A stretch of 64,000 nt of DNA from Chitinophagaceae bacterium (GTDB taxonomy: Bacteria > Bacteroidota > Bacteroidia > Chitinophagales > Chitinophagaceae). The stretch lies in NCBI GenBank assembly GCA_046329585.1, contig JAXLUI010000001.1, positions 168,846-232,845 on the forward strand, in the 5' to 3' direction. The position numbers were made by a program, and so were the translations under genes. Positions 1 to 64,000 of this stretch are shown in pieces (the stretch's first letter is position 1; each line of letters begins with the position of its first letter). The notes beneath the pieces were generated by a model. The model was not told the origin of the DNA and did no database searches. It saw only the letters and a list, made by a program, of their open reading frames with translations.

Positions 1-860
1 TTCCTTCGCTTGAACAACGAATGGCAGTTTTTGAAAAAGAAGCATTAGACCTGTCTTTAAAAGCCATTGAACAATGTTTTTGCAGCATTATTACCAATAC
101 AGACAAGATCACACACCTGATCACCGTGAGTTGTACAGGCATGAGTGCACCTGGACTCGACCTCCAGATTGCCGAATCGCTTAACCTGCCGCCGACAATT
201 TTCCGCACTTCGGTGAATTTTATGGGCTGTTATGCCGCGATACATGCGCTAAAACTGTCTAAACTAATTTGTGACAGCGACCCGAAAGCCAACGTGCTCA
301 TCGCAGACACAGAGTTGTGCACCCTTCATTTTCAGCAACAATACAATGCAGATAATGCGGCCAGCAGCCTCTTGTTCGCAGACGGCAGTGCGGCTGTTCT
401 GGTTTCAGGGAATTTGTCATCACCACAAGCTATTTCGTTAGATGGTTTTTTTTCGCAGGTTTCATATAAAGGGAAAAAAGACATGAGCTGGCAACTCAGC
501 AGCAAAGGATTTCTGATGACATTAAGCGGGTATGTGCCTCAGTTGGTCCAGGAAGATATCTGCGCGTTGGTTGATTTATCACTCAGTCACCACAACATTT
601 GCAAAAGTGAAGTCTCCCACTGGTGTGTTCACCCAGGTGGCAAAAAAATACTGGATGCAATCGAGCGAAAACTCGATCTTCAACCTGATGATCTTTGCTT
701 TTCACGCAAAGTGCTGAAGCAGTTTGGCAATATGTCTTCGCCAACAATTCTTTTTGTACTGGAAGAAATGATGCAGCGTGCACAGGCTGGTGCAAACATT
801 TTCGGGGTGGCTTTTGGCCCCGGGTTAACAATGGAAACTTTTATCGCTTCGAAAAAATGA
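1..860 (+). CDS. Type III polyketide synthase (chalcone/stilbene synthase family), 5'-truncated at the window edge (about 100 aa missing)
   Basis: The ORF is open from the window start in frame 3. Motif VNFMGCYAAIHALKLS corresponds to the CHS active-site Cys region, and the C-terminal FGVAFGPGLTMETF matches the GFGPG signature of type III PKS. Confidence 0.8.
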   Translation, partial: PSLEQRMAVFEKEALDLSLKAIEQCFCSIITNTDKITHLITVSCTGMSAPGLDLQIAESLNLPPTIFRTSVNFMGCYAAIHALKLSKLICDSDPKANVLIADTELCTLHFQQQYNADNAASSLLFADGSAAVLVSGNLSSPQAISLDGFFSQVSYKGKKDMSWQLSSKGFLMTLSGYVPQLVQEDICALVDLSLSHHNICKSEVSHWCVHPGGKKILDAIERKLDLQPDDLCFSRKVLKQFGNMSSPTILFVLEEMMQRAQAGANIFGVAFGPGLTMETFIASKK

Positions 861-1552
861 ACCTCCGGCAACGTTGCCATACGAAAGAATTGTTGGACAG
901 CGACCATATTCCTTTTGACGACATCAAAAAGAATATGCAGGAGCTCAATTTTATCAACACCTGGCTCGGCGGACACCGTATCAGTATAGGCGGATTAAAA
1001 AAACTGCTCGACTCACGAACGCACATTTCGATTTGTGAAATCGGCTGCGGCGGTGGAGATAACCTGGCAGCTATTGCAAAATGGTGCAAAGAAAACGGCA
1101 TCGGCGTTACCTGTACCGGTATAGACATTAAGGAAGAGTGTATCAACTTTGCAAAACAAAATCTGCAACTACCTCCTGAAACTGCATGGATAACGAACGA
1201 CTATGCTGCAGTGCGCTTTCATAAAAAACCCGACATTATTTTCTCCAGCCTCTTTTGTCACCATTTTACGGAAGCCGAATTGGTGAAGCAGATTCTATGG
1301 ATGAAGGAAAATACTGCTATAGGTTTTTTTATTAACGACTTGCAAAGGCATTCGGCGGCATATTACTCAATTAAATTGCTAACTAAACTTTTTTCGTCAT
1401 CCTACATGGTTAAGAATGATGCACCTTTAAGTGTAGCGAGAGGCTTTACAAAAAAGGAATGGGTTAACATTTTTTTACTGGCAGGCATTCCTCAATTTGC
1501 TGTTCAATGGAAATGGGCTTTCCGGTATTTAATAGTTTGCAAAAATGATTGA
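857..1552 (+). CDS. Class I SAM-dependent methyltransferase
   Basis: The ATG overlaps the upstream stop (ATGA), suggesting translational coupling. The glycine-rich SAM motif ICEIGCGGGDNLAAIA is present. The ORF extends upstream of this ATG into the PKS gene, so 857 is the most parsimonious start. Confidence 0.7.
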   Translation: MNLRQRCHTKELLDSDHIPFDDIKKNMQELNFINTWLGGHRISIGGLKKLLDSRTHISICEIGCGGGDNLAAIAKWCKENGIGVTCTGIDIKEECINFAKQNLQLPPETAWITNDYAAVRFHKKPDIIFSSLFCHHFTEAELVKQILWMKENTAIGFFINDLQRHSAAYYSIKLLTKLFSSSYMVKNDAPLSVARGFTKKEWVNIFLLAGIPQFAVQWKWAFRYLIVCKND

Positions 1553-2687
1553 TAACGCAGGTATATACGATGTTGCCATAATTGGTGGTGGGGTCGGTGG
1601 TCTAACACTAGCCATCCAATGCGCTGGTGCTGGCTATAAGACGATTCTTTTTGAAAAAGAAGCTTATCCATATCACAAGGTTTGTGGCGAATACATCAGT
1701 ATGGAAAGCTTTTCTTTCCTTCAACAGCTTGGGTTAAATCTCAGTGCGCTTAATCTGCCGGTAATAAATCGCCTTCAACTTTCCGATATTCACGGAAACC
1801 TTTACCAGTTTCAACTCCCGCTTGGCGGTTTTGGAATAAGCAGGTATAATATCGACCATAAGCTTGCGCAGATGGCTGCTGAAAAAGGGGTTACACTGCT
1901 GCAATCAACAAAGGTGACCAATATTTCTTTTGAGCACGACTGCTTTAGAATTGAAACAAGTGGGGCAACTTACCGCGCAAAGACTGCCGTCGGGGCTTTT
2001 GGCAAACGATCAAATCTTGATATCGGCTGGAAGCGTAATTTTATAACGCAAAAGCCTGATAAGCTCAATAATTGGGTTGGTGTAAAATACCACATACGCT
2101 TTCCCTTTCCCCATGCAAACATCGCTTTGCATAATTTTAAAAACGGCTATTGCGGCATCTCTAATATTGAAGATGGTCAGTGCTGTCTGTGTTATCTTAC
2201 CCGTGCGGAGAACCTGCGGGATAACGAGAATTCCATTGGAAAAATGGAGCAAAACGTACTTCGCAAAAACCCTTTGCTAAAAGAAATTTTTGACAAAGCC
2301 AGCTTCATGTATGCGCAGCCGCTTAGCATCTCGCAGGTGAATTTTTCTCCAAAAACCCTCGTTGAAAATCACATTTTATTGATTGGTGATGCGGCAGGAC
2401 TTATTACCCCGCTGTGCGGCAATGGCATGAGCATGGCAATGCATGCGGGTAAACTTGCTTTTGAAAATATCGATATGTTTTTCCGGAAAAACATATCCAG
2501 GCAGCAAATGGAAACCTCATACCAAAGTCAGTGGAAACAGCAATTCAGTAAAAGGCTATTCATCGGGCGTACCGTTCAAAAATTATTCGGCAATAATGGA
2601 ATTACCACAGGTTTCCTCCGCATTATGAGCAAGCTGCCCTGGCTTGCAAAAAAGCTTATCAGTTCCACCCACGGAAAACCATTTTAG
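1545..2687 (+). CDS. FAD-dependent oxidoreductase (geranylgeranyl-reductase / flavin monooxygenase-like family)
   Basis: N-terminal Rossmann dinucleotide-binding motif YDVAIIGGGVGGLTLAIQCAGAGYKTILFEKE. The gene overlaps the upstream methyltransferase by 8 nt. Confidence 0.75.
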   Translation: MIDNAGIYDVAIIGGGVGGLTLAIQCAGAGYKTILFEKEAYPYHKVCGEYISMESFSFLQQLGLNLSALNLPVINRLQLSDIHGNLYQFQLPLGGFGISRYNIDHKLAQMAAEKGVTLLQSTKVTNISFEHDCFRIETSGATYRAKTAVGAFGKRSNLDIGWKRNFITQKPDKLNNWVGVKYHIRFPFPHANIALHNFKNGYCGISNIEDGQCCLCYLTRAENLRDNENSIGKMEQNVLRKNPLLKEIFDKASFMYAQPLSISQVNFSPKTLVENHILLIGDAAGLITPLCGNGMSMAMHAGKLAFENIDMFFRKNISRQQMETSYQSQWKQQFSKRLFIGRTVQKLFGNNGITTGFLRIMSKLPWLAKKLISSTHGKPF

Positions 2688-2712
2688 TTTTTTGCTCCCC
2701 GTTGTTGTGAAC

Positions 2713-2732
2713 GCACAAGAGTGCGACGCAAG
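2713..2732 (-). repeat. Family-1 intergenic repeat (variant, reverse orientation)
   Basis: gcacaagagtgcgacgcaag, compared with consensus GTACAAGTGTGCGACGCAAC. Confidence 0.7.
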
Positions 2733-2808
2733 CAAAGCTTAGCAATGTTCTGGAGCCAGGTCCATAATTATTTTATTTACCCGGCACTGGTATTTCAATT
2801 GTAGTTCC

Positions 2809-2827
2809 GTTGCGTCGCACTCTTCAG
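2809..2827 (+). repeat. Family-1 intergenic repeat (forward orientation, CTTCAG variant)
   Basis: gttgcgtcgcactcttcag. It forms an inverted pair with 2713-2732. Confidence 0.7.
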
Positions 2828-2844
2828 CTACACTGCACAAAATC

Positions 2845-2874
2845 AACAAAAAAACCCGTTCGTATTCGAACGGG
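2845..2874 (-). terminator. Rho-independent terminator of the htrA-like gene
   Basis: Perfect hairpin CCCGTTCG-tat-TCGAACGGG is preceded on the plus strand by an A9 run, which is a T-run after the stem on the minus strand. It lies 24 bp downstream of the minus-strand stop. Confidence 0.7.
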
Positions 2875-2897
2875 CTCTGTATATAAGAAAGGTTTAT

Positions 2898-4424
2898 TTA
2901 TTTATCTCCGCCGGCTTCGTCAATATTAAGCGGATAGCCATAAGTGCCATCGTAACCGGGGTAAATACCTTCAAGTTTCACCGTTCCCTGCGAACTCCTT
3001 AGTATAGCCGCAAGTTGGTCCATGGTTCTTACCTCTTGTCCATCGACGCTGGTAATAACAAAACCTTCCTGCATCCTTGTATTCTTCAATATACCATCCC
3101 CCAATTTTTTAACCAGCACGCCTCCGGCGATGTCATTCTTCTTCGCCGTGGCTGCGTCTAAATTTACCAATTCGCCTCCGAGTTTATCCAGCACACTTTC
3201 CTGTTTGACTGTTTCGTAAGTGCCAGCTTTATTTTTCAGGGTAATTGACGCAGTGCTTTCTTTCCCATTTCGAACGTATGTTACGTTTATTTTGTCGCCT
3301 GGTTTATACCGCAATACCTGCTCCTGTAACTCAGGTCCGGTCGCGATTGTAACACCATTCACTTTAGTAATAAAATCGCCTTTTTGCAGGCCACCTTCTT
3401 TCGCAGCACCATCGTCTGCGACACCACTTACAAATACACCTGGGCCGTCTTTAATTCCCTGGGCTTTTTTCTGCTCTTCAGAGGCGTCATCAGGAGGATA
3501 AGAAATACCGATGTATGCCTTCTGAACCGCACCATATTTCATCAGGTCGTTTACCACTTTTTTTACAATGTTAACGGGTATGGCATAGGAGTACCCGGCG
3601 TAGGAACCTGTTGGGGATGCGATGGCAGAATTAATGCCGATCAATTCCCCTTCGGTGTTGATTAACGCCCCACCACTGTTACCCGGGTTAACTGCCGCAT
3701 CGGTCTGTATGAATGATTCAATCGGGTTGGGCCCTTTGTTAATGCCAATTGAACGGGCTTTCGCACTTATTATGCCAGCTGTAACGGTTACATCAAGATT
3801 CAATGGATAGCCAATAGCCAATACCCACTGCCCCAGTTTAACATCGTCGCTGTTGCCGTAAACCATATAAGGTAAATTGCTGGCATCAATCTTAATAACG
3901 GCCAGATCGGTGTTCCTATCTGTGGCAACCACTGTACCCTTATATGTTTTCCTGTTGGACGTTGTTACGGTAACCTCATCAGCATCTTCTACGACGTGGT
4001 TGTTGGTAACAATATAACCATCATTACTTACCAGCACTCCACTGCCGCTTGCACGCTGTTCCGGGATTACTGAGCTACGTGGGCCGCCAAAAAAATCCTG
4101 GAATGGATCATCATCTCCAAAAAGATCGGAAAGTGGGCTTTTTCGTCTTGGAAGATTGTTGCTAACCTGCCTCTCTTTGGTGCGGGTTTTAATATGCACC
4201 ACCGCAGGTGTAGCCGAAGTTGATGCTGCTGTAAAGTCCACTGCACCCGCTGCCATATTGTTTTTGTCGAAAAATCCCGCATAGTTTACGGGGAGTTTTC
4301 CATCTTGCTGTAATACAACAGAGCTATAATTTCCGGCAATCTTATTATAGCCCCACATACTCAAAATGGCGGTAGAAGCACTTATGGCCACCACCAGCAA
4401 AATGTTTTTGAGTTTCATCGTCAT
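2898..4424 (-). CDS. Do/DegP/HtrA-family periplasmic serine endoprotease with two PDZ domains
   Basis: Trypsin-like catalytic motifs (HVVEDADEV, DLAVIK, GNSGGALIN) are followed by two PDZ-like segments. The N-terminus has a signal anchor (MTMKLKNILLVVAISAST). The start was chosen at the internal Met before the signal peptide. Confidence 0.85.
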   Translation of the reverse strand: MTMKLKNILLVVAISASTAILSMWGYNKIAGNYSSVVLQQDGKLPVNYAGFFDKNNMAAGAVDFTAASTSATPAVVHIKTRTKERQVSNNLPRRKSPLSDLFGDDDPFQDFFGGPRSSVIPEQRASGSGVLVSNDGYIVTNNHVVEDADEVTVTTSNRKTYKGTVVATDRNTDLAVIKIDASNLPYMVYGNSDDVKLGQWVLAIGYPLNLDVTVTAGIISAKARSIGINKGPNPIESFIQTDAAVNPGNSGGALINTEGELIGINSAIASPTGSYAGYSYAIPVNIVKKVVNDLMKYGAVQKAYIGISYPPDDASEEQKKAQGIKDGPGVFVSGVADDGAAKEGGLQKGDFITKVNGVTIATGPELQEQVLRYKPGDKINVTYVRNGKESTASITLKNKAGTYETVKQESVLDKLGGELVNLDAATAKKNDIAGGVLVKKLGDGILKNTRMQEGFVITSVDGQEVRTMDQLAAILRSSQGTVKLEGIYPGYDGTYGYPLNIDEAGGDK

Positions 4425-4675
4425 TTTATTTTTTTGTTTTTTAGTTTCTATTGCTTGGTCAAATTTCGTTCCTTTCGATAACAAAGAAACAAACCTGTTT
4501 AATCGTCAGTTGATAAATATTTCCTTTTAACATAAAATTGACGAAAGGAATCGTAGTTCTGACAATTTTTCTTGTGAATACGACAGCTCTTCTGCAACAT
4601 AAAAAAGTCTTTATTAAAACGCGGTTTTGAAACGTTGCAGTGACTATATGAAACAGCCAAAAAATTAAACAATGA

Positions 4676-5677
4676 CTAGCCCAGTTCCAATAAAAATCTC
4701 ATAGTATCTACCCCATCCGCGTAATCCATTAATCCCGGCGATTGCGCCTTTCCAAAACCGGTGTAACCATTGCCTATTACACATTGAATATCGGTATTGT
4801 TTTCGAGTTTATCTGCCACGTGTTCTTGTGACTGATAGTATTCAAAATGGACCTGGCTGACTGGGGAAAAAACCGAATCACTTTCCACGAATATTAGTGG
4901 GTCACTGCTCATATAATATTTGCTATTCATGATTAGCAAAGCCAGTTGGTAATCAAAATTGTGTTTGTATTTATGGAAGTCGAGATAATACTCATATTTT
5001 TTCACAGCCTGCAGCAACGGCATAAAGTCGTAACCGGCAGGCACAAAGAGCTTGGTCACATTCCTGCAACCAAGGCCAAAATAGAGTAGCATATCATCGC
5101 TCAACAACGCCAACTCTTCCTTACTTTCGTCTCCGGTCAGTACTGCTACGGAAGTCCTGTTTCTTCGCAGCAGTGACGGATATTTTCCAAAATAATACTC
5201 AAAATAACGGGAGGTGTTATTACTGCCTGTTGCGATGTACGCATCGCAGTTTTTTAAAGAGTCTTCAAATTTTATATAACGGCTTACGCTTTCATCCCAC
5301 TCTGTCATTTTTTCAACGAAGTGCTTCAGCAGCACTTCATCCTTTGAAGAAAGTTTAACCCGGGCCACATTGCCCGAAATAAAAACGCAAAGCAGGTCAT
5401 GAAAGCCAACCAGGGGAATATTACCTGCCATTACAATACCTACGCTCTTCGCCGGCCGCAGGTGATCTGCCGCCTGGTAGTATTTCAACCAGTTTTCGAG
5501 GTTGTTTTTTTGCAAAAAATGTTCAGCGATATTTTTTGTCGAAAGCTCGATAGACTCAGGTACAAACCATGGATTCTGCCGGTTCGCCTGCTTGTTTGCC
5601 TCAGCGAGTTGCGGATCGTTACTTTGAAGATATTCACCAAGATGATACAGTAAATTCAAACGATTTTTTATTTGCAT
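4676..5677 (-). CDS. Acyl-CoA reductase-like protein (LuxC family), divergent from the ferredoxin gene
   Basis: A 333-aa ORF. Family assignment is from recalled similarity to Bacteroidota 'acyl-CoA reductase' proteins that are conserved next to a small 4Fe-4S ferredoxin. It was not verified by search. Confidence 0.5.
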   Translation of the reverse strand: MQIKNRLNLLYHLGEYLQSNDPQLAEANKQANRQNPWFVPESIELSTKNIAEHFLQKNNLENWLKYYQAADHLRPAKSVGIVMAGNIPLVGFHDLLCVFISGNVARVKLSSKDEVLLKHFVEKMTEWDESVSRYIKFEDSLKNCDAYIATGSNNTSRYFEYYFGKYPSLLRRNRTSVAVLTGDESKEELALLSDDMLLYFGLGCRNVTKLFVPAGYDFMPLLQAVKKYEYYLDFHKYKHNFDYQLALLIMNSKYYMSSDPLIFVESDSVFSPVSQVHFEYYQSQEHVADKLENNTDIQCVIGNGYTGFGKAQSPGLMDYADGVDTMRFLLELG

Positions 5678-5756
5678 GTAAATAATTTAAAACTCTAAAC
5701 TATATTTGAGACCACAATCAAACTTTTACTAATTAATCTTCAAAATTAAACATCCT

Positions 5757-6104
5757 ATGGCTATTAAAATAACTGAGGAATGTATCAACTGCGGGGCCTG
5801 CGAACCCGAATGTCCAAACAATGCAATTTACGAAGGCGGCGTAGAATGGGCCATGGCCGATGGCAATACCCTTAAGGGAACGGTCACTTTAATGGATGGT
5901 TCTGCCGTCGATGCAGAGCAGCGCTTTGAACCAGTGAGTGTTGACACTTATTATATAGTTCCAAACAAATGCACAGAATGCCAGGGCTTTCACGAAGAGC
6001 CACAGTGCGCTGCCGTATGCCCGGTTGACTGCTGCGTTCCCGACGAAATGTATCGTGAAACCGTAGATGAACTGCTTGCCAAAAAAGATAAAATGCACAT
6101 CTGA
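5757..6104 (+). CDS. 4Fe-4S dicluster ferredoxin
   Basis: Cys clusters CINCGACEPECP and CTECQGFHEEPQCAAVCPVDCC. Confidence 0.85.
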   Translation: MAIKITEECINCGACEPECPNNAIYEGGVEWAMADGNTLKGTVTLMDGSAVDAEQRFEPVSVDTYYIVPNKCTECQGFHEEPQCAAVCPVDCCVPDEMYRETVDELLAKKDKMHI

Positions 6105-6237
6105 CTACGACCTTAAATTTCAAGAAATTTAAGGTGGTTTTCTGTTTTGTGATATTACTTAACCATATCTTTCGGGTACAATACTTGTTGCCGTAATTGG
6201 CAACATCCTACAAGCGGGTGATATTTCCCGCAGTAAA

Positions 6238-6273
6238 GGTGAAGGGTCAGCAGTCCTTCACCTTTGTTATTTT
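6238..6273 (+). terminator. Candidate intrinsic terminator
   Basis: Stem GGTGAAGG / CCTTCACC with loop GTCAGCAGT, followed by TTTGTTATTTTC. It lies in the ferredoxin-mutS intergenic region. Confidence 0.5.
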
Positions 6274-6330
6274 CAAACGGGATTTTTTTCCTTTATTTGA
6301 GCCCATCTGACTCCTATTGACCAGGCATCC

Positions 6331-6350
6331 GTTGCGTCGCACACTTGTAC
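6331..6350 (+). repeat. Family-1 intergenic repeat, perfect consensus
   Basis: GTTGCGTCGCACACTTGTAC. Confidence 0.85.
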
Positions 6351-6613
6351 AATTAGTCATAGTTCAGCAAAAACACGAGTGCTAAGCTAATTTCCCCATA
6401 ACTTAATCTCTTCCGTGTTTTCGCTTCGGGGCTTTACAGCTATATGCTTCAATATAGGCGTGCGATCCCGGGTAAGCCTGCACCATAGCGCAGAATGCGA
6501 TGCCTTAAAATGCAAAGGCCGGCAACAAAAAAGTTTCTTCGGACAAACCACAAAATTTCCACATTTATACAGGCTGCATCAGCACATGAACGGCTGTGTA
6601 TATATTTGCCGCA

Positions 6614-9238
6614 ATGGCGAAATCATCCGCAGACACTCCATTAATGCAGCAGCACCGGGCTATTAAACAAAAATATCCGGACGCCATCCTGTTGTTTCAT
6701 GTAGGTGATTTTTACGAAACCTTCGGCGAAGATGCCATCATTGCATCGCGTGTATTGGGCATTACGCTCACGAGGAGAAATAATGGTGCTGCATCGTCGA
6801 GTGAACTGGCTGGCTTTCCGCATCATGCACTTGACACTTACCTGCACAAATTGGTTAAAGCAGGTTACCGCGTTGCCATTTGCGACCAGTTGGAAGACCC
6901 GAAAGCAGCCAAGGGAATTGTGAAGCGCGGCGTTACAGAAATGGTAACCCCGGGTGTGGCGACAAGCGACAAACTCCTGGAACACAACAGCAACAATTTT
7001 TTGGCAGGTATTCATTTTAACGAAAACCAACTGGGCATTGCGTTGCTCGATATATCTACCGGTGAATTCTTTGCCGCCGAGGGTGATGAAGAATACATCG
7101 ATAAACTTCTGCAAAGTCTTAAACCAGCCGAGGTTGTTTTTCAGCGCAGCAATCAAAAACATTTTAAAGAGGTCTTTGGATTAAAGTTTTACACCTACAC
7201 GCTGGATAGCTGGATATTTGATGAAGCCTTTGCTACGGAAAGCCTGCTTAAGCATTTTCAGACGCATTCACTAAAAGGATTTGGCATAGAAAATATGCAC
7301 AACGGCATAGTCGCCGCCGGTGCAGTATTGCATTACCTGAAAGAAACAGAACATCCCAACCTTCAGCATATTACCAATATTCAGCGTATAGAACGCGAAG
7401 ACTATTTGTGGATGGATCGTTTCACCATCCGCAATCTTGAATTGCTTGGCACCGGCCAGGACAATGGCAATTATTTGCTGAAAGTTTTAGACAACACAGT
7501 AAGCCCCATGGGTGCGCGTATGCTTAAACGCTGGACGGTGCTGCCTCTGCGCGACATCAAAAAAATAAATGAAAGGCTCGATCTTGTTGAGTACTTTATT
7601 AAAGAACCGGATGAAAGAAAGAATCTTCACCACCTCATTAAGCAGTGTGGCGATATTGAAAGGCTGGCGAGTAAAATTCCGTCCAGGAAGATCAATCCCC
7701 GTGAAGTGATTCAACTCGCAAAAGGGCTTGAATACAGCAGCCAAGTAAAACAAATTTGCAGCGTGTCGCCGAATCAATATCTCAACAGGCTCTCCGACGC
7801 GTTGAACCCCTGCCATTATATCAGTGAAAAAATATTCGCTGAAATAACGGAACACCCGCCTGTGACCGTAAGCAAGGGCGGCGTGATCAACGACGGCGTA
7901 ATAGAGGAACTCGACACACTTAGAAAGATCGCAAAAGGCGGCAAAGAATACTTATTAAACATTCAGCAAACCGAAGCTGAGAAAACGGGGATCAGTTCAC
8001 TCAGGATAAGTTTCAACAATGTATTTGGCTACTACCTTGAAGTAACCAATTCGCATAAAAGCAAAGTGCCTGCAGCATGGATCCGCAAACAAACGCTCAG
8101 CAATGCCGAGCGTTATATAACGCCTGAGCTAAAAGAATATGAAGAAAAAATTACGGGAGCCGAAGATAAAATAATGGCCATCGAAGGGGCGTGTTACGAC
8201 AAGCTGCTTACCGAGTTGCAGGACTATATTGCTTCCATACAGGTGAATGGAAATATGCTCGCCATACTCGACTGTCTTTTGTGTTTTGCCAGCAATGCTG
8301 TAGCCTACAACTATAAAAAACCCGAGTTGCACGAAGGTTTTCATTTCGATGTAAAAGAATGCAGGCACCCGGTAATAGAGCGGTACCTTGCAGCTGGCGA
8401 TCATTATGTTTCGAATGATCTTGTTCTCGATCCCGAGCAACAGCAGGTGATTATTCTTACCGGCCCAAACATGAGCGGTAAAAGCGCGCTGCTCAGGCAG
8501 ACAGCATTGGTAACGCTGATGGCGCACATGGGAAGTTTTGTGCCGGCAACAGCTGCGAAAATACCGTTGACTGATAAAATATTTACTCGTGTTGGCGCAA
8601 GCGATAACCTTAGTGGAGGCGAAAGCACCTTTATGGTAGAAATGAATGAAACCGCCAGCATCATCAACAATATTTCCCGGCGCAGCCTTGTGTTGCTCGA
8701 CGAGATCGGCCGCGGCACATCTACCTATGATGGCATTTCGATAGCATGGAGCATTGTAGAGTTTTTGCACAACTCAACTGCTGCTCCAAAAACGTTGTTT
8801 GCAACGCATTACCATGAATTGAATGAACTGGAGAATAAATTACCCCGTGTAAAAAACTATCACATTACCAATAAAGAGGTTGGCAATAAAATTATTTTCC
8901 TGCGCAAACTTGCACCAGGTGGCAGCACACATAGCTTTGGTATTCATGTAGCGAAAATGGCTGGCATGCCTCCCGAACTCATCAACCGCGCCAACGAAAT
9001 TTTGCTTCAACTGGAAGAAAAAAATATAGATGACCCGGAAGAAAGCAACACAACAACTATTCGGCTCGACAACAAGGTAAAAAAGCTGAATACGCCGCAA
9101 ATGCAGCTATCCATTTTTGATGTACACACCGAAACCTTTGACAATATCCGTAAACTGCTCGAATCGATAGACATCAACCGTCTCACGCCCGTGGAAGCGT
9201 TGATGAAGCTGAATGAAATAAAAGGAACGCTTAAATAA
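6614..9238 (+). CDS. mutS: DNA mismatch repair protein MutS
   Basis: N-terminal mismatch-binding motif TPLMQQHRAIKQKYPDAILLFHVGDFYETFGEDA. Walker A GPNMSGKS. Conserved STFMVEM and DEIGRGTSTYDG motifs and a C-terminal HTH region. Confidence 0.9.
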   Translation: MAKSSADTPLMQQHRAIKQKYPDAILLFHVGDFYETFGEDAIIASRVLGITLTRRNNGAASSSELAGFPHHALDTYLHKLVKAGYRVAICDQLEDPKAAKGIVKRGVTEMVTPGVATSDKLLEHNSNNFLAGIHFNENQLGIALLDISTGEFFAAEGDEEYIDKLLQSLKPAEVVFQRSNQKHFKEVFGLKFYTYTLDSWIFDEAFATESLLKHFQTHSLKGFGIENMHNGIVAAGAVLHYLKETEHPNLQHITNIQRIEREDYLWMDRFTIRNLELLGTGQDNGNYLLKVLDNTVSPMGARMLKRWTVLPLRDIKKINERLDLVEYFIKEPDERKNLHHLIKQCGDIERLASKIPSRKINPREVIQLAKGLEYSSQVKQICSVSPNQYLNRLSDALNPCHYISEKIFAEITEHPPVTVSKGGVINDGVIEELDTLRKIAKGGKEYLLNIQQTEAEKTGISSLRISFNNVFGYYLEVTNSHKSKVPAAWIRKQTLSNAERYITPELKEYEEKITGAEDKIMAIEGACYDKLLTELQDYIASIQVNGNMLAILDCLLCFASNAVAYNYKKPELHEGFHFDVKECRHPVIERYLAAGDHYVSNDLVLDPEQQQVIILTGPNMSGKSALLRQTALVTLMAHMGSFVPATAAKIPLTDKIFTRVGASDNLSGGESTFMVEMNETASIINNISRRSLVLLDEIGRGTSTYDGISIAWSIVEFLHNSTAAPKTLFATHYHELNELENKLPRVKNYHITNKEVGNKIIFLRKLAPGGSTHSFGIHVAKMAGMPPELINRANEILLQLEEKNIDDPEESNTTTIRLDNKVKKLNTPQMQLSIFDVHTETFDNIRKLLESIDINRLTPVEALMKLNEIKGTLK

Positions 9239-9335
9239 TTGCCGCAACCAGCCTTGCATCTACCAGTAAAAATAAAAGTGGAAAAATATAATACAAGCTT
9301 TCTTTCCACATCCGGCGACAAATAAGCCCGCACAC

Positions 9336-9343
9336 TATATTTG
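9336..9343 (+). promoter_or_regulatory. Bacteroidota sigmaA -7 element (TAnnTTTG) upstream of the HAD gene
   Basis: TATATTTG lies 20 bp upstream of the ATG at 9363. Confidence 0.3.
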
Positions 9344-9362
9344 CACACGCTAAAAAATACAC

Positions 9363-10022
9363 ATGCAACTGACTACGGTGATTTTTGATATGGATGGGTT
9401 ACTTATCGACAGTGAACCGTTGTGGAATGAAGCGGCAGACGAGGTTTTCAGGATGTATGGCGTAAGCTTATCAGAAGAGCAGTACAATACAACCACGGGT
9501 CTACGTACGAAAGAGTTTGTGCAATGGTGGTTTCACCAGTTCAATCTTGGTGATGCCGAACATGCAAGGGCCGAAAAGCTCATCTTTGAAAAAGTGATGC
9601 AAAAAGTAGATGCCAAAGGAAGGATGATGCCGGGCGTTCATCATATCTTTCGCTTTTTTATAGAGCGCAATTTTAAAATTGGCATTGCCTCTTCTTCGCC
9701 ACAGGCACTCATCGATCTTGTTATAAAAATATGTGGCATCGGCAAATATGTAAATGGCACCGCAACCGCCGAGTATCTTCCGCATGGTAAACCGCATCCC
9801 CAGGTGTACCTCGATTGCGCTTCCACACTAAATTCCAATCCGCTCGATTGCCTTTGTTTCGAAGACTCCTTCCCCGGCATGATCGCCGCAAAAGCTGCGC
9901 GCATGAAATGCGTTGTGGTACCGCATCACAGCCAGGTAAAAGAAGAACGCTGGGCTGCAGCTGATCTAAAACTTTCCTCTTTGCAGAATTTTGGCATGCT
10001 GCATTTAAACCTTTTGCAATAG
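9363..10022 (+). CDS. HAD-IA family hydrolase (sugar-phosphatase / beta-phosphoglucomutase-like)
   Basis: HAD motif I VIFDMDGLLIDSE, motif II IGIASSS, and C-terminal FEDSFPGMIAAKAARMKCVVV. Confidence 0.7.
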   Translation: MQLTTVIFDMDGLLIDSEPLWNEAADEVFRMYGVSLSEEQYNTTTGLRTKEFVQWWFHQFNLGDAEHARAEKLIFEKVMQKVDAKGRMMPGVHHIFRFFIERNFKIGIASSSPQALIDLVIKICGIGKYVNGTATAEYLPHGKPHPQVYLDCASTLNSNPLDCLCFEDSFPGMIAAKAARMKCVVVPHHSQVKEERWAAADLKLSSLQNFGMLHLNLLQ

Positions 10023-10068
10023 GGTATTTTCTTCTGGTCCCGGCTCATGTATTACATGGCATCGCCTC

Positions 10069-10087
10069 TTGCGTCGCACACTTGTAC
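10069..10087 (+). repeat. Family-1 repeat (forward), left arm of the pair upstream of A2M-1
   Basis: ttgcgtcgcacacttgtac, preceded by catggcatcgcctc. Confidence 0.85.
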
Positions 10088-10182
10088 TGCAGAACATTGC
10101 TGAAGGCTGGAGTTTCTGAACCGGTTTTTTGTTGCTGAAATGGCTTGGGCATTTCCCGTTGTTGCTGAATCGGGAGCTAAGC

Positions 10183-10202
10183 GCACAAGTGTGCGACGCA
10201 AC
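10183..10202 (-). repeat. Family-1 repeat (reverse), right arm of the pair upstream of A2M-1
   Basis: gcacaagtgtgcgacgcaac. Confidence 0.85.
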
Positions 10203-10316
10203 AAAAGCCCAATAGATAGCACAAGCCGGGCCCAGAATGTTTTGTAAGCTGTATGTAATCCCGGGCAGATTTGCATCCTTGCGCTAATAGCTTATTTTTA
10301 AACCAATACTGCATTT

Positions 10317-13300
10317 ATGAGAAGAGAACTGCTACTCCTCGTACTCATTGCTTTTTGTTGCAGCGCCACTGCACAACACGCTGAAGACTTTCGACAAGCA
10401 TGGCATACGATCGACTCGCTGATGGTTGAAAAAGATCTTCCTGCTTCGGCGCTTGCAAAGGTCGATTCATTGTATAAAGCCGCAAAGGAGCAACACCGGG
10501 ACGACGAGATGATAAAGGCAGTTGTATACAAACTTTCAATCGACAGCAAGATTACAGAGCACAACATCAACGTTACTTACCGGTTATTGTGGAACGAAAT
10601 GAAAGATGCGACAACGCCTGTAACCAAGGCTGTTCTGCAGGCACTGCTTGCCGATAAAATCAATAAGCTTTACACGCAAAATATATGGCAAAACCAAAAC
10701 AGGAAAACGGTCCCGGGGAACAAGGACAGCGATATAACCAGTTGGAGCAATGAACAACTCGTTGCAGCAACAGACAGCCTTTACGAGGAGTCACTTTCTC
10801 AGGAAAGCCTATTACGTAACATTAATATCTCAGCCTATGCAGGCATAGTGCTGAGTGGTAATACTCCCGGGATTAGAACAACACTGTATGATGTGCTGGC
10901 GCACCAGGCACTTGACTACTACAAGACGGGGCTGCGTTATATAACTGAACCGGCTTATGCTTTTAAGCTGACAGACAAAAACTGCCTGGCTGTTACGGAT
11001 GATTTCATAAAGGCCGGCTTTTCCTCAAAAGACAGTGCATCGCATTTATTGAAATCAATTCACCTGTTCCAGCAGTTGCTGGCATTTCATCATAACGATT
11101 TAAATGCAGAAGCCTTTGTGGATGTAGCAATTGAACGCATTCTCTGGGTAAACACATTCGGTTCTTTCGACAACAAGGATGTACTTTATGTAAACGCGCT
11201 TCAGGACATTGCTGCGAAATACGCTAAAACAAGATCCGCTGCAGAGGCCTGGTTTCTTTTAGCCGACCGTGAATCTCAAAAGGCGGATTCTTATAAACCA
11301 ACCGGCGACTCGCTGAACAGGTATGGGTATATAAAAGCAAAAACAACTATCCTCGAACGGTTCAAGGCAATGCCGGATCATTGTTTGGGCAACGATGAAA
11401 TGAACGCCTTGCTTCACAGGATTACTAGCCCGGAGTTGAATACCGTAGCTGAAAATAATAATGTAGCCGGCCAGCCATTCAGACTATTGGTAAAATATAG
11501 GAACGTAGATACCCTGTATGCAAAAGTATTATCACAGCAAGATGTAAACAAAACCGCCCGTAAAAAAACTTATAACAAGTGGAGAGATTTGCCCGCAGTT
11601 AAGGCTTTGCAAACATTTGAGCAATGGCTACCGAAAACAAACGACTACCAGGAGCACAGTGTTGAGGTAAAAATAGACGCACTGCCGGTGGGCGACTACA
11701 GCATATTGTTCAGCAACAGTAAAGACTTCAACAACGATAAAGACAAACTCGTGTTGCAAACACTGAGTGTTTCGGAGCTCGCTTATATGCACAATGAATA
11801 TGACTACTTCGTGGTGAATCGGGAAACTGGGCATCCGGTCAAAGATGTGAAAGTCAGGGGAACAATTGAAGTAAAACGAAAAGGCAAAGACGACTGGAAA
11901 ACAAAAAAAATAAAACCGGTTTACACAGACTCGAATGGCCACATCGCATTACCTGTTGATCTAAAAAACAAGAACCGATATGGAGATGCAGACCTTCAGT
12001 TTTCAAAAGGAAAAGAAGTTTTATATTCTTTTGATCGGGCGTTTGGCTACAGCTACAGCAATAGTGAAGATGAGGATGACGACGAAGATGATTCAACTTA
12101 TGAAGATGATAACTCGTTCGTGCATTTTTTTACGGACAGAAGTATCTACCGTCCAGGCCAAACAGTTTATTTTAAAGGCATTGTACTCACCAAAGACCGA
12201 AAAACCCGAAAAGAAAAACTGTACCGGTATCCCGATAGTGCCGAGATAGACCTGAACGATGCCAATGGTAAAATGATCGACTCAATGTTTGTAAAAGTGA
12301 ATGAGTACGGCTCTTTCAGTGGAAAATTCCGTTTGCCTCAAAATGCGCTCACCGGTGAATTTTCTATAGACAGCTACGATTTCATGGATGGGGAGATCGA
12401 ATTCAACGTGGAAGAATATAAGCGCCCAACATTCTATATGGAATTTGATGGCATAAAAACCGCTTACCGGGTTAAAGACACGATTACTATTTCCGGCTAT
12501 ATAAAAGCCTATGCCGGTAACGCGGTCGACAACGCAAAGCTGACTTACAATGTCGAGCGGTCGGCATCCTTCCCATACCCTTACTTGTTTTGGAAAACGA
12601 GACGCCCTTATTCAGGCACGGAAGAAATCGCAACCGGTTCAGTTGACGTAGATGCAAACGGGAAATTTGAGATCAGGTTTGTTGCTATGCCCGATAGTTC
12701 TGTTGATAAGAACTCAGAACCTTTTTTCAATTTTTCGGTCGACATATCGGTAACTGATGCAAACGGTGAGACAAGGGAAGGCAAAACAAACATCAATATC
12801 GGCTATAAGTCTTTATTGTTGCAGATAACCGTTCCCGGTATAGCAGATGCCGGGAATTTTCAAAACATATTTGTTACCACAAAAAACTGCGCAGGGGAGA
12901 ATGTTCCCGCCAATGTTCTGCTAAAGGTAAGCAAATTAAAGGTTCCCTCAAAAGCCTACCGCACCCGGCAATGGGAAAGACCAGACCAGTTCATTTTCGA
13001 CAAGGCGGCCTACCAAAATTACTTTCCAAACGATGAATACGAAGCGGAAGCCGACTACCATGAATGGGTTAAAATGCCAGCCGAGGTGCTTGACACATTC
13101 AATACGGCAACGAGTTCGGCGTTCAGGATAAAACAACCCCTGCTGCAGGGCTGGTATTGCGTTGAAGCAACAACAAAAGATAATGATGGCATGGAAGTAA
13201 AAGACGTTCGCTACTTCCAGTTGTACGATATGGACGAACCAGGGCTTCCATCTCCCCAGGTGAATTTTTCTAAAGTGCTAAACAATTCGGGTTTGTCCGG

Positions 13301-16300
13301 AGACAGGATGCAGCTAATGCTTGGAACAAGCGAAAGCGATGTATTTGCCATTCAGAAATTAACCCGGCAGGGAACGGATACGACGGGTTCTTTAAATTAT
13401 ATTAACCTGGACAATGGAAAACAAAAGCTCACATATGTGCTTAAGCCTACAGACAAAGATAATCTCGGTATGTTCTACGCCTTTATTAAACACAATTGCT
13501 TTTATACAGGAGGAATGCAGGTATATATAAACGATGCCTTGAAAAACCTGCAGATAACTTATTCAACCTATCGCAATAAAACAGAACCAGGAAGCAAAGA
13601 AACCTGGTCGGTGCAGGTAACCAACCCGGCAAACTCGAAGACTGATGCGGAAGTATTAACGGCTATGTATGATGCTTCACTTGACCAGTTTAAAAAACAC
13701 GAGTGGGAGATCCCAGTTTCTGAAAGACGCACGTATATCCGCAACGAATGGCAGGCAGATAATTTTGGAAGGCAGTCATCGGATGCGAACATGCTGCCCG
13801 GTTTTATTATTACAGAGACAAAGCAGTATGCGAAGCTTGGAAAAAGTATTACGGATTTCGTTTCGGGTTATCAGCCCTTAAGCACAAGGCCGGCGGCTAT
13901 CAAGACAGCATTTAGTTTCCCGGAAAATACGCCTGCCAACTATCTCCGGATATTGGGTGTAGTAAAAAGTATGAGAGACAAAGAACCGGTTGCCGGTGTT
14001 ACCGTGCTGGCAAAAAATAACAGCATAGGCACAACTACAAACGCTGCGGGTGAATTTGCTTTAGCGGTTCCACCAAATACAGAAAGTCTAATAATGAGTT
14101 CCGTTGGGTTCCAGTCTTTAGAGGTTCGGCTTGACAAAACCACGGTCCAGGCATTTTTAAAAGAACAGTCTTCTAACCTTAACGAAGTGGTAGTAACCGG
14201 ATACGGCAGCGCATTAAAGAAAGATCTTACAGGTTCGGTGGCTGGTATCCAGGTACAGGCATTGTCAGATACTGTTTCTTTTAAGATGAAAATACGGGGT
14301 ATCGCCAGCGTAGCTGACGCCAATACGTTGCTCGTGATTGTCGACGGCGTAGTGGTTGACAAAAAGATCGGTGATATTAACACAAGCGACATCGAATTTG
14401 TAACAGTTTTAAAGGGTGCCGAAGCAGTAAATATCTATGGTACCAGCGCAGCCAGCGGGGCTATTCTTGTTACTACCAAAGAATACGCCTTGCGCAATGG
14501 AAACAAGAAAGACGAAACTCCTGTGCTGCGGGTGAGAAAAAATTTTAATGAAACCGCTTTCTTTCTCTCACAATTGCATGCCGATAGCTCGGGGAAATTT
14601 ACTTTCAGCTTCACCATGCCCGATGCATTAACACAATGGAAATGGATGACATTGGCGCATACAAAAGACTTGCAATTTGGATTGCGAAATGAAAACATCG
14701 TAACGCAAAAAACGCTGATGGTACAGCCAAACTTGCCAAGATTTTTTACACAGGACGACACGCTCTTGCTAACCACAAGAATCAGTAACCTGTCCGATTC
14801 GGTAGTCGCTGGCTCTGCTTACGTCGCATTTTTTGACGCCACGACCAACCAGCAATTGAGCAATTTTGCAAAAGCAATCGATGAACAGCAGGTGTTCAAA
14901 GTTGAGGCAGGCAGAACGACTACGATAAAGTTTCCTGTGTACATTCCAACTGGCATCATTAAACCCGTTACAATAAGAGTTATTGCAAGCGCCGGCAAAT
15001 ACAGCGACGGAGAAGAAAACACTTTGCCAGTTCTGAGCAACCGTACGCTGGTAACAGCATCCTTGCCGCTGTTTATGAAAACAGGGGGGGCAAAAAATTT
15101 CAAATTCAACAAGCTAGTGACCAACACTTCAAGCACGGCATCTACTGAAAGCCTTACGGTTGAATATACGCCAGATCCAATATGGGCTTGCATAACGTCG
15201 TTGCCTTACCTGATGGAGTTTCCGCATGAATGCGCCGAGCAAACCTTTAACCGCTTTTATGCAAACGAACTATCGTCTTATATCATTGCAACACATCCGG
15301 CAATAAAAAAAGTGCTGGAAAAATGGCGTACAGATTCCACAGCACAGCTCGGCTCCCTGGTAACGAACCCGGAACTAAAACAGGTACTGCTCAACGAAAC
15401 GCCATGGGTATTTGATGCAGGAAATGAAACCCAACAACGCAACAATCTTGTGCGCCTGCTCGATACAACGGAAAATGACAAGCAGGCAGTGGCCGCGTTG
15501 CAAAAATTAAAACAAATGCAAAAAAAAGACGGAGGCTTTGCGTGGTTTACAGGTGGCCAGTCAGATCGTTACATAACACAGTATATTTTAACAGGAATTG
15601 CAAGGTTGAAAAAAATGTATGCCGTTCCGGAAAATGCGCAAGCCATAATTGATGATATCAGTAGTAAAGCCTTAACCTACCTCGATAAGAGAACATCCGA
15701 CGATTTTGAGGCAATGCTCAAGAGAAAGGTGGATCTCAGCGCTAACCTTCTTGATCCAATCACAGTGCAATATTGGTACATGCGCAGTATGTTTGGCAGT
15801 GAAAATGAAAACGGCTTTCCTGAAAAGGCCTTCCGTTTTGCAAGGGTCCAGGCGGAAAAATACTGGGCAACGCAATCGCCTTATATGCAGGGAATGCTGG
15901 CCATCGCACTCAATAATCTCTTCCCGGTTATAAAGCCACTCACAAAAGTCAGGAACACACAACTCGATATCGTTAATTCCTTAAAAGAAAACGCGGTCAG
16001 CGACTCCGTTAAAGGAACATCCTGGAAAATTAATGACGGTTATCATTGGTACGAGTCGCCGGTAGAAATGCAGTCTTTATTGATCGAAGCATTCGACGAA
16101 ATCATACCTGGTGACAGCATTATCATAGCTATGAAGCAGTGGCTGATTATGAATAAGCAAACCAATAACTGGTCTACCACCAGGGCAACCGCAGATGCAT
16201 GCACCGCATTGCTTTCGGGCGATATAGGCATTCCTTTGCAGTCAACTGTTGTGTCAATTAAATTGGGCGACTCAACCATTGGTAATGATGCAGGAACAGC

Positions 16301-16916
16301 AGCGTATGGCGATGGCACTGGCTATCTCAGGCACCACATCGATGGAAGAAACGTGCAACCTTCTATGGGTAACATCAATGTTACAGTAACTAAAAAAGTG
16401 AATGGCAATTTTCCTGGCGTTTCCTATGGAGCTGTGTACTGGCAATATTTTGAAGACGCAGACAAAGTGACTTCTGCCAATAACGCATCGCCTTTCTTCA
16501 TATCAAAACAGTTGTTCATCGAACAAAATACTGACAAAGGCAAAGTGCTTCGGCAGATCAATGCGGACAATGAATTGAAAGTTGGCGACAAAATAATCAT
16601 TCGCCTTGTCATCAAATGCGACCGCGATATGGAATACATTCATCTTAAAGATATGCGTGCATCAGCGATGGAACCTGACAACGTATTAAGTGAGTACAAA
16701 TGGCAGGACGGAGTTGGTTACTATCAAAGCACGAAAGATGCCTCAACCAATTTCTTTATCAGCAACATCAGCAAAGGAACTTATGTGCTAGAATACCCGG
16801 TTCATCTCACACACAGTGGATCTTTTACCACCGGTATCGCCGGTATTCAATGCATGTATGCCCCGGCCTATGCCGCACACAGCGATGGAATACGCATCAA
16901 CGTGCAACCGCAATAA
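10317..16916 (+). CDS. Alpha-2-macroglobulin (MG2/A2M) family protein, 2,199 aa, with a CAEQ thioester motif and an internal SusC-like CarbopepD_reg + TonB-plug module
   Basis: Signal peptide. Repeated MG-domain starts (FFTDRSIYRPGQTVYFKG). Thioester-region motif FPHECAEQTFNRFYAN. An internal segment YLRILGVVKS...VVVTGYGSALKKDLTGSV...KMKIRGIASV...LLVIVDGVVVD...DIEFVTVLKGAEAVNIYGTSAASGAILVTTK matches a SusC N-terminal module. Confidence 0.8.
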   Translation: MRRELLLLVLIAFCCSATAQHAEDFRQAWHTIDSLMVEKDLPASALAKVDSLYKAAKEQHRDDEMIKAVVYKLSIDSKITEHNINVTYRLLWNEMKDATTPVTKAVLQALLADKINKLYTQNIWQNQNRKTVPGNKDSDITSWSNEQLVAATDSLYEESLSQESLLRNINISAYAGIVLSGNTPGIRTTLYDVLAHQALDYYKTGLRYITEPAYAFKLTDKNCLAVTDDFIKAGFSSKDSASHLLKSIHLFQQLLAFHHNDLNAEAFVDVAIERILWVNTFGSFDNKDVLYVNALQDIAAKYAKTRSAAEAWFLLADRESQKADSYKPTGDSLNRYGYIKAKTTILERFKAMPDHCLGNDEMNALLHRITSPELNTVAENNNVAGQPFRLLVKYRNVDTLYAKVLSQQDVNKTARKKTYNKWRDLPAVKALQTFEQWLPKTNDYQEHSVEVKIDALPVGDYSILFSNSKDFNNDKDKLVLQTLSVSELAYMHNEYDYFVVNRETGHPVKDVKVRGTIEVKRKGKDDWKTKKIKPVYTDSNGHIALPVDLKNKNRYGDADLQFSKGKEVLYSFDRAFGYSYSNSEDEDDDEDDSTYEDDNSFVHFFTDRSIYRPGQTVYFKGIVLTKDRKTRKEKLYRYPDSAEIDLNDANGKMIDSMFVKVNEYGSFSGKFRLPQNALTGEFSIDSYDFMDGEIEFNVEEYKRPTFYMEFDGIKTAYRVKDTITISGYIKAYAGNAVDNAKLTYNVERSASFPYPYLFWKTRRPYSGTEEIATGSVDVDANGKFEIRFVAMPDSSVDKNSEPFFNFSVDISVTDANGETREGKTNINIGYKSLLLQITVPGIADAGNFQNIFVTTKNCAGENVPANVLLKVSKLKVPSKAYRTRQWERPDQFIFDKAAYQNYFPNDEYEAEADYHEWVKMPAEVLDTFNTATSSAFRIKQPLLQGWYCVEATTKDNDGMEVKDVRYFQLYDMDEPGLPSPQVNFSKVLNNSGLSGDRMQLMLGTSESDVFAIQKLTRQGTDTTGSLNYINLDNGKQKLTYVLKPTDKDNLGMFYAFIKHNCFYTGGMQVYINDALKNLQITYSTYRNKTEPGSKETWSVQVTNPANSKTDAEVLTAMYDASLDQFKKHEWEIPVSERRTYIRNEWQADNFGRQSSDANMLPGFIITETKQYAKLGKSITDFVSGYQPLSTRPAAIKTAFSFPENTPANYLRILGVVKSMRDKEPVAGVTVLAKNNSIGTTTNAAGEFALAVPPNTESLIMSSVGFQSLEVRLDKTTVQAFLKEQSSNLNEVVVTGYGSALKKDLTGSVAGIQVQALSDTVSFKMKIRGIASVADANTLLVIVDGVVVDKKIGDINTSDIEFVTVLKGAEAVNIYGTSAASGAILVTTKEYALRNGNKKDETPVLRVRKNFNETAFFLSQLHADSSGKFTFSFTMPDALTQWKWMTLAHTKDLQFGLRNENIVTQKTLMVQPNLPRFFTQDDTLLLTTRISNLSDSVVAGSAYVAFFDATTNQQLSNFAKAIDEQQVFKVEAGRTTTIKFPVYIPTGIIKPVTIRVIASAGKYSDGEENTLPVLSNRTLVTASLPLFMKTGGAKNFKFNKLVTNTSSTASTESLTVEYTPDPIWACITSLPYLMEFPHECAEQTFNRFYANELSSYIIATHPAIKKVLEKWRTDSTAQLGSLVTNPELKQVLLNETPWVFDAGNETQQRNNLVRLLDTTENDKQAVAALQKLKQMQKKDGGFAWFTGGQSDRYITQYILTGIARLKKMYAVPENAQAIIDDISSKALTYLDKRTSDDFEAMLKRKVDLSANLLDPITVQYWYMRSMFGSENENGFPEKAFRFARVQAEKYWATQSPYMQGMLAIALNNLFPVIKPLTKVRNTQLDIVNSLKENAVSDSVKGTSWKINDGYHWYESPVEMQSLLIEAFDEIIPGDSIIIAMKQWLIMNKQTNNWSTTRATADACTALLSGDIGIPLQSTVVSIKLGDSTIGNDAGTAAYGDGTGYLRHHIDGRNVQPSMGNINVTVTKKVNGNFPGVSYGAVYWQYFEDADKVTSANNASPFFISKQLFIEQNTDKGKVLRQINADNELKVGDKIIIRLVIKCDRDMEYIHLKDMRASAMEPDNVLSEYKWQDGVGYYQSTKDASTNFFISNISKGTYVLEYPVHLTHSGSFTTGIAGIQCMYAPAYAAHSDGIRINVQPQ

Positions 16917-16988
16917 ATTTTACAAAAGCTTTTTCATTCGCCAATTGTGTTTTATGTTGCCGGCTGCAGTTTTTCATGGCATCGGCTC

Positions 16989-17007
16989 TTGCGTCGCACT
17001 CTTGTAC
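16989..17007 (+). repeat. Family-1 repeat (forward), left arm of the pair upstream of A2M-2
   Basis: ttgcgtcgcactcttgtac, preceded by catggcatcggctc. This is nearly identical to the 24-nt flank at 10055. Confidence 0.85.
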
Positions 17008-17100
17008 GGTAGCATACAAATCAGAAAAAGCCATAGTCCGCATTTATCATTTGCCGAAGCAGTTGCGGTTTGCGTCTTTGCAGAATTCCGTTCAAACCGC

Positions 17101-17118
17101 ATAAGAGTGCGACGCAAC
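17101..17118 (-). repeat. Family-1 repeat (reverse, variant), right arm of the pair upstream of A2M-2
   Basis: ataagagtgcgacgcaac. Confidence 0.7.
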
Positions 17119-17253
17119 AGTTGATGAGGGCAGTGCAAAAGCCCGGACACAAAAATTACTCGCTGTTTTTAAAATATAGCATGCGGGCTTTATGCATTTT
17201 CTTTAGCATTGCATCCTCCTAATATCACTAAATTGTGTCACCAATTTTTTTTC

Positions 17254-20200
17254 ATGAAAAGGATATTGCTGTTTGTTTTTTTGCTGACCGGGTTTGCTAA
17301 AACGATTTTTGCTCAATCAAAAGACTCCACATACAAAAAACAATGGGCGGAGATCGATTCACTGGTACTTGAAAAAGGTTTGCCAAAATCTGCCTTGAAA
17401 AATACAAATGCTTTGTATACGCAAGCCAAAGCAGAAAAGCAGCAAGATGAAGCAATTAAAGCGCTGCTTTACAGGCTGGCACTCGAACCACAGGTAACAG
17501 AAACCGATGTTAATAAGCAGATCGCGTCCATTAGTGAAGAAATCGCTGCCGCTGGTGATGAAGCCGAAGCAGCCGTGCTGAACACCATACTGGCAGCTGT
17601 GTACGAGGATTTTTTCAACAATAACTCCTACCGTTTCTACAACAGGGCCGCAACAAAAAAATTCGCCAAAGCGGATGTTAATACCTGGAGTGCGGATGAT
17701 TTTAACGATACCATTAGCAGTCTTTATAATAAAGCAATGACTGCTGCAGCCATATTACAACAGCAACCGGCAAACAGGTTTGAAGCACTGGTAATAAAAG
17801 GCAATGCCGGAAACCTTCGCCCGACATTATATGATTTGCTTGCACATAAAGCGTTAGACTTTTACAAAAACAGCAATCGCTTTGTTACAAAGCCGTCGTT
17901 TGCATATGAGATAACTGCGCCAGCAGCCCTGGCTCCTGCTGATGAATTTATCATACATCGCTTTTCATCCGTTGACAGTGCTTCTAATTTGCTACAGGCA
18001 CTTTTACTATTTCAGCAACTAACGAAATTCCACAGCAAAGATGTTGATCCGTCTGCCTATATCGATATAGATATCGAACGCCTTGAATGGGTAAAAGAAA
18101 ATAGTACAATCAATGAAACGGATTCATTATATAAAATTGCACTCGAAGCGATCACCGCAACTTTCCCGGACAATGCAGCAACATCGCAGGCATGGTATCT
18201 TTTGATAAAAATTGTCGCGGACAAGGCGGCTGAATACAATCCGTTTGGCGATACTACGCATCGCTACGGTTATGTAAAAGCAAAACAACAGATCGAAGAA
18301 AGATTGACAAAGCAACCAGCTAAATCAGAAGGCAACAGCAACATGCAGCAGTTGCTCAATGAAATTGTAAAGAAAGAATTAAAAACACAGGTAGAGAATG
18401 TAAATGTGCCAGGCCAGCCCTTCAGGATGTACGTTCAATACCGGAATGTGCAAACAATGCATCTTCGCATTATTAACGCCGCGGCGCTTGCCGGGATGCC
18501 CGGTACGGATCAATATGAAGAAGGCTACTGGAAAGCTGTTACCCAATTGCCTTACCTGACATCATCTATTCAACAACTACCTGATACAAAGGATTACCAG
18601 CAACATGCCACTGAGATAAAAATTGATCCGCTTGAGCCTGGCAGTTACGCAATACTGGCTTCATCATCTGCCAATTTTAATGACAGCACCGATAAACTTA
18701 TGCTGCAACGGTTTGATGTATCTGGCATCAGTTATATTGCCAGCAACGCCGACTATTTTATACTGAACAGGGAAACCGGTCAGCCATTAAAAAATGTAAA
18801 AGTGAAGTATGAATTCCTCCAATGGGATTACAAGGAAAGAGAATTTGTTGTAAGTAATTCAGGCAGCCTGTTGCCAGATGCCAACGGCTTTGTTACCCTG
18901 AAAGATCGTATAAAAGGAAATGACAGGAATTATGCGCTCACCATTTACCAGGGCAAGGACTCTTTGAAGACCAACCAGGATAACCGCTATGTTCCTTACA
19001 ACAACGAAAAAGACGACAAAACAACGCCACCTGATTTTGAAAAAAGGCATACCCAGTTCTATTTCTTTACCGACAGAAGTATTTACCGGCCCGGGCAAAC
19101 CGTTTATTTCAAGGCGATTGCTGTAACAAAAAATCAACAAACAGGCAAACCAATGCTGGCTTCAATAAAGGAAGCATTGAACCTGGTTTTGAAGAATACG
19201 AACGGGCAAAAAATTGATACGATCACTATTAAATTAAACAGCTACGGTTCTCTGTCCGGTTCCTTTAAATTACCGCTACAGACCCTAACCGGCAATTTTT
19301 CCATCATAGCAGAAAAATACAATGGCACTGCAAATTTTAATGTGGAAGACTATAAACGTCCTACATTTTTCGTGGAGTTTGACACGTTAAAATCGACATA
19401 CCGGCTAAACGATAGTATAAAAATAACAGGCGCTGTGAAAGCATACGCGGGGAATAACCTTGATGGCGCAAAAATTAAATTCAATGTGCACCGCGATACA
19501 AGGTTTATTTATCCATGGCTGTTTTGGCGTAAAATAAGGCCGGCTACTTCGTCCCAACAGATTGCACAGGGAGAAATTATAACGGACGCCGAAGGAAAGT
19601 TCGAAATACTTTTCGTAGCACAGCCTGACCGATCCGTCGATAGTTCCGGCGACCCGGTTTTTGATTTTAGCATTGATGCGGCAGTCACAGACATAAATGG
19701 TGAAACAAGAGATGGCAGCACCCAATTATCAGTTGGCTACAAATCGTTGCAACTACAACTCTCAGTTCCCGGCATTGCAGACCTAAACAAGTTTGATACT
19801 ATTGGAGTTACCACCGAAAATTTTTCAGGCAATAAGGTTGCCGCCAATGTAAAACTGAATATCTACCCGCTCACGGTTCCCACTGAAATAGTACGCAACC
19901 GTTATTGGGAAAGACCCGATCAGTTTGTGATGCCGAAAGATGATTACAAAAGATTATTTCCCTACGACGAATATGCTGACGAATCAGATTATCATAGCTG
20001 GGAAAAAAAAGCAAGCGTTTTTTCTGGTTCGGTAAAAACCGCGGACTCATCTTTTATAAAAATTGCAAAGGGCATTTTAAAACAAGGCTGGTATGCAATA
20101 GAAGCCGTAAGCAAAGACAAAGATGGTAACGAAGTAAAGGATGTCGCTTATACCGCGTTGTATGATGAACAATCGGCTTCACTCCCCTCGCCTCAGATCG

Positions 20201-23200
20201 AGTGGAATGCAGCTATAAAAACGGAAGGCCAGCCCGGTGAGAAAGCAAAACTGTTGCTCGGCACAAGTGATAAAGATGTTTATGTTATTCAACAATTGCA
20301 AAAGAATCGGGATGACAAGCGGGAGGATCAATACGCATATTTTAAACTCAGCAATCAGAAACAAACAATCGAAACCGAAATAACAGAACAAAGCCGCAAA
20401 GGCCTTGGCCTTTATTATGCTTTTGTAAAACACAACCGTGTTTATTCCGGTGGTATAAATGTATATGTGCCATATACTGACAAAGACCTGGACGTTGTTT
20501 ATAAGACTTACCGCAATAAAACAGAACCGGGCAGCAAAGAACAATGGACGGTTGAGGTGAAAGGGAATAAAGGAGAAAAAACAACAGCTGAATTGTTAAC
20601 TGCCATGTATGACGCATCGCTTGACCAGTTTAAGCCGCATGAATGGATTTTACCGGATTTATGGCCTGTTGGATATACCAATAACAGCTTTTTAGCCGAT
20701 GATAATTTTGCTGCAGTAAATTCAGAAGAAAATAACATCCAGGTTAACGCGCCTTATTTTGAAAAGATTTATAATGAGCTCGTTGTAAACGGAGAAGCTT
20801 TTTGGGTTAAACTCAACAGCGTGTCTTACCCTGTTGGGATGCTGTCAGAACAAAATAAGGTGGTGATGTACAACGCTCCACTGGCCCTTGAACAGGCACC
20901 AAGACGCCTGATGGTTACTAAATTTACCGCACCAAAGATCGTAGCTGACGAAGAGTTAGCTGAACCCCTGCAATCAACCGGCGATATTAGGGGCGCCGTT
21001 AAGAAGAAAGAGGTGCCATCTTTCCAGCCTCGAAAAAATTTCAACGAAACAGCCTTCTTCATCCCTGATCTGTACGCTGATACCTCAGGAAATTACAGCT
21101 TTAGTTTTACCATTCCTGAGGCGTTGACACAATGGAAGTGGATGGTCCTCGCTCATACAAAAAATCTGGCGTTTGGTTATAAACAAAAAAAGATCATTAC
21201 GCAAAAAAGCCTGATGGTTCAACCAAACCTACCCAGGTTTGTCCGCGAAGGAGACCAGATGGAAGTACCAATCAGGGTGACCAATCTTGCTGACACAATC
21301 CTGACCGGAAAAGCAACATTGCAATTATTTGACGCAATAACAAATGACCCTGTCGACGGTGCTTTTCAGAGTGTATTTCCCGACCAGTATTTTACTGTCG
21401 AACCAGGAAAAAGCAGCGAAATAAAGTTCCCAGTCAGTATTCCTTTTGGATTCAATAAACCGGTAACAATCAGAATTATTGCTGAAGCAGGCGGTTATTC
21501 AGACGGCGAAGAAAATACTTTACCATTGTTAACCAACAGGGCACTTGTTACAGAAAGCCTTCCGCTCTTTCTGCGTGGTGACGGTAGCAAGCAGTTTAAA
21601 TTTGAGAAGTTGGCCGGCAATAATTCGGCAACACTTACCAATGAAAGCATTACCGTTGAATATACGCCCAACCCTATCTGGTTTGCCATACAGGCATTAC
21701 CCTATGTAGCCGAAGCGAAAAACAATAGTGCTGAACAGGTATTTAACCGTTTTTATGCAAATACAATGGCTGCCTACCTCTTAAAACAGCACCCCCGAAT
21801 CAAGGCCGTCTTCGATAAATGGAGGGCTGATACATCTGCACTCAAAAGCAATCTTGAGAAGAACCCTGAATTAAAACAGGCACTGCTGGAAGAAACGCCA
21901 TGGATTATAGATGCTACGAATGAAACACAGCAAATGAAAAACCTGGCTATACTTTTTGACTTGTCAAATATGAGCGATGCCACGCAGGCGTCACTGCAGC
22001 AATTAAAACAAATGCAGTTGCCCGACGGTTCCTTTTCGTGGTTTAGGGGCGGTTACCCCGATAGATATATTACGCAAACTATTCTCACAGGCATAGGCAG
22101 GTTAAAAATGCTCAACGCCATTTTGCCGGATCAAACGGCAGAACTCAACGGCATTGCACTTAGGGCGCTAAACTACTCCGACAACGAGATCACCAGGGAA
22201 TATGATCTTATCGTGAAAAGCAAGGTGGATAAAAACAAAAACAACCTTTCCGCTTCTGGCATCCAATATCTTTTCATGAGAAGTTATTTTAAAGATGTTC
22301 CGCTAAAAGACAAAAATGCACATAGTTTTTATTTCTTCCAGGCAATGAAATACTGGAATACACAATCTGTTTATCTGAAAGGAATGATCGCTGCAACTTT
22401 ATTCCGTAACTATTTCAGAACGTACACCTACAAAAACATTATTCCATCCATTCTCGAGAATACAATTGAAGACCCCGCAAAGGGCATGTATTTCAAAAAC
22501 AGCCAATGGGGTTATTACTGGTATCAAAACCCTGTAGAACAGCAGTCGCTCATGATAGAATTACTTAACGAAATGCAACCGTTTTTCAAAGACGCACAAA
22601 TGAAATCTGCGGTCAACGATATGCGTACATGGCTTTTACTCAATAAACAAACAAACAATTGGAAAACAACAAAAGCCACGGCCGATGCTTGCTATGCGCT
22701 ACTGTTAAACAGTGAACATGAAATAACCGACAACAGAACAGTACAGGTGAAACTCGGAAATAAACTGCTCCCGCAGGATGCAGCCGCCGAGGGCACGGGG
22801 TATATCAAAACCCGGATTGATGGAACTGCCGTAAATAACACGCTTGGAAACATAGCGATTACAGTTAAATCAAACGACACCGCAAACCATGCGAACTCGC
22901 CTTCGTGGGGTGCTGTTTACTGGCAGTATTTTGAAGATCTTGATAAAATAACTCCCGCTGCTACTCCCCTGTCACTTAACAAAAAACTATTTATAGAAAC
23001 GAATACCGCTTCCGGCAAAGTGCTTGTCCCGGTTAACGATAATGATGAATTGAAAGTTGGTGACAAAGTAGTCATTCGTTTGGAACTTCGCAGCGACCGC
23101 AACATGGAATACCTGCACCTGAAAGATATGCGCGCCTCGGCAATGGAACCATCGAACGTGCTTAGCGGATTTAAATGGCAGGACGGCCTTGGTTACTATG

Positions 23201-23385
23201 AAGCAACAAAAGACGCCTCATCCGATTTTTTTATCGATCATCTTTCCAGGGGCACTTACGTTTTCGAATACCCATGTTACATTACGCAGCGCGGTAATTT
23301 TTCGGTAGGTATTGCAACCATTCAGTGCATGTATGCGCCCGATTTCAGCAGTCACAGTGAAGGCATCAGGATCAATGTGGAGTAA
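17254..23385 (+). CDS. Alpha-2-macroglobulin (MG2/A2M) family protein, paralog 2, about 2,043 aa. The thioester Cys is replaced (SAEQ) and there is no plug insertion.
   Basis: Signal peptide MKRILLFVFLLTGFAKTIFAQ. Collinear homology to the upstream paralog (FFTDRSIYRPGQTVYFKA, RKNFNETAFF, LTQWKWMVLAHTK, VTIRIIAEAGGYSDGEENTLP). The thioester position reads AKNNSAEQVFNRFYAN. Confidence 0.8.
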   Translation: MKRILLFVFLLTGFAKTIFAQSKDSTYKKQWAEIDSLVLEKGLPKSALKNTNALYTQAKAEKQQDEAIKALLYRLALEPQVTETDVNKQIASISEEIAAAGDEAEAAVLNTILAAVYEDFFNNNSYRFYNRAATKKFAKADVNTWSADDFNDTISSLYNKAMTAAAILQQQPANRFEALVIKGNAGNLRPTLYDLLAHKALDFYKNSNRFVTKPSFAYEITAPAALAPADEFIIHRFSSVDSASNLLQALLLFQQLTKFHSKDVDPSAYIDIDIERLEWVKENSTINETDSLYKIALEAITATFPDNAATSQAWYLLIKIVADKAAEYNPFGDTTHRYGYVKAKQQIEERLTKQPAKSEGNSNMQQLLNEIVKKELKTQVENVNVPGQPFRMYVQYRNVQTMHLRIINAAALAGMPGTDQYEEGYWKAVTQLPYLTSSIQQLPDTKDYQQHATEIKIDPLEPGSYAILASSSANFNDSTDKLMLQRFDVSGISYIASNADYFILNRETGQPLKNVKVKYEFLQWDYKEREFVVSNSGSLLPDANGFVTLKDRIKGNDRNYALTIYQGKDSLKTNQDNRYVPYNNEKDDKTTPPDFEKRHTQFYFFTDRSIYRPGQTVYFKAIAVTKNQQTGKPMLASIKEALNLVLKNTNGQKIDTITIKLNSYGSLSGSFKLPLQTLTGNFSIIAEKYNGTANFNVEDYKRPTFFVEFDTLKSTYRLNDSIKITGAVKAYAGNNLDGAKIKFNVHRDTRFIYPWLFWRKIRPATSSQQIAQGEIITDAEGKFEILFVAQPDRSVDSSGDPVFDFSIDAAVTDINGETRDGSTQLSVGYKSLQLQLSVPGIADLNKFDTIGVTTENFSGNKVAANVKLNIYPLTVPTEIVRNRYWERPDQFVMPKDDYKRLFPYDEYADESDYHSWEKKASVFSGSVKTADSSFIKIAKGILKQGWYAIEAVSKDKDGNEVKDVAYTALYDEQSASLPSPQIEWNAAIKTEGQPGEKAKLLLGTSDKDVYVIQQLQKNRDDKREDQYAYFKLSNQKQTIETEITEQSRKGLGLYYAFVKHNRVYSGGINVYVPYTDKDLDVVYKTYRNKTEPGSKEQWTVEVKGNKGEKTTAELLTAMYDASLDQFKPHEWILPDLWPVGYTNNSFLADDNFAAVNSEENNIQVNAPYFEKIYNELVVNGEAFWVKLNSVSYPVGMLSEQNKVVMYNAPLALEQAPRRLMVTKFTAPKIVADEELAEPLQSTGDIRGAVKKKEVPSFQPRKNFNETAFFIPDLYADTSGNYSFSFTIPEALTQWKWMVLAHTKNLAFGYKQKKIITQKSLMVQPNLPRFVREGDQMEVPIRVTNLADTILTGKATLQLFDAITNDPVDGAFQSVFPDQYFTVEPGKSSEIKFPVSIPFGFNKPVTIRIIAEAGGYSDGEENTLPLLTNRALVTESLPLFLRGDGSKQFKFEKLAGNNSATLTNESITVEYTPNPIWFAIQALPYVAEAKNNSAEQVFNRFYANTMAAYLLKQHPRIKAVFDKWRADTSALKSNLEKNPELKQALLEETPWIIDATNETQQMKNLAILFDLSNMSDATQASLQQLKQMQLPDGSFSWFRGGYPDRYITQTILTGIGRLKMLNAILPDQTAELNGIALRALNYSDNEITREYDLIVKSKVDKNKNNLSASGIQYLFMRSYFKDVPLKDKNAHSFYFFQAMKYWNTQSVYLKGMIAATLFRNYFRTYTYKNIIPSILENTIEDPAKGMYFKNSQWGYYWYQNPVEQQSLMIELLNEMQPFFKDAQMKSAVNDMRTWLLLNKQTNNWKTTKATADACYALLLNSEHEITDNRTVQVKLGNKLLPQDAAAEGTGYIKTRIDGTAVNNTLGNIAITVKSNDTANHANSPSWGAVYWQYFEDLDKITPAATPLSLNKKLFIETNTASGKVLVPVNDNDELKVGDKVVIRLELRSDRNMEYLHLKDMRASAMEPSNVLSGFKWQDGLGYYEATKDASSDFFIDHLSRGTYVFEYPCYITQRGNFSVGIATIQCMYAPDFSSHSEGIRINVE

Positions 23386-23475
23386 TTTTTTATTCCGGCA
23401 CAGGCTTTTCATTTCGTAAACCTATCACTATTCTCACAACAGCTAGTATTGCCGCAGCTCAATACTGTTCATGCT

Positions 23476-23495
23476 GTACAAGTGAGTGACACAAC
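23476..23495 (-). repeat. Family-2 repeat, perfect
   Basis: GTACAAGTGAGTGACACAAC followed by aaaagcc. Confidence 0.85.
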
Positions 23496-23584
23496 AAAAG
23501 CCTGGCATGGCTCAAATGACGGTCGCAAAAACTTAAATACCCTTTCATACTGCACGCTTTCAAATCGCTTACTATATTCGCTTT

Positions 23585-24646
23585 ATGACAGTCGACTATA
23601 TTATTGTCGGGCAAGGCATCTGCGGAACATTTCTTAGCTGGAACCTCCTAAAAAAAGGCAAATCTGTATTAGTAATTGATGAGGCAAACCCATACTCATC
23701 AAGCAAAGTAGCCAGCGGGGTAATTAATCCTGTTACAGGCCGGCGTATCGTTACGGTTTGGATGGCGGATGAACTCTTTCCGTTTTGCAAAAAAGAGTAC
23801 CTGGAGATCGGCAGCGATACCGGTAAAGACGTGATCAGTCAAAAGAACTGCATCAGCTTCGCCAATTCTGCACAAATGCTCGATGGGTATAGAAAACGTG
23901 CAGTTGAGCCAGCGAGTTATATAAGCACTATTACAAACAGGAAACTACTTGACCCGTATTTTAATTTCGTTTTTGATTGCTTTGAAATCAATCCCACTTA
24001 CCTAATCGATTTACAAACACTACTTCCAGCCTGGAGGAACCATCTCGAAAATAAGTCCAGCATTATTGCTGAAAGGTTTGAGGAGCGCTTTTTGCAGAGC
24101 AGCGATCGGAATGTACAGTACAAAGAGCACCATGCATCAAAAATTATCTTCTGCAACGGGGTTAAAACCTTTGACACCGCTTTTTGGGCACAGCTACCTT
24201 ATGTGCACAACAAGGGAGAAGTGTTGATCGCCGATATTCCCGGTTTGCCTGGCGATAACATCTACAAGTTTGGTCCGCTTACGATCGTGCCCTGGCAAAA
24301 TAATTTATGGTGGGTTGGCAGCACGTATGAGAATGAATTCGCAACTGCAGACCCCACCGAACAATTCAAAACAACTTTTACAGCTTCCCTCAAAGCCGTG
24401 CTAAAAATACCGTTTACCATCGTCGATCATATGGCTGCAATAAGACCCGCTGCAGTAGAAAGACGTCCTTTCGTTGGCCTGCACCCTAACAAACCTTCGA
24501 TTGGCATTTTGAATGGGATGGGAACAAAAGGTTGCTCTATAGGCCCATGGTTCGCAAAGCAACTTGCCGACCATCTTGTTGACGGTACAACCATTGATCC
24601 GCTCGCCGACATCCAAAGATTCAAACGCATCCTTTCAGGTATATGA
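23585..24646 (+). CDS. FAD-dependent oxidoreductase (DAO / glycine-oxidase-like family)
   Basis: N-terminal dinucleotide motif DYIIVGQGICGTFLSWNLLKKGKSVLVIDE. Confidence 0.7.
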   Translation: MTVDYIIVGQGICGTFLSWNLLKKGKSVLVIDEANPYSSSKVASGVINPVTGRRIVTVWMADELFPFCKKEYLEIGSDTGKDVISQKNCISFANSAQMLDGYRKRAVEPASYISTITNRKLLDPYFNFVFDCFEINPTYLIDLQTLLPAWRNHLENKSSIIAERFEERFLQSSDRNVQYKEHHASKIIFCNGVKTFDTAFWAQLPYVHNKGEVLIADIPGLPGDNIYKFGPLTIVPWQNNLWWVGSTYENEFATADPTEQFKTTFTASLKAVLKIPFTIVDHMAAIRPAAVERRPFVGLHPNKPSIGILNGMGTKGCSIGPWFAKQLADHLVDGTTIDPLADIQRFKRILSGI

Positions 24647-25112
24647 CAGCCTATACCACTAATGAATCGCTGTTGCATTTTTGGCTTGGCAAATTTGCAA
24701 CAATGCTTCTTTTTCAATTGATTTATAACTATTTACAACTTAGTTATGCAACAACGTTTAAATTCTGGCAATCACCTTTCCCGGCAATAAGGCGTTTCAA
24801 AACAATTGCATTTGCCATTCATAATACATACTTATCCATTCTTCCAAACGCAAGTCCCGCTGCTCCCACATGTACTTCATTGATGACTTCTCTGTCCTAT
24901 ATCTTTACGTCATCAAACCAAAAAAGGTGCAAGTCACCAAACTAAAATGAGCAACAAGTTTCTGGAACAGTTATTTACCCTTTGCAGATTAAGGGAAAAT
25001 CCACCGGAAATCTCCAGCCTGTAATACTTCACAAACAGTAAAGATTCAAACCGCGTAACCGCAGACCGCACATCTGCCCGCAACTATTTATTCTCAGCAA
25101 CATTCACAAACA

Positions 25113-25310
25113 ATGAAACCAATCTTTCTGGTCATTGTGGGTTCAGCTATGCTGATCCCCGCAATGCATCAAATTGTAGACGTACAGCCTGAAAACGAGC
25201 CTGCAAAAAAGGTATTACTTCAGCGGCCGCTGCTTGAAACGATAAAACAAAAGCCGGATTCTGAAGTATTGATCAATGACCTCAGCTACTGGATCGGGCG
25301 TTTACCCTGA
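25113..25310 (+). CDS. Small hypothetical protein with a hydrophobic N-terminus
   Basis: A 65-aa ORF only. No homolog was recognised. Confidence 0.25.
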   Translation: MKPIFLVIVGSAMLIPAMHQIVDVQPENEPAKKVLLQRPLLETIKQKPDSEVLINDLSYWIGRLP

Positions 25311-25431
25311 TTACTTAAGGCGCAGGCGTAGATCGCAAAAATAGCACATGAAATATGCGTAGTCAATGCGCTTTCAGGTCAGAAAAGGAGAAAGGACTAT
25401 TGACCGGGCAGCAGATCGCCATTCGGCCGCT

Positions 25432-25451
25432 GTTGCGTCGCACACTTGTAC
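25432..25451 (+). repeat. Family-1 repeat, perfect consensus
   Basis: GTTGCGTCGCACACTTGTAC followed by gacagcaatg. Confidence 0.85.
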
Positions 25452-25503
25452 GACAGCAATGCTGTTGAACGTAAAATTTTCATCAACAATAAAACAAACA
25501 ACC

Positions 25504-26142
25504 ATGGCAAACTTGGGCAAAAAAATTCTTGCTGCTTTTGTGGAAGTAACAGACGAAGAACCAACGACTGTTGCAAAGCAGTTAGAAGTAAAACAGCTTT
25601 CCACATCAGTCGATACTGTTCAAACGCGTCAAAAACCTCAGGCCAATAACACCACAACAGAGAAGTTTAAGCAGTACTTCGACCAGTTGTTTAAAGATGC
25701 AAACCTGCCCGGTCCCGATTACTTCGAGTTCTGTAAAATGACGGAAGCAATGCAGGCGATACTGGATGAAAAAGCGAGGTATAGTGCGGCTTTCGCAGGA
25801 TTGAGTGTGCAGGGTTTGGATAAGCAAAAACTGTTGAACACTGCTGCGTCATATTTAAAAATACTTGAAACAGATGCTAACAGCTTCGATTCAACTGTTG
25901 ATGCGGCATTAAAAGAAAAGGTGCAGGGCAAGCAACAGGAAATAGAAGCAAAGCAGAAACGCATCGCTGATATTTCAAGGGAAATAACCGATCTGCAACA
26001 CCAGATTCAACTATTGCAACATGAAGTGAGAGAAAATGAAGAAAGGATTGAAAGCAATAGCGGTGGTTATAAAGCAGCTTCAGAAAATATGAAAGAAAAG
26101 ATTTTATACGATATCGAAAAGATCAAACAACATATCGTATAA
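25504..26142 (+). CDS. Hypothetical coiled-coil protein
   Basis: The ORF start was trimmed to an internal Met downstream of the intergenic repeat. The C-terminal half has heptad-like repeats rich in Q/E/K. Confidence 0.5.
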   Translation: MANLGKKILAAFVEVTDEEPTTVAKQLEVKQLSTSVDTVQTRQKPQANNTTTEKFKQYFDQLFKDANLPGPDYFEFCKMTEAMQAILDEKARYSAAFAGLSVQGLDKQKLLNTAASYLKILETDANSFDSTVDAALKEKVQGKQQEIEAKQKRIADISREITDLQHQIQLLQHEVRENEERIESNSGGYKAASENMKEKILYDIEKIKQHIV

Positions 26143-26182
26143 CATGAATAAAAATTTTACTAACAATTAAAACAAATAAAAA

Positions 26183-27175
26183 ATGATCAACGCAATTGAA
26201 AATGTAAAAAGGCCTGGATGGTTTAGCGAGCCTAAGAATGTGGCTACCACCATTATCGGCTTATCACTCTTTGCAGGATTGGGTTACCTGTTTGCTGTTT
26301 ACCTCTTGCCGTTCTTAATAACGGTTACATGGAACCTGGTAAACTTAATTGTTGGTGGCGCAGTCCTTGGGTTCTTACTCATGATCGTTACCAGCAAAAA
26401 ATTTTGGAGAGCAATAAGGTACTTCTCTGAATTTATTGCCAACTACACCATTGGTATTGCGATTGAACTAAACCCCTTCAACATTCTGCAAATGAAAATT
26501 GAACAGGGTTATAAAGATCGTAACACTTTGTACCAGCAATCAGCAAAACTGAAAGGTAAACAAAGTGAACTGGTAGATAAGTTAAGTGATAAAGAGAAGG
26601 AATTGCAACTGAATGCACAGAAAGTAAAGATTCTCCAACAGGAAAAAGCGAACCCACGGCAGATTGACTTGTATGCAAACAACATACTTCGCTGTCGTGA
26701 ATACATAGACAATGTTTCACCCATTGTTGGAGACCTGAACAAGCTGATCAAATTCTCTGAAACTGCTTATGAAGAAAGTGGAATCATGCTGGAAGATGCA
26801 AAGCTTGACCTGGACGCAAAGAAAGATCTGTATTATTCTGTAACAACTGGCTTGTCAGCTGTAACCAGCGCTATGAAGGCGTTTAAAGGCGATGATGAAC
26901 TGAACCAGGATGCCGAGAAAGCACTAAGTATATTGAAACAGCAGATTGGTGAAAAGATCGGCCACATAAAATCTGCGATAGATGTAACGCAGCGCTTCAT
27001 GGATGACAAAGTATTGGAAGACAAAGCAAAATCTGCGCAGGCTATTGAACTCATCAGCCACTTTAACCTTGACACTGACTTCAACTATAGCAACAATGCT
27101 ATCAATAACAATGCAGACAATGGTAGACTAAAAGGGGTAACCATTACAGATAAATATAGAGGTCTGCTCGAATAG
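26183..27175 (+). CDS. Hypothetical membrane protein (two N-terminal TM helices) with a long coiled-coil domain
   Basis: Hydrophobic segments TIIGLSLFAGLGYLFAVYLLPFLITV and LIVGGAVLGFLLMIVT are followed by a K/E/Q-rich coiled coil. Confidence 0.55.
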   Translation: MINAIENVKRPGWFSEPKNVATTIIGLSLFAGLGYLFAVYLLPFLITVTWNLVNLIVGGAVLGFLLMIVTSKKFWRAIRYFSEFIANYTIGIAIELNPFNILQMKIEQGYKDRNTLYQQSAKLKGKQSELVDKLSDKEKELQLNAQKVKILQQEKANPRQIDLYANNILRCREYIDNVSPIVGDLNKLIKFSETAYEESGIMLEDAKLDLDAKKDLYYSVTTGLSAVTSAMKAFKGDDELNQDAEKALSILKQQIGEKIGHIKSAIDVTQRFMDDKVLEDKAKSAQAIELISHFNLDTDFNYSNNAINNNADNGRLKGVTITDKYRGLLE

Positions 27176-27205
27176 TTCTGCACAAAGCTGATCAAAGAAC
27201 AAAGC

Positions 27206-27225
27206 GTACAAGTGAGTGACACAAC
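27206..27225 (-). repeat. Family-2 repeat, perfect
   Basis: GTACAAGTGAGTGACACAAC. Confidence 0.85.
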
Positions 27226-27359
27226 GATGTTGAGGTAAAATTCAACAGTTGGTCACACAAAAAATGACAGCCGCAAAAAAGGGCATTGCGACTGACTGGT
27301 AAACTATTGCCCCTACAAAAACAAAAAACATTTTTAAAACAACAACAAAACATAAAACT

Positions 27360-29126
27360 ATGGCACTCAAATTAAAACCTGCAGGTAAATTACTAATCAT
27401 CGCCGCAGTAGTGACAACCGGAATACTAAGCGTAAGATGGTATCAAAGCCGCCCGAAAGAAGCAACACAATCTGTCGACCTGGGTAAAATAACATTGCCC
27501 GATGCTCCAAATGCATCATTAAGCACTGATGCAGTGATGCTGCAACTTCCAATGAACGACCAGGCAGTAAATGGCGGTACACAAATCACCTGGGAACGCA
27601 TGGCGTGGAACAGCCAGTTCAGTGGCATGTATGCCAATGGTGGCGTACGTACAACAAAAAATTCTTTGTTTGATAAAGCGCACTTAGATGTGACTTATGT
27701 AAGACAGGATGATTGCAACAAACAAATGGCAGACCTTGTAAAATTTGCAAACGATTATAAAAATAATTCAAATGCAACGGCAGTGTTGATCACGTTTATG
27801 GGTGATGGTATGCCTGCATTTATGACATCATTGGCAAAAGAGTTAGAGCCGCTTGGTGCAGAATATCAACCCATCATTATTCCTGTAGCACATGGTAAAA
27901 GTTTTGGTGAAGACCAGGTGATGGCACCGCCTTCATGGAAACAGGATCCGCACCATGCCATTGGCAAATGTGTTGCCGGTGTATTACGTGATGGCGACAT
28001 CAACATATTGCTGAAATGGGCTGGTGACAATGGTTTGAAGGTAAACCCGGATGAAACAACTTATGATGCAAACGCCATCAACATCATTGCTGCAAACGAT
28101 TTCCTGGATGCGCCTAACAAGTACATCGCTGGTTACACTGAAAAAAGAAAGATCGTTGTGAATGGTAAAACAACCGGTGTTGATACAACGGTTGGCGCAG
28201 ATGCGGTTGCTACATGGACACCCGGCGACGTAAACGTTGCACAAAAGAAAGGTGGACTTGTTACGATAGCAAGTACCAGGCAATACGCATCGCAAATGCC
28301 TAACCAAACAATCGCTATTAAGAAGTGGGCGTATGATCACAGAACAGATGTGGAGAACATGATCATTGCTCTGGCGCAAGCTGGCGACCAGGTAAGATCT
28401 TTCAATGAAGCAAAAGCATTCGCTGCAAAAGTTAGTGCTGCTGTGTACCAGGAAAAAGATGCTGACTATTGGTTGAAATATTACAACGGTATTGAAGAAA
28501 AAGATATACAAGGCCTGAAAGTGAATCTCGGTGGTTCAATGGTATTCAATCTTGCAGACATGGCAAACACGTACGGTTTAGGTGATGATAAAGTTGACCG
28601 TTACAAAGCTGTGTACAACACCTTTGGTAACCTGATGGTGAAAATGTATCCATCGTTAATGCCAACATTTATGCCTTACGAAAAGGCTGTTGACAAAAGC
28701 TTTTTGTACAGTGTAATTTCCAATCACCCTGAATTAATGGAAGGGAAAGCCATGCAAACAAACTACGCTGAAAATATTACTTCAGAAGTTTCTTCAAAGA
28801 GTTACAGCATAGAGTTTGAAACAGGTTCAGCCAACATCAAAACATCTTCTTATAAACTGCTCGATGAAATTTTTGAATCAGCTGTTGTTGCGGAAGGTTT
28901 AAAGATTGGTGTATATGGTCACACAGATAACAAGGGCTCAGATGCAGTAAATATACCACTTTCAGAGCAACGTGCAGAAGCTGTTAAAGCTTATCTGCAA
29001 AAGAAAGGCTTAAAAGAAAATCGTGTTGAAGCAAAAGGTTATGGTGCTGAAAAGCCAATTGCAGATAATAGCACCGAAGAAGGCAGGAGTAAAAACCGTC
29101 GTGTAGAAATTGTATTGGGTGAATAA
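27360..29126 (+). CDS. Membrane-anchored periplasmic binding-protein-like domain fused to a C-terminal OmpA/MotB peptidoglycan-binding domain
   Basis: N-terminal TM anchor. The C-terminus GVYGHTDNKGSDAVNIPLSEQRAEAVKAYL...RRVEIVL has OmpA_C-like signatures. The central region has two-lobe NitT/TauT SBP-like character, which is tentative. Confidence 0.65.
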   Translation: MALKLKPAGKLLIIAAVVTTGILSVRWYQSRPKEATQSVDLGKITLPDAPNASLSTDAVMLQLPMNDQAVNGGTQITWERMAWNSQFSGMYANGGVRTTKNSLFDKAHLDVTYVRQDDCNKQMADLVKFANDYKNNSNATAVLITFMGDGMPAFMTSLAKELEPLGAEYQPIIIPVAHGKSFGEDQVMAPPSWKQDPHHAIGKCVAGVLRDGDINILLKWAGDNGLKVNPDETTYDANAINIIAANDFLDAPNKYIAGYTEKRKIVVNGKTTGVDTTVGADAVATWTPGDVNVAQKKGGLVTIASTRQYASQMPNQTIAIKKWAYDHRTDVENMIIALAQAGDQVRSFNEAKAFAAKVSAAVYQEKDADYWLKYYNGIEEKDIQGLKVNLGGSMVFNLADMANTYGLGDDKVDRYKAVYNTFGNLMVKMYPSLMPTFMPYEKAVDKSFLYSVISNHPELMEGKAMQTNYAENITSEVSSKSYSIEFETGSANIKTSSYKLLDEIFESAVVAEGLKIGVYGHTDNKGSDAVNIPLSEQRAEAVKAYLQKKGLKENRVEAKGYGAEKPIADNSTEEGRSKNRRVEIVLGE

Positions 29127-29163
29127 CATTATGAACCCGGCAAAAGAACAAGAATTAAACATC

Positions 29164-29203
29164 GTTGCGTCGCACACTTGTACGTCAGTACAAGTGGCGG
29201 CAA
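29164..29203 (+). repeat. Family-1 repeat with an adjacent truncated inverted copy, forming a hairpin
   Basis: GTTGCGTCGCACACTTGTAC-gtca-GTACAAGTGgcggcaatg. The 9-bp perfect stem is CACTTGTAC / GTACAAGTG. Confidence 0.8.
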
Positions 29204-29232
29204 TGATTAAAGAAAAGTAAACCAAAATCAAA

Positions 29233-30090
29233 ATGGATCTGACAATTAATAAAACGAATGCATCTGAAAAAGCGCTAACCAATGCTTCTTCAAAAAGAAG
29301 TAAAAGCTGGCTAAGTATTTTTCAACCATTTGGAAAAATCAACAAGCAAACAATCATCGTCATGATTGTGCTGCAGGTGATCATCACATTCACCGCATGG
29401 CAAATTACCTCTGACGGTTTGATCCCTAAACCAGTTAATGTGGCAACTGCTTTCGGACAGTTGCTGGCTACCAAATTATTTTGGGACAACATGCTGGTAA
29501 GTTTATCACTAACACTGCAGGCCATGCTGTATTCAATCATCATCACATTGGCGTTTGCATATTTATCAGTGATACCTTTTTTCAAAACCATTGCACAGTT
29601 TATCGTGAAATGCAGGTACTTAACCTTAACCGGTTTGATCTTCATCTTCACCTTACTAACCAAAGATGGAAGTGAATTAAAACTATCACTACTTGTGTTT
29701 GGTATTGTGCCCTTTTTCACCACATCATTTTTATCTGTAATTGTAAACATAGACAAACAGGAATATGAACTGTGTAAAACACTTGGTTACAACAACTGGC
29801 AAACTTTGTATGAAGTGGTCATTGTTGGTAAAGCAGACCAGGTGTTCGAAATACTCCGTCAAAACTTTGCTATTGCCTGGATGATGATCACCATGGTAGA
29901 AGGCTTAAGTATGAGCGAAGGCGGTATTGGTACATTGCTCATAAAGTTCAATAAGTACAATGATATCACAAACGTAGTCGCATTGCAACTCGTCATTTTT
30001 TTGATCGGTTTATTCTTCGACTATTTGTTAGGCATCACAAGACATTGGTTATTTCCTCACAGTAAACTAAAACAACAAACGGCATCATGA
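29233..30090 (+). CDS. ABC transporter permease (NitT/TauT, SsuC/TauC-like)
   Basis: Six TM segments. EAA-like loop ELCKTLGYNNWQTLYEVVIVGKADQVFEI. Confidence 0.75.
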   Translation: MDLTINKTNASEKALTNASSKRSKSWLSIFQPFGKINKQTIIVMIVLQVIITFTAWQITSDGLIPKPVNVATAFGQLLATKLFWDNMLVSLSLTLQAMLYSIIITLAFAYLSVIPFFKTIAQFIVKCRYLTLTGLIFIFTLLTKDGSELKLSLLVFGIVPFFTTSFLSVIVNIDKQEYELCKTLGYNNWQTLYEVVIVGKADQVFEILRQNFAIAWMMITMVEGLSMSEGGIGTLLIKFNKYNDITNVVALQLVIFLIGLFFDYLLGITRHWLFPHSKLKQQTAS

Positions 30091-30881
30091 CAGCACACAT
30101 AAAAACAGATACATTACTCAAAGCAGAAAACATCCATCTCTCTTATGGGGAAAATGTAATTCTGAGAGATATCAATTTTTGTATCAGGGACATTATAAGA
30201 CCTGGCATAAAACAAGGTCAGGTGGTTTCTTTAATCGGAAGAAGCGGAATTGGTAAAACACAATTGTTCAGAATACTGGCAGGTTTGCAAAAGCCAACAT
30301 CCGGTACGGTAGAGTTGAAAAACAAGGAGACGGTAAAAGCCGGCGATATGGGTGTGATCTTCCAGAACTACTATTTATTTGAATGGCGAACAGTATATCA
30401 ATCCTTATTGCTTGCAGCAAAACAAAATGCCGCATTGAAAGGAACAGAAAAAGAAACCATAGACCAATATGCAGATCAGTTCAATTTGAAAGAGGAACTA
30501 AAAAAATATCCGCAACAATTATCGGGCGGGCAAAGACAAAGGGCAAGCATTATTCAGCAACTCTTAAAAGGTTCTGATTTCTTACTGCTCGATGAACCCT
30601 TCTCTGGCCTGGATGTGTGTGTGATAGACAAAGTGACAACTTTACTATTACAAGTATCTCTTTCAGATGAACTGAAAACACTGATTATCGTGTCGCATGA
30701 TATTGCAACATCGGTTGCAATTTCAGATACAGTTTGGATTCTTGGTAACGAAACCGGGAAGGACGGCGCTACCATCAAAAAAGAAATTGATTTAATTGAA
30801 AGAGACCTGGCCTGGCGCACAGACATAAAAAAAGATAAGGCATTTAACGAAACAGTGGAAGAAATTAAAGATTGCTTATAA
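30087..30881 (+). CDS. ABC transporter ATP-binding protein
   Basis: Walker A GRSGIGKT, signature LSGGQRQR and Walker B LLLDEPFSGLD. The gene overlaps the permease stop by 4 nt. Confidence 0.8.
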   Translation: MTAHIKTDTLLKAENIHLSYGENVILRDINFCIRDIIRPGIKQGQVVSLIGRSGIGKTQLFRILAGLQKPTSGTVELKNKETVKAGDMGVIFQNYYLFEWRTVYQSLLLAAKQNAALKGTEKETIDQYADQFNLKEELKKYPQQLSGGQRQRASIIQQLLKGSDFLLLDEPFSGLDVCVIDKVTTLLLQVSLSDELKTLIIVSHDIATSVAISDTVWILGNETGKDGATIKKEIDLIERDLAWRTDIKKDKAFNETVEEIKDCL

Positions 30882-30953
30882 AAAGCGAAATAAGTATTTT
30901 AGGCAAACAAGAAACAGATTTTTGCAATCGCTTAGATGCACAAAGTATTAGTC

Positions 30954-30973
30954 GTACAAGAGTGCGACGCAAC
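30954..30973 (-). repeat. Family-1 repeat (reverse)
   Basis: gtacaagagtgcgacgcaac. Confidence 0.8.
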
Positions 30974-31042
30974 CAAAGCTTAATAGGCATTCAACAGGTG
31001 GCTTCAAAGAAGTATACTTAAAAAACTTAAAACAATAACAAC

Positions 31043-32959
31043 ATGAACGCTTATGATTTTTTTATCACCTACTGGTGGATATTGGTATTATTGCTCTTCC
31101 TGGTCTTTTACAAATTCATTCTTCGTGTATTCTTTGGCATGGTGATCGTTCCCGAGAACAGGATTGGACTCGTTACCAAAAAGTTTGTATTGGTTGGTTC
31201 CAACCGTGAACTACCCGATGGCAGAATCATCGCCACCAAAGGCGAGGCAGGTTTCCAGGCCAAAACATTGGCACCGGGTTTATACTGGAGTATGTGGCCA
31301 TGGCAATACGGTGTGGATATGCAACCCTTTACGATTATTCCCGAAGGAAAAATCGGGCTTGTACTCAGTAAGGACGGCGCTGAAATACCAACAGGCCGCA
31401 TATTGGCGCGGCGTGTTGAGTGCGACAATTTCCAGGATGCGCAGAAGTTCCTGGAAAACGGCGGACAGCGTGGCCGGCAGACTGCCTACGTAACGGCAGG
31501 CTCGTATCGTATAAACAACTATTTATTTGATGTTACCATTACCGACCAGGTGATCATTCATGAAAATATGGTAGGCATCGTAACCGCACTGGACGGCGAA
31601 CCAATTCCACAGGGGCAAATTGCGGGCAGTAATGTGGAAGGCCACAATAACTTCCAGGACATTGACACATTTATGAACAAAGGCGGCTGCCGCGGTTTGC
31701 AGCCACAGGTAATCCTGGCCGGTAGCTATTATATTAATCCATGGGCCGTGCAGATTGAAGAAACACCCATGACCGATGTGCCCATTGGTTATGTTGGCGT
31801 GGTAATCAGTTATATTGGTGAGGATGGAAAAGACCTTACCGGCGAAACTTTTAAACATGGCAATATCGTAAGCAAAGGTTTTCGCGGTGTTTGGATGGAG
31901 CCGATGGGTCCCGGTAAATACCCGGTTAACAAATACACCATGAAAGTGGAACTTGTGCCTACAACCAACCTTGTATTAAACTGGGCCAATGCAAGAAGTG
32001 AAGCGCATATGCTGGATAAAAACTTATCTACGATTACAGTGCGCAGTAAAGACGGTTTCCCTTTTAATCTTGATGTGGCGCAAATCATTCACATACCTGC
32101 AACCGAGGCGCCAAAAGTAATCGCCCGTTTTGGAAGTATGGGAAACCTCGTAAGCCAGGTGCTGGAACCTACTATCGGCAACTATTTCAGGAACTCGGCG
32201 CAGGACAGTGATGTGATCAGCTTCTTGAGCACACGTAAAGAAAGGCAAAGCTCTGCCAAAGAACATATTAAGGCAGTGCTTGACGATTATAATGTAAATG
32301 CTGTTGATACCCTGATCGGCGATATCGTTCCTCCTGAAGCTTTAATGAAAACGCTGACTGACAGGAAGATCGCCGAGGAGCAACAAAAGACTTACCAGAC
32401 ACAACGTATCGCGCAGGAACAAAGGCAAGGCGTGGAAAAAGAAACCGCTATTGCCGATATGCAAAAAGAGATCGTGAAAGCGCAACAGAATGTGGAAATA
32501 TCTCAGCGCACTGCCGATGCCACTGTTAAAAAAGCAGAAGGTGATGCCAAGAGTGTGGTACTCCAGGTTGATGCAGAAGCCAACGCAACAAAAATGCGCG
32601 CCAACGCTGAGGCTGAAGCTACCAGGATGAGAGCAGGTGCACAGGCGGAAGCCACTAAGCTTAATGCCAGCGCCGATGCGGAACGCATCAGCAAAACAGG
32701 TCTCGCTGAAGCGGAAAAAATTATGGCCATAGGTAAATCCACCGCCGAAGCTTATGAACTACAGGTTAAAGCAATGGGTGGCGATAACTTTACGCGCTTT
32801 AAGATCACTGAAGAAATTGGGAAGGGCAATATTAAAATTATACCCGACATTCTCATCGGTGGCGGCAATGGTGCCGCCGATGGAAGCCTCAGCGGCTTGA
32901 TGGGCTTGCAGCTTTTGCAAATGCTGCAGGAGAAAAAGCAGGCTGAAAAGCAAAACTAA
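31043..32959 (+). CDS. SPFH/band-7 (flotillin-like) membrane protein with N-terminal tandem repeats and a C-terminal Ala/Glu-rich coiled coil
   Basis: N-terminal TM. Three or four roughly 60-aa internal repeats (pattern IGxV...G..P.G.I......F.....GG.RG.Q...AGSY.IN). SPFH core (TITVRSKDGFPFNLDVAQIIHI...). EA-rich tail (AEANATKMRANAEAEATRMRAGAQAEATKLNASADAE). Confidence 0.65.
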   Translation: MNAYDFFITYWWILVLLLFLVFYKFILRVFFGMVIVPENRIGLVTKKFVLVGSNRELPDGRIIATKGEAGFQAKTLAPGLYWSMWPWQYGVDMQPFTIIPEGKIGLVLSKDGAEIPTGRILARRVECDNFQDAQKFLENGGQRGRQTAYVTAGSYRINNYLFDVTITDQVIIHENMVGIVTALDGEPIPQGQIAGSNVEGHNNFQDIDTFMNKGGCRGLQPQVILAGSYYINPWAVQIEETPMTDVPIGYVGVVISYIGEDGKDLTGETFKHGNIVSKGFRGVWMEPMGPGKYPVNKYTMKVELVPTTNLVLNWANARSEAHMLDKNLSTITVRSKDGFPFNLDVAQIIHIPATEAPKVIARFGSMGNLVSQVLEPTIGNYFRNSAQDSDVISFLSTRKERQSSAKEHIKAVLDDYNVNAVDTLIGDIVPPEALMKTLTDRKIAEEQQKTYQTQRIAQEQRQGVEKETAIADMQKEIVKAQQNVEISQRTADATVKKAEGDAKSVVLQVDAEANATKMRANAEAEATRMRAGAQAEATKLNASADAERISKTGLAEAEKIMAIGKSTAEAYELQVKAMGGDNFTRFKITEEIGKGNIKIIPDILIGGGNGAADGSLSGLMGLQLLQMLQEKKQAEKQN

Positions 32960-32978
32960 ATTTCATTGCTCATGCAAA

Positions 32979-33007
32979 GCCGCTCAGCGTACCGGGCGGT
33001 TTTTTTG
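32979..33007 (+). terminator. Weak candidate terminator after the SPFH gene
   Basis: Short GC stem (CCGC...GCGG) followed by TTTTTT. Confidence 0.3.
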
Positions 33008-33110
33008 TTGGTATTATATGATAAGGGTCTTCTTAGACTGCCGGCAAAGCTTTCGCGTTTTATAAGGCTTGTATCGGAAGAGTTCATTAAAACAGCTTAT
33101 TTTCGGCGCT

Positions 33111-34082
33111 ATGAAAATGCTGTTTATTACCCTGCTCGTTTTGCTTTGCAAAGGGCTTTGTGCGCAGAACAAGATTACTTCAGGAAATCCAGTTATCAAA
33201 GGATGGTATGCAGACCCTGAAGCCATCATCATCAACAGTGAATATTGGATATACCCAACCTGGTCTGATGTATATGAGAAACAGGTTTTCTTTGATGCAT
33301 TCTCTTCACCTGATCTTATTACGTGGACAAAGCACAGTAAAGTACTCGATACATCCAACGTAAAATGGGCAAGGCGTGCAGTATGGGCACCGGCTATCGT
33401 AGAGAAGGGCGGAAAATATTATTTATTCTTTGGCGCCAACGATATTCAGAACAACAATGAATACGGTGGAATTGGTGTTGCCGTTGCCGACCATCCGGAA
33501 GGGCCTTTTAAAGACCTGATCGGCAAACCGCTTATTGATAAATTCTACAACGGTGCTCAGCCAATAGATCAGTTTGTTTTTAAAGATACAGACGGGAAAT
33601 ACTACATCATTTACGGCGGGTGGCGGCACTGCAACATTGCAAGGCTTAATAATGACTTCACAGGCTTTATACCATTTGAAGATGGCGCAACCTTTAAAGA
33701 AATAACGCCCGAAAATTATGTGGAAGGGCCTATGATGTTTATAAAAAACAATAAGTATTATTTCATGTGGAGCGAAGGCGGGTGGACAGGGCCTGATTAT
33801 TCTGTTGCCTATGCCGTAGCCGATTCTCCGTTCGGGCCTTTCGAGAGAGTCGGCAAAATATTACAACAGGATTCGGCGATTGCCACCGGTGCGGGTCATC
33901 ATTCTATCATACATAACACGCAGAAAGATCTTTGGTATATTATTTATCACAGGCGGCCAATCGGAGAAACAGCTGCCAACCACCGCGTTACCTGCATAGA
34001 GCAAATGTTCTTTGATGAAAAAGGTTTGATTAAAACGGTAAAGCTCACCAACGAAGGCGTGCAGCGGCAGCCATTAAAATAA
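33111..34082 (+). CDS. Glycoside hydrolase family 43 (beta-xylosidase / alpha-L-arabinofuranosidase-like), secreted
   Basis: Signal peptide MKMLFITLLVLLCKGLCAQ. GH43 N-terminal catalytic region GWYADPEAI and five-bladed propeller motifs (WAPAIV, YYLFFG, YYIIYGG). Confidence 0.8.
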   Translation: MKMLFITLLVLLCKGLCAQNKITSGNPVIKGWYADPEAIIINSEYWIYPTWSDVYEKQVFFDAFSSPDLITWTKHSKVLDTSNVKWARRAVWAPAIVEKGGKYYLFFGANDIQNNNEYGGIGVAVADHPEGPFKDLIGKPLIDKFYNGAQPIDQFVFKDTDGKYYIIYGGWRHCNIARLNNDFTGFIPFEDGATFKEITPENYVEGPMMFIKNNKYYFMWSEGGWTGPDYSVAYAVADSPFGPFERVGKILQQDSAIATGAGHHSIIHNTQKDLWYIIYHRRPIGETAANHRVTCIEQMFFDEKGLIKTVKLTNEGVQRQPLK

Positions 34083-34126
34083 ACAAGCAGTCTTTTGGGC
34101 CGGCTGTAATGCTGCTATCATCACCT

Positions 34127-34146
34127 GTTGCGTCGCACACTTGTAC
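34127..34146 (+). repeat. Family-1 repeat (forward, perfect), left arm of the 218-bp pair
   Basis: GTTGCGTCGCACACTTGTAC. Confidence 0.85.
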
Positions 34147-34324
34147 TTACACTACTCTACGGGGCAGCTTAACGGCCGGGGACTAATAACATGCAAAGAT
34201 TCGCAGAAATGATTCGGTATTACACCCTGTGCGACTTATCTCGGCCACGTAAAAATTCCATCACCTGACATATAATGCAAACCTTTTGTGTTGAAAATCC
34301 CAATTGCCCATTTACAAATAGAAC

Positions 34325-34344
34325 GCGCAAGGGTGCGACGCAAC
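34325..34344 (-). repeat. Family-1 repeat (reverse, variant), right arm
   Basis: gcgcaagggtgcgacgcaac. Confidence 0.7.
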
Positions 34345-34432
34345 CACAGTTGCCACATGCAATGCAGATCGCTAACAAAAAAATAAAAGCCTCTAAGCGG
34401 TAATACTTATATTTATTTTTCAAAACAACTAC

Positions 34433-36106
34433 ATGAGAAAATATCTTCTGCTGCTGCTCATCCCGGCAATGCATGCCTGTAACAACAACGCAACTACGTA
34501 CGACACGATTATCCGCAACGCCATGATCTATGATGGTAACGGAGGGGCTCCATACAAAGGCGATATTGCCATTAACGCCGATACCATCGCCGCAATGGGC
34601 GACCTGGGCAGCAGCAAAGGCAAAGAAGAAATTGACGCAAAGGGAATGGCAGTAGCGCCCGGCTTCAGCAACATGATGGGCCATTCGGAAGAAACATTAT
34701 TTGAAGATAACCGCGGATTGAGCGATGTTAAACAAGGCGTAACAATGGAAGTTTTCGGCGAATCAAGCTTTGCACCATTGAACGCTACCATGAAAAAGCA
34801 AATGCAGGAAGGCCAGGGCGATATTAAATACAACGTAAGCTGGAATACACTTGGCGAATACATGAACGCCCTTGAAAAGAAAGGCATTGCTCTGAACATT
34901 TCCTCGTTTGTGGGCACAGGCACAATAAGGCAATACGTGATCGGCGAAGGCAATGTTGCACCAACGGCGCAGCAGCTCGACAGTATGAAAATGCTGGTTG
35001 ACCAGGCAATGGAAGAAGGCGCCCTTGGCGTTACCAATGCACTCATTTACCCGCCCGATTTTTTTGCAAAAACCGATGAACTGATCGCATTGTCAAAAGA
35101 AGCATCGAAATATGGCGGCACTTATTCCAGCCATATGCGCAGCGAAGGCAACAGGTTTGTGGAAGCGGTTAACGAGATCATCACCATTTCAAAAGAAGCA
35201 AACATTCCTGTACATATTTACCACCTGAAAGCGGCCGGCAAAGACAACTGGAATAAGATGGACAGCGTGATAAAAATGGTGAATGATGCAAGAGCAGCCG
35301 GCATGCCGATTACTGCTGACATGTACACTTATCTTGCCGGCGCAACAGGGTTAACTTCCTCCTTCCCTCCTACTTTGCAGGATGGCGGCTTTGGTAAACT
35401 ATGGGAGCGCTTGCACGATCCTGCAATAAGAAAACAAATGGCCACAGCAATGAACACCAATGCCAATGACTGGGAAAACCTGTACTACGGCTGCGGTGGC
35501 GCAGAGCACGTGCTGATGCTTGGATTCAAACAGGATTCACTTAAAAAATACACCGGTAAAACTTTGGCCGAAGTGGCAAAAATGCACGGCAAGTCACCTG
35601 AAGAAACAGCCATGGATTTGATCATCGCCGACAGCACAAGAGTGGGCGTCGCCTACTTCTTAATGAACGAAGACAACGTGAAAAAACAAGTCGCCCAACC
35701 ATGGGTAAGCTTTGGCTCCGACGAAGGTTCCTATAATCCTGCAGACACGGTGTTTATGAAATCACAACCACATCCACGGGCATATGGAAACTTTGCAAGG
35801 GTACTCGGCCATTACTCAAGAGACGAAAAGGTGCTTACCTTACAGCAAGCCATTTACCAGTTGGCCAAGCTGCCGGTAGAAACACTGAAAATAAAAAAGC
35901 GCGGCGAACTGAAAGTGGGCAATTATGCTGATATCATCATCTTCGATCCGGCAAAAGTAAATGACCTTGCTACTTACGATAAACCTGCACAACTGGCCAC
36001 CGGCATGATCGATGTATTTGTAAACGGCAAACTCATTTTAAAAGAAGGCGAACCGACCAATGCAACACCGGGACGATTTGTAAAGGGACCGGGATACAAA
36101 CAATAG
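34433..36106 (+). CDS. N-acyl-D-amino-acid deacylase (D-aminoacylase), amidohydrolase superfamily
   Basis: Signal/lipobox-like N-terminus. D-aminoacylase-like layout (IIRNAMIYDGNG...GFSNMMGHSE...HMRSEG...HIYHLKAAG). Confidence 0.7.
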   Translation: MRKYLLLLLIPAMHACNNNATTYDTIIRNAMIYDGNGGAPYKGDIAINADTIAAMGDLGSSKGKEEIDAKGMAVAPGFSNMMGHSEETLFEDNRGLSDVKQGVTMEVFGESSFAPLNATMKKQMQEGQGDIKYNVSWNTLGEYMNALEKKGIALNISSFVGTGTIRQYVIGEGNVAPTAQQLDSMKMLVDQAMEEGALGVTNALIYPPDFFAKTDELIALSKEASKYGGTYSSHMRSEGNRFVEAVNEIITISKEANIPVHIYHLKAAGKDNWNKMDSVIKMVNDARAAGMPITADMYTYLAGATGLTSSFPPTLQDGGFGKLWERLHDPAIRKQMATAMNTNANDWENLYYGCGGAEHVLMLGFKQDSLKKYTGKTLAEVAKMHGKSPEETAMDLIIADSTRVGVAYFLMNEDNVKKQVAQPWVSFGSDEGSYNPADTVFMKSQPHPRAYGNFARVLGHYSRDEKVLTLQQAIYQLAKLPVETLKIKKRGELKVGNYADIIIFDPAKVNDLATYDKPAQLATGMIDVFVNGKLILKEGEPTNATPGRFVKGPGYKQ

Positions 36107-36141
36107 CGCTAAACATAATTATCTTTCAACAACCCACACTA

Positions 36142-36185
36142 AAGCTGCTGCGCGGTTCAACCGGAATGTGCAGCAGCTTGTTTTC
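36142..36185 (+). terminator. Intrinsic terminator or attenuator between the D-aminoacylase and permease genes
   Basis: Perfect 10-bp stem AAGCTGCTGC / GCAGCAGCTT. The loop contains a nested CGGTT-c-AACCG. It is followed by GTTTTCAAAAT. Confidence 0.55.
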
Positions 36186-36193
36186 AAAATAAA

Positions 36194-37633
36194 ATGAGTA
36201 AAGAACAACCCATCGCTGCAGCAAACGGAACACAGGGCACCACTGATAAAACAAAGCTTTCGCTCAACCGGGTATTCGGACTTGGCACAGGCATACTAAT
36301 GGTCGCCGGTCTTATGATCGGTTCGGGCGTATTCAAAAAAATAGCCCCGATGGCGGCCACAGGCCTCAATGAAACAGAGATACTGCTGGCGTGGATCACT
36401 GCCGGTATTTTTACAATGTTTGGCGCGTTTACCATTGCCGGCATGGCAACCATTACTTCAGAGTCTGGCGGTGTTTATGAATACCTGAGGATTTCGATGG
36501 GCAACTTTTTCTCCTTTCTTTTCGGATGGATCGTCTTTGCCATCATGGGTAGCGGGTCAATTGCCGCACTTGCTTTTGTATTTGCGCAATCACTCAATAC
36601 GCTTGTTCATATACCCGATCCTTTGTTTGCATTGAAAGATGTTTCAATAGGCAATTTTATTACGCCATTTGCCAGCTCTGGCGTAAAGATGGTAGCGATC
36701 GTTTCTATCGGCGTGCTTACATGGGTAAATTATATGGGCACAAAAAATGGCGGCCTTGTGAACAACATCGTGACCAGTGCCAAAATACTCGGCATTTTAT
36801 TGTTGATCATCCTGGGTGTCTTTCATCAAACCCCGGCTGAAGCGTCCGCCGCGGTAAATACGCCTGTTGATACAACCTTCTCCGGCACTTCTGTATTTGT
36901 TGCATTCTTTGGGGCCATGCTCAGTTCGCTTTGGGCGTACGATGGCTGGGCATATATGAGCAGTGTCACCGGTGAAATAAAAAACCCAACACGTAACGTC
37001 CCCATCGCTATTGTGTCAGGCGTTGGCATTGCCATGTTTTTGTACGTATCGCTGAATTATGCTTTTATGCAGGTGCTGCCGCTCAGCGAACTCGCAGCCA
37101 TCGATGAAAACCATATCGCTGCCGCGGCAGTTGCAGGAGCAGTGATGGGCAAAGCAGGCACGGTGGTAATTTCCGTGCTGATCATGATCTGCACATTCGG
37201 CGCATTGAATGCCTGCATACTCGTGTATCCGCGTATCTATTACCGCATGGCGCAGGAAGGCTTTTTCTTTAAAAAAGCGGCAAATGTTCATCCTGAATTC
37301 CGCACACCGTATAAGGCGCTTGTTTACTCTATGGTTTGGAGTATCATACTAACCATTTCCGGAACCTTCGACATGCTCACCAACCTCGTGGTGTTTTCCG
37401 GTTTTCTCTTTTGGATATTAATGTCCGCAGGCTTGCTGACGCTAAAAAGAAAAGGCATCATTACCGCTAAAGTTATAGGGTATCCCGTTGTGCAAATACT
37501 TTTCCTGCTTTTCTCGCTTGTGCTTATTATCAATACCGCTATCGTGCAGCCTTTGCAGTCTTTTACAGGTTTGCTGCTGCTGTTAAGCGGCGTTCCGTTT
37601 TATCTCTATTTTACAAAGAAATACAGGAGCTAG
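36194..37633 (+). CDS. Amino acid permease (APC superfamily)
   Basis: A 479-aa protein with 12 predicted TM helices. APC-like motifs (GSGVFKK, FAGMATITSESGGVYEY). Confidence 0.8.
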   Translation: MSKEQPIAAANGTQGTTDKTKLSLNRVFGLGTGILMVAGLMIGSGVFKKIAPMAATGLNETEILLAWITAGIFTMFGAFTIAGMATITSESGGVYEYLRISMGNFFSFLFGWIVFAIMGSGSIAALAFVFAQSLNTLVHIPDPLFALKDVSIGNFITPFASSGVKMVAIVSIGVLTWVNYMGTKNGGLVNNIVTSAKILGILLLIILGVFHQTPAEASAAVNTPVDTTFSGTSVFVAFFGAMLSSLWAYDGWAYMSSVTGEIKNPTRNVPIAIVSGVGIAMFLYVSLNYAFMQVLPLSELAAIDENHIAAAAVAGAVMGKAGTVVISVLIMICTFGALNACILVYPRIYYRMAQEGFFFKKAANVHPEFRTPYKALVYSMVWSIILTISGTFDMLTNLVVFSGFLFWILMSAGLLTLKRKGIITAKVIGYPVVQILFLLFSLVLIINTAIVQPLQSFTGLLLLLSGVPFYLYFTKKYRS

Positions 37634-37716
37634 GATCAAATCGGCGATCTTTTGAAAGCATTTTTTTGAAGCATCAAAATATTATGAACCCGGCGACAGA
37701 TCGCCATGCAGCTTCC

Positions 37717-37736
37717 GTTGCGTCGCACTCTTGTGC
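37717..37736 (+). repeat. Family-1 repeat (forward variant)
   Basis: gttgcgtcgcactcttgtgc. Confidence 0.8.
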
Positions 37737-37827
37737 TTTACAACCATTGGGAACAGGGCGGCGATGTTACCGGGTCAAAAATTACAATCTGGGCAAGTCA
37801 GTATAATATATTAAATTTGATTCTGTT

Positions 37828-38196
37828 CTGCAAGACACCAGTCCTACAGTTATGAAGATCCTGCGCCTTTGGCCGGAACTAATTATTACAGGTTAACCAC
37901 GGTAACATCAGATGGCAGCAACGTAACCTCAAATGTGCTGGCAATAGAAAATAGTATTAGTGCAGCTATAAAAATATATCCCAATCCTGTAAGAAACAAT
38001 TTACAAATAGAGGGATTATCCGCTACACAAAAAAACAATGCTTAGTATTACAGACCTGAGCGGCAACAGAAGAGTTGCTGCTACAGTAACAGCCAGCACA
38101 TATAACTGGAATATCAGTCAAATAAAAACAGGCAGTTATATTTTGAAAGTACAAAACGGTGATAAGGTTGTCACCCGCCTGTTTATGAAGGAATAA
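37828..38196 (+). pseudogene. 3' remnant of a T9SS cargo gene: a complete Por-secretion C-terminal sorting domain that lacks its upstream gene body and is split by a homopolymer frameshift
   Basis: Frame A reads NYYRLTTVTSDGSNVTSNVLAIENSISAAIKIYPNPVRNNLQIEGLSATQKNNA and then a stop. A +1 shift in the A7 run (about 38026-38032) continues LSITDLSGNRRVAATVTASTYNWNISQIKTGSYILKVQNGDKVVTRLFMKE. No upstream ORF is present. Confidence 0.5.
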
Positions 38197-38218
38197 TCTC
38201 CTGAATTGTATTCCCTTA

Positions 38219-38238
38219 GTTGAAGTGAGTGACACAAC
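38219..38238 (-). repeat. Family-2 repeat (variant 5' end)
   Basis: gttgaagtgagtgacacaac. Confidence 0.75.
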
Positions 38239-38294
38239 AGCAGCCCAATAGCAGCATTAAAGCTGGCGCCCAAAAAAACTTTTTACAAAGGTGG

Positions 38295-39899
38295 TTATGG
38301 CAGTATAATCTTTTGGGTTTGCACCTTTCCCTGCTGCAACACCTGGAGAATGTATACGCCAGCGGTGTTGCTGCCGCAGTTAAGCACAACTGAATTGTCG
38401 AATGTTTTTTGTGACAACACACGAACTCCATTCATATTATAAATGCTGGCAGTCGCGGCACCTGCATTCAGCAGTTGGATGGTGATTGTTTTGCCGCTTT
38501 GCTGAACAGCAAAAATATTTGTCTTGTCATCTGGATTGTTGATTACTACTGCATTATTGCTGCTGACACTGCTGATAACAGCCGGGCAGGTGGCCGTATT
38601 GCTGCAGGCATTTTTATCTCCGCGGCAACCATAGCGGTAATTTTCGCAATCAACAAAACGCGTGGATGCCAATTTATCTTTCGACCCTTGATTCATGATG
38701 TATTGAAAGAAAGTAGCGGCACGCTGCACAATATAGGTTTGTACTTTTTTATTATTCACGGTGTCGCCGATGCCAAAATCAGAAAGGCCTTCCTCAAGAC
38801 CATGCTTCATGTCGCAATCGATATACAGTTCGGCTTTTTTGTTTAACTGTGTTTTTATTACATCGTATAAGCCCTGGGAGCCAAGCATTTTGAGATCGGG
38901 CTTTTGCTTGCCGTTTGCAGGCAATGTGAAGGTCTTATTGTTCGTACAAAAGCTTTCAGATGCATAGCTGGAACCCTCGGAAAAATACATATCTGCACTG
39001 TTGATATTCACTTCATCATCCATTCCGCCATGAAAAGCGATAAAGGGCGGCAGGTCAGGGCTCTGTTTGATAAAACTTCCCGGGTCAGCTGCATAAGCTT
39101 GAGGTACAGGATACCCCCCCCACATATCAAGTATGCCCTTAATGGTAAAATTGCTGTTGCCTGCATAGCCATCTACATCCACAGGCCCTAAAACATCCTT
39201 TACACCCGTGAACAATTTTGCCGCCATATCACTGGTGAAATAAGCAAGTACCAGGGCAATTTCAGCACCGGAACTTGAGCCGCCGACAAAGATTTTGCTC
39301 GTATCAATTCTATACGCCTCAGTTCTTGCATTTTCACGGGCCACAATAGTTCTGATGGCACCTTTGCTATCCTGCAATGCCCGGTAAAAGGAGAGCCAGT
39401 GACTGGCCGAAGTAAACTTTTTCTGCGGATCTTCTATCCTGCCCCTGCGGTATTCAATATTAAAGGCAACATAACCTCTTTGGGCAAACTCTGTGCAAAC
39501 ATCCTGCGCCCCGCTCTGGGGGTTTGAGCAATCCGAGAAACCACCTGCATGCAGCATAATAAACACCGGTAGTTTATTGGCATCGGAATAGTTGATCTTT
39601 GGATAATACACATCATAATAAAGGTCGCCGTTCCCGTTAACGCAACTCGTTTCCGTTGAACAGGCTTTATTGATGAGCGAGTCGGTGAGGTAGTTAACAT
39701 CGTAGTTGATAAAATTGCGCCGGGAGTAATTCACATTTTCCTCAAGGATAATTTGCGAAGAACTATAAACCGGGTGAATAAGATTTGTGCACGAGGTTAC
39801 TTGTGCGTTGGCACAAAAAGAAACAGACACGAGTATAAAAAGGCATAAAGATGTTTTCTGAACTATCCCGTTTATGGGTGAAAAAAAAGTTGTCCGCAT
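38295..39899 (-). CDS. Secreted alpha/beta-hydrolase esterase/lipase with a T9SS C-terminal sorting domain
   Basis: Signal peptide. GxSxG nucleophile elbow (VGGSSSGAEIAL). The C-terminal CTD is ITIQLLNAGAATASIYNMNGVRVLSQ...GVYILQVLQQGKVQTQKIIL. Confidence 0.7.
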   Translation of the reverse strand: MRTTFFSPINGIVQKTSLCLFILVSVSFCANAQVTSCTNLIHPVYSSSQIILEENVNYSRRNFINYDVNYLTDSLINKACSTETSCVNGNGDLYYDVYYPKINYSDANKLPVFIMLHAGGFSDCSNPQSGAQDVCTEFAQRGYVAFNIEYRRGRIEDPQKKFTSASHWLSFYRALQDSKGAIRTIVARENARTEAYRIDTSKIFVGGSSSGAEIALVLAYFTSDMAAKLFTGVKDVLGPVDVDGYAGNSNFTIKGILDMWGGYPVPQAYAADPGSFIKQSPDLPPFIAFHGGMDDEVNINSADMYFSEGSSYASESFCTNNKTFTLPANGKQKPDLKMLGSQGLYDVIKTQLNKKAELYIDCDMKHGLEEGLSDFGIGDTVNNKKVQTYIVQRAATFFQYIMNQGSKDKLASTRFVDCENYRYGCRGDKNACSNTATCPAVISSVSSNNAVVINNPDDKTNIFAVQQSGKTITIQLLNAGAATASIYNMNGVRVLSQKTFDNSVVLNCGSNTAGVYILQVLQQGKVQTQKIILP

Positions 39900-40237
39900 A
39901 AATGTTAAATGTTGGCCATTAAATATTTTTCATAAGGCAAGATTCGCAAGTGTTTGGATAAAACACAGCAACCTCTCTGGCAGCGGGCAGGCGCAAATGT
40001 AATTTATTTGCAATAGTAAATACCATCCGTAAAAAAAACAAATATGTGATCTTCAGAAATTTATAAACGCCCGGGAACAATTTATACTATCATACCAGGA
40101 ACTCTCCCAGATCGTTTTCTCGTCTGTTTTATTTTAATGAATGGCTCAGGTTGTTCATATCAATCGATGTGCCGCAAAAAACAGGGGCACTAAATATCAT
40201 GGGCGAAGATTAGCCCTGGAAATCATGGGAACACTTA

Positions 40238-41392
40238 TCAGTTATCAATTTTTACCTGGCTCATAAAAGATTGATCTTTCGGATGAATAGAATCAGCCCT
40301 CCATTTGAGTGAAGCTCCGTTTCTCCTGGAGAGAGCGGCCTTTATTTCGGCTACAATGGAGAGTGCAATTTCTTCGGAGGTTTCAGAGCCGATGTCGAGA
40401 CCCGCCGGGCCGAACACTTTTTGCAGCATTTCCGCGGTTATGTCCATGCCCTCGCCACGAAGTTCTTCGAGCATGCGGTCTAATTTTTTCGCCGGGCCGA
40501 GCGACCCTATATAAGCTACATTTCTTTTTAGCAGCGCACGCATCATGGCAAGATCGTAGTGGTAATTGTGCGTCATTAGCAGGAACACGGTTTGGTCATC
40601 AATATCGATCTTCTCCAGCACATGTTCAGGTTTTGATACAAGCACGCTGCAGGATGAACCAAAGCGCTCTTTTTTTGCAAGGGCGGGGCGGCCATCGGCC
40701 ACAGTAATATCCCATCCAAGTATCTGCGCCATATCTGCAACAGGCAGCACATCGTTGCCGGCACCGATGATGATCACCGAAACCACTGGCTTCAGGTATT
40801 CGATAAACGCACTGATGTTTCTTGTTTCTGAGATATAACTTTTAAAAGCCGCCTGCCTGCTTTCGAAAACTTCCGATGCATCGTGCAGTAACAAATCCTG
40901 CAACAGGGGCGCGGCGCCAAAAACACCGCCTGTTTCCTTAACCAGCAAGCAGGTTCCGGGCTGTGCCCCTCTCCTGTCGTCGAGCGAGAACAGCGTTATG
41001 GCTACGGCCTTTTCCCGTTTTGCAGCTGCCTCTCTTAATAAAGTTATCGGTGAAACGGCAGCACCAGGGTCCAGTGGCTCTATCAGCACCTGTATAATTC
41101 CGTTACAGCCGAGGCCAACGCCAAACCCCGCATCATCATCCTCCATCGTGTCGTAAGTGACCAGCATAGCTTTTTGCTGTGCCATTACAAACAACGCCTT
41201 GTTTAGCGCGTCGCCCTCCAGGCAGCCTCCGCTGATGGCACCGGTGAGCTGTCCATCTTCCGTAATAAGCATTCTTGCACCAGGCTTGCGGTAAGAAGAA
41301 CCCTCCACGTGCACAACGGTTGCGAGTGCAGTTTGCTTGCCTTGTTTACAGGCCTCATCGTAAGCGTGTATAATACTTTTAATTTCTTTCAT
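40238..41392 (-). CDS. XdhC/CoxI-family accessory (maturation) protein
   Basis: N-terminal XdhC_CoxI motif ALATVVHVEGSSYRKPGARMLI...GAISGGCLE. C-terminal Rossmann-like region VIIIGAGNDVLPVADMA. Confidence 0.75.
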   Translation of the reverse strand: MKEIKSIIHAYDEACKQGKQTALATVVHVEGSSYRKPGARMLITEDGQLTGAISGGCLEGDALNKALFVMAQQKAMLVTYDTMEDDDAGFGVGLGCNGIIQVLIEPLDPGAAVSPITLLREAAAKREKAVAITLFSLDDRRGAQPGTCLLVKETGGVFGAAPLLQDLLLHDASEVFESRQAAFKSYISETRNISAFIEYLKPVVSVIIIGAGNDVLPVADMAQILGWDITVADGRPALAKKERFGSSCSVLVSKPEHVLEKIDIDDQTVFLLMTHNYHYDLAMMRALLKRNVAYIGSLGPAKKLDRMLEELRGEGMDITAEMLQKVFGPAGLDIGSETSEEIALSIVAEIKAALSRRNGASLKWRADSIHPKDQSFMSQVKIDN

Positions 41393-41467
41393 GGTTAAAC
41401 TGCTGTGCTGTTGACATCTGGTATAAAGATAGAACGCTTTTGCCGGAAATGACCCGGGCCGAAAGCA

Positions 41468-41965
41468 TTAAGATGCAACTTCCAGCCACTCGAAATCAAC
41501 GGATTTGGGGATCTTTTCAAACCCGTCGGTTATAACGGGCGGCGGTGCTGCAAGTTTGCGGATATGGGTGTCTATCCAAGCACCTTCTGCCGTAATAACG
41601 GCAGACAGAATTTGTTCATTTTTCCAGATCTCATGGATCATGGTCCAGCGGCTCATATCCCTCCTCGATTTACGCAGTTGCAGGTTTATCTCAACCTTAT
41701 CACCAAAATGGATCTCTCGCTTGAATACACACTCTTCCCGGAAAAGTATGGGGCCAAAATGAAACTGGTTAAGTACAGACGGAGTGAGGCCGTGTTCATT
41801 CAAAAAAGACATGCGTACAAACGCGCCCCAATCATAGTACACCGAATGCCGGAGATGGAAGTTGGGATCCATATCGCTCCACCTTATTTCAACCTGCTTT
41901 TTATACAATTCCATACCTGTAAATGTAAATCGAAAATTGAGAATGCGGTTTCCCTTCTTATTCAT
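41468..41965 (-). CDS. Acyl-CoA thioesterase (hotdog/4HBT fold). The true start may be the internal Met at 41914.
   Basis: YbgC-like hotdog region (VEIRWSDMDPNFHLRHSVYYDW...FREECVFKREIHFGD). Confidence 0.55.
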   Translation of the reverse strand: MNKKGNRILNFRFTFTGMELYKKQVEIRWSDMDPNFHLRHSVYYDWGAFVRMSFLNEHGLTPSVLNQFHFGPILFREECVFKREIHFGDKVEINLQLRKSRRDMSRWTMIHEIWKNEQILSAVITAEGAWIDTHIRKLAAPPPVITDGFEKIPKSVDFEWLEVAS

Positions 41966-42749
41966 TTACGCCAACCTTAAGCAACAATGGAAACCGGATA
42001 CTGTTGGTTACGCCTTCAGGCCAAACATCATCCAGTTGTTTTAATAAGGCTTCCGTAAACGGGTGTGCCTGGCGCTGCCTGATATAATGCTGCACTGCAC
42101 TCCAGGTATTCAGGTAACCAATAAATTGCTCTTTGCTCCATTTATATTCCATGGCAAAACCGGGTGTTTCCAACAGTTTGAAGGGGAAAGGTATCGTTCG
42201 GTAACCTTCTTCGATATGGCTTCTTTCCTTATCCCAGTAGGGGCCGGTAACATCGTGGTAAACATGATTAAGCCACGGGTCTACTTGATCATTTACGTTC
42301 ATCACGCCATAACCAATTGCTGCGAAGATGGCGCCCGGTTTCAAAATGCGTTTCACCTCCTTAAAAAATGCATCAAAATTAAACCAGTGAATGGCCTGCG
42401 CAACCGTTATAAGATCAAAACAGGCATCTGGGAACGAAGTATGTTCGGCAGCTTCTACCTTGTAAACAATGTTGTCTTTTTGGGGTGCATACGACAATTG
42501 CTTTTCGCTGATGTCGGTTGCATAAACCGTTGTAAACCGTTGCGACAGTACCTCAGCCACCTGCCCGTTGCCGGTGGCCACGTCTAAAGCTGTACTAAAG
42601 TGCTTTACCCGGGTATACAGGAAATCGTATAATGCTTTGGGATACTTTGGCCTGAACGCTGCATATAGCCCGGCCTGTGCAGAAAAATTATCTTTCATAG
42701 GCTGTAAAGCTCCAGAATTATCTTTGACCGGCACGAAACTTTCTGTCAC
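41958..42749 (-). CDS. Class I SAM-dependent methyltransferase
   Basis: Motif I ALDVATGNGQVAEVL, followed by DISEKQL and ILKPGAIFAAIGYG. Confidence 0.75.
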   Translation of the reverse strand: MTESFVPVKDNSGALQPMKDNFSAQAGLYAAFRPKYPKALYDFLYTRVKHFSTALDVATGNGQVAEVLSQRFTTVYATDISEKQLSYAPQKDNIVYKVEAAEHTSFPDACFDLITVAQAIHWFNFDAFFKEVKRILKPGAIFAAIGYGVMNVNDQVDPWLNHVYHDVTGPYWDKERSHIEEGYRTIPFPFKLLETPGFAMEYKWSKEQFIGYLNTWSAVQHYIRQRQAHPFTEALLKQLDDVWPEGVTNSIRFPLLLKVGVNE

Positions 42750-42768
42750 AAAGAATTGTTGTAATTAC

Positions 42769-43236
42769 ATGAAGTACAAAAAACTGTTCCTTTCACTCGG
42801 CATAACATTACTCACCGGGTCCGTTGCAGGCATTGCGACAGCCAATGCAATCAATACCTGGTATTCGTCGCTGAATAAGCCATATTTTAATCCGCCCAAC
42901 TGGCTTTTCGCACCGGTGTGGACCTTACTCTACGTTCTTATGGGCATCGCCTTGTACCTCGTATGGAAACTTCCCCGTTCGGCCGACCGCAACCGGGCCA
43001 TAACAATTTTCTTTGTGCAACTTACCCTCAACTTTTTATGGAGTTTCATTTTTTTCAGTATGCAGCAAACAGGCTGGGCATTCGCTGAAATCGTTCTATT
43101 GCTCATCGCCATCCTTGCCTGCATTTATTTTTTTGAACCGCTTTCCAAACCTGCAACCTGGCTCATGCTACCTTATGCCGCCTGGGTAACTTTTGCATCG
43201 GTGCTCAACTATTCCATCTGGATGCTGAACAAATAA
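42769..43236 (+). CDS. tspO: TspO/MBR family tryptophan-rich sensory protein
   Basis: Five TM helices. Trp-rich motifs WYSSLNKPYFNPPNWLFAPVWTLLY and ASVLNYSIWMLN. The start was trimmed to MKYKKLFLS. Confidence 0.8.
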   Translation: MKYKKLFLSLGITLLTGSVAGIATANAINTWYSSLNKPYFNPPNWLFAPVWTLLYVLMGIALYLVWKLPRSADRNRAITIFFVQLTLNFLWSFIFFSMQQTGWAFAEIVLLLIAILACIYFFEPLSKPATWLMLPYAAWVTFASVLNYSIWMLNK

Positions 43237-43277
43237 TACATTTTCGGGCCTGGCTTTTAACCACGCATTGAACTGTT

Positions 43278-43297
43278 GTTGCGTCGCACACTTCAGC
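43278..43297 (+). repeat. Family-1 repeat (forward, CTTCAGC variant)
   Basis: gttgcgtcgcacacttcagc. It shares the CTTCAGCT tail with the copy at 2809. Confidence 0.8.
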
Positions 43298-43510
43298 TGC
43301 TGAAACGTAGATCATCCATTACACATAACCGTGTTTGTCCCGCTGTCGTATGCGTGCCTGGCGATGGGCGAACAGGAAGCAAAGTACAACTGGGTGATGC
43401 CGGATGGGCCGGCACTATCGCGCAACAGGCGTTGCCACCTGCTTTGCAGCCGGTTCACAAAAACTTTCCTTTATTTAAAGCAGGCCATTTTTTTTACACG
43501 ATATCTTTAC

Positions 43511-45739
43511 ATGAGCATGGATTATGTAAAAGAGTACAAAAGTTTTATCAACAGCCATTACCTGAGCGAGGGCGTGCGCATGACCGCCGGCATTGTATTG
43601 CCCGCACTGGTACTCAGCTATTTTAACCTGCTCGCGGCGGGCACGGTGGTATCGCTCGGTGCAATGAGTGTGAGCATTACCGATAACCCCGGCCCCATTC
43701 ATCACCGCAAGAACGGTATGCTCGCATGCATTGTGATTAACAGTATTGTTGCGTTGGTCACAGGCTTGGCTGCGCCATATCATTTAATGTTAGGCACGCT
43801 TATCTTCCTGTGCTGTTTCCTTTTTTCAATGATCGGTGTGTTCGGTAACCGTGCCAATTCTGTTGGCGTATCGGCACTGCTTATTATGGTGTTGAATATC
43901 GACCGGCACCACGAGGGCTGGGAAGTTGTTATCAATGCCGGGTATGTGCTTGCAGGCGGTCTCTGGTATATGTTACTAAGCCTGGTGCTGTATAGTTTTC
44001 GTCCTTATAAGCTGGCACAGCAGGCTTTGGGCGATTGCATTATTGCCACAGCGGAGTATATGCGCGTACGGGCTACATTTTACGAAAAAGAAGTGGACTA
44101 TGGGCAAACCTACCAGGAAATGCTGGAAAAGCAGATCGTTGTACATGAAAAACAAAACCTTGTAAGGGAACTGCTTTTCAAAAGCAGGCATGTGATAAAA
44201 GAATCGACCAACACGGGTAGAACACTGGTAATGATTTTTACCGATACAGTTGACCTTTTTGAGAGAACGATGAGTTCTTACCATGATTACAAGGCATTGC
44301 ACGAAACTTTCAATGAGACGGACATACTGGAACAATACTACCAGCTCGTGGTCGAACTTAGCAACGAACTTGATGAGATAGGCATTGCTGTTAAGAGCGG
44401 GGCCGCATCGGCAGAAACCGGCCAGCTAGCAAAGCATGTGATCGACACAAAGAACTATTTCAATCACTTTCGCGATAGTAAACGTACGGCTGATAACGTA
44501 GATGGTTTTATCAGCCTGAGGCATATTCTAAACAACATAGAAGACATTGCCGGCCGCATTCACACGCTGCATTTGTATACCACGTACGATAAGAGTATTA
44601 CGAGGCAGGTCGCGCAACCGCTCGACTATGACAAGTTTGTAACGCACGAACCCGTTGACCTGAAATTATTGCCCGATAATCTTTCACTGGAATCAAACAC
44701 CTTCCGGCATGCGGTACGAACAAGCATCGCAACAGTGATTGGCTTTATCATTGCTGCCTTTCTGCCAATAGGCCACAGCTATTGGATCTTGCTTACCATC
44801 ATCGTTATATTAAAACCTGCTTACAGTCTTACCCGGAAAAGAAACTACGAAAGGCTGCTCGGCACCATCATCGGCGCATTGATCGGCTTCGGCATACTAT
44901 ATTTTATCCGCGATAATAACGTGCTGTTCGCCATTATGCTGTTACTCATGATCGGCACCTATAGCCTTATCCGCACGAACTATATGTTCAGCGTAATTTT
45001 TATGACGCCCTATATTTTATTATTATTTCATATACTCAGCAACGCCAGTTTTGAAACCATCATCAGCGACCGCGTTATTGACACCGCTATCGGTTCCGTA
45101 ATAGCTTTCCTGGCAAACATCCTTATACTCCCTGCATGGGAGCAGGAGCAGATAAGTACATATATGCAAAGTGCGATAAACAGCAATAAAAATTATTTCA
45201 GCAACATAGCCGCCGCATTCACAGGAAACCAGGTCAACAACACTGCTTACAAACTCAGCCGGAAAAATGCTTTTGTGGCGCTCGCCAATCTTTCCGACGC
45301 TTTCAGCCGTATGCTTTCTGAGCCAAAGCGAAAACAGAAAAATGCCCGGTCGCTTCACCAGTTCGTAGTGCAGAATCATATGCTTACCTCGCACATTGCA
45401 ACACTGTCCTGGTATGTAAAATCCTATGCCGAAAAGTTCGCGTCAAAAGACTTCATCCCGCTTATTGGCAACACAGTCGCCAAACTCGAAGACGCAGAAA
45501 AAATGATCGCGGAAACACCGGCGGATCATGCGACGCCCGAAACTGTGCCCATGAACTGCATCCAGCAACGCATGCAAAAATTGCTCGAAAAAAGACGGGA
45601 TGAACTGCAGCAGGGTATTCTTGAAAGCGAAACCAAAAAGCAACTGAGCGAGTTTAAACCAATTGCAGACCAATTCAACTTCATTGCCAATATCGCTTCT
45701 GACATCAGGAAGACAAGCGCGCAGTGGATGGAAGAATAA
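43511..45739 (+). CDS. YccS/YhfK (FUSC-like) family integral membrane protein
   Basis: Two multi-TM domains separated by a long cytoplasmic linker. The second domain has FRHAVRTSIATVIGFIIA...LLGTIIGALIGF. The start was trimmed to MSMDYVKEY, downstream of the intergenic repeat. Confidence 0.65.
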   Translation: MSMDYVKEYKSFINSHYLSEGVRMTAGIVLPALVLSYFNLLAAGTVVSLGAMSVSITDNPGPIHHRKNGMLACIVINSIVALVTGLAAPYHLMLGTLIFLCCFLFSMIGVFGNRANSVGVSALLIMVLNIDRHHEGWEVVINAGYVLAGGLWYMLLSLVLYSFRPYKLAQQALGDCIIATAEYMRVRATFYEKEVDYGQTYQEMLEKQIVVHEKQNLVRELLFKSRHVIKESTNTGRTLVMIFTDTVDLFERTMSSYHDYKALHETFNETDILEQYYQLVVELSNELDEIGIAVKSGAASAETGQLAKHVIDTKNYFNHFRDSKRTADNVDGFISLRHILNNIEDIAGRIHTLHLYTTYDKSITRQVAQPLDYDKFVTHEPVDLKLLPDNLSLESNTFRHAVRTSIATVIGFIIAAFLPIGHSYWILLTIIVILKPAYSLTRKRNYERLLGTIIGALIGFGILYFIRDNNVLFAIMLLLMIGTYSLIRTNYMFSVIFMTPYILLLFHILSNASFETIISDRVIDTAIGSVIAFLANILILPAWEQEQISTYMQSAINSNKNYFSNIAAAFTGNQVNNTAYKLSRKNAFVALANLSDAFSRMLSEPKRKQKNARSLHQFVVQNHMLTSHIATLSWYVKSYAEKFASKDFIPLIGNTVAKLEDAEKMIAETPADHATPETVPMNCIQQRMQKLLEKRRDELQQGILESETKKQLSEFKPIADQFNFIANIASDIRKTSAQWMEE

Positions 45740-45796
45740 TTGTATGGGTCATGTTGCAGAATAACAACCTGTTTTTCTTGTACCACAGCGCCGGCC

Positions 45797-45822
45797 CATC
45801 GCCATCGCACATTTGTACTGCA
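45797..45822 (+). repeat. Degenerate family-1 repeat copy
   Basis: catcgccatcgcacatttgtactgca, compared with cttgcgtcgcacacttgtactgca at 10068. Confidence 0.45.
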
Positions 45823-45990
45823 CCACCACAATAGCAGCATTCATAAGGAGCTTTCATTACCCGTTATTCACCTCAGGCAACTAAATAATTGCCCGCGCTT
45901 TGATTCCTCGACATTTTAATATATTTTGTTTCGGCGCCAATTTGATTTATTGGGCCATGAGATTTTTTATCAATAGACAAAGCCTGGAGC

Positions 45991-47958
45991 ATGTTTAAGT
46001 TTCTCTTTTTATCAGCACTCTTTTTTGTATGGCTCAACACATCGGCCCAAAAATTTGAAAAACTAAAACGCAGCGATATTACTGCCGCAGATTTTGAATC
46101 AACTGTGTATAGCATAGATACCAGCGCAGAAGCGGTGGTATTGTTGGACCAGGGTACCATTAACTTCATCAGTAACAAAGCCAACTGGTTTAATAATGTA
46201 TACAAACGTTTCGTAAGAATCAGGGTGTTAAAACAGCCGGGCGTTACCGCGGCAACGCATGAAATAGTGCTTTATAATGATGCTGAAGACAACCAGGAAG
46301 TGTTGAGCGACATAAAAGGTACTACATACAATCTTGAAAATGGCAAACTGGTCAGCACGGCGTTGGATCCTGCAGGTATTTTTGAAGACAGGCTTAATAA
46401 AAACCACAGTGCAAAAAAATTTACGCTGCCCGCAGTAAAGGAAGGTTCTATCATTGATTTAAGCTATACAATTACCTCACCGTTCAATTTCAGTTTAAGG
46501 ACCTGGTTTTTCCAAAACACCTGGTACCCCACTTTGCAAAGCGACTACCAGGTTGCCATTCCCGGAACGCTAAATTACGTCATCAAAAAAACAGGGCTTG
46601 ATTCTTTTGCCACAACCTCAAAATGGGAAACGAGGGAAAGCTTTATGTTTAACGAACTAAATGCGTCAACCCAGGTGAACTACTATCATTGGAATATGAA
46701 AAATATACCTGCGTTAAAGATTGAAAAATTTATTTCAGCAGCATCCAACTACGCAGATAAACTGGAGTTTCAGCTTGCTTCAACATACAATGGTGAATCT
46801 ACCCACGATATTGCAGGTGATTGGACCAAGACGGCAGACTTTCTTTTACAATCACCTGACTTCGGTGAAGCTATATCGGAACAGGTAAATATTCCCGCAC
46901 TTGACAATACGATGGTGCTAACTGCAGACAAGCTGGCTAAAGCCAAAAAAACTTTCTACTACATACAAAGTAATTTTTCCTGCACGTCACACAACTATTT
47001 TTTTGTGCAGACCAACCTGCAAAATGTAGTTAAAAAAGCAAGAGGAAATGTAGGCGAGATCAACCTTTTATTGATTAACAAGCTCAGGCAATATAACATT
47101 AGTGCAGAGCCGGTGATTGTAAGCACAAGAGAGAATGGATTTGCTTACACCAAATACCCAATGGTCGCCAATTTCAACTACCTGGTCTGCAAGGTTTATA
47201 TTGATGATCAGCTTTATTATCTCGACGCTTCTCAACCCTTACTTGGCTTTGGAAAAATACCAGTCGACTGTTATAATGATATCGCGGTTGAAATTATCAA
47301 AAACCCGGAAACGGTGCTGCTTTCAGCAGATTCACTTAAAGAAACCAGGCAAACAACGCTTTTTGTATTTAATGCTGACAAGGGTATGGAAGGCACTTAT
47401 GTTAGTAATGAAAGTGAAGCTTCATCGTACGATATCCGGCAACAATTATTAAAAACCAGCCAACAGCAATTGATAGACAATTTTAAGAATCGTTTTACGG
47501 TTCCTGTGAAGATTAGTGATACAGAAATTGACTCCTTGCAGCAAACCGAATACCCGGTGACCATAAAATTCAACTTTGCATTTGACCAGGGGAATGATGA
47601 TATCATTTATTTCAACCCGTTGATGATGCCGGTTGTTGGCGAAAACTATTTTAAAACCGAGAACCGCTTATACCCCGTTGAATTGCCTTACTGCAACGAT
47701 GAAACGTTTACCCTCAACATGGAAATCCCCAAAGGCTATATAGTGGATGAATTGCCAAAGTCAGTGCGCGTAAATCTCAACGACGCCGATGGATCTTTTG
47801 AATACCTCGTGGGGAAAACAGCCACTAATATTCAGTTCAAGTTTCGGTTAAAAATAAACAAGGCCTATTTTGCGCCCGACGACTATGCTACGCTCCGCGA
47901 TTTTTATGCATTTGTAGTAAAAAAGGAAGCAGAACAAATTGTTTTTAAAAAACAATAA
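45991..47958 (+). CDS. Hypothetical secreted protein, 655 aa, possibly a DUF3857/transglutaminase-associated family member
   Basis: Signal peptide MFKFLFLSALFFVWLNTSAQ. The family guess comes from size and composition only. Confidence 0.45.
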   Translation: MFKFLFLSALFFVWLNTSAQKFEKLKRSDITAADFESTVYSIDTSAEAVVLLDQGTINFISNKANWFNNVYKRFVRIRVLKQPGVTAATHEIVLYNDAEDNQEVLSDIKGTTYNLENGKLVSTALDPAGIFEDRLNKNHSAKKFTLPAVKEGSIIDLSYTITSPFNFSLRTWFFQNTWYPTLQSDYQVAIPGTLNYVIKKTGLDSFATTSKWETRESFMFNELNASTQVNYYHWNMKNIPALKIEKFISAASNYADKLEFQLASTYNGESTHDIAGDWTKTADFLLQSPDFGEAISEQVNIPALDNTMVLTADKLAKAKKTFYYIQSNFSCTSHNYFFVQTNLQNVVKKARGNVGEINLLLINKLRQYNISAEPVIVSTRENGFAYTKYPMVANFNYLVCKVYIDDQLYYLDASQPLLGFGKIPVDCYNDIAVEIIKNPETVLLSADSLKETRQTTLFVFNADKGMEGTYVSNESEASSYDIRQQLLKTSQQQLIDNFKNRFTVPVKISDTEIDSLQQTEYPVTIKFNFAFDQGNDDIIYFNPLMMPVVGENYFKTENRLYPVELPYCNDETFTLNMEIPKGYIVDELPKSVRVNLNDADGSFEYLVGKTATNIQFKFRLKINKAYFAPDDYATLRDFYAFVVKKEAEQIVFKKQ

Positions 47959-48027
47959 ATCACGAAGGTCTAATGGCTTTGAAATCAAAAAACAATCCTT
48001 TACCTTACTGTAAATAGACAATTTACC

Positions 48028-48417
48028 ATGGAAGAAAAATATCCTGATCTTTCTGAAAGAGTGCAATCTACTTTTATTGATACAGTTTTTGTTGTCATCA
48101 TGTGCTTTGCATTTGCCACCATGCTCGATCATTATGAAAATGCTCCTGACGGGTTAAGAATAGCAATGTTCATCGGCATTTTTTTTGCCTACGAGCCGGT
48201 TTGCCAGGTGGCTGGCTGCACAATCGGAAACTACCTGAAAAAAATAAGAGTTAAAAAATATAAAGATACATCGAAGCGGCTAAATATGATACAAGCGATG
48301 ATTCGCTATCCGGTAAAATTGCTGTTGGGATGGATTTCATTTCTTACAATCAACAGCAATCCAAAAAGAAGAGCCATACACGATCTTGCTTCAGGCAGTG
48401 TAATGATTAAAATTTGA
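48028..48417 (+). CDS. RDD-family small membrane protein
   Basis: Three TM segments and a C-terminal RRAIHDLASGSVMIKI. Confidence 0.55.
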   Translation: MEEKYPDLSERVQSTFIDTVFVVIMCFAFATMLDHYENAPDGLRIAMFIGIFFAYEPVCQVAGCTIGNYLKKIRVKKYKDTSKRLNMIQAMIRYPVKLLLGWISFLTINSNPKRRAIHDLASGSVMIKI

Positions 48418-48553
48418 ACTAAGTTTCCCAAAAACACTTGAATTATACCGCCCAACCGAGCAGTTCTGGCACATGGATAACAACGAACAAAGCGGTCGGC
48501 AAAATATGATCGCCACCTCTGCCATAGGTGGCGATCATATTGTATAAAAATTA

Positions 48554-49105
48554 TTAGAAACGCCTGTCTCTTGCAAAAGCGCCCCGGTATACAATTTTGC
48601 CGTCTTTCAATTGCCATCTTTCCATATAGGTGGTGGAATCTTTTTTACCTTTCTTGTCGGTGGTCACCTCTTTCATCCAGGTTGCTACCCAGTCTTCGTT
48701 CTTATCAACGCTGTGTAGCGGCATGTAGGCAATAAACGATTCATTAACGCTTACAAAACCAGTCCTGAATTCCTTCACCATTTTGATCGCGTCGGCTTTG
48801 CTCATATTTCGTTCAACAGCATTGTAGTTGATAGATCGTACACTGTCTGCGAGATAATTTGACAAATCATCAATACGGTTCTCTTCAATAGCTTTGTAAA
48901 CATTCAGCACTGTCACCACATCTTTCGGGTTGCCGATCTTCCAGTCGGCAGAGTACATTGCCGGGAAGGGATAACTAACCGGTGCCTCGGCGGGTGCCGC
49001 CGCTGAGGTGGAATCGGCCACGGTTTCAAAAGACTTTTCGGCAGAGGGCGAACTACAGGATAGTAAGCCAGCGGCGATGATAGCAGCTACACTTATTTTC
49101 TTCAT
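48554..49105 (-). CDS. Hypothetical lipoprotein
   Basis: Lipobox-like LLSCSS after the signal peptide. No family was recognised. Confidence 0.5.
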   Translation of the reverse strand: MKKISVAAIIAAGLLSCSSPSAEKSFETVADSTSAAAPAEAPVSYPFPAMYSADWKIGNPKDVVTVLNVYKAIEENRIDDLSNYLADSVRSINYNAVERNMSKADAIKMVKEFRTGFVSVNESFIAYMPLHSVDKNEDWVATWMKEVTTDKKGKKDSTTYMERWQLKDGKIVYRGAFARDRRF

Positions 49106-49229
49106 AACAGTTGTTTTTGTTTGGTCTGTTTAATTGTATCAGCCATTAAAATAACAAATATGTTTGTATCCTGTTAGCGCCTGTACATTTTTATTCTGCA
49201 CATATGGCAACCTTAACTACTTTAGCCGC

Positions 49230-50144
49230 ATGAAACCTGTTTATCAATTTCCGTTGTCATTCATTCTTATCTCCTGGGCTTCTTTGTTAACCAATAGTTC
49301 CTTGGCAGCACTGGACAGCAGCCTTATCAAACTGCAGCAGCAGGTTCAGTCCCTGCTGGGCGCACAGAAGGGTAACTTCGCGGTAGCATTCAAAGACTTG
49401 TCATCCGGCAAAACAGCTTTTTTCAACGAACACGAAAATTTTCATGCGGCCAGCACCATGAAAACACCCGTGATGATCGAAATTTATAAACAGGTGAAAG
49501 AGAAGAGATTTAAACTCACTGATTCCATCGTTTTAAAGAACGAATTCAAAAGCATCGTTGACGGCAGTCTATATAGCCTCGACACAACCGATGACAGCGA
49601 AGCTGATCTTTATAAACACATCGGCGAAAAGAGAACCGTCTACCAGCTGATGTATGAAATGATCACGGTAAGCAGCAACTTCGCCACCAACACACTTATA
49701 GAAAAGGTTGGCGCTAAAAACGTGTTGCAAACCATGCGCAGTTATGGTGCCAACGATATACAGGTGTTACGTGGCGTGGAAGACCAGGAAGCATTTGACA
49801 AAGGATTAAATAACACCACCACTGCTTATGACCTTATGCTGCTCTTTGAGAAAATTGCCAGCGGCAAGGCAGTAAATAAGAAGTCATCAGCAGCAATGAT
49901 CAACATCCTGCTTGATCAAAAGTTCAACGAGATCATCCCGGCGCAATTACCAAAACAGGTGAAAGTAGCACACAAAACGGGCTCTATCACCGGAGTTGAG
50001 CACGATAGCGGCATCGTGTTTTTGCCTGATGGTAGAAAATATATTCTGGTGATTCTTTCCAAAAATCTTATTGATACCGATGCATCGGTAAAAGCAATGT
50101 CGGATGTATCATTGCTCATTTACCAGTATATAAGTAAACATTGA
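49230..50144 (+). CDS. Class A beta-lactamase-like serine hydrolase
   Basis: S-x-x-K motif FHAASTMK, SDN-like region, and KTG triad HKTGSITG. Confidence 0.7.
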   Translation: MKPVYQFPLSFILISWASLLTNSSLAALDSSLIKLQQQVQSLLGAQKGNFAVAFKDLSSGKTAFFNEHENFHAASTMKTPVMIEIYKQVKEKRFKLTDSIVLKNEFKSIVDGSLYSLDTTDDSEADLYKHIGEKRTVYQLMYEMITVSSNFATNTLIEKVGAKNVLQTMRSYGANDIQVLRGVEDQEAFDKGLNNTTTAYDLMLLFEKIASGKAVNKKSSAAMINILLDQKFNEIIPAQLPKQVKVAHKTGSITGVEHDSGIVFLPDGRKYILVILSKNLIDTDASVKAMSDVSLLIYQYISKH

Positions 50145-50186
50145 AAATGGCAATAGCACCGATTTTACTAATCCGTTTTTATTTAA

Positions 50187-50588
50187 ATGCCTTACATGAA
50201 CACTAAATACCTGATGATTTCCAGCGCTGCATTTATGGCTTTATCCGGCCTCGCCACAACATTTCTGCCACAGGAAATATTAAACAACCTGGGTCTTAAT
50301 TCAAATGCAGGGGCAGCAGTTTTTATCCAGGTTACGGGCGCTCTTTATCTTGGTTTTGCCATGATGAACTGGATGGCAAAGTCAGTGCTCATTGGCGGCA
50401 TTTATGCAAGGCCATTGGCAATGGGTAACTTCCTGCACTTTGCCGCCGGTGCTATGGCATTAATAAAATTTGCGATGGCTGGTGCTTCAAACGCATCTTT
50501 ATGGGTCGCTGCAGCCAGTTATGCAGTCTTCGCAATAATGTTTGGTAAAGTGATTTTTACGAGCCCTGCAAAGATGGTTAAGGAATAA
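50187..50588 (+). CDS. Small hypothetical membrane protein (DoxX-like topology)
   Basis: Four hydrophobic segments. No motif was recognised. Confidence 0.4.
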   Translation: MPYMNTKYLMISSAAFMALSGLATTFLPQEILNNLGLNSNAGAAVFIQVTGALYLGFAMMNWMAKSVLIGGIYARPLAMGNFLHFAAGAMALIKFAMAGASNASLWVAAASYAVFAIMFGKVIFTSPAKMVKE

Positions 50589-50659
50589 AAACGATCCATA
50601 GCGTGTACTTCAAAACCAGGAGCATGCGATCAGTTTAAACAGTTATATTCTTGGTACAT

Positions 50660-51208
50660 TCAGGAATCCAGGCAGGCATCTCGCAGCATTCTCATATAAG
50701 CGGGCCCTTTCTCACGGGCAAAGCTTATGTTTCTTTCCGGAATATTACCGGGGCTTTTAAAGTGTTGCAAAGCCTTATCTATGCTCGATTCACGTAACAG
50801 GTGAATCATGGGATAAACGGAGCGGTTGGTATAATTGGCTGCATCTTCTTCCTTTGACTTGGCAAACAAATACTGCGGGTGAAAACTTGCCAGTTGGTAC
50901 ACACCTTTATACCCCTGTTTTTTTAATTGCTTTTCTGCAAGCCATACCATGTCGAGATAATCATTGAAATTTTCAAAAGCATTGGGGAAAATAACAAATG
51001 AAGTTTCGATGCCTGCATTGTCATCAAGCCGTAGGAGTTCCTGCAGCACGGTGTTAAGACAGGTATGCAGTTCGCTGCTCATTTCAACCCGGTAAAAAAT
51101 CTTTTGTTGTTTTACCACGTTGGAAGCGAAAGGGCAAAAGTTGAGCCCGACAACCACATCCAGTATCCACTTTTCTGTTTGTTCTACTACTTTTTCCGGC
51201 GTAAGCAT
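50660..51208 (-). CDS. Conserved hypothetical protein (tentatively DUF1415-like)
   Basis: A 182-aa ORF. The assignment is a recall-based guess. Confidence 0.4.
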   Translation of the reverse strand: MLTPEKVVEQTEKWILDVVVGLNFCPFASNVVKQQKIFYRVEMSSELHTCLNTVLQELLRLDDNAGIETSFVIFPNAFENFNDYLDMVWLAEKQLKKQGYKGVYQLASFHPQYLFAKSKEEDAANYTNRSVYPMIHLLRESSIDKALQHFKSPGNIPERNISFAREKGPAYMRMLRDACLDS

Positions 51209-51317
51209 AGCTACTGAAGATTAACCGGGTAAAGCTAACGGTATTTGCGAGGCCTGCAATAACATTTGACAAACACGGCACATGGTAAGGGTAGACCGAT
51301 GAAGCGGGTTCAGAACG

Positions 51318-51336
51318 CCGAAGTGAGTGACACAAC
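51318..51336 (-). repeat. Family-2 repeat (5'-truncated)
   Basis: ccgaagtgagtgacacaac. Confidence 0.75.
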
Positions 51337-51471
51337 AGGCGCCGCCACCTGCACCGCTGCCCGTAAACATACCTGCTAAGTTTTCTTTCCGCTATCAAAC
51401 AGTTTGTCCGCTATCGGACAACTTTCAATCTTCGATTTTGCATAAAGCCTTGCTTTTCAATAAACAACGTT

Positions 51472-51488
51472 TGGCATTCGACTTGAAA
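51472..51488 (+). promoter_or_regulatory. Weak sigma54-like -24/-12 candidate (TGGCAT-N5-TTGAA) upstream of the efflux operon
   Basis: TGGCATTCGACTTGAAA. The GG spacing is correct, but the -12 element reads GA instead of GC. It lies 24 bp upstream of the HlyD start. Confidence 0.2.
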
Positions 51489-51511
51489 CACTACTGGTCA
51501 AATTCGCATGC

Positions 51512-52759
51512 ATGGACACGATGATAGAAGCTGAAGTGCAATCAAAAAAGAAGAGAAAGACAATACTGGTTATCGCAGCAACGCTGGTTGCCATCGCACT
51601 GGTTTCCTGGTCCATGCGCATCGTGTTTGTTCCATCGATTGACAAAAAAGATTTCGTTAGCGCCATTGTGGAAACCGGCGATATTGAAAACACCATTACG
51701 GCAAGCGGCGAAGTCTTACCCGAGTTTGAAGAAGTGATCAGCAGCCCGGTTAAAGCCTCTGTGCAAAGTGTGTTACTCGATGCCGGCACGCAGGTGAAAG
51801 CAGGCGAGCCTGTGCTTACGCTCGATAAATCTGCATCGCAAACGGAGTATGAGAAAATGAAATTTGAGCTGGAGACAAAACGAAACAACATAAGTAAACT
51901 GAAACTTGAACTGGACAAAAGTTTTTACGATATCCAGTCGAACAACGACATCAAGCAACTGCGTATCGGGAGCCTGGAAGCTGACGTGGAAAATGCAAAG
52001 CGGTTATACAAGGCCGGCGGAGGCACCAGGGAAGATATTGAGAAAGCAGAACTGGCTCTGAAAGTGGCCAACCTGGAAAAACAACAATTGGAAAACGAGA
52101 TCAAAAGCAAGCAACAAACCATGCAACTCGAAATGCGGCAATCTGAGATCGATGCAGCGATACAGGAGAATGACTTAAAAGCATTGGAAAGAAAGTTAAC
52201 GCTGGCAAATATCGTAACAACCAGGGCAGGTGTGATCACCTGGGTCAACAAAAACATTGGGACTATGGTGAATGAAGGCGATCCGCTGGTGCGCATAGCA
52301 GACCTTAGCAGTTTCAAGGTACAGGGCAGCATTTCGGATAATTATCTTGACCAGTTGCGCAATGGTATGGCAGTGATCATACGCATCAATGAAAACACGA
52401 TCCGCGGCATTGTTAATAATATTTACCCCTCTGTTCAAAACGGCATTGTAACGTTTGATATACAACTCGCCGAACGCAACAACCCTTTGTTGAGGCCAAA
52501 CATGAAAGTGGACGTTTACCTCGTCACCGACGCAAAGAAAAAGGTGATGCGCGTGGCGAATGGGGGCGCTTTTAAAGGCGCTTCAACACAGGATATTTTT
52601 ATCATCAGCGATGGAAAAGCCATAAGAAAAGCTGCGCATATCGGCCTCAGCAATTTTGACTACGTGGAATTGAAAGACAATGTAAAACCTGGCGACGTGG
52701 TGATAGTTTCTGATATGAGCAATTTTAAAAACGCTTCCGAGATAAAGATCAACCAATAA
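51512..52759 (+). CDS. HlyD-family membrane fusion (periplasmic adaptor) protein
   Basis: N-terminal TM anchor. Long coiled-coil hairpin and C-terminal beta-barrel motifs. Confidence 0.8.
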   Translation: MDTMIEAEVQSKKKRKTILVIAATLVAIALVSWSMRIVFVPSIDKKDFVSAIVETGDIENTITASGEVLPEFEEVISSPVKASVQSVLLDAGTQVKAGEPVLTLDKSASQTEYEKMKFELETKRNNISKLKLELDKSFYDIQSNNDIKQLRIGSLEADVENAKRLYKAGGGTREDIEKAELALKVANLEKQQLENEIKSKQQTMQLEMRQSEIDAAIQENDLKALERKLTLANIVTTRAGVITWVNKNIGTMVNEGDPLVRIADLSSFKVQGSISDNYLDQLRNGMAVIIRINENTIRGIVNNIYPSVQNGIVTFDIQLAERNNPLLRPNMKVDVYLVTDAKKKVMRVANGGAFKGASTQDIFIISDGKAIRKAAHIGLSNFDYVELKDNVKPGDVVIVSDMSNFKNASEIKINQ

Positions 52760-52811
52760 AAGACAACATACACAAACCGCAGGCCTAACGTATAAAGCCA
52801 AAGAAAGGAAA

Positions 52812-54272
52812 ATGAAACAACTGACTGTATATATAGCCTTCATACTCTTAAGCCAGATTAAACCCTTTGCGCAGGCAAGTGATACCGTTTTACTTTCACT
52901 GGACGAAGTGATTGATATGGCTAAGGCTAAATCGATCGAATCAAAACAGGCGTCCACTACCAAAGAAACAAAGTATTGGCAGTGGCGCACGTACCGGTCA
53001 AACTATCAGCCGCAGTTGCTGTTAAGCGGCACCTTACCCGCATACAGCAAGACTTTCACGCAGGTGGTGCAGCCCGACGGAACAATATTGTTTCAACCGA
53101 TCCATTACAATAACTCTTCGCTCGATCTTTCTTTCAGCCAAAGTATCGCGGCAACAGGCGGCACCGTGTTTGGCACTACCGCCCTTCAGAAATTCAACAA
53201 CTTTGATGAGAAGACACAGCTCTACAACACAGTTCCGTTTAGTGTCGGGTACAGCCAGCCGATATTCCAGTTTAATTCGCTGAAGTGGGATAACCGCATT
53301 GAACCACTCAAATACAACGAAAGCAAACAGGCTTTTAGCGAGTCGATGGAACTGATAGCCATTACAGCAAGTGTATATTTTTTCGACTTGTTGCTGGCGC
53401 AGGTAAACTACCAGATCGCAGGAACAAACCTCGACAACAACCGGAATATTATGCGGATCGCCAACGAAAAATTCGACCTCGGCAAAATATCAAAGAATGA
53501 AATTTTACAGTTACAGTTAGAACAGTTAAAAGCAGAAAAAGCGGAAGGCACAGCTAAGAGGGATATGGAAATTGCACAGCTAAACCTGCACGCTTATACG
53601 GGCATTCAGTCAACGGATAAGATTGCCCTGCGCCTTCCTTCGGAGATAAAAGAGTTGAGTATTTCTGCGGACAAAGTCTTGTCAGAAGCGTATGCCAATA
53701 GAAGTGATGCAATCGCATTCGTACGCCGCATTGCAGAAGCACAGCGCGATGTAGCGAAGGCGAAAGGCGACAATGGCCTTAATGCAAAACTCACGGCCAA
53801 TCTTGGTTACTCACAAAGCGCGTCAACGATTTCAAAAGCGTATGTTTCCCCGCAGGACCAGCAATTGCTGTTGCTCGAATTCGACATCCCCATTCTTGAT
53901 TGGGGCCGATCAAAATCACGCACAAAAACAGCGGAAGCCAACCTGAAATTTGCCGAGTATTCGGTGGAGCAGGATAAGCAAAACTTTACACAGGAAATTG
54001 TTACGCAGGTAACGCTTTTTGAAATGATGAAAGACCAGGTGAAGCTGACTGCAAAAGCTGACAGCATTGCATCGGAGAAATACGAGATTGCGCAGCAGCG
54101 TTATGTTTACGGCGATCTCAGCATCACCGACCTCAGTATCGCCTTCCAGGAAAAAGACCAGGCGAAACGCGACTACATAACGGCGCTTCGTGATTTTTGG
54201 GGCGCGTTTTATAACCTGCGTTATCTTTCCCTGTACGACTTTGAAAAAGGAATGAAGATCGTGTACAGGTGA
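52812..54272 (+). CDS. TolC-family outer membrane efflux protein
   Basis: Signal peptide. Two tandem TolC-like repeats with characteristic coiled-coil segments. Confidence 0.8.
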   Translation: MKQLTVYIAFILLSQIKPFAQASDTVLLSLDEVIDMAKAKSIESKQASTTKETKYWQWRTYRSNYQPQLLLSGTLPAYSKTFTQVVQPDGTILFQPIHYNNSSLDLSFSQSIAATGGTVFGTTALQKFNNFDEKTQLYNTVPFSVGYSQPIFQFNSLKWDNRIEPLKYNESKQAFSESMELIAITASVYFFDLLLAQVNYQIAGTNLDNNRNIMRIANEKFDLGKISKNEILQLQLEQLKAEKAEGTAKRDMEIAQLNLHAYTGIQSTDKIALRLPSEIKELSISADKVLSEAYANRSDAIAFVRRIAEAQRDVAKAKGDNGLNAKLTANLGYSQSASTISKAYVSPQDQQLLLLEFDIPILDWGRSKSRTKTAEANLKFAEYSVEQDKQNFTQEIVTQVTLFEMMKDQVKLTAKADSIASEKYEIAQQRYVYGDLSITDLSIAFQEKDQAKRDYITALRDFWGAFYNLRYLSLYDFEKGMKIVYR

Positions 54273-54392
54273 ATGGCAGGTAAAAAGGGAGGAAGTTGAC
54301 AGGCCCAACTGCGGCAGCAAAGATTCGGGATGGCACATCTGTATTATCGAACACAAGGCAACCACGTTTTTAACAATAGAAAACAATAACAC

Positions 54393-55058
54393 ATGATACG
54401 TTTACAAAACATTGAAAAGGTTTACCGCACAGACACAGTTGAAACACTCGCCTTAAACAGTGTGAGCCTGGATATTGCCAAAGGGGAGTTTCTTTCCGTC
54501 ATGGGCCCTTCGGGTTGCGGCAAGAGTACATTGCTCAATATAATGGGCCTGCTTGATATGCCTACAAAAGGTGAAATAAGGATCGGTGATAACAAAACGG
54601 AAAACTTAACCGATAAGCAGCTTGCGCAGTTCAGGAATAAAACCATCGGCTTTATTTTCCAGAGCTATCATTTGATCAACGATTTAAAAGTGATAGACAA
54701 TGTAGAATTGCCTCTGCTCTATCGCAGCCTTTCAGCCAAAGAAAGAAAAGAACTTGCCGGAAAGGCACTGGAAAAAGTTGGGTTGAGCAATCGCGTAAAA
54801 CATTTTCCTACACAGCTATCTGGCGGGCAGAAACAACGTGTTGCCATTGCAAGGGCTATCGTTGGCAGGCCTGAGATTATTCTTGCAGATGAACCTACGG
54901 GTAATCTCGACAGTGCAATGGGCAACGAGATCATGGATATTCTTTTGCAACTGAACCAGCGCGACGGTACCACCATCGTAATGGTAACCCATGATGAAAA
55001 CATGGCGAAGAAAACACACCGGCTCGTGCGGTTATTTGATGGAAGCCAGGTACAGTAG
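54393..55058 (+). CDS. ABC transporter ATP-binding protein (MacB/LolD-type)
   Basis: Walker A GPSGCGKST, signature LSGGQKQRVAIARA, Walker B ILADEPTGNLD. Confidence 0.9.
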   Translation: MIRLQNIEKVYRTDTVETLALNSVSLDIAKGEFLSVMGPSGCGKSTLLNIMGLLDMPTKGEIRIGDNKTENLTDKQLAQFRNKTIGFIFQSYHLINDLKVIDNVELPLLYRSLSAKERKELAGKALEKVGLSNRVKHFPTQLSGGQKQRVAIARAIVGRPEIILADEPTGNLDSAMGNEIMDILLQLNQRDGTTIVMVTHDENMAKKTHRLVRLFDGSQVQ

Positions 55059-55106
55059 CCAAAAATCCGGGCGCCAGGATGGAGCATGCTGAATAGAGAA
55101 CCGGTT

Positions 55107-55126
55107 GTACAAGTGAGTGACACAAC
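55107..55126 (-). repeat. Family-2 repeat, perfect
   Basis: GTACAAGTGAGTGACACAAC followed by aaag. Confidence 0.85.
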
Positions 55127-55191
55127 AAAGATGCATAAAGATGCAACGGCCGGGCAAATACAAACTACACTCATAACACTGATAACATTTT

Positions 55192-56430
55192 ATGCTAACA
55201 AATTATTTTAAAATAGCCATCGCTGTGCTGAAGCGGAGAAAGTTTTTCACGTTCATCAGCCTGTTTGGCATAAGCTTTACGTTGACGATTATTATTGTAA
55301 CCACTGCGTTTGTCGATAATGTCATCAGCAACAATTACCCCGAAGTGAACAGGGACCGCAGCCTGTATATTAATTTTTTGCAGCAACGAAATTCCAAGTT
55401 TGGCTCCGAAATGAATGGCCCGGCAAGCTACTATTACATGGATAAATATGTAAACAGTTTGAAGACGCCGGAAAAAGTTGCCATCGCTTCGCTGTTCATG
55501 CCGGTAAACGCCTACGTGAATAATAAAAAACTTGTAGTGAACAACAAGTTTACCAACGAAGGCTGGTGGGATGTAATGCAATACGAGTTCCTGGAAGGCA
55601 AACCATACACGCAACAGCAGATAGATAACGGTGATCGTGTTGCGGTGATAACCGATGACCTGAAGAAAAACTATTTCGGCGATGTGCCGGCGGTGGTGGG
55701 TAAGTTTATAGAGGTCGACAATGTGCAATACCGCATAACCGGGGTTGTAAAAAGTGTTCCGGTAACCATGCTCATCTCTTACGCTGATCTTTTTGCTCCA
55801 TATACTGTTTCAAAATCAGATTACAAAAGCAAGGAGTTTGCCGGCATATACTCGGCTGTGCTATTGGCACACTCGAAAGCCGATATTCCAAAAATGCAAC
55901 AGGAATATGCGGATGTGGTTGCTAAAATAAGACCCGACCGAAAAGATTTCGACCAGTTCAAAAGCAATGCCGACACCTATGTGGCAAGTTTTACCAGGCA
56001 AATGTCCAACGAAAACGACGGCACAGGTTTATCTTTTCTAATTACAGTTGCCGTTATTTTTATTTTGTTTTTCATGTTGCTGCCAACACTGAACCTTGTA
56101 AACATTAACATCAGCAGGATCATGGAACGTTCGTCTGAAATAGGCGTGCGCAAAGCGTTTGGCGCTTCATCCAAAACCCTCGTGTGGCAGTTTATCACCG
56201 AGAACATTATACTTACCTTTTTCGGCGCGGTTATAGGTATTCTCTTGTCTTTCGTAATCCTGCAGGCAATCAACAACAGTAACCTTATCAACAACATTCA
56301 CCTGTCGATCAATTTTACCGTATTAATGTTCAGCCTGCTGGCAACACTCGTATTCGGGCTACTATCGGGTGTTTACCCCGCATGGCGCATGTCGAGGTTG
56401 CAGGTGGTTACCGCTTTAAAGGCGCAATAA
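55192..56430 (+). CDS. ABC transporter permease, FtsX/MacB-like
   Basis: N-terminal TM, large periplasmic MacB_PCD-like domain and a C-terminal 3-TM FtsX domain. Confidence 0.8.
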   Translation: MLTNYFKIAIAVLKRRKFFTFISLFGISFTLTIIIVTTAFVDNVISNNYPEVNRDRSLYINFLQQRNSKFGSEMNGPASYYYMDKYVNSLKTPEKVAIASLFMPVNAYVNNKKLVVNNKFTNEGWWDVMQYEFLEGKPYTQQQIDNGDRVAVITDDLKKNYFGDVPAVVGKFIEVDNVQYRITGVVKSVPVTMLISYADLFAPYTVSKSDYKSKEFAGIYSAVLLAHSKADIPKMQQEYADVVAKIRPDRKDFDQFKSNADTYVASFTRQMSNENDGTGLSFLITVAVIFILFFMLLPTLNLVNINISRIMERSSEIGVRKAFGASSKTLVWQFITENIILTFFGAVIGILLSFVILQAINNSNLINNIHLSINFTVLMFSLLATLVFGLLSGVYPAWRMSRLQVVTALKAQ

Positions 56431-56455
56431 ATTAATCAAACATCAAAAACATTTT

Positions 56456-57655
56456 ATGATACGGCATTTATTCAAACTGGCATGGAACAAGAAGAAACAA
56501 AACTTCCTGCTGATAACGGAGATGTTTGTCTCTTTTATTGTAATGTTCGCAGTGTTTACGCTCATGGTGTTCTATTACAACAACTATAAAACTTCTATGG
56601 GTTTTGATTACGATAATGTATGGGTAGCCAACTACACGCCGCCCCAAAATATCACGACCACTGATTCTTTTCAGATCTTTCATCAAAGCCTGGGGAATAT
56701 GGTCAGGTCTATGCCGCAGGTGAATGACATCAGCTTTACCAGTGCCAATGTTCCCTTCGCCATGAGCACCAACAGCACAGAAGTAAGTTTTGGCAATAAC
56801 CGGCATATCCGCACCAACGTATATCAAACAGAAAATGATTATAAAAAGGTGCTCAATTTGAAAATGGCAGAAGGCCGTTGGTTTACCGATGCGGATAAAA
56901 TCACAGGCAAGTACACACCTGTGGTGATCAACAGCAAACTGAAAGAATCGTTGTTTGGCAATACCGCTGCAATCGGTAAAATAATCAGGGAAGAACAATT
57001 TGACGAGGTGCCCCCCGCAGACAAGTACCGCGTGATTGGTGTAGCCGAAAACATGAAAGACAAAGGCGATTACCAGGAAGTTGAAAACGGTATGTTCGTT
57101 GCCATTGATACCGGCTGGATGCGCAATGCCGGTAACATCCTCATTCACGTAAAACCCAATGCCGATGCAGCTTTTGAAGGCAGGCTATCAAAGGCACTTT
57201 CCAACGCCATCGGCACAAGCATTGAGATCGAACACCTTGATAAAAAGCTGCAAAGCAAAAACCTGTTAATGCTCGTTCCTTTGATTATCGCATTGATTGT
57301 TGCCGGCTTTCTCATCATCAATGTCGCACTGGGTTTATATGGGGTGTTGTGGTACAACATCAACAAACGAAAAGCAGAGATCGGCTTGCGGAGGGCTGTT
57401 GGCGCTTCCGGCGCAGATGTGTCAAAACAACTGGTTGGCGAAGCGCTGGTGCTTGCGACCATCGCACTTATAATCGGTACGTTTTTCGCCGTGCAGTTTC
57501 CGTTGCTCAATGTATTCGACCTGCCGGCCGGCGTATATATTACAGCGCTGCTGCTCGCCGTGTTGTTCATTTACTTACTGGTACTGTTTTGTGCCTTATA
57601 CCCCGGCAGGCAGGCCGCGGCAATTTATCCCGCCGTTGCATTGCATGAAGAATAA
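56456..57655 (+). CDS. ABC transporter permease, FtsX/MacB-like (second copy)
   Basis: Same architecture. It has LRRAVGASGADVSKQLVGEALVL. Confidence 0.8.
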   Translation: MIRHLFKLAWNKKKQNFLLITEMFVSFIVMFAVFTLMVFYYNNYKTSMGFDYDNVWVANYTPPQNITTTDSFQIFHQSLGNMVRSMPQVNDISFTSANVPFAMSTNSTEVSFGNNRHIRTNVYQTENDYKKVLNLKMAEGRWFTDADKITGKYTPVVINSKLKESLFGNTAAIGKIIREEQFDEVPPADKYRVIGVAENMKDKGDYQEVENGMFVAIDTGWMRNAGNILIHVKPNADAAFEGRLSKALSNAIGTSIEIEHLDKKLQSKNLLMLVPLIIALIVAGFLIINVALGLYGVLWYNINKRKAEIGLRRAVGASGADVSKQLVGEALVLATIALIIGTFFAVQFPLLNVFDLPAGVYITALLLAVLFIYLLVLFCALYPGRQAAAIYPAVALHEE

Positions 57656-57690
57656 TGATGGGCCGGCCTCAAGTAATGCTATTAAACATT

Positions 57691-57710
57691 CTTGCGTCGC
57701 ACACTTGTGC
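57691..57710 (+). repeat. Family-1 repeat (forward), left arm of the pair between the efflux permease and the regulator
   Basis: cttgcgtcgcacacttgtgc followed by tttcgcagcaatg. Confidence 0.85.
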
Positions 57711-57822
57711 TTTCGCAGCAATGTGCGGCTGATGATGAGTTCGGACTTCTGAGGGAATGCTCAAAAAGGGTAGCACGAAAAAAGTTGTGCATACGCAAAC
57801 AACAGCGCATAGTTATTCTTTA

Positions 57823-57842
57823 GTACAAGTGTGCGACGCAAC
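57823..57842 (-). repeat. Family-1 repeat (reverse, perfect), right arm
   Basis: GTACAAGTGTGCGACGCAAC. Confidence 0.85.
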
Positions 57843-57896
57843 GATGTTGATAAGCGGCAAAAAGCTGGTAACAAAAAATAGTAAATTGCCTTTCAG

Positions 57897-59273
57897 ATGA
57901 TGATATTAATCATTGATGACGATATTGCGGTTAGAACTTCTCTCCTGCTGTTGCTACGCAACGAAGGTTTTACAGCCTGCGCTGCGGCCAATGAACAGGA
58001 AGCCCTGCAGTTGTTGAAACAGGAGCCTGTTTCGCTGGTGATGCTCGATCTCAATTTTTCAATTGAAACATCGGGCGAAGAAGGCATGGCGCTGCTACAG
58101 CAGGTAAGGCAAATGAACGCCGTTGTCCCCATTATTCTCATCACCGGTTGGGGCACTATTGAACTGGCGGTACAGGGTATGAAGCTTGGCGCCAATGATT
58201 TTATCAACAAGCCATGGAACAACGACCACCTGCTCCAATCCGTCAACACGCTGCTAAACCTCCGGGACAAAAAGAAAGAGCAGCACAACCGCAAACAGCT
58301 CGATAGCCTGTACAATTTTCAGCACATCATCGGTGAAGACCAGCGCATGCTGGAATTGCTCGAAACAATTGGCCGTGTGGCCGAAACGGATGCATCGGTG
58401 TTGGTGTTGGGCGAGAGTGGAACAGGCAAGGAACTGATCGCGGAGGCGATTCATCACAACAGCAAAAGAGTAAACAAACCATTTATAAAAGTGAACCTTG
58501 GCGGCATCTCCACCAGCTTGTTTGAAAGCGAGATGTTTGGCCATGTGCGCGGCGCTTTTACCGATGCAAGAGCCGATCGTATCGGCCGTTTTGAACTGGC
58601 AAACAAAGGCACCATCTTCCTCGACGAAATAGGCGACCTGGATGCCGGCAGCCAGGTAAAACTGTTGCGCGTGCTGCAGGACAGGACCTATGAAGTGCTT
58701 GGCAGCAGCCGCACAAAAACCGTTGATGTGCGGGTGATCAGCGCCACAAGTAAAAACCTGAACGGCATGGTGGAAAAAGAAACATTCAGGGAAGATCTTT
58801 TATACCGCATTAACCTGATTACCATTCACCTGCCGGCGCTGAGGGAAAGGCCAAAAGATATTCCGCTGCTGGTTAACTTTTTCATCGGTAACCTGAAAGA
58901 AATCTATAACAGGCCTTCGCTTGCGGTTTCGCCGTCTGCAATAAAATGGATGCAGCAATTGCCATTACCCGGCAATATCCGGCAATTGAAAAACCTGGTT
59001 GAACGTACGGTACTGGTAAGCCGGAAAGACTTGCTGGACACCAGCGACTTTCAATCGCAACTGGAGTTGTCGCCGGCAAAAAAAGGAACCATGCAATTAC
59101 CGGAAATCGGTGCATTGACTCTAGACGAGATAGAAATGCTGATGATAAAAAAGGCGCTGGATTTTCACCGGAATAAAATATCCAAAGCCGCAGCGTCATT
59201 GGGTTTAACAAGAAGCAGCTTATACCGCAGGCTGGAAAAATACAATATACCGTACGATGAAACTCCGGAATAA
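57897..59273 (+). CDS. Sigma54-dependent response regulator (NtrC family)
   Basis: REC domain (LIIDDD...D54-like MLDLNF). AAA+ sigma54-interaction domain with Walker A GESGTGKE and GAFTDA. C-terminal Fis-type HTH. Confidence 0.85.
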   Translation: MMILIIDDDIAVRTSLLLLLRNEGFTACAAANEQEALQLLKQEPVSLVMLDLNFSIETSGEEGMALLQQVRQMNAVVPIILITGWGTIELAVQGMKLGANDFINKPWNNDHLLQSVNTLLNLRDKKKEQHNRKQLDSLYNFQHIIGEDQRMLELLETIGRVAETDASVLVLGESGTGKELIAEAIHHNSKRVNKPFIKVNLGGISTSLFESEMFGHVRGAFTDARADRIGRFELANKGTIFLDEIGDLDAGSQVKLLRVLQDRTYEVLGSSRTKTVDVRVISATSKNLNGMVEKETFREDLLYRINLITIHLPALRERPKDIPLLVNFFIGNLKEIYNRPSLAVSPSAIKWMQQLPLPGNIRQLKNLVERTVLVSRKDLLDTSDFQSQLELSPAKKGTMQLPEIGALTLDEIEMLMIKKALDFHRNKISKAAASLGLTRSSLYRRLEKYNIPYDETPE

Positions 59274-60561
59274 ATTCCTGTTGTTTGTGGTCATCATTCA
59301 CCTGGTTGCACTGGTGTTATCTTTTTTTATTTTCAGCAACAACAAGATCCTGTTCATCGCCTCGGAAATACTCATCATTATATCAGTGTTTATCTGCTGG
59401 CAACTATACCAGGAACTATTGCGGCCGATCAACATGCTGATGCAGGGTACCGAAGCAATCAAAGACCGCGATTTTAATGTAAAGTTTGTAGAGACTGGCA
59501 AATACGAAGTTGACCAATTAATAAAAGTATACAACGAAATGATTGACGGGCTTCGAACAGAACGCACGAAGCAGGAGCAACAGCACTTCTTTTTAGAAAA
59601 ACTGATTCATACTTCCCCAACGGGCATCATGATCCTCGATTATGACAACAATATTCAGCAGGTAAACCCGAAAGTAGAAGAACTGCTTGGCCTTGGCGAA
59701 ACCACACTAAAGGGCAAAGCAATTGATTCAATCGGCCACCCTTTGATGCAATATATACCTGCGCTCCAATCGGGCGACTCCAAAACAGTTACCATCAACG
59801 GGGTAAACACGTATAAACTGCAGAAATCGCATTTTATAGATCGGGGTTTCCCTCGGCATTTTATTATGATGGAAGAACTCACCGCAGAAATTCTTGCAGC
59901 AGAAAAAAAAGCCTATGGCAAGGTAATCCGAATGATGGCGCACGAAGTCAACAATACCATCGGCCCGGTCAACTCCATTTTGCAGACCACCATAAAAAAC
60001 CAGTCGCTCTGGCAAAATACCGGGTTGGAAACATTGCAGGATGCTTTAAAAATAGCCATGGAACGCAACCATAACCTCAACAGTTTCATGCGCAATTTCG
60101 CAGACGTGGTAAGGCTTCCCGCTCCGGCAAGGAAAAATGTTGATCTTGTCAGGTTGCTGCGGTCAACGGTGACGCTGATGAAACTCAGGGCCGGTGAAAA
60201 ACAAATTGACTTTGAATTTGATTTTAAAACGGAATCCTTTTTTATCCATGCCGATGAACAGCAGTTGGAACAGGCATTGATCAATATCGTAAAAAATGCC
60301 ATGGAAGCCATAGATGCTGCCGGTAAGATCAGCTTTGCGCTAAATACACACACGAGGGAACTGGTGATCAGCGATAACGGCAAAGGCATCAGCGACGAAG
60401 CATATACGCAGTTATTCAGCCCTTTTTTCAGCAGCAAAAAAGATGGGCAGGGAATCGGCCTCACCGTGATCCGGGAAATCCTGATCAGCCACGGTTATGA
60501 TTTTGCCTTAAAGACCAATGCCGACGGTATCACAGCATTCTGGATTCATTTACTCACTTAA
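59257..60561 (+). CDS. Sensor histidine kinase
   Basis: Two N-terminal TM segments, HAMP-like linker, PAS-like region, H-box MAHEVNNTIGPV, and G-box GQGIGLTVIREI. The start overlaps the regulator gene by 17 nt. Confidence 0.8.
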   Translation: MKLRNKFLLFVVIIHLVALVLSFFIFSNNKILFIASEILIIISVFICWQLYQELLRPINMLMQGTEAIKDRDFNVKFVETGKYEVDQLIKVYNEMIDGLRTERTKQEQQHFFLEKLIHTSPTGIMILDYDNNIQQVNPKVEELLGLGETTLKGKAIDSIGHPLMQYIPALQSGDSKTVTINGVNTYKLQKSHFIDRGFPRHFIMMEELTAEILAAEKKAYGKVIRMMAHEVNNTIGPVNSILQTTIKNQSLWQNTGLETLQDALKIAMERNHNLNSFMRNFADVVRLPAPARKNVDLVRLLRSTVTLMKLRAGEKQIDFEFDFKTESFFIHADEQQLEQALINIVKNAMEAIDAAGKISFALNTHTRELVISDNGKGISDEAYTQLFSPFFSSKKDGQGIGLTVIREILISHGYDFALKTNADGITAFWIHLLT

Positions 60562-60606
60562 TATTTTTAATATTTTGGGCCCGGCTTTAGCACTGACAGC
60601 ATCTTC

Positions 60607-60626
60607 GTTGCGTCGCACACTGCTGC
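60607..60626 (+). repeat. Family-1 repeat (forward, 3'-diverged)
   Basis: gttgcgtcgcacactgctgc. Confidence 0.7.
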
Positions 60627-60945
60627 GCCTGTAACTTCTTTCGACAGGAGTAATTTAATAGGCTATCTATGGCCTCTGGCATACCCGCCATGTCGTGGCT
60701 ATTCTTCCAACCAAAAGCTCTTATAGTTATAAAGCCTGGTTATTATAGTTTACAGTTCTTGCTGCAACATTTCCGAACCAACGCCGCCTGGTCTGCCAGG
60801 TGAACGATCTAGATGAAAATAATCTCACGTACCTGGTGTTGGTTGACAAAGTTTTAGATGGTGATAGTCGTTTTTTACTCCTTAAGTCTACCCAAAAGTG
60901 TCGCGCCATTCATTTATTTCCTCGCATAAAAACCGGGTGTTCAGG

Positions 60946-60960
60946 TATGCGACGCAAACT
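60946..60960 (-). repeat. Partial family-1 repeat (reverse core only)
   Basis: gtatgcgacgcaaac. Confidence 0.4.
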
Positions 60961-61081
60961 GGTGATGGGAGAAAGTTTTGTTCGTTCACAAAAAATGATA
61001 CGGTCAATGGCTGCCGTGTAAATTTTCAGGAAATCATCTTCGCTGTATTCAACTTGCTAACTTTAAGCCTGATTATGACTG

Positions 61082-61501
61082 ATGAATACTAAAAATTATT
61101 TTGTAACCAGGTGTTTGGAACTAGCGAAACTAGCTGCGGAAAAAGGCAACAGCCCTGTAGGTGCGGTTATTGTAAAAGCTGGTACAATAATCAGTGAAGC
61201 CGAAGAAGCAGTCAAAACGAACAATGACATTACCTGTCATGCGGAGTTAGAAGCGATCAGGCAGGCAGTAAAATACCTGGCAACAAATGATCTGTCAAAT
61301 TGTACTCTGTATTCAACACATGAACCATGTGTGATGTGCTCTTATGCGATCCGGTTCTATAAAATCAGGGAAGTATTTTACCTGCACAAATCCCGATACT
61401 TAGGCGGTGTTTCATCTGCGATGCCGCTGTTAACAACGCCTCATGTTCCTCCTGGATGGAGTGACGCGCCGATAATCAATCATCCTGAGGCAAATGACTG
61501 A
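61082..61501 (+). CDS. Nucleoside/tRNA adenosine deaminase family (CMP/dCMP-type zinc deaminase)
   Basis: Zinc-binding motifs HAELEAI and STHEPCVMCSYAI. Confidence 0.7.
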   Translation: MNTKNYFVTRCLELAKLAAEKGNSPVGAVIVKAGTIISEAEEAVKTNNDITCHAELEAIRQAVKYLATNDLSNCTLYSTHEPCVMCSYAIRFYKIREVFYLHKSRYLGGVSSAMPLLTTPHVPPGWSDAPIINHPEAND

Positions 61502-61804
61502 ACCCAGGTATTCTGATTACGCTATCCTGCAAATCTTGTGTACCTTCTTACAAAACCTGCAGTAAGAAAACTAAATCCTCCGGCATCTTTATAAATGACA
61601 TATTACTCACGCTTTGCTGGCACGCTCAAACCACTTGGCTTACCACCGGGAACAGCAACATGATCCGGTGCCATGTCAAAAGTCAAACTCAAAAAAGCAA
61701 AAAACTTCAAACCTCAAAGATTATGGCTGGCATAAGTATGCCTCAGGTGCTGCATCCGCAAGCCGTTATGCTATCCGCTCCTTTGGCTGAATAGCGAACT
61801 GAAT

Positions 61805-61824
61805 GCAAAAGTGAGTGACACAAC
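61805..61824 (-). repeat. Family-2 repeat (variant 5' end)
   Basis: gcaaaagtgagtgacacaac followed by caaagccc. Confidence 0.75.
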
Positions 61825-61913
61825 CAAAGCCCGTTTTTTATTCAAAAGCCCGTTCACAAAAAAATATAAATGTTATAACAACACATATTATCTTTAGCAA
61901 TCACACTTGCTAT

Positions 61914-63047
61914 ATGAACCAAAATGCTGTTACTGCAACCCCTGCCCCTTCCCAACGATTGTATTCGCTCGACGCACTTCGCGGCTTTGATATGTTTTGG
62001 ATCATGGGCGCGGAAGAAATTGTGCACTCCATGTACAAAGCTGGTGGCTCTACCTCTTCTTTCTGGGGTGCATTCAGTAACCAGCTTACACACCCGGCAT
62101 GGAATGGCTTTCATGCATATGACCTCATTTTCCCGCTGTTTCTTTTTATGGCAGGCGTGGCTACCCCGTACTCAGTCGGCCGCGAACTGGAGAAGGGAAA
62201 GAGCAGGCAATCGCTGCTATGGCGCGTGATAAAACGAGGCCTCATACTCGTGCTGCTTGGCATTGTCGCCAATAATGGTTTAAAAATAATGCCCATCAGT
62301 GAAGTTCGTTTTCCAAGTGTGCTGGGGCGCATTGGTCTCGCTTACATGTTTGCCAACATCATTTATCTCTATACAAAAGAGCGTGCACAAATGATTTGGT
62401 TCTGGGCGCTCATTATCGGTTATTGGTTATTGCTGAAGTTTACTTCGGCACCGGGCTTCGCACCCGGCGATCTTACCATGGAAGGCAATTTTGCGTCTTA
62501 TGTCGACAGGTTGCTTGTTCCTGGCCATTTGTATCTCGGCATTCACGATCCCGAAGGATTGATGTCGACCATTCCCGCCATCAGCACAGGTTTGCTGGGT
62601 ATTCTTACCGGCAATTTATTAAAGCACAACCCCATGAGCCCCGTAAAAAAAGTGAGGTTGATGGCTATTGTTGGCATAGTGTTCCTGGCGCTGGCGCAAC
62701 TATGGAACCTCGATTTTCCCATCAATAAGAATTTATGGACGAGTTCATTTGTGTTAAATGTGGGAGGCTACAGTTTATTGCTGCTTTCGATTTTCTATTA
62801 TATCATCGATGTGCTGGGGTACAAAAAATGGTCGTTCTTCTTCCGCATCATTGGCATGAACTCCATTCTCATTTACCTGAGCGGCCATTTTATCGATTGG
62901 GAATACAGTACAAACGCGCTGCTGGGCTGGCTTGGACAATTGGTGGGTGAACCATATAACATGGTGGTAATGGCCATTTGTTATGTAATGGTTGAGTGGG
63001 GCTTTCTGTATTTCATGTATAAAAAGAAAGTCTTTCTCAGGGTATAG
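61914..63047 (+). CDS. Membrane acyltransferase-like protein (DUF5009 / HGSNAT-like)
   Basis: About 10 TM helices and an N-terminal LYSLDALRGFDMFWIMG. The start was trimmed to MNQNAV. The family is tentative. Confidence 0.5.
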   Translation: MNQNAVTATPAPSQRLYSLDALRGFDMFWIMGAEEIVHSMYKAGGSTSSFWGAFSNQLTHPAWNGFHAYDLIFPLFLFMAGVATPYSVGRELEKGKSRQSLLWRVIKRGLILVLLGIVANNGLKIMPISEVRFPSVLGRIGLAYMFANIIYLYTKERAQMIWFWALIIGYWLLLKFTSAPGFAPGDLTMEGNFASYVDRLLVPGHLYLGIHDPEGLMSTIPAISTGLLGILTGNLLKHNPMSPVKKVRLMAIVGIVFLALAQLWNLDFPINKNLWTSSFVLNVGGYSLLLLSIFYYIIDVLGYKKWSFFFRIIGMNSILIYLSGHFIDWEYSTNALLGWLGQLVGEPYNMVVMAICYVMVEWGFLYFMYKKKVFLRV

Positions 63048-63112
63048 TCTCTGTTTGCGGCATTGCTATATGTGCCAAAATTCCTTGTGCGATAGATCTG
63101 CCTTAGGAAGCG

Positions 63113-63850
63113 TCAGCGTTTGCGCAATTCATCTTTTGCAAGCCCTATCCAATACCGGTTACTTTTCAATTCTGTTTTGCCAAGCTGAGATTCTTCTTCT
63201 ACCATACTGCTGAAGAGTTCCCGTGCTTCTGCAGAACGGTCATGTCGCAAAAGAAAAAGCCCGTATTGATAGCGTGCTTCAAAATAGGAAAATCGTGCTT
63301 TCATCTTTTTGAACTCTTCTTCCGCCTGTGCCGGATTCCCGGTGAATTCCAGCGCAGTTGCATAGGCAATATGCGCTTTTGATCTCGCAAACTGTGGCCG
63401 CTGGTATACTTTTCGTGCAAGTGGTACAATCTGCCCGTAATCGTTTAGTGCTGAATAAGCTAAAATAAGCTGGTAAATAACGTATTCATTGTCGGTAAAA
63501 GTGCCGGTGAGACAGCTTTTGTACATATCGATTGCTTTGTCTGTATCCCCGTTGGAAAGGTACGCGTCGGCTAACGCCACCCTGTTGTTAAAAGTATCGC
63601 TGAATTTCAATTGCTGCTCCAGCTTTTTGATACTGCCGCCCGGGTTAATAATGGTGCTCACCCCGGTCTGAACCTGTTTTATATCGCTGTCGCGGAACAT
63701 TTCCATAAAAATATACGCAATACTGCCTATCAATGGCAGGAAAATGATCGCGACAATCCAGGTGGAGTTTTTGCCTTTGCGCAAACAATGAATAACGCAA
63801 ATCGCCTGTAACGCAAGAATTAGATAATAATAGCTACCGCCTGAAAACAT
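63113..63850 (-). CDS. Hypothetical membrane protein with two N-terminal TM helices and TPR-like repeats
   Basis: Hydrophobic N-terminus followed by helical repeat segments (ALADAYLSNGDTDKAIDMYK, ILAYSALNDYGQ). Confidence 0.5.
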   Translation of the reverse strand: MFSGGSYYYLILALQAICVIHCLRKGKNSTWIVAIIFLPLIGSIAYIFMEMFRDSDIKQVQTGVSTIINPGGSIKKLEQQLKFSDTFNNRVALADAYLSNGDTDKAIDMYKSCLTGTFTDNEYVIYQLILAYSALNDYGQIVPLARKVYQRPQFARSKAHIAYATALEFTGNPAQAEEEFKKMKARFSYFEARYQYGLFLLRHDRSAEARELFSSMVEEESQLGKTELKSNRYWIGLAKDELRKR

Positions 63851-64000
63851 ATACCCGGGTGAATTTGCTTTTAAGGCATCAAATGTAGAATTATCAGTAA
63901 AACAGAAAAGTTTTTATTTACCCCGGAACTGAAAAGGCCAGTACCGGTAACCTGGAAATTAATCAGCAGATTTAACAATCCGGCCACTAAACTTTCGTTC

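Follow-up and report, generated by a model that had tools for sequence, protein, structure and literature searches.

Bacterial alpha-2-macroglobulins (A2Ms) are thought to guard the periplasm from proteases, and the usual trigger of these traps is a short disordered loop. A locus within the window examined here (the whole stretch of 64,000 nucleotides that was analysed, from a Chitinophagaceae bacterium) raises the question of what the N-terminal module of a SusC-type TonB-dependent transporter is doing inside an A2M-family protein, here referred to as P1. The original prediction placed this module at positions 13930-14500 (P1 aa 1205-1395) and left two explanations, a novel domain fusion or an assembly chimera.

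P1 is encoded by an open reading frame of 2,199 aa in a single frame (frame 1), which has no internal stop and contains the peptide quoted in the original prediction. Pfam domains MG2 (aa 602-686, 66.9 bits), A2M (PF00207, aa 1413-1496, 63.2 bits) and bMG10 (aa 2062-2183, 100.7 bits) were all matched above their cut-offs, and a predicted model of aa 401-1600 showed beta-sandwich domains with pLDDT >85. A region of ~400 aa at the N-terminus is helical and has no Pfam match. The N-terminal sequence contains a signal-peptidase-I-like ATA/Q site followed by Gln (family consensus '..AQ'), and no canonical lipobox could be read in it, so P1 has no evident membrane anchor. Judged from its sequence, P1 is a genuine and intact exported, thioester-containing bacterial A2M, with a most likely periplasmic location. 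The features of the locus are summarized in Table 1.

Table 1. Features of P1 and its paralog P2, with nucleotide positions in the window and residue numbers of P1.
Feature	Residues (aa)	Nucleotides	Strand	Basis or remark
P1, thioester-type A2M carrying the cassette		10317..16916	+	ORF and translation, Pfam domains
P1 signal peptide (MRRELLLLVLIAFCCSATA, followed by QH)	1-19	10317..10373	+	Read from sequence; putative cleavage site
Variable first part of bait region, predicted disordered	1138-1206	13728..13934	+	pLDDT 30-43 (aa 401-1600 model); unalignable among homologs
NTE, SusC-type N-terminal extension, Ig-like (transthyretin-like) fold	1207-1286	13935..14174	+	
Ton box NEVVVTG	1289-1295	14181..14201	+	EVVVTG common to the Bt1763 Ton box (82-DEVVVTG-88)
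Flexible segment with DLTGSVAG and KIRG motifs	1296-1334	14202..14318	+	pLDDT <50 in both models
Half-plug core (LLVIVDG...VLKGAEAVNIYG...ILVTTK), compact alpha/beta unit	1335-1388	14319..14480	+	Inside Pfam Plug match
Basic linker, 18 aa, EYALRNGNKKDETPVLRV	1389-1406	14481..14534	+	Family consensus Lys-rich
Post-bait MG domain, start RKNFNETAFF	from 1407	14535..14804	+	Pfam A2M, aa 1413-1496
Thioester motif CAEQ	1639-1642	15231..15242	+	Conserved context FPHECAEQTFNRFY
P2, tandem paralog, 2,044 aa, without cassette and without thioester Cys (SAEQ)		17251..23385	+	Internal comparison

Residues 1207-1388 of P1 form a SusC-derived cassette, which consists of an N-terminal extension (NTE), a Ton box, a flexible segment of ~40 aa and the C-terminal part of a plug. 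Pfam CarbopepD_reg_2 (aa 1213-1293, 59.9 bits versus a cut-off of 32.2), CarboxypepD_reg (aa 1212-1271, 37.0 bits versus 32.3) and Plug (aa 1303-1382, 34.4 bits versus 23.9) all scored above their cut-offs in this segment. The NCBIfam SusC/RagA model TIGR04056 reached 142 bits against a cut-off of 368, with matches to the N-terminal part of the model only (best 3-109), and the SusC signature TIGR04057 scored 41.1 bits, under its 46.2 cut-off. When the cassette segment alone was compared with solved structures, the SusC homologs 8aa4_A (E 6e-23) and Bt1763 (5t3r_D, 1e-21) and the transporter RagA (6sli_B, 2e-18) were recovered, and the isolated NTE 6ytc_A was also matched. These matches are far beyond chance; in two fold searches of the cassette, the NTE dominated both results, which therefore bear on the NTE and not on the fold of the half-plug. 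A SusC N-terminal module within an A2M-family protein was therefore borne out by Pfam, by structure matches and by the continuous reading frame, and the motifs had been assigned correctly (NTE, VVVTGYG, IRG, DG, VLK..A..YG and ITTK).

The plug appears incomplete. It does score above the Pfam cut-off, but only profile positions 27-107 of 107 are matched; compared with SusC, the cassette lacks ~25 aa of the N-terminal plug, including the LQGxxxGVxV strand that stands between DLTGSVA and IRG. The remaining half-plug core aligns to residues 149-236 of SusC 8aa4. [quoted passage not shown] The best SusC-type matches of the cassette were 27-43% identical, every one of them to a SusC N-terminal fragment. 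Recent copying of a SusC gene within this genome was rejected as the source, given this level of identity and because no TonB-dependent transporter was present among the window ORFs scanned.

An assembly chimera, in which A2M and SusC genes had been joined in error, would account for the unusual domain combination and for nothing else observed here. Instead, the frame runs through without a stop, the cassette has the same GC content as its flanks (0.44-0.45), and the exact P1 protein was found on 18 independently assembled contigs with the same neighbours, including two NCBI genome assemblies and ENA assemblies. The same cassette is also present in a syntenic ortholog (P0001, 70% identical to P1), and the junction of plug and MG domain recurs in at least ~130 protein clusters (50% identity), with cultured isolates of Chitinophagaceae, Sphingobacteriaceae and Flavobacteriaceae among its carriers; examples are Parafilimonas terrae, Pedobacter gandavensis and Flavobacterium. 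In ~135 of the 150 best representatives (50% identity), a single uninterrupted match ran from the plug core into the MG domain, and the proteins were about 2,000-2,200 aa long. Misassembly was rejected on this recurrence and on the uniform composition, and its probability is practically nil. The cassette layout is neither recent nor artefactual but a long-standing trait of a large A2M family in Bacteroidota. The novelty claimed for the fusion holds for its description, none having been found in the literature searched (macroglobulin, plug, TonB, SusC, Bacteroidetes; most subscription journals outside its scope), but not for the architecture, which is common in public databases and is already annotated there by pipelines, either as 'TonB-dependent receptor plug domain-containing protein' or as 'alpha-2-macroglobulin family protein'.

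In P1, the cassette fills the bait region and directly precedes the post-bait MG domain. An MG domain directly after the bait is present in all A2M-family proteins, and in P1 its start, RKNFNETAFF, follows the end of the cassette by 18 aa. In alignments, this motif coincides with the post-bait start in A2Moo (7s62, from chain residue 715) and also pairs with A2ML1 (7q1y, QVRQYFPETWLW) and CD109 (HVRKHFPETWIW). It also falls at approximately chain position 940 of E. coli ECAM (4rtd), which is near the ECAM bait (residues 923-942; PMC4498604) if chain index and residue numbering are offset by no more than ~20. Within the A2M family here, length varies most in the bait region. In BLASTP, P1 and P2 were collinear over P1 aa 1-1158 (42% identity) and 1392-2199 (51%), and between these blocks lie 233 aa in P1 (1159-1391) but 84 aa in P2 (1162-1245). 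The cassette is thus absent from P2, as predicted, but it replaces a shorter variable block and is no clean insertion. Its location in the bait region had not been part of the original prediction and is the most informative point about this locus.

P1 is not a TonB-dependent transporter. As in SusC/RagA transporters, its NTE (CarbopepD_reg_2) is followed by a Ton box, but no TonB_dep_Rec barrel was matched by Pfam in P1, where an MG domain stands 18 aa after the plug instead, and no SusD/RagB gene was found among the window ORFs scanned or among the conserved neighbours of 49 loci. The neighbours of P1 are MutS, a HAD hydrolase, the P2 paralog and a DAO oxidoreductase, with no pbpC next to it. 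Across the 49 loci, a Mpl/MurC-like ligase (20 loci), a SucD-like protein (14) and a DAO-like oxidoreductase (13) were the conserved neighbours, which looks like plain synteny; an operon partner (barrel, TonB/ExbBD or PBP1C) was sought among them and none was found.

Half-plugs at the same site were present in 170 of the 268 A2M-like proteins scanned, and these 170 cassette-bearing homologs share a mutual identity of at most about 50%. The IRG arginine motif, which contacts the barrel in transporters, occurs in 143 of them. This would fit a half-plug that enters a plug-less TonB-dependent-type barrel encoded elsewhere and so anchors the trap to the outer membrane. We regard such an arrangement as very improbable: the 49 loci have no conserved barrel neighbour and the 64-kb window no barrel gene among the ORFs scanned, the plug has lost its N-terminal strand, disorder is predicted for the IRG region, and we know of no precedent for a plug supplied in trans to a plug-less barrel.

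Conservation within the cassette was uneven. Where the KNFNETAFF motif was found (127 homologs), it lay 8-19 aa after the core with a single exception, and CxEQ was kept in 37/37 alignable sequences of 39 flagged plug-bearing A2M homologs. A strict Ton-box motif was found in 91/170 cassette-bearing homologs (~54%), with no recognisable one in ~46%, and the NTE was present in ~28% and absent from ~72%. Between P1 and the syntenic ortholog, identity was 65-75% in the cassette regions and 65-76% in the remaining protein, with the Ton-box segment (aa 1287-1334), predicted to be disordered, as the best conserved cassette part (75%). The identity on a par with the rest of the protein, the fixed core-MG spacing and the retention of CxEQ argue for a functional constraint on the cassette. 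Many relatives, P2 among them, lack the cassette, which is therefore dispensable in evolution, and a neighbour-joining tree suggests that it was lost repeatedly.

Alternatively, an ancient recombination may have put the 5' end of a SusC gene into the bait region; because this region tolerates insertions, the cassette would have stayed there and degenerated while serving no purpose itself. The length variability of the region is in line with this, as is a series of reduction among homologs from NTE with plug, through plug only and a vestigial Ton box (P0022), to nothing. However, the cassette has not diverged faster than the remainder of the protein, its half-plug core is predicted with high confidence to fold, and core motifs and spacing are kept across at least ~130 clusters and three families, which makes a neutral relic quite improbable.

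We propose instead that the P1 bait is a domesticated SusC N-terminus that serves as the trigger module of the trap, a tentative reading that is slightly more apt to be wrong than right. The half-plug core, at a fixed 8-19 aa before the segment entering the next MG domain, sits where complement C3 has its ANA domain, a folded domain at the bait site (PMC9352918), and as a bulky stopper may help to keep the native, spring-loaded state. Either the exposed Ton-box/IRG linker or the Lys-rich 18-aa linker, or the two together, would be the bait that proteases can reach. For the former, the flexible segment with its remnants of the N-terminal plug (aa 1296-1334) is a candidate; the latter is a candidate equivalent of the alpha'NT segment and cleavage site, by analogy with complement (PMC9352918). 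A cut in either linker would break the chain and free the downstream segment, the trap would collapse and the thioester would be exposed. The NTE and Ton box might additionally allow TonB, or other periplasmic proteins that bind SusC N-termini, to dock. The predicted structure of aa 401-1600 does not bear out the stopper role, since neither its NTE (pLDDT 65-78) nor its core (60-73) is confidently placed relative to the MG ring. Against a trigger module it can also be held that a simple protease bait needs neither a conserved Ton box nor the IRG arginine, that Ton box and NTE are each missing from so many cassette-bearing members, and that many relatives do without the cassette altogether.

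The conserved Ton box may point to a different use, in which it binds, together with the NTE, a TonB paralog and tethers the soluble A2M beneath transporters, or in which the pull of TonB-ExbBD positions or triggers the trap. The Ton box is canonical, with EVVVTG as in Bt1763, where the need for it was proven experimentally: deletion or mutation of residues 81-VDEVVV-86 resulted in poorer growth on levan (PMC7782687). In P1 it is part of a segment for which an exposed, extended state is predicted, beside a well-folded NTE; this segment is the best conserved cassette part relative to the ortholog, and the motif is kept in 91/170 members within an otherwise hypervariable region. Furthermore, some Bacteroides TonB paralogs (TonB7 and TonB11 of B. 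theta) carry NTE-type domains, with a proposed role in TBDT-TonB complex formation (PMC10350073), and P1, unlike ECAM, has no lipobox to anchor it. However, with ~46% of members lacking a recognisable Ton box and ~72% lacking the NTE, TonB binding cannot be the role of the cassette across the family. TonB and ExbBD genes are not among the conserved neighbours at the 49 loci, no non-transporter client of TonB was found in the literature searched, and we consider this use rather doubtful. Its fuller form, an A2M that is a client of the TonB system, docking via its Ton box with the NTE conferring paralog specificity, and positioned at the TonB-transporter interface or fired by mechanical force from there, appears unlikely.

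The bait could alternatively be an integrated decoy of the periplasm-exposed SusC N-terminus. An invading protease or toxin that attacks the Ton box or plug of SusC would then cleave the trap as well and end up caught in it. The sequence of the bait sets what triggers A2M traps (PMC4498604). Motif for motif, the cassette reproduces the N-terminus of SusC, and the thioester for covalent capture is present in every plug-bearing homolog with an alignable thioester segment. However, the shortened plug, reduced to a half-plug only in many members, would be a poor mimic. Baits of broad-spectrum protease traps are usually unconstrained and evolve fast, and to our knowledge no protease targets SusC N-termini; we therefore judge a decoy improbable.

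Whichever use applies, a widespread A2M family has swapped its bait loop for SusC parts that normally contact TonB and fill a barrel. For work on A2Ms, this provides a natural experiment on the content of the bait site and on non-proteolytic firing of the trap, and whether A2M traps can be fired by something other than proteolysis is an open question (PMC9352918). For work on TonB, it offers a Ton box, NTE and half-plug outside any barrel, in a soluble protein expected to be easier to handle, which could help to settle the binding partner of the NTE and whether the half-plug can fold by itself. If P1 were a TonB client, it would be the first non-transporter shown to use a Ton box and the first A2M with an interaction- or force-based trigger; if the cassette is merely a tolerated passenger, it is a curiosity of domain shuffling.

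Among known systems, type I A2Ms such as ECAM/YfhM (4ziq, 4rtd) and SaA2M of Salmonella (4u48) share with P1 the MG chain, CxEQ, C-terminal bMG10 and periplasmic export, and in both the bait lies directly upstream of the Pfam A2M domain (PMC4498604). Sequence similarity between P1 and ECAM is marginal (E ~3e-7, over a single MG domain only). P1 is ~550 aa longer, has the ~400-aa N-terminal helical region and lacks both a lipobox and an adjacent pbpC; its bait consists of two folded SusC-derived modules and a Ton box, in contrast to the short disordered loop of ECAM-type baits. Type II A2Ms (P. aeruginosa MagD, E. coli YfaS) are described as lacking the thioester Cys (PMC5764988), a likeness to P2 only, but P2 is a close paralog of P1 (42-51% identity) and lies outside any mag-type operon.

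The N-termini of SusC/RagA transporters (Bt1763 5t3r and its NTE 6ytc, the SusCdex NTE 9hfj and RagA 6sli) have the same NTE fold and Ton box as P1, and the motifs DLTG, IRG, PLxVxDG, DIExxxVLK, YG and GVIxITTK follow in the same order. Unlike SusC, P1 carries them internally in a soluble protein, with no 22-strand barrel, no SusD and ~25 aa of the plug deleted, and its identity to SusC N-termini is no more than about 30-40%. The same half-plug stands at the C-terminus of a different host protein, an M56/BlaR1-like protein of Pedobacter gandavensis (Pfam Plug profile 56-107), and NTE and Plug occur in a 1,233-aa OmpA-domain protein (P0118). Neither of these, nor the NTE-bearing TonBs, has been characterised or tied to a thioester trap.

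In complement, cleavage beside the ANA domain triggers a conformational change (PMC9352918). No dedicated convertase is known for P1, no ANA Pfam domain was matched in it, and the small helical, disulfide-rich ANA domain is unrelated to the half-plug in fold and origin. The likeness is positional only: C3, C4 and C5 carry a folded domain at the bait site, shortly before an R-x-x-F-x-E-[ST] MG start, as P1 does, and in C3 the spacing from the ANA domain to the next MG start is about 17 aa.

That P1, an alpha-2-macroglobulin (A2M), carries the N-terminal module of a SusC-type transporter, as originally predicted, was borne out far beyond chance by Pfam, NCBIfam and solved-structure matches. A Pfam scan of P1 placed Plug and CarbopepD_reg_2, the SusC-type N-terminal extension (NTE), above their cut-offs together with MG2, A2M and bMG10 (see table), and the NCBIfam SusC/RagA model reached 142 bits against a cut-off of 368, matching with its N-terminal part only (best positions 3-109). 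The SusC-derived segment alone (aa 1207-1388, here the cassette) matched solved structures of a SusC homolog (8aa4_A, E 6e-23), Bt1763 (E 1e-21), RagA and the isolated NTE 6ytc. In BLASTP, P1 and its tandem paralog P2 were collinear over P1 aa 1-1158 and 1392-2199, with 233 aa between these blocks in P1 vs 84 aa in P2, where MG2, A2M and bMG10 were the only Pfam domains and neither Plug nor CarbopepD_reg_2 was present. The GC content of the cassette segment (0.44-0.45) equals that of its flanks. Exactly opposite the cassette lies an antisense ORF of 150 aa (window 13940-14392, minus strand), which public assemblies of this locus do not call and which most likely results from the Val/Gly richness of the coding strand.

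Features of P1 and P2 (gene positions in the window, domain and segment positions in P1)
Feature	Position	Strand	Remarks
P1	10317-16916	+	single uninterrupted ORF, 2,199 aa
P2, paralog	17251-23385	+	2,044 aa, starts 335 bp downstream of P1
MG2	aa 602-686		Pfam
Variable segment	aa 1138-1206		predicted disordered, pLDDT 30-43
CarbopepD_reg_2	aa 1213-1293		Pfam, 59.9 bits (cut-off 32.2)
Ton box NEVVVTG	aa 1289-1295		EVVVTG in common with Bt1763 Ton box (82-DEVVVTG-88)
Flexible segment with DLTGSVAG and KIRG motifs	aa 1296-1334		pLDDT below 50 in both models
Plug	aa 1303-1382		Pfam, 34.4 bits (cut-off 23.9); profile positions 27-107 only
Half-plug core	aa 1335-1388		compact alpha/beta, pLDDT 86-92
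Lys-rich linker	aa 1389-1406		18 aa
RKNFNETAFF	aa 1407 onward		start of next MG domain
A2M	aa 1413-1496		Pfam
bMG10	aa 2062-2183		Pfam

The suggestion that the segment might be an assembly chimera is excluded, its probability being negligible. The identical 2,199-aa protein was found on 18 contigs from separate assemblies (among them ENA metagenome assemblies and the NCBI assemblies GCA_002296895.1 and GCA_002478885.1), always with the neighbors MutS, HAD hydrolase, P1, P2 and DAO oxidoreductase, and a 70% identical ortholog (P0001) has the same synteny and Pfam set. The plug segment occurred at the same site in about 38 of 120 homologs. When the plug and MG domain (aa 1290-1500) were searched against 1.84 billion representatives, 157 matches were obtained at E <= 1e-30, and among the top 150, about 135 proteins of ~2,000-2,200 aa aligned with both parts in a single stretch. 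The same junction was present in isolate genomes of Parafilimonas, Niastella, Mucilaginibacter, Pedobacter, Flavobacterium, Formosa, Tenacibaculum, Winogradskyella and Lutibacter, among others.

The layout of the cassette was derived from AlphaFold models (aa 401-1600 and aa 1196-1400), alignments with SusC N-termini and position look-ups. Deletion or mutation of residues 81-VDEVVV-86 in Bt1763 impaired growth on levan (PMC7782687). As aligned, the P1 plug is incomplete, since ~25 aa, the LQGxxxGVxV strand among them, are absent relative to SusC. P1 begins with what reads as a signal peptidase I-type signal and then Gln; a lipobox is lacking, so P1 is most likely a soluble periplasmic protein. 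The same compartment houses the TonB C-terminal domain and, in SusC transporters, the NTE and Ton box.

The RKNFNETAFF motif aligned with LRKNFSETFLW of Xenopus A2Moo (in a 7s62 match beginning at chain residue 715), QVRQYFPETWLW of A2ML1 and HVRKHFPETWIW of CD109, in all three the point at which the MG domain that immediately follows the bait begins. A weak alignment with ECAM, the E. coli type I A2M YfhM, paired P1 aa 1432 with 4rtd chain position 965, which sets P1 1407 at ~940, near the ECAM bait, Arg923-Leu942 (PMC4498604), to within a small offset between chain index and residue numbering. These alignments together place the cassette in the A2M bait region.

The thioester motif is CAEQ at aa 1639 in P1 and SAEQ in P2 (position look-up and alignment), so that P2, with a conventional bait of 84 aa, has no thioester Cys; the residue is also absent from P0054, P0060 and P0065. 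The locus thus pairs a thioester trap with cassette and a trap with neither. P1 aa 1-400 (window 10317-11516) and the matching part of P2 form a mostly helical region of ~400 aa with no Pfam match, kept throughout the ~2,000-aa Bacteroidota A2M family and missing in ECAM-type proteins. An acidic low-complexity run, SNSEDEDDDEDDSTYEDDNS (P1 aa ~575-600, window ~12040-12120), with predicted disorder (pLDDT below 50), lies just upstream of MG2.

Local HMMs detected the half-plug core in 170 of 268 A2M-like proteins. The IRG motif was kept in 143 of these, a strict Ton-box motif in 91 and the NTE in 48, and a KNFNETAFF-type motif followed within 60 aa in 127, at 8-19 aa from the core end in all except one (27 aa). 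CxEQ was kept in all 37 plug-bearing homologs from the first search with an alignable thioester segment. On a neighbor-joining tree of non-bait columns, NTE+plug and plug-only states were dispersed, the deepest branches (P0110, P0120) were NTE+plug, and cassette-less proteins were nested within plug-bearing clades; one of these proteins, P0022, retains a vestigial VVV..GY..KKKDITG. The most economical reading is that the cassette was ancestral and was lost, partly or completely, repeatedly. Many plug-only homologs (P0018, P0019, P0021, P0013, P0088-P0091) have an LQG[RK]VAGVSV motif before the Ton box, opposite to SusC, where it follows; the motif is either what is left of a deleted NTE after collapse (I.G.V...P.aGV.V) or the product of a local permutation. 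P1 and P0001 are 65% identical over the NTE, 75% over the Ton-box/flexible segment and 66% over the core, vs 65-76% elsewhere, values by which the cassette in this lineage is not decaying; that it is a neutral relic seems improbable.

In the A2M superfamily, loss of chain continuity leads to retraction and protein collapse, and C3 carries at its bait site a folded ANA domain next to which cleavage is activating (PMC9352918). By position, the half-plug core is the counterpart of ANA, being compact and closely spaced, at a constant interval, ahead of the MG start motif, and on this ground we favor, with slightly less than even confidence, a role for the cassette as the trigger module of the trap. 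We infer a mechanism in which the core, as a stopper, would stabilize the loaded state; the protease-sensitive bait would be formed by the exposed Ton-box/IRG segment, by the Lys-rich linker or by both; and the thioester would capture the protease. A simple bait needs no conserved Ton box or IRG motif, which keeps two rivals live. TonB docking or force coupling through the cassette would fit a canonical, exposed and conserved Ton box beside an NTE, and NTE-type domains occur in some Bacteroides TonB paralogs (PMC10350073), but ~46% of cassette-bearing members have no Ton box and we consider it unlikely. The cassette could also be an integrated decoy of SusC N-termini, a doubtful reading to which we give little weight.

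The neighbors of P1 are housekeeping genes. No barrel, TonB/ExbBD or PBP1C gene was conserved across 49 related loci, nor was any TonB-dependent transporter found among the window ORFs scanned; a half-plug supplied in trans to a barrel appears very improbable. Recurrent neighbors in these loci were a Mpl/MurC-like ligase, a SucD-like protein and a DAO-like oxidoreductase. The ligase gene, called from N-terminal sequence only, adjoins the A2M gene in 20 of the 49 (L007-L086, full flanks) and is reminiscent of E. coli yfhM, which has a link to peptidoglycan through pbpC; the window has no such ligase gene. An HtrA/DegP-type periplasmic serine protease (Trypsin_2 and PDZ; window 2898-4484, minus strand) is encoded ~6 kb upstream of P1 and P2, with synteny conserved at the ortholog locus L006. 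A BD-FAE/alpha-beta-hydrolase esterase with a type IX secretion C-terminal sorting domain (window 38295-39899, minus strand) fits a Bacteroidota origin of the window.

This bait-region cassette of bacterial A2Ms is real, widespread and uncharacterized. No description of the fusion was found in the literature searched, of which coverage was incomplete, and the NTE/plug-A2M architecture is already visible in public annotation. The combination would surprise specialists in both the A2M and TonB fields, and it offers a tractable way to study how the NTE and Ton box function and the triggering of A2Ms by means other than proteolysis.

Elsewhere, the C-terminus of an M56/BlaR1-like protein of Pedobacter gandavensis (L001:2955-4268, minus strand), whose gene adjoins that of a BlaI-like repressor, is the same half-plug (Pfam Plug profile 56-107, 25.5 bits), and P0118 (1,233 aa) combines NTE and Plug with a C-terminal OmpA domain; from such architectures, SusC N-terminal modules are evidently reused outside barrels in several Bacteroidota proteins. 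Short proteins with NTE and Plug only (P0121, P0124, P0136 and P0140, 222-317 aa) may represent either fragments of broken SusC genes or independent NTE-plug proteins; some of them are encoded on long contigs (26-268 kb). Some annotation pipelines label P1 relatives TonB-dependent receptors, a name that should not be used for P1, which, unlike SusC transporters, lacks a barrel and a SusD gene and has an incomplete plug. ECAM has a lipid anchor and a pbpC partner, whereas P1 has neither. By its sequence, P1 belongs with the thioester-type bacterial A2Ms.
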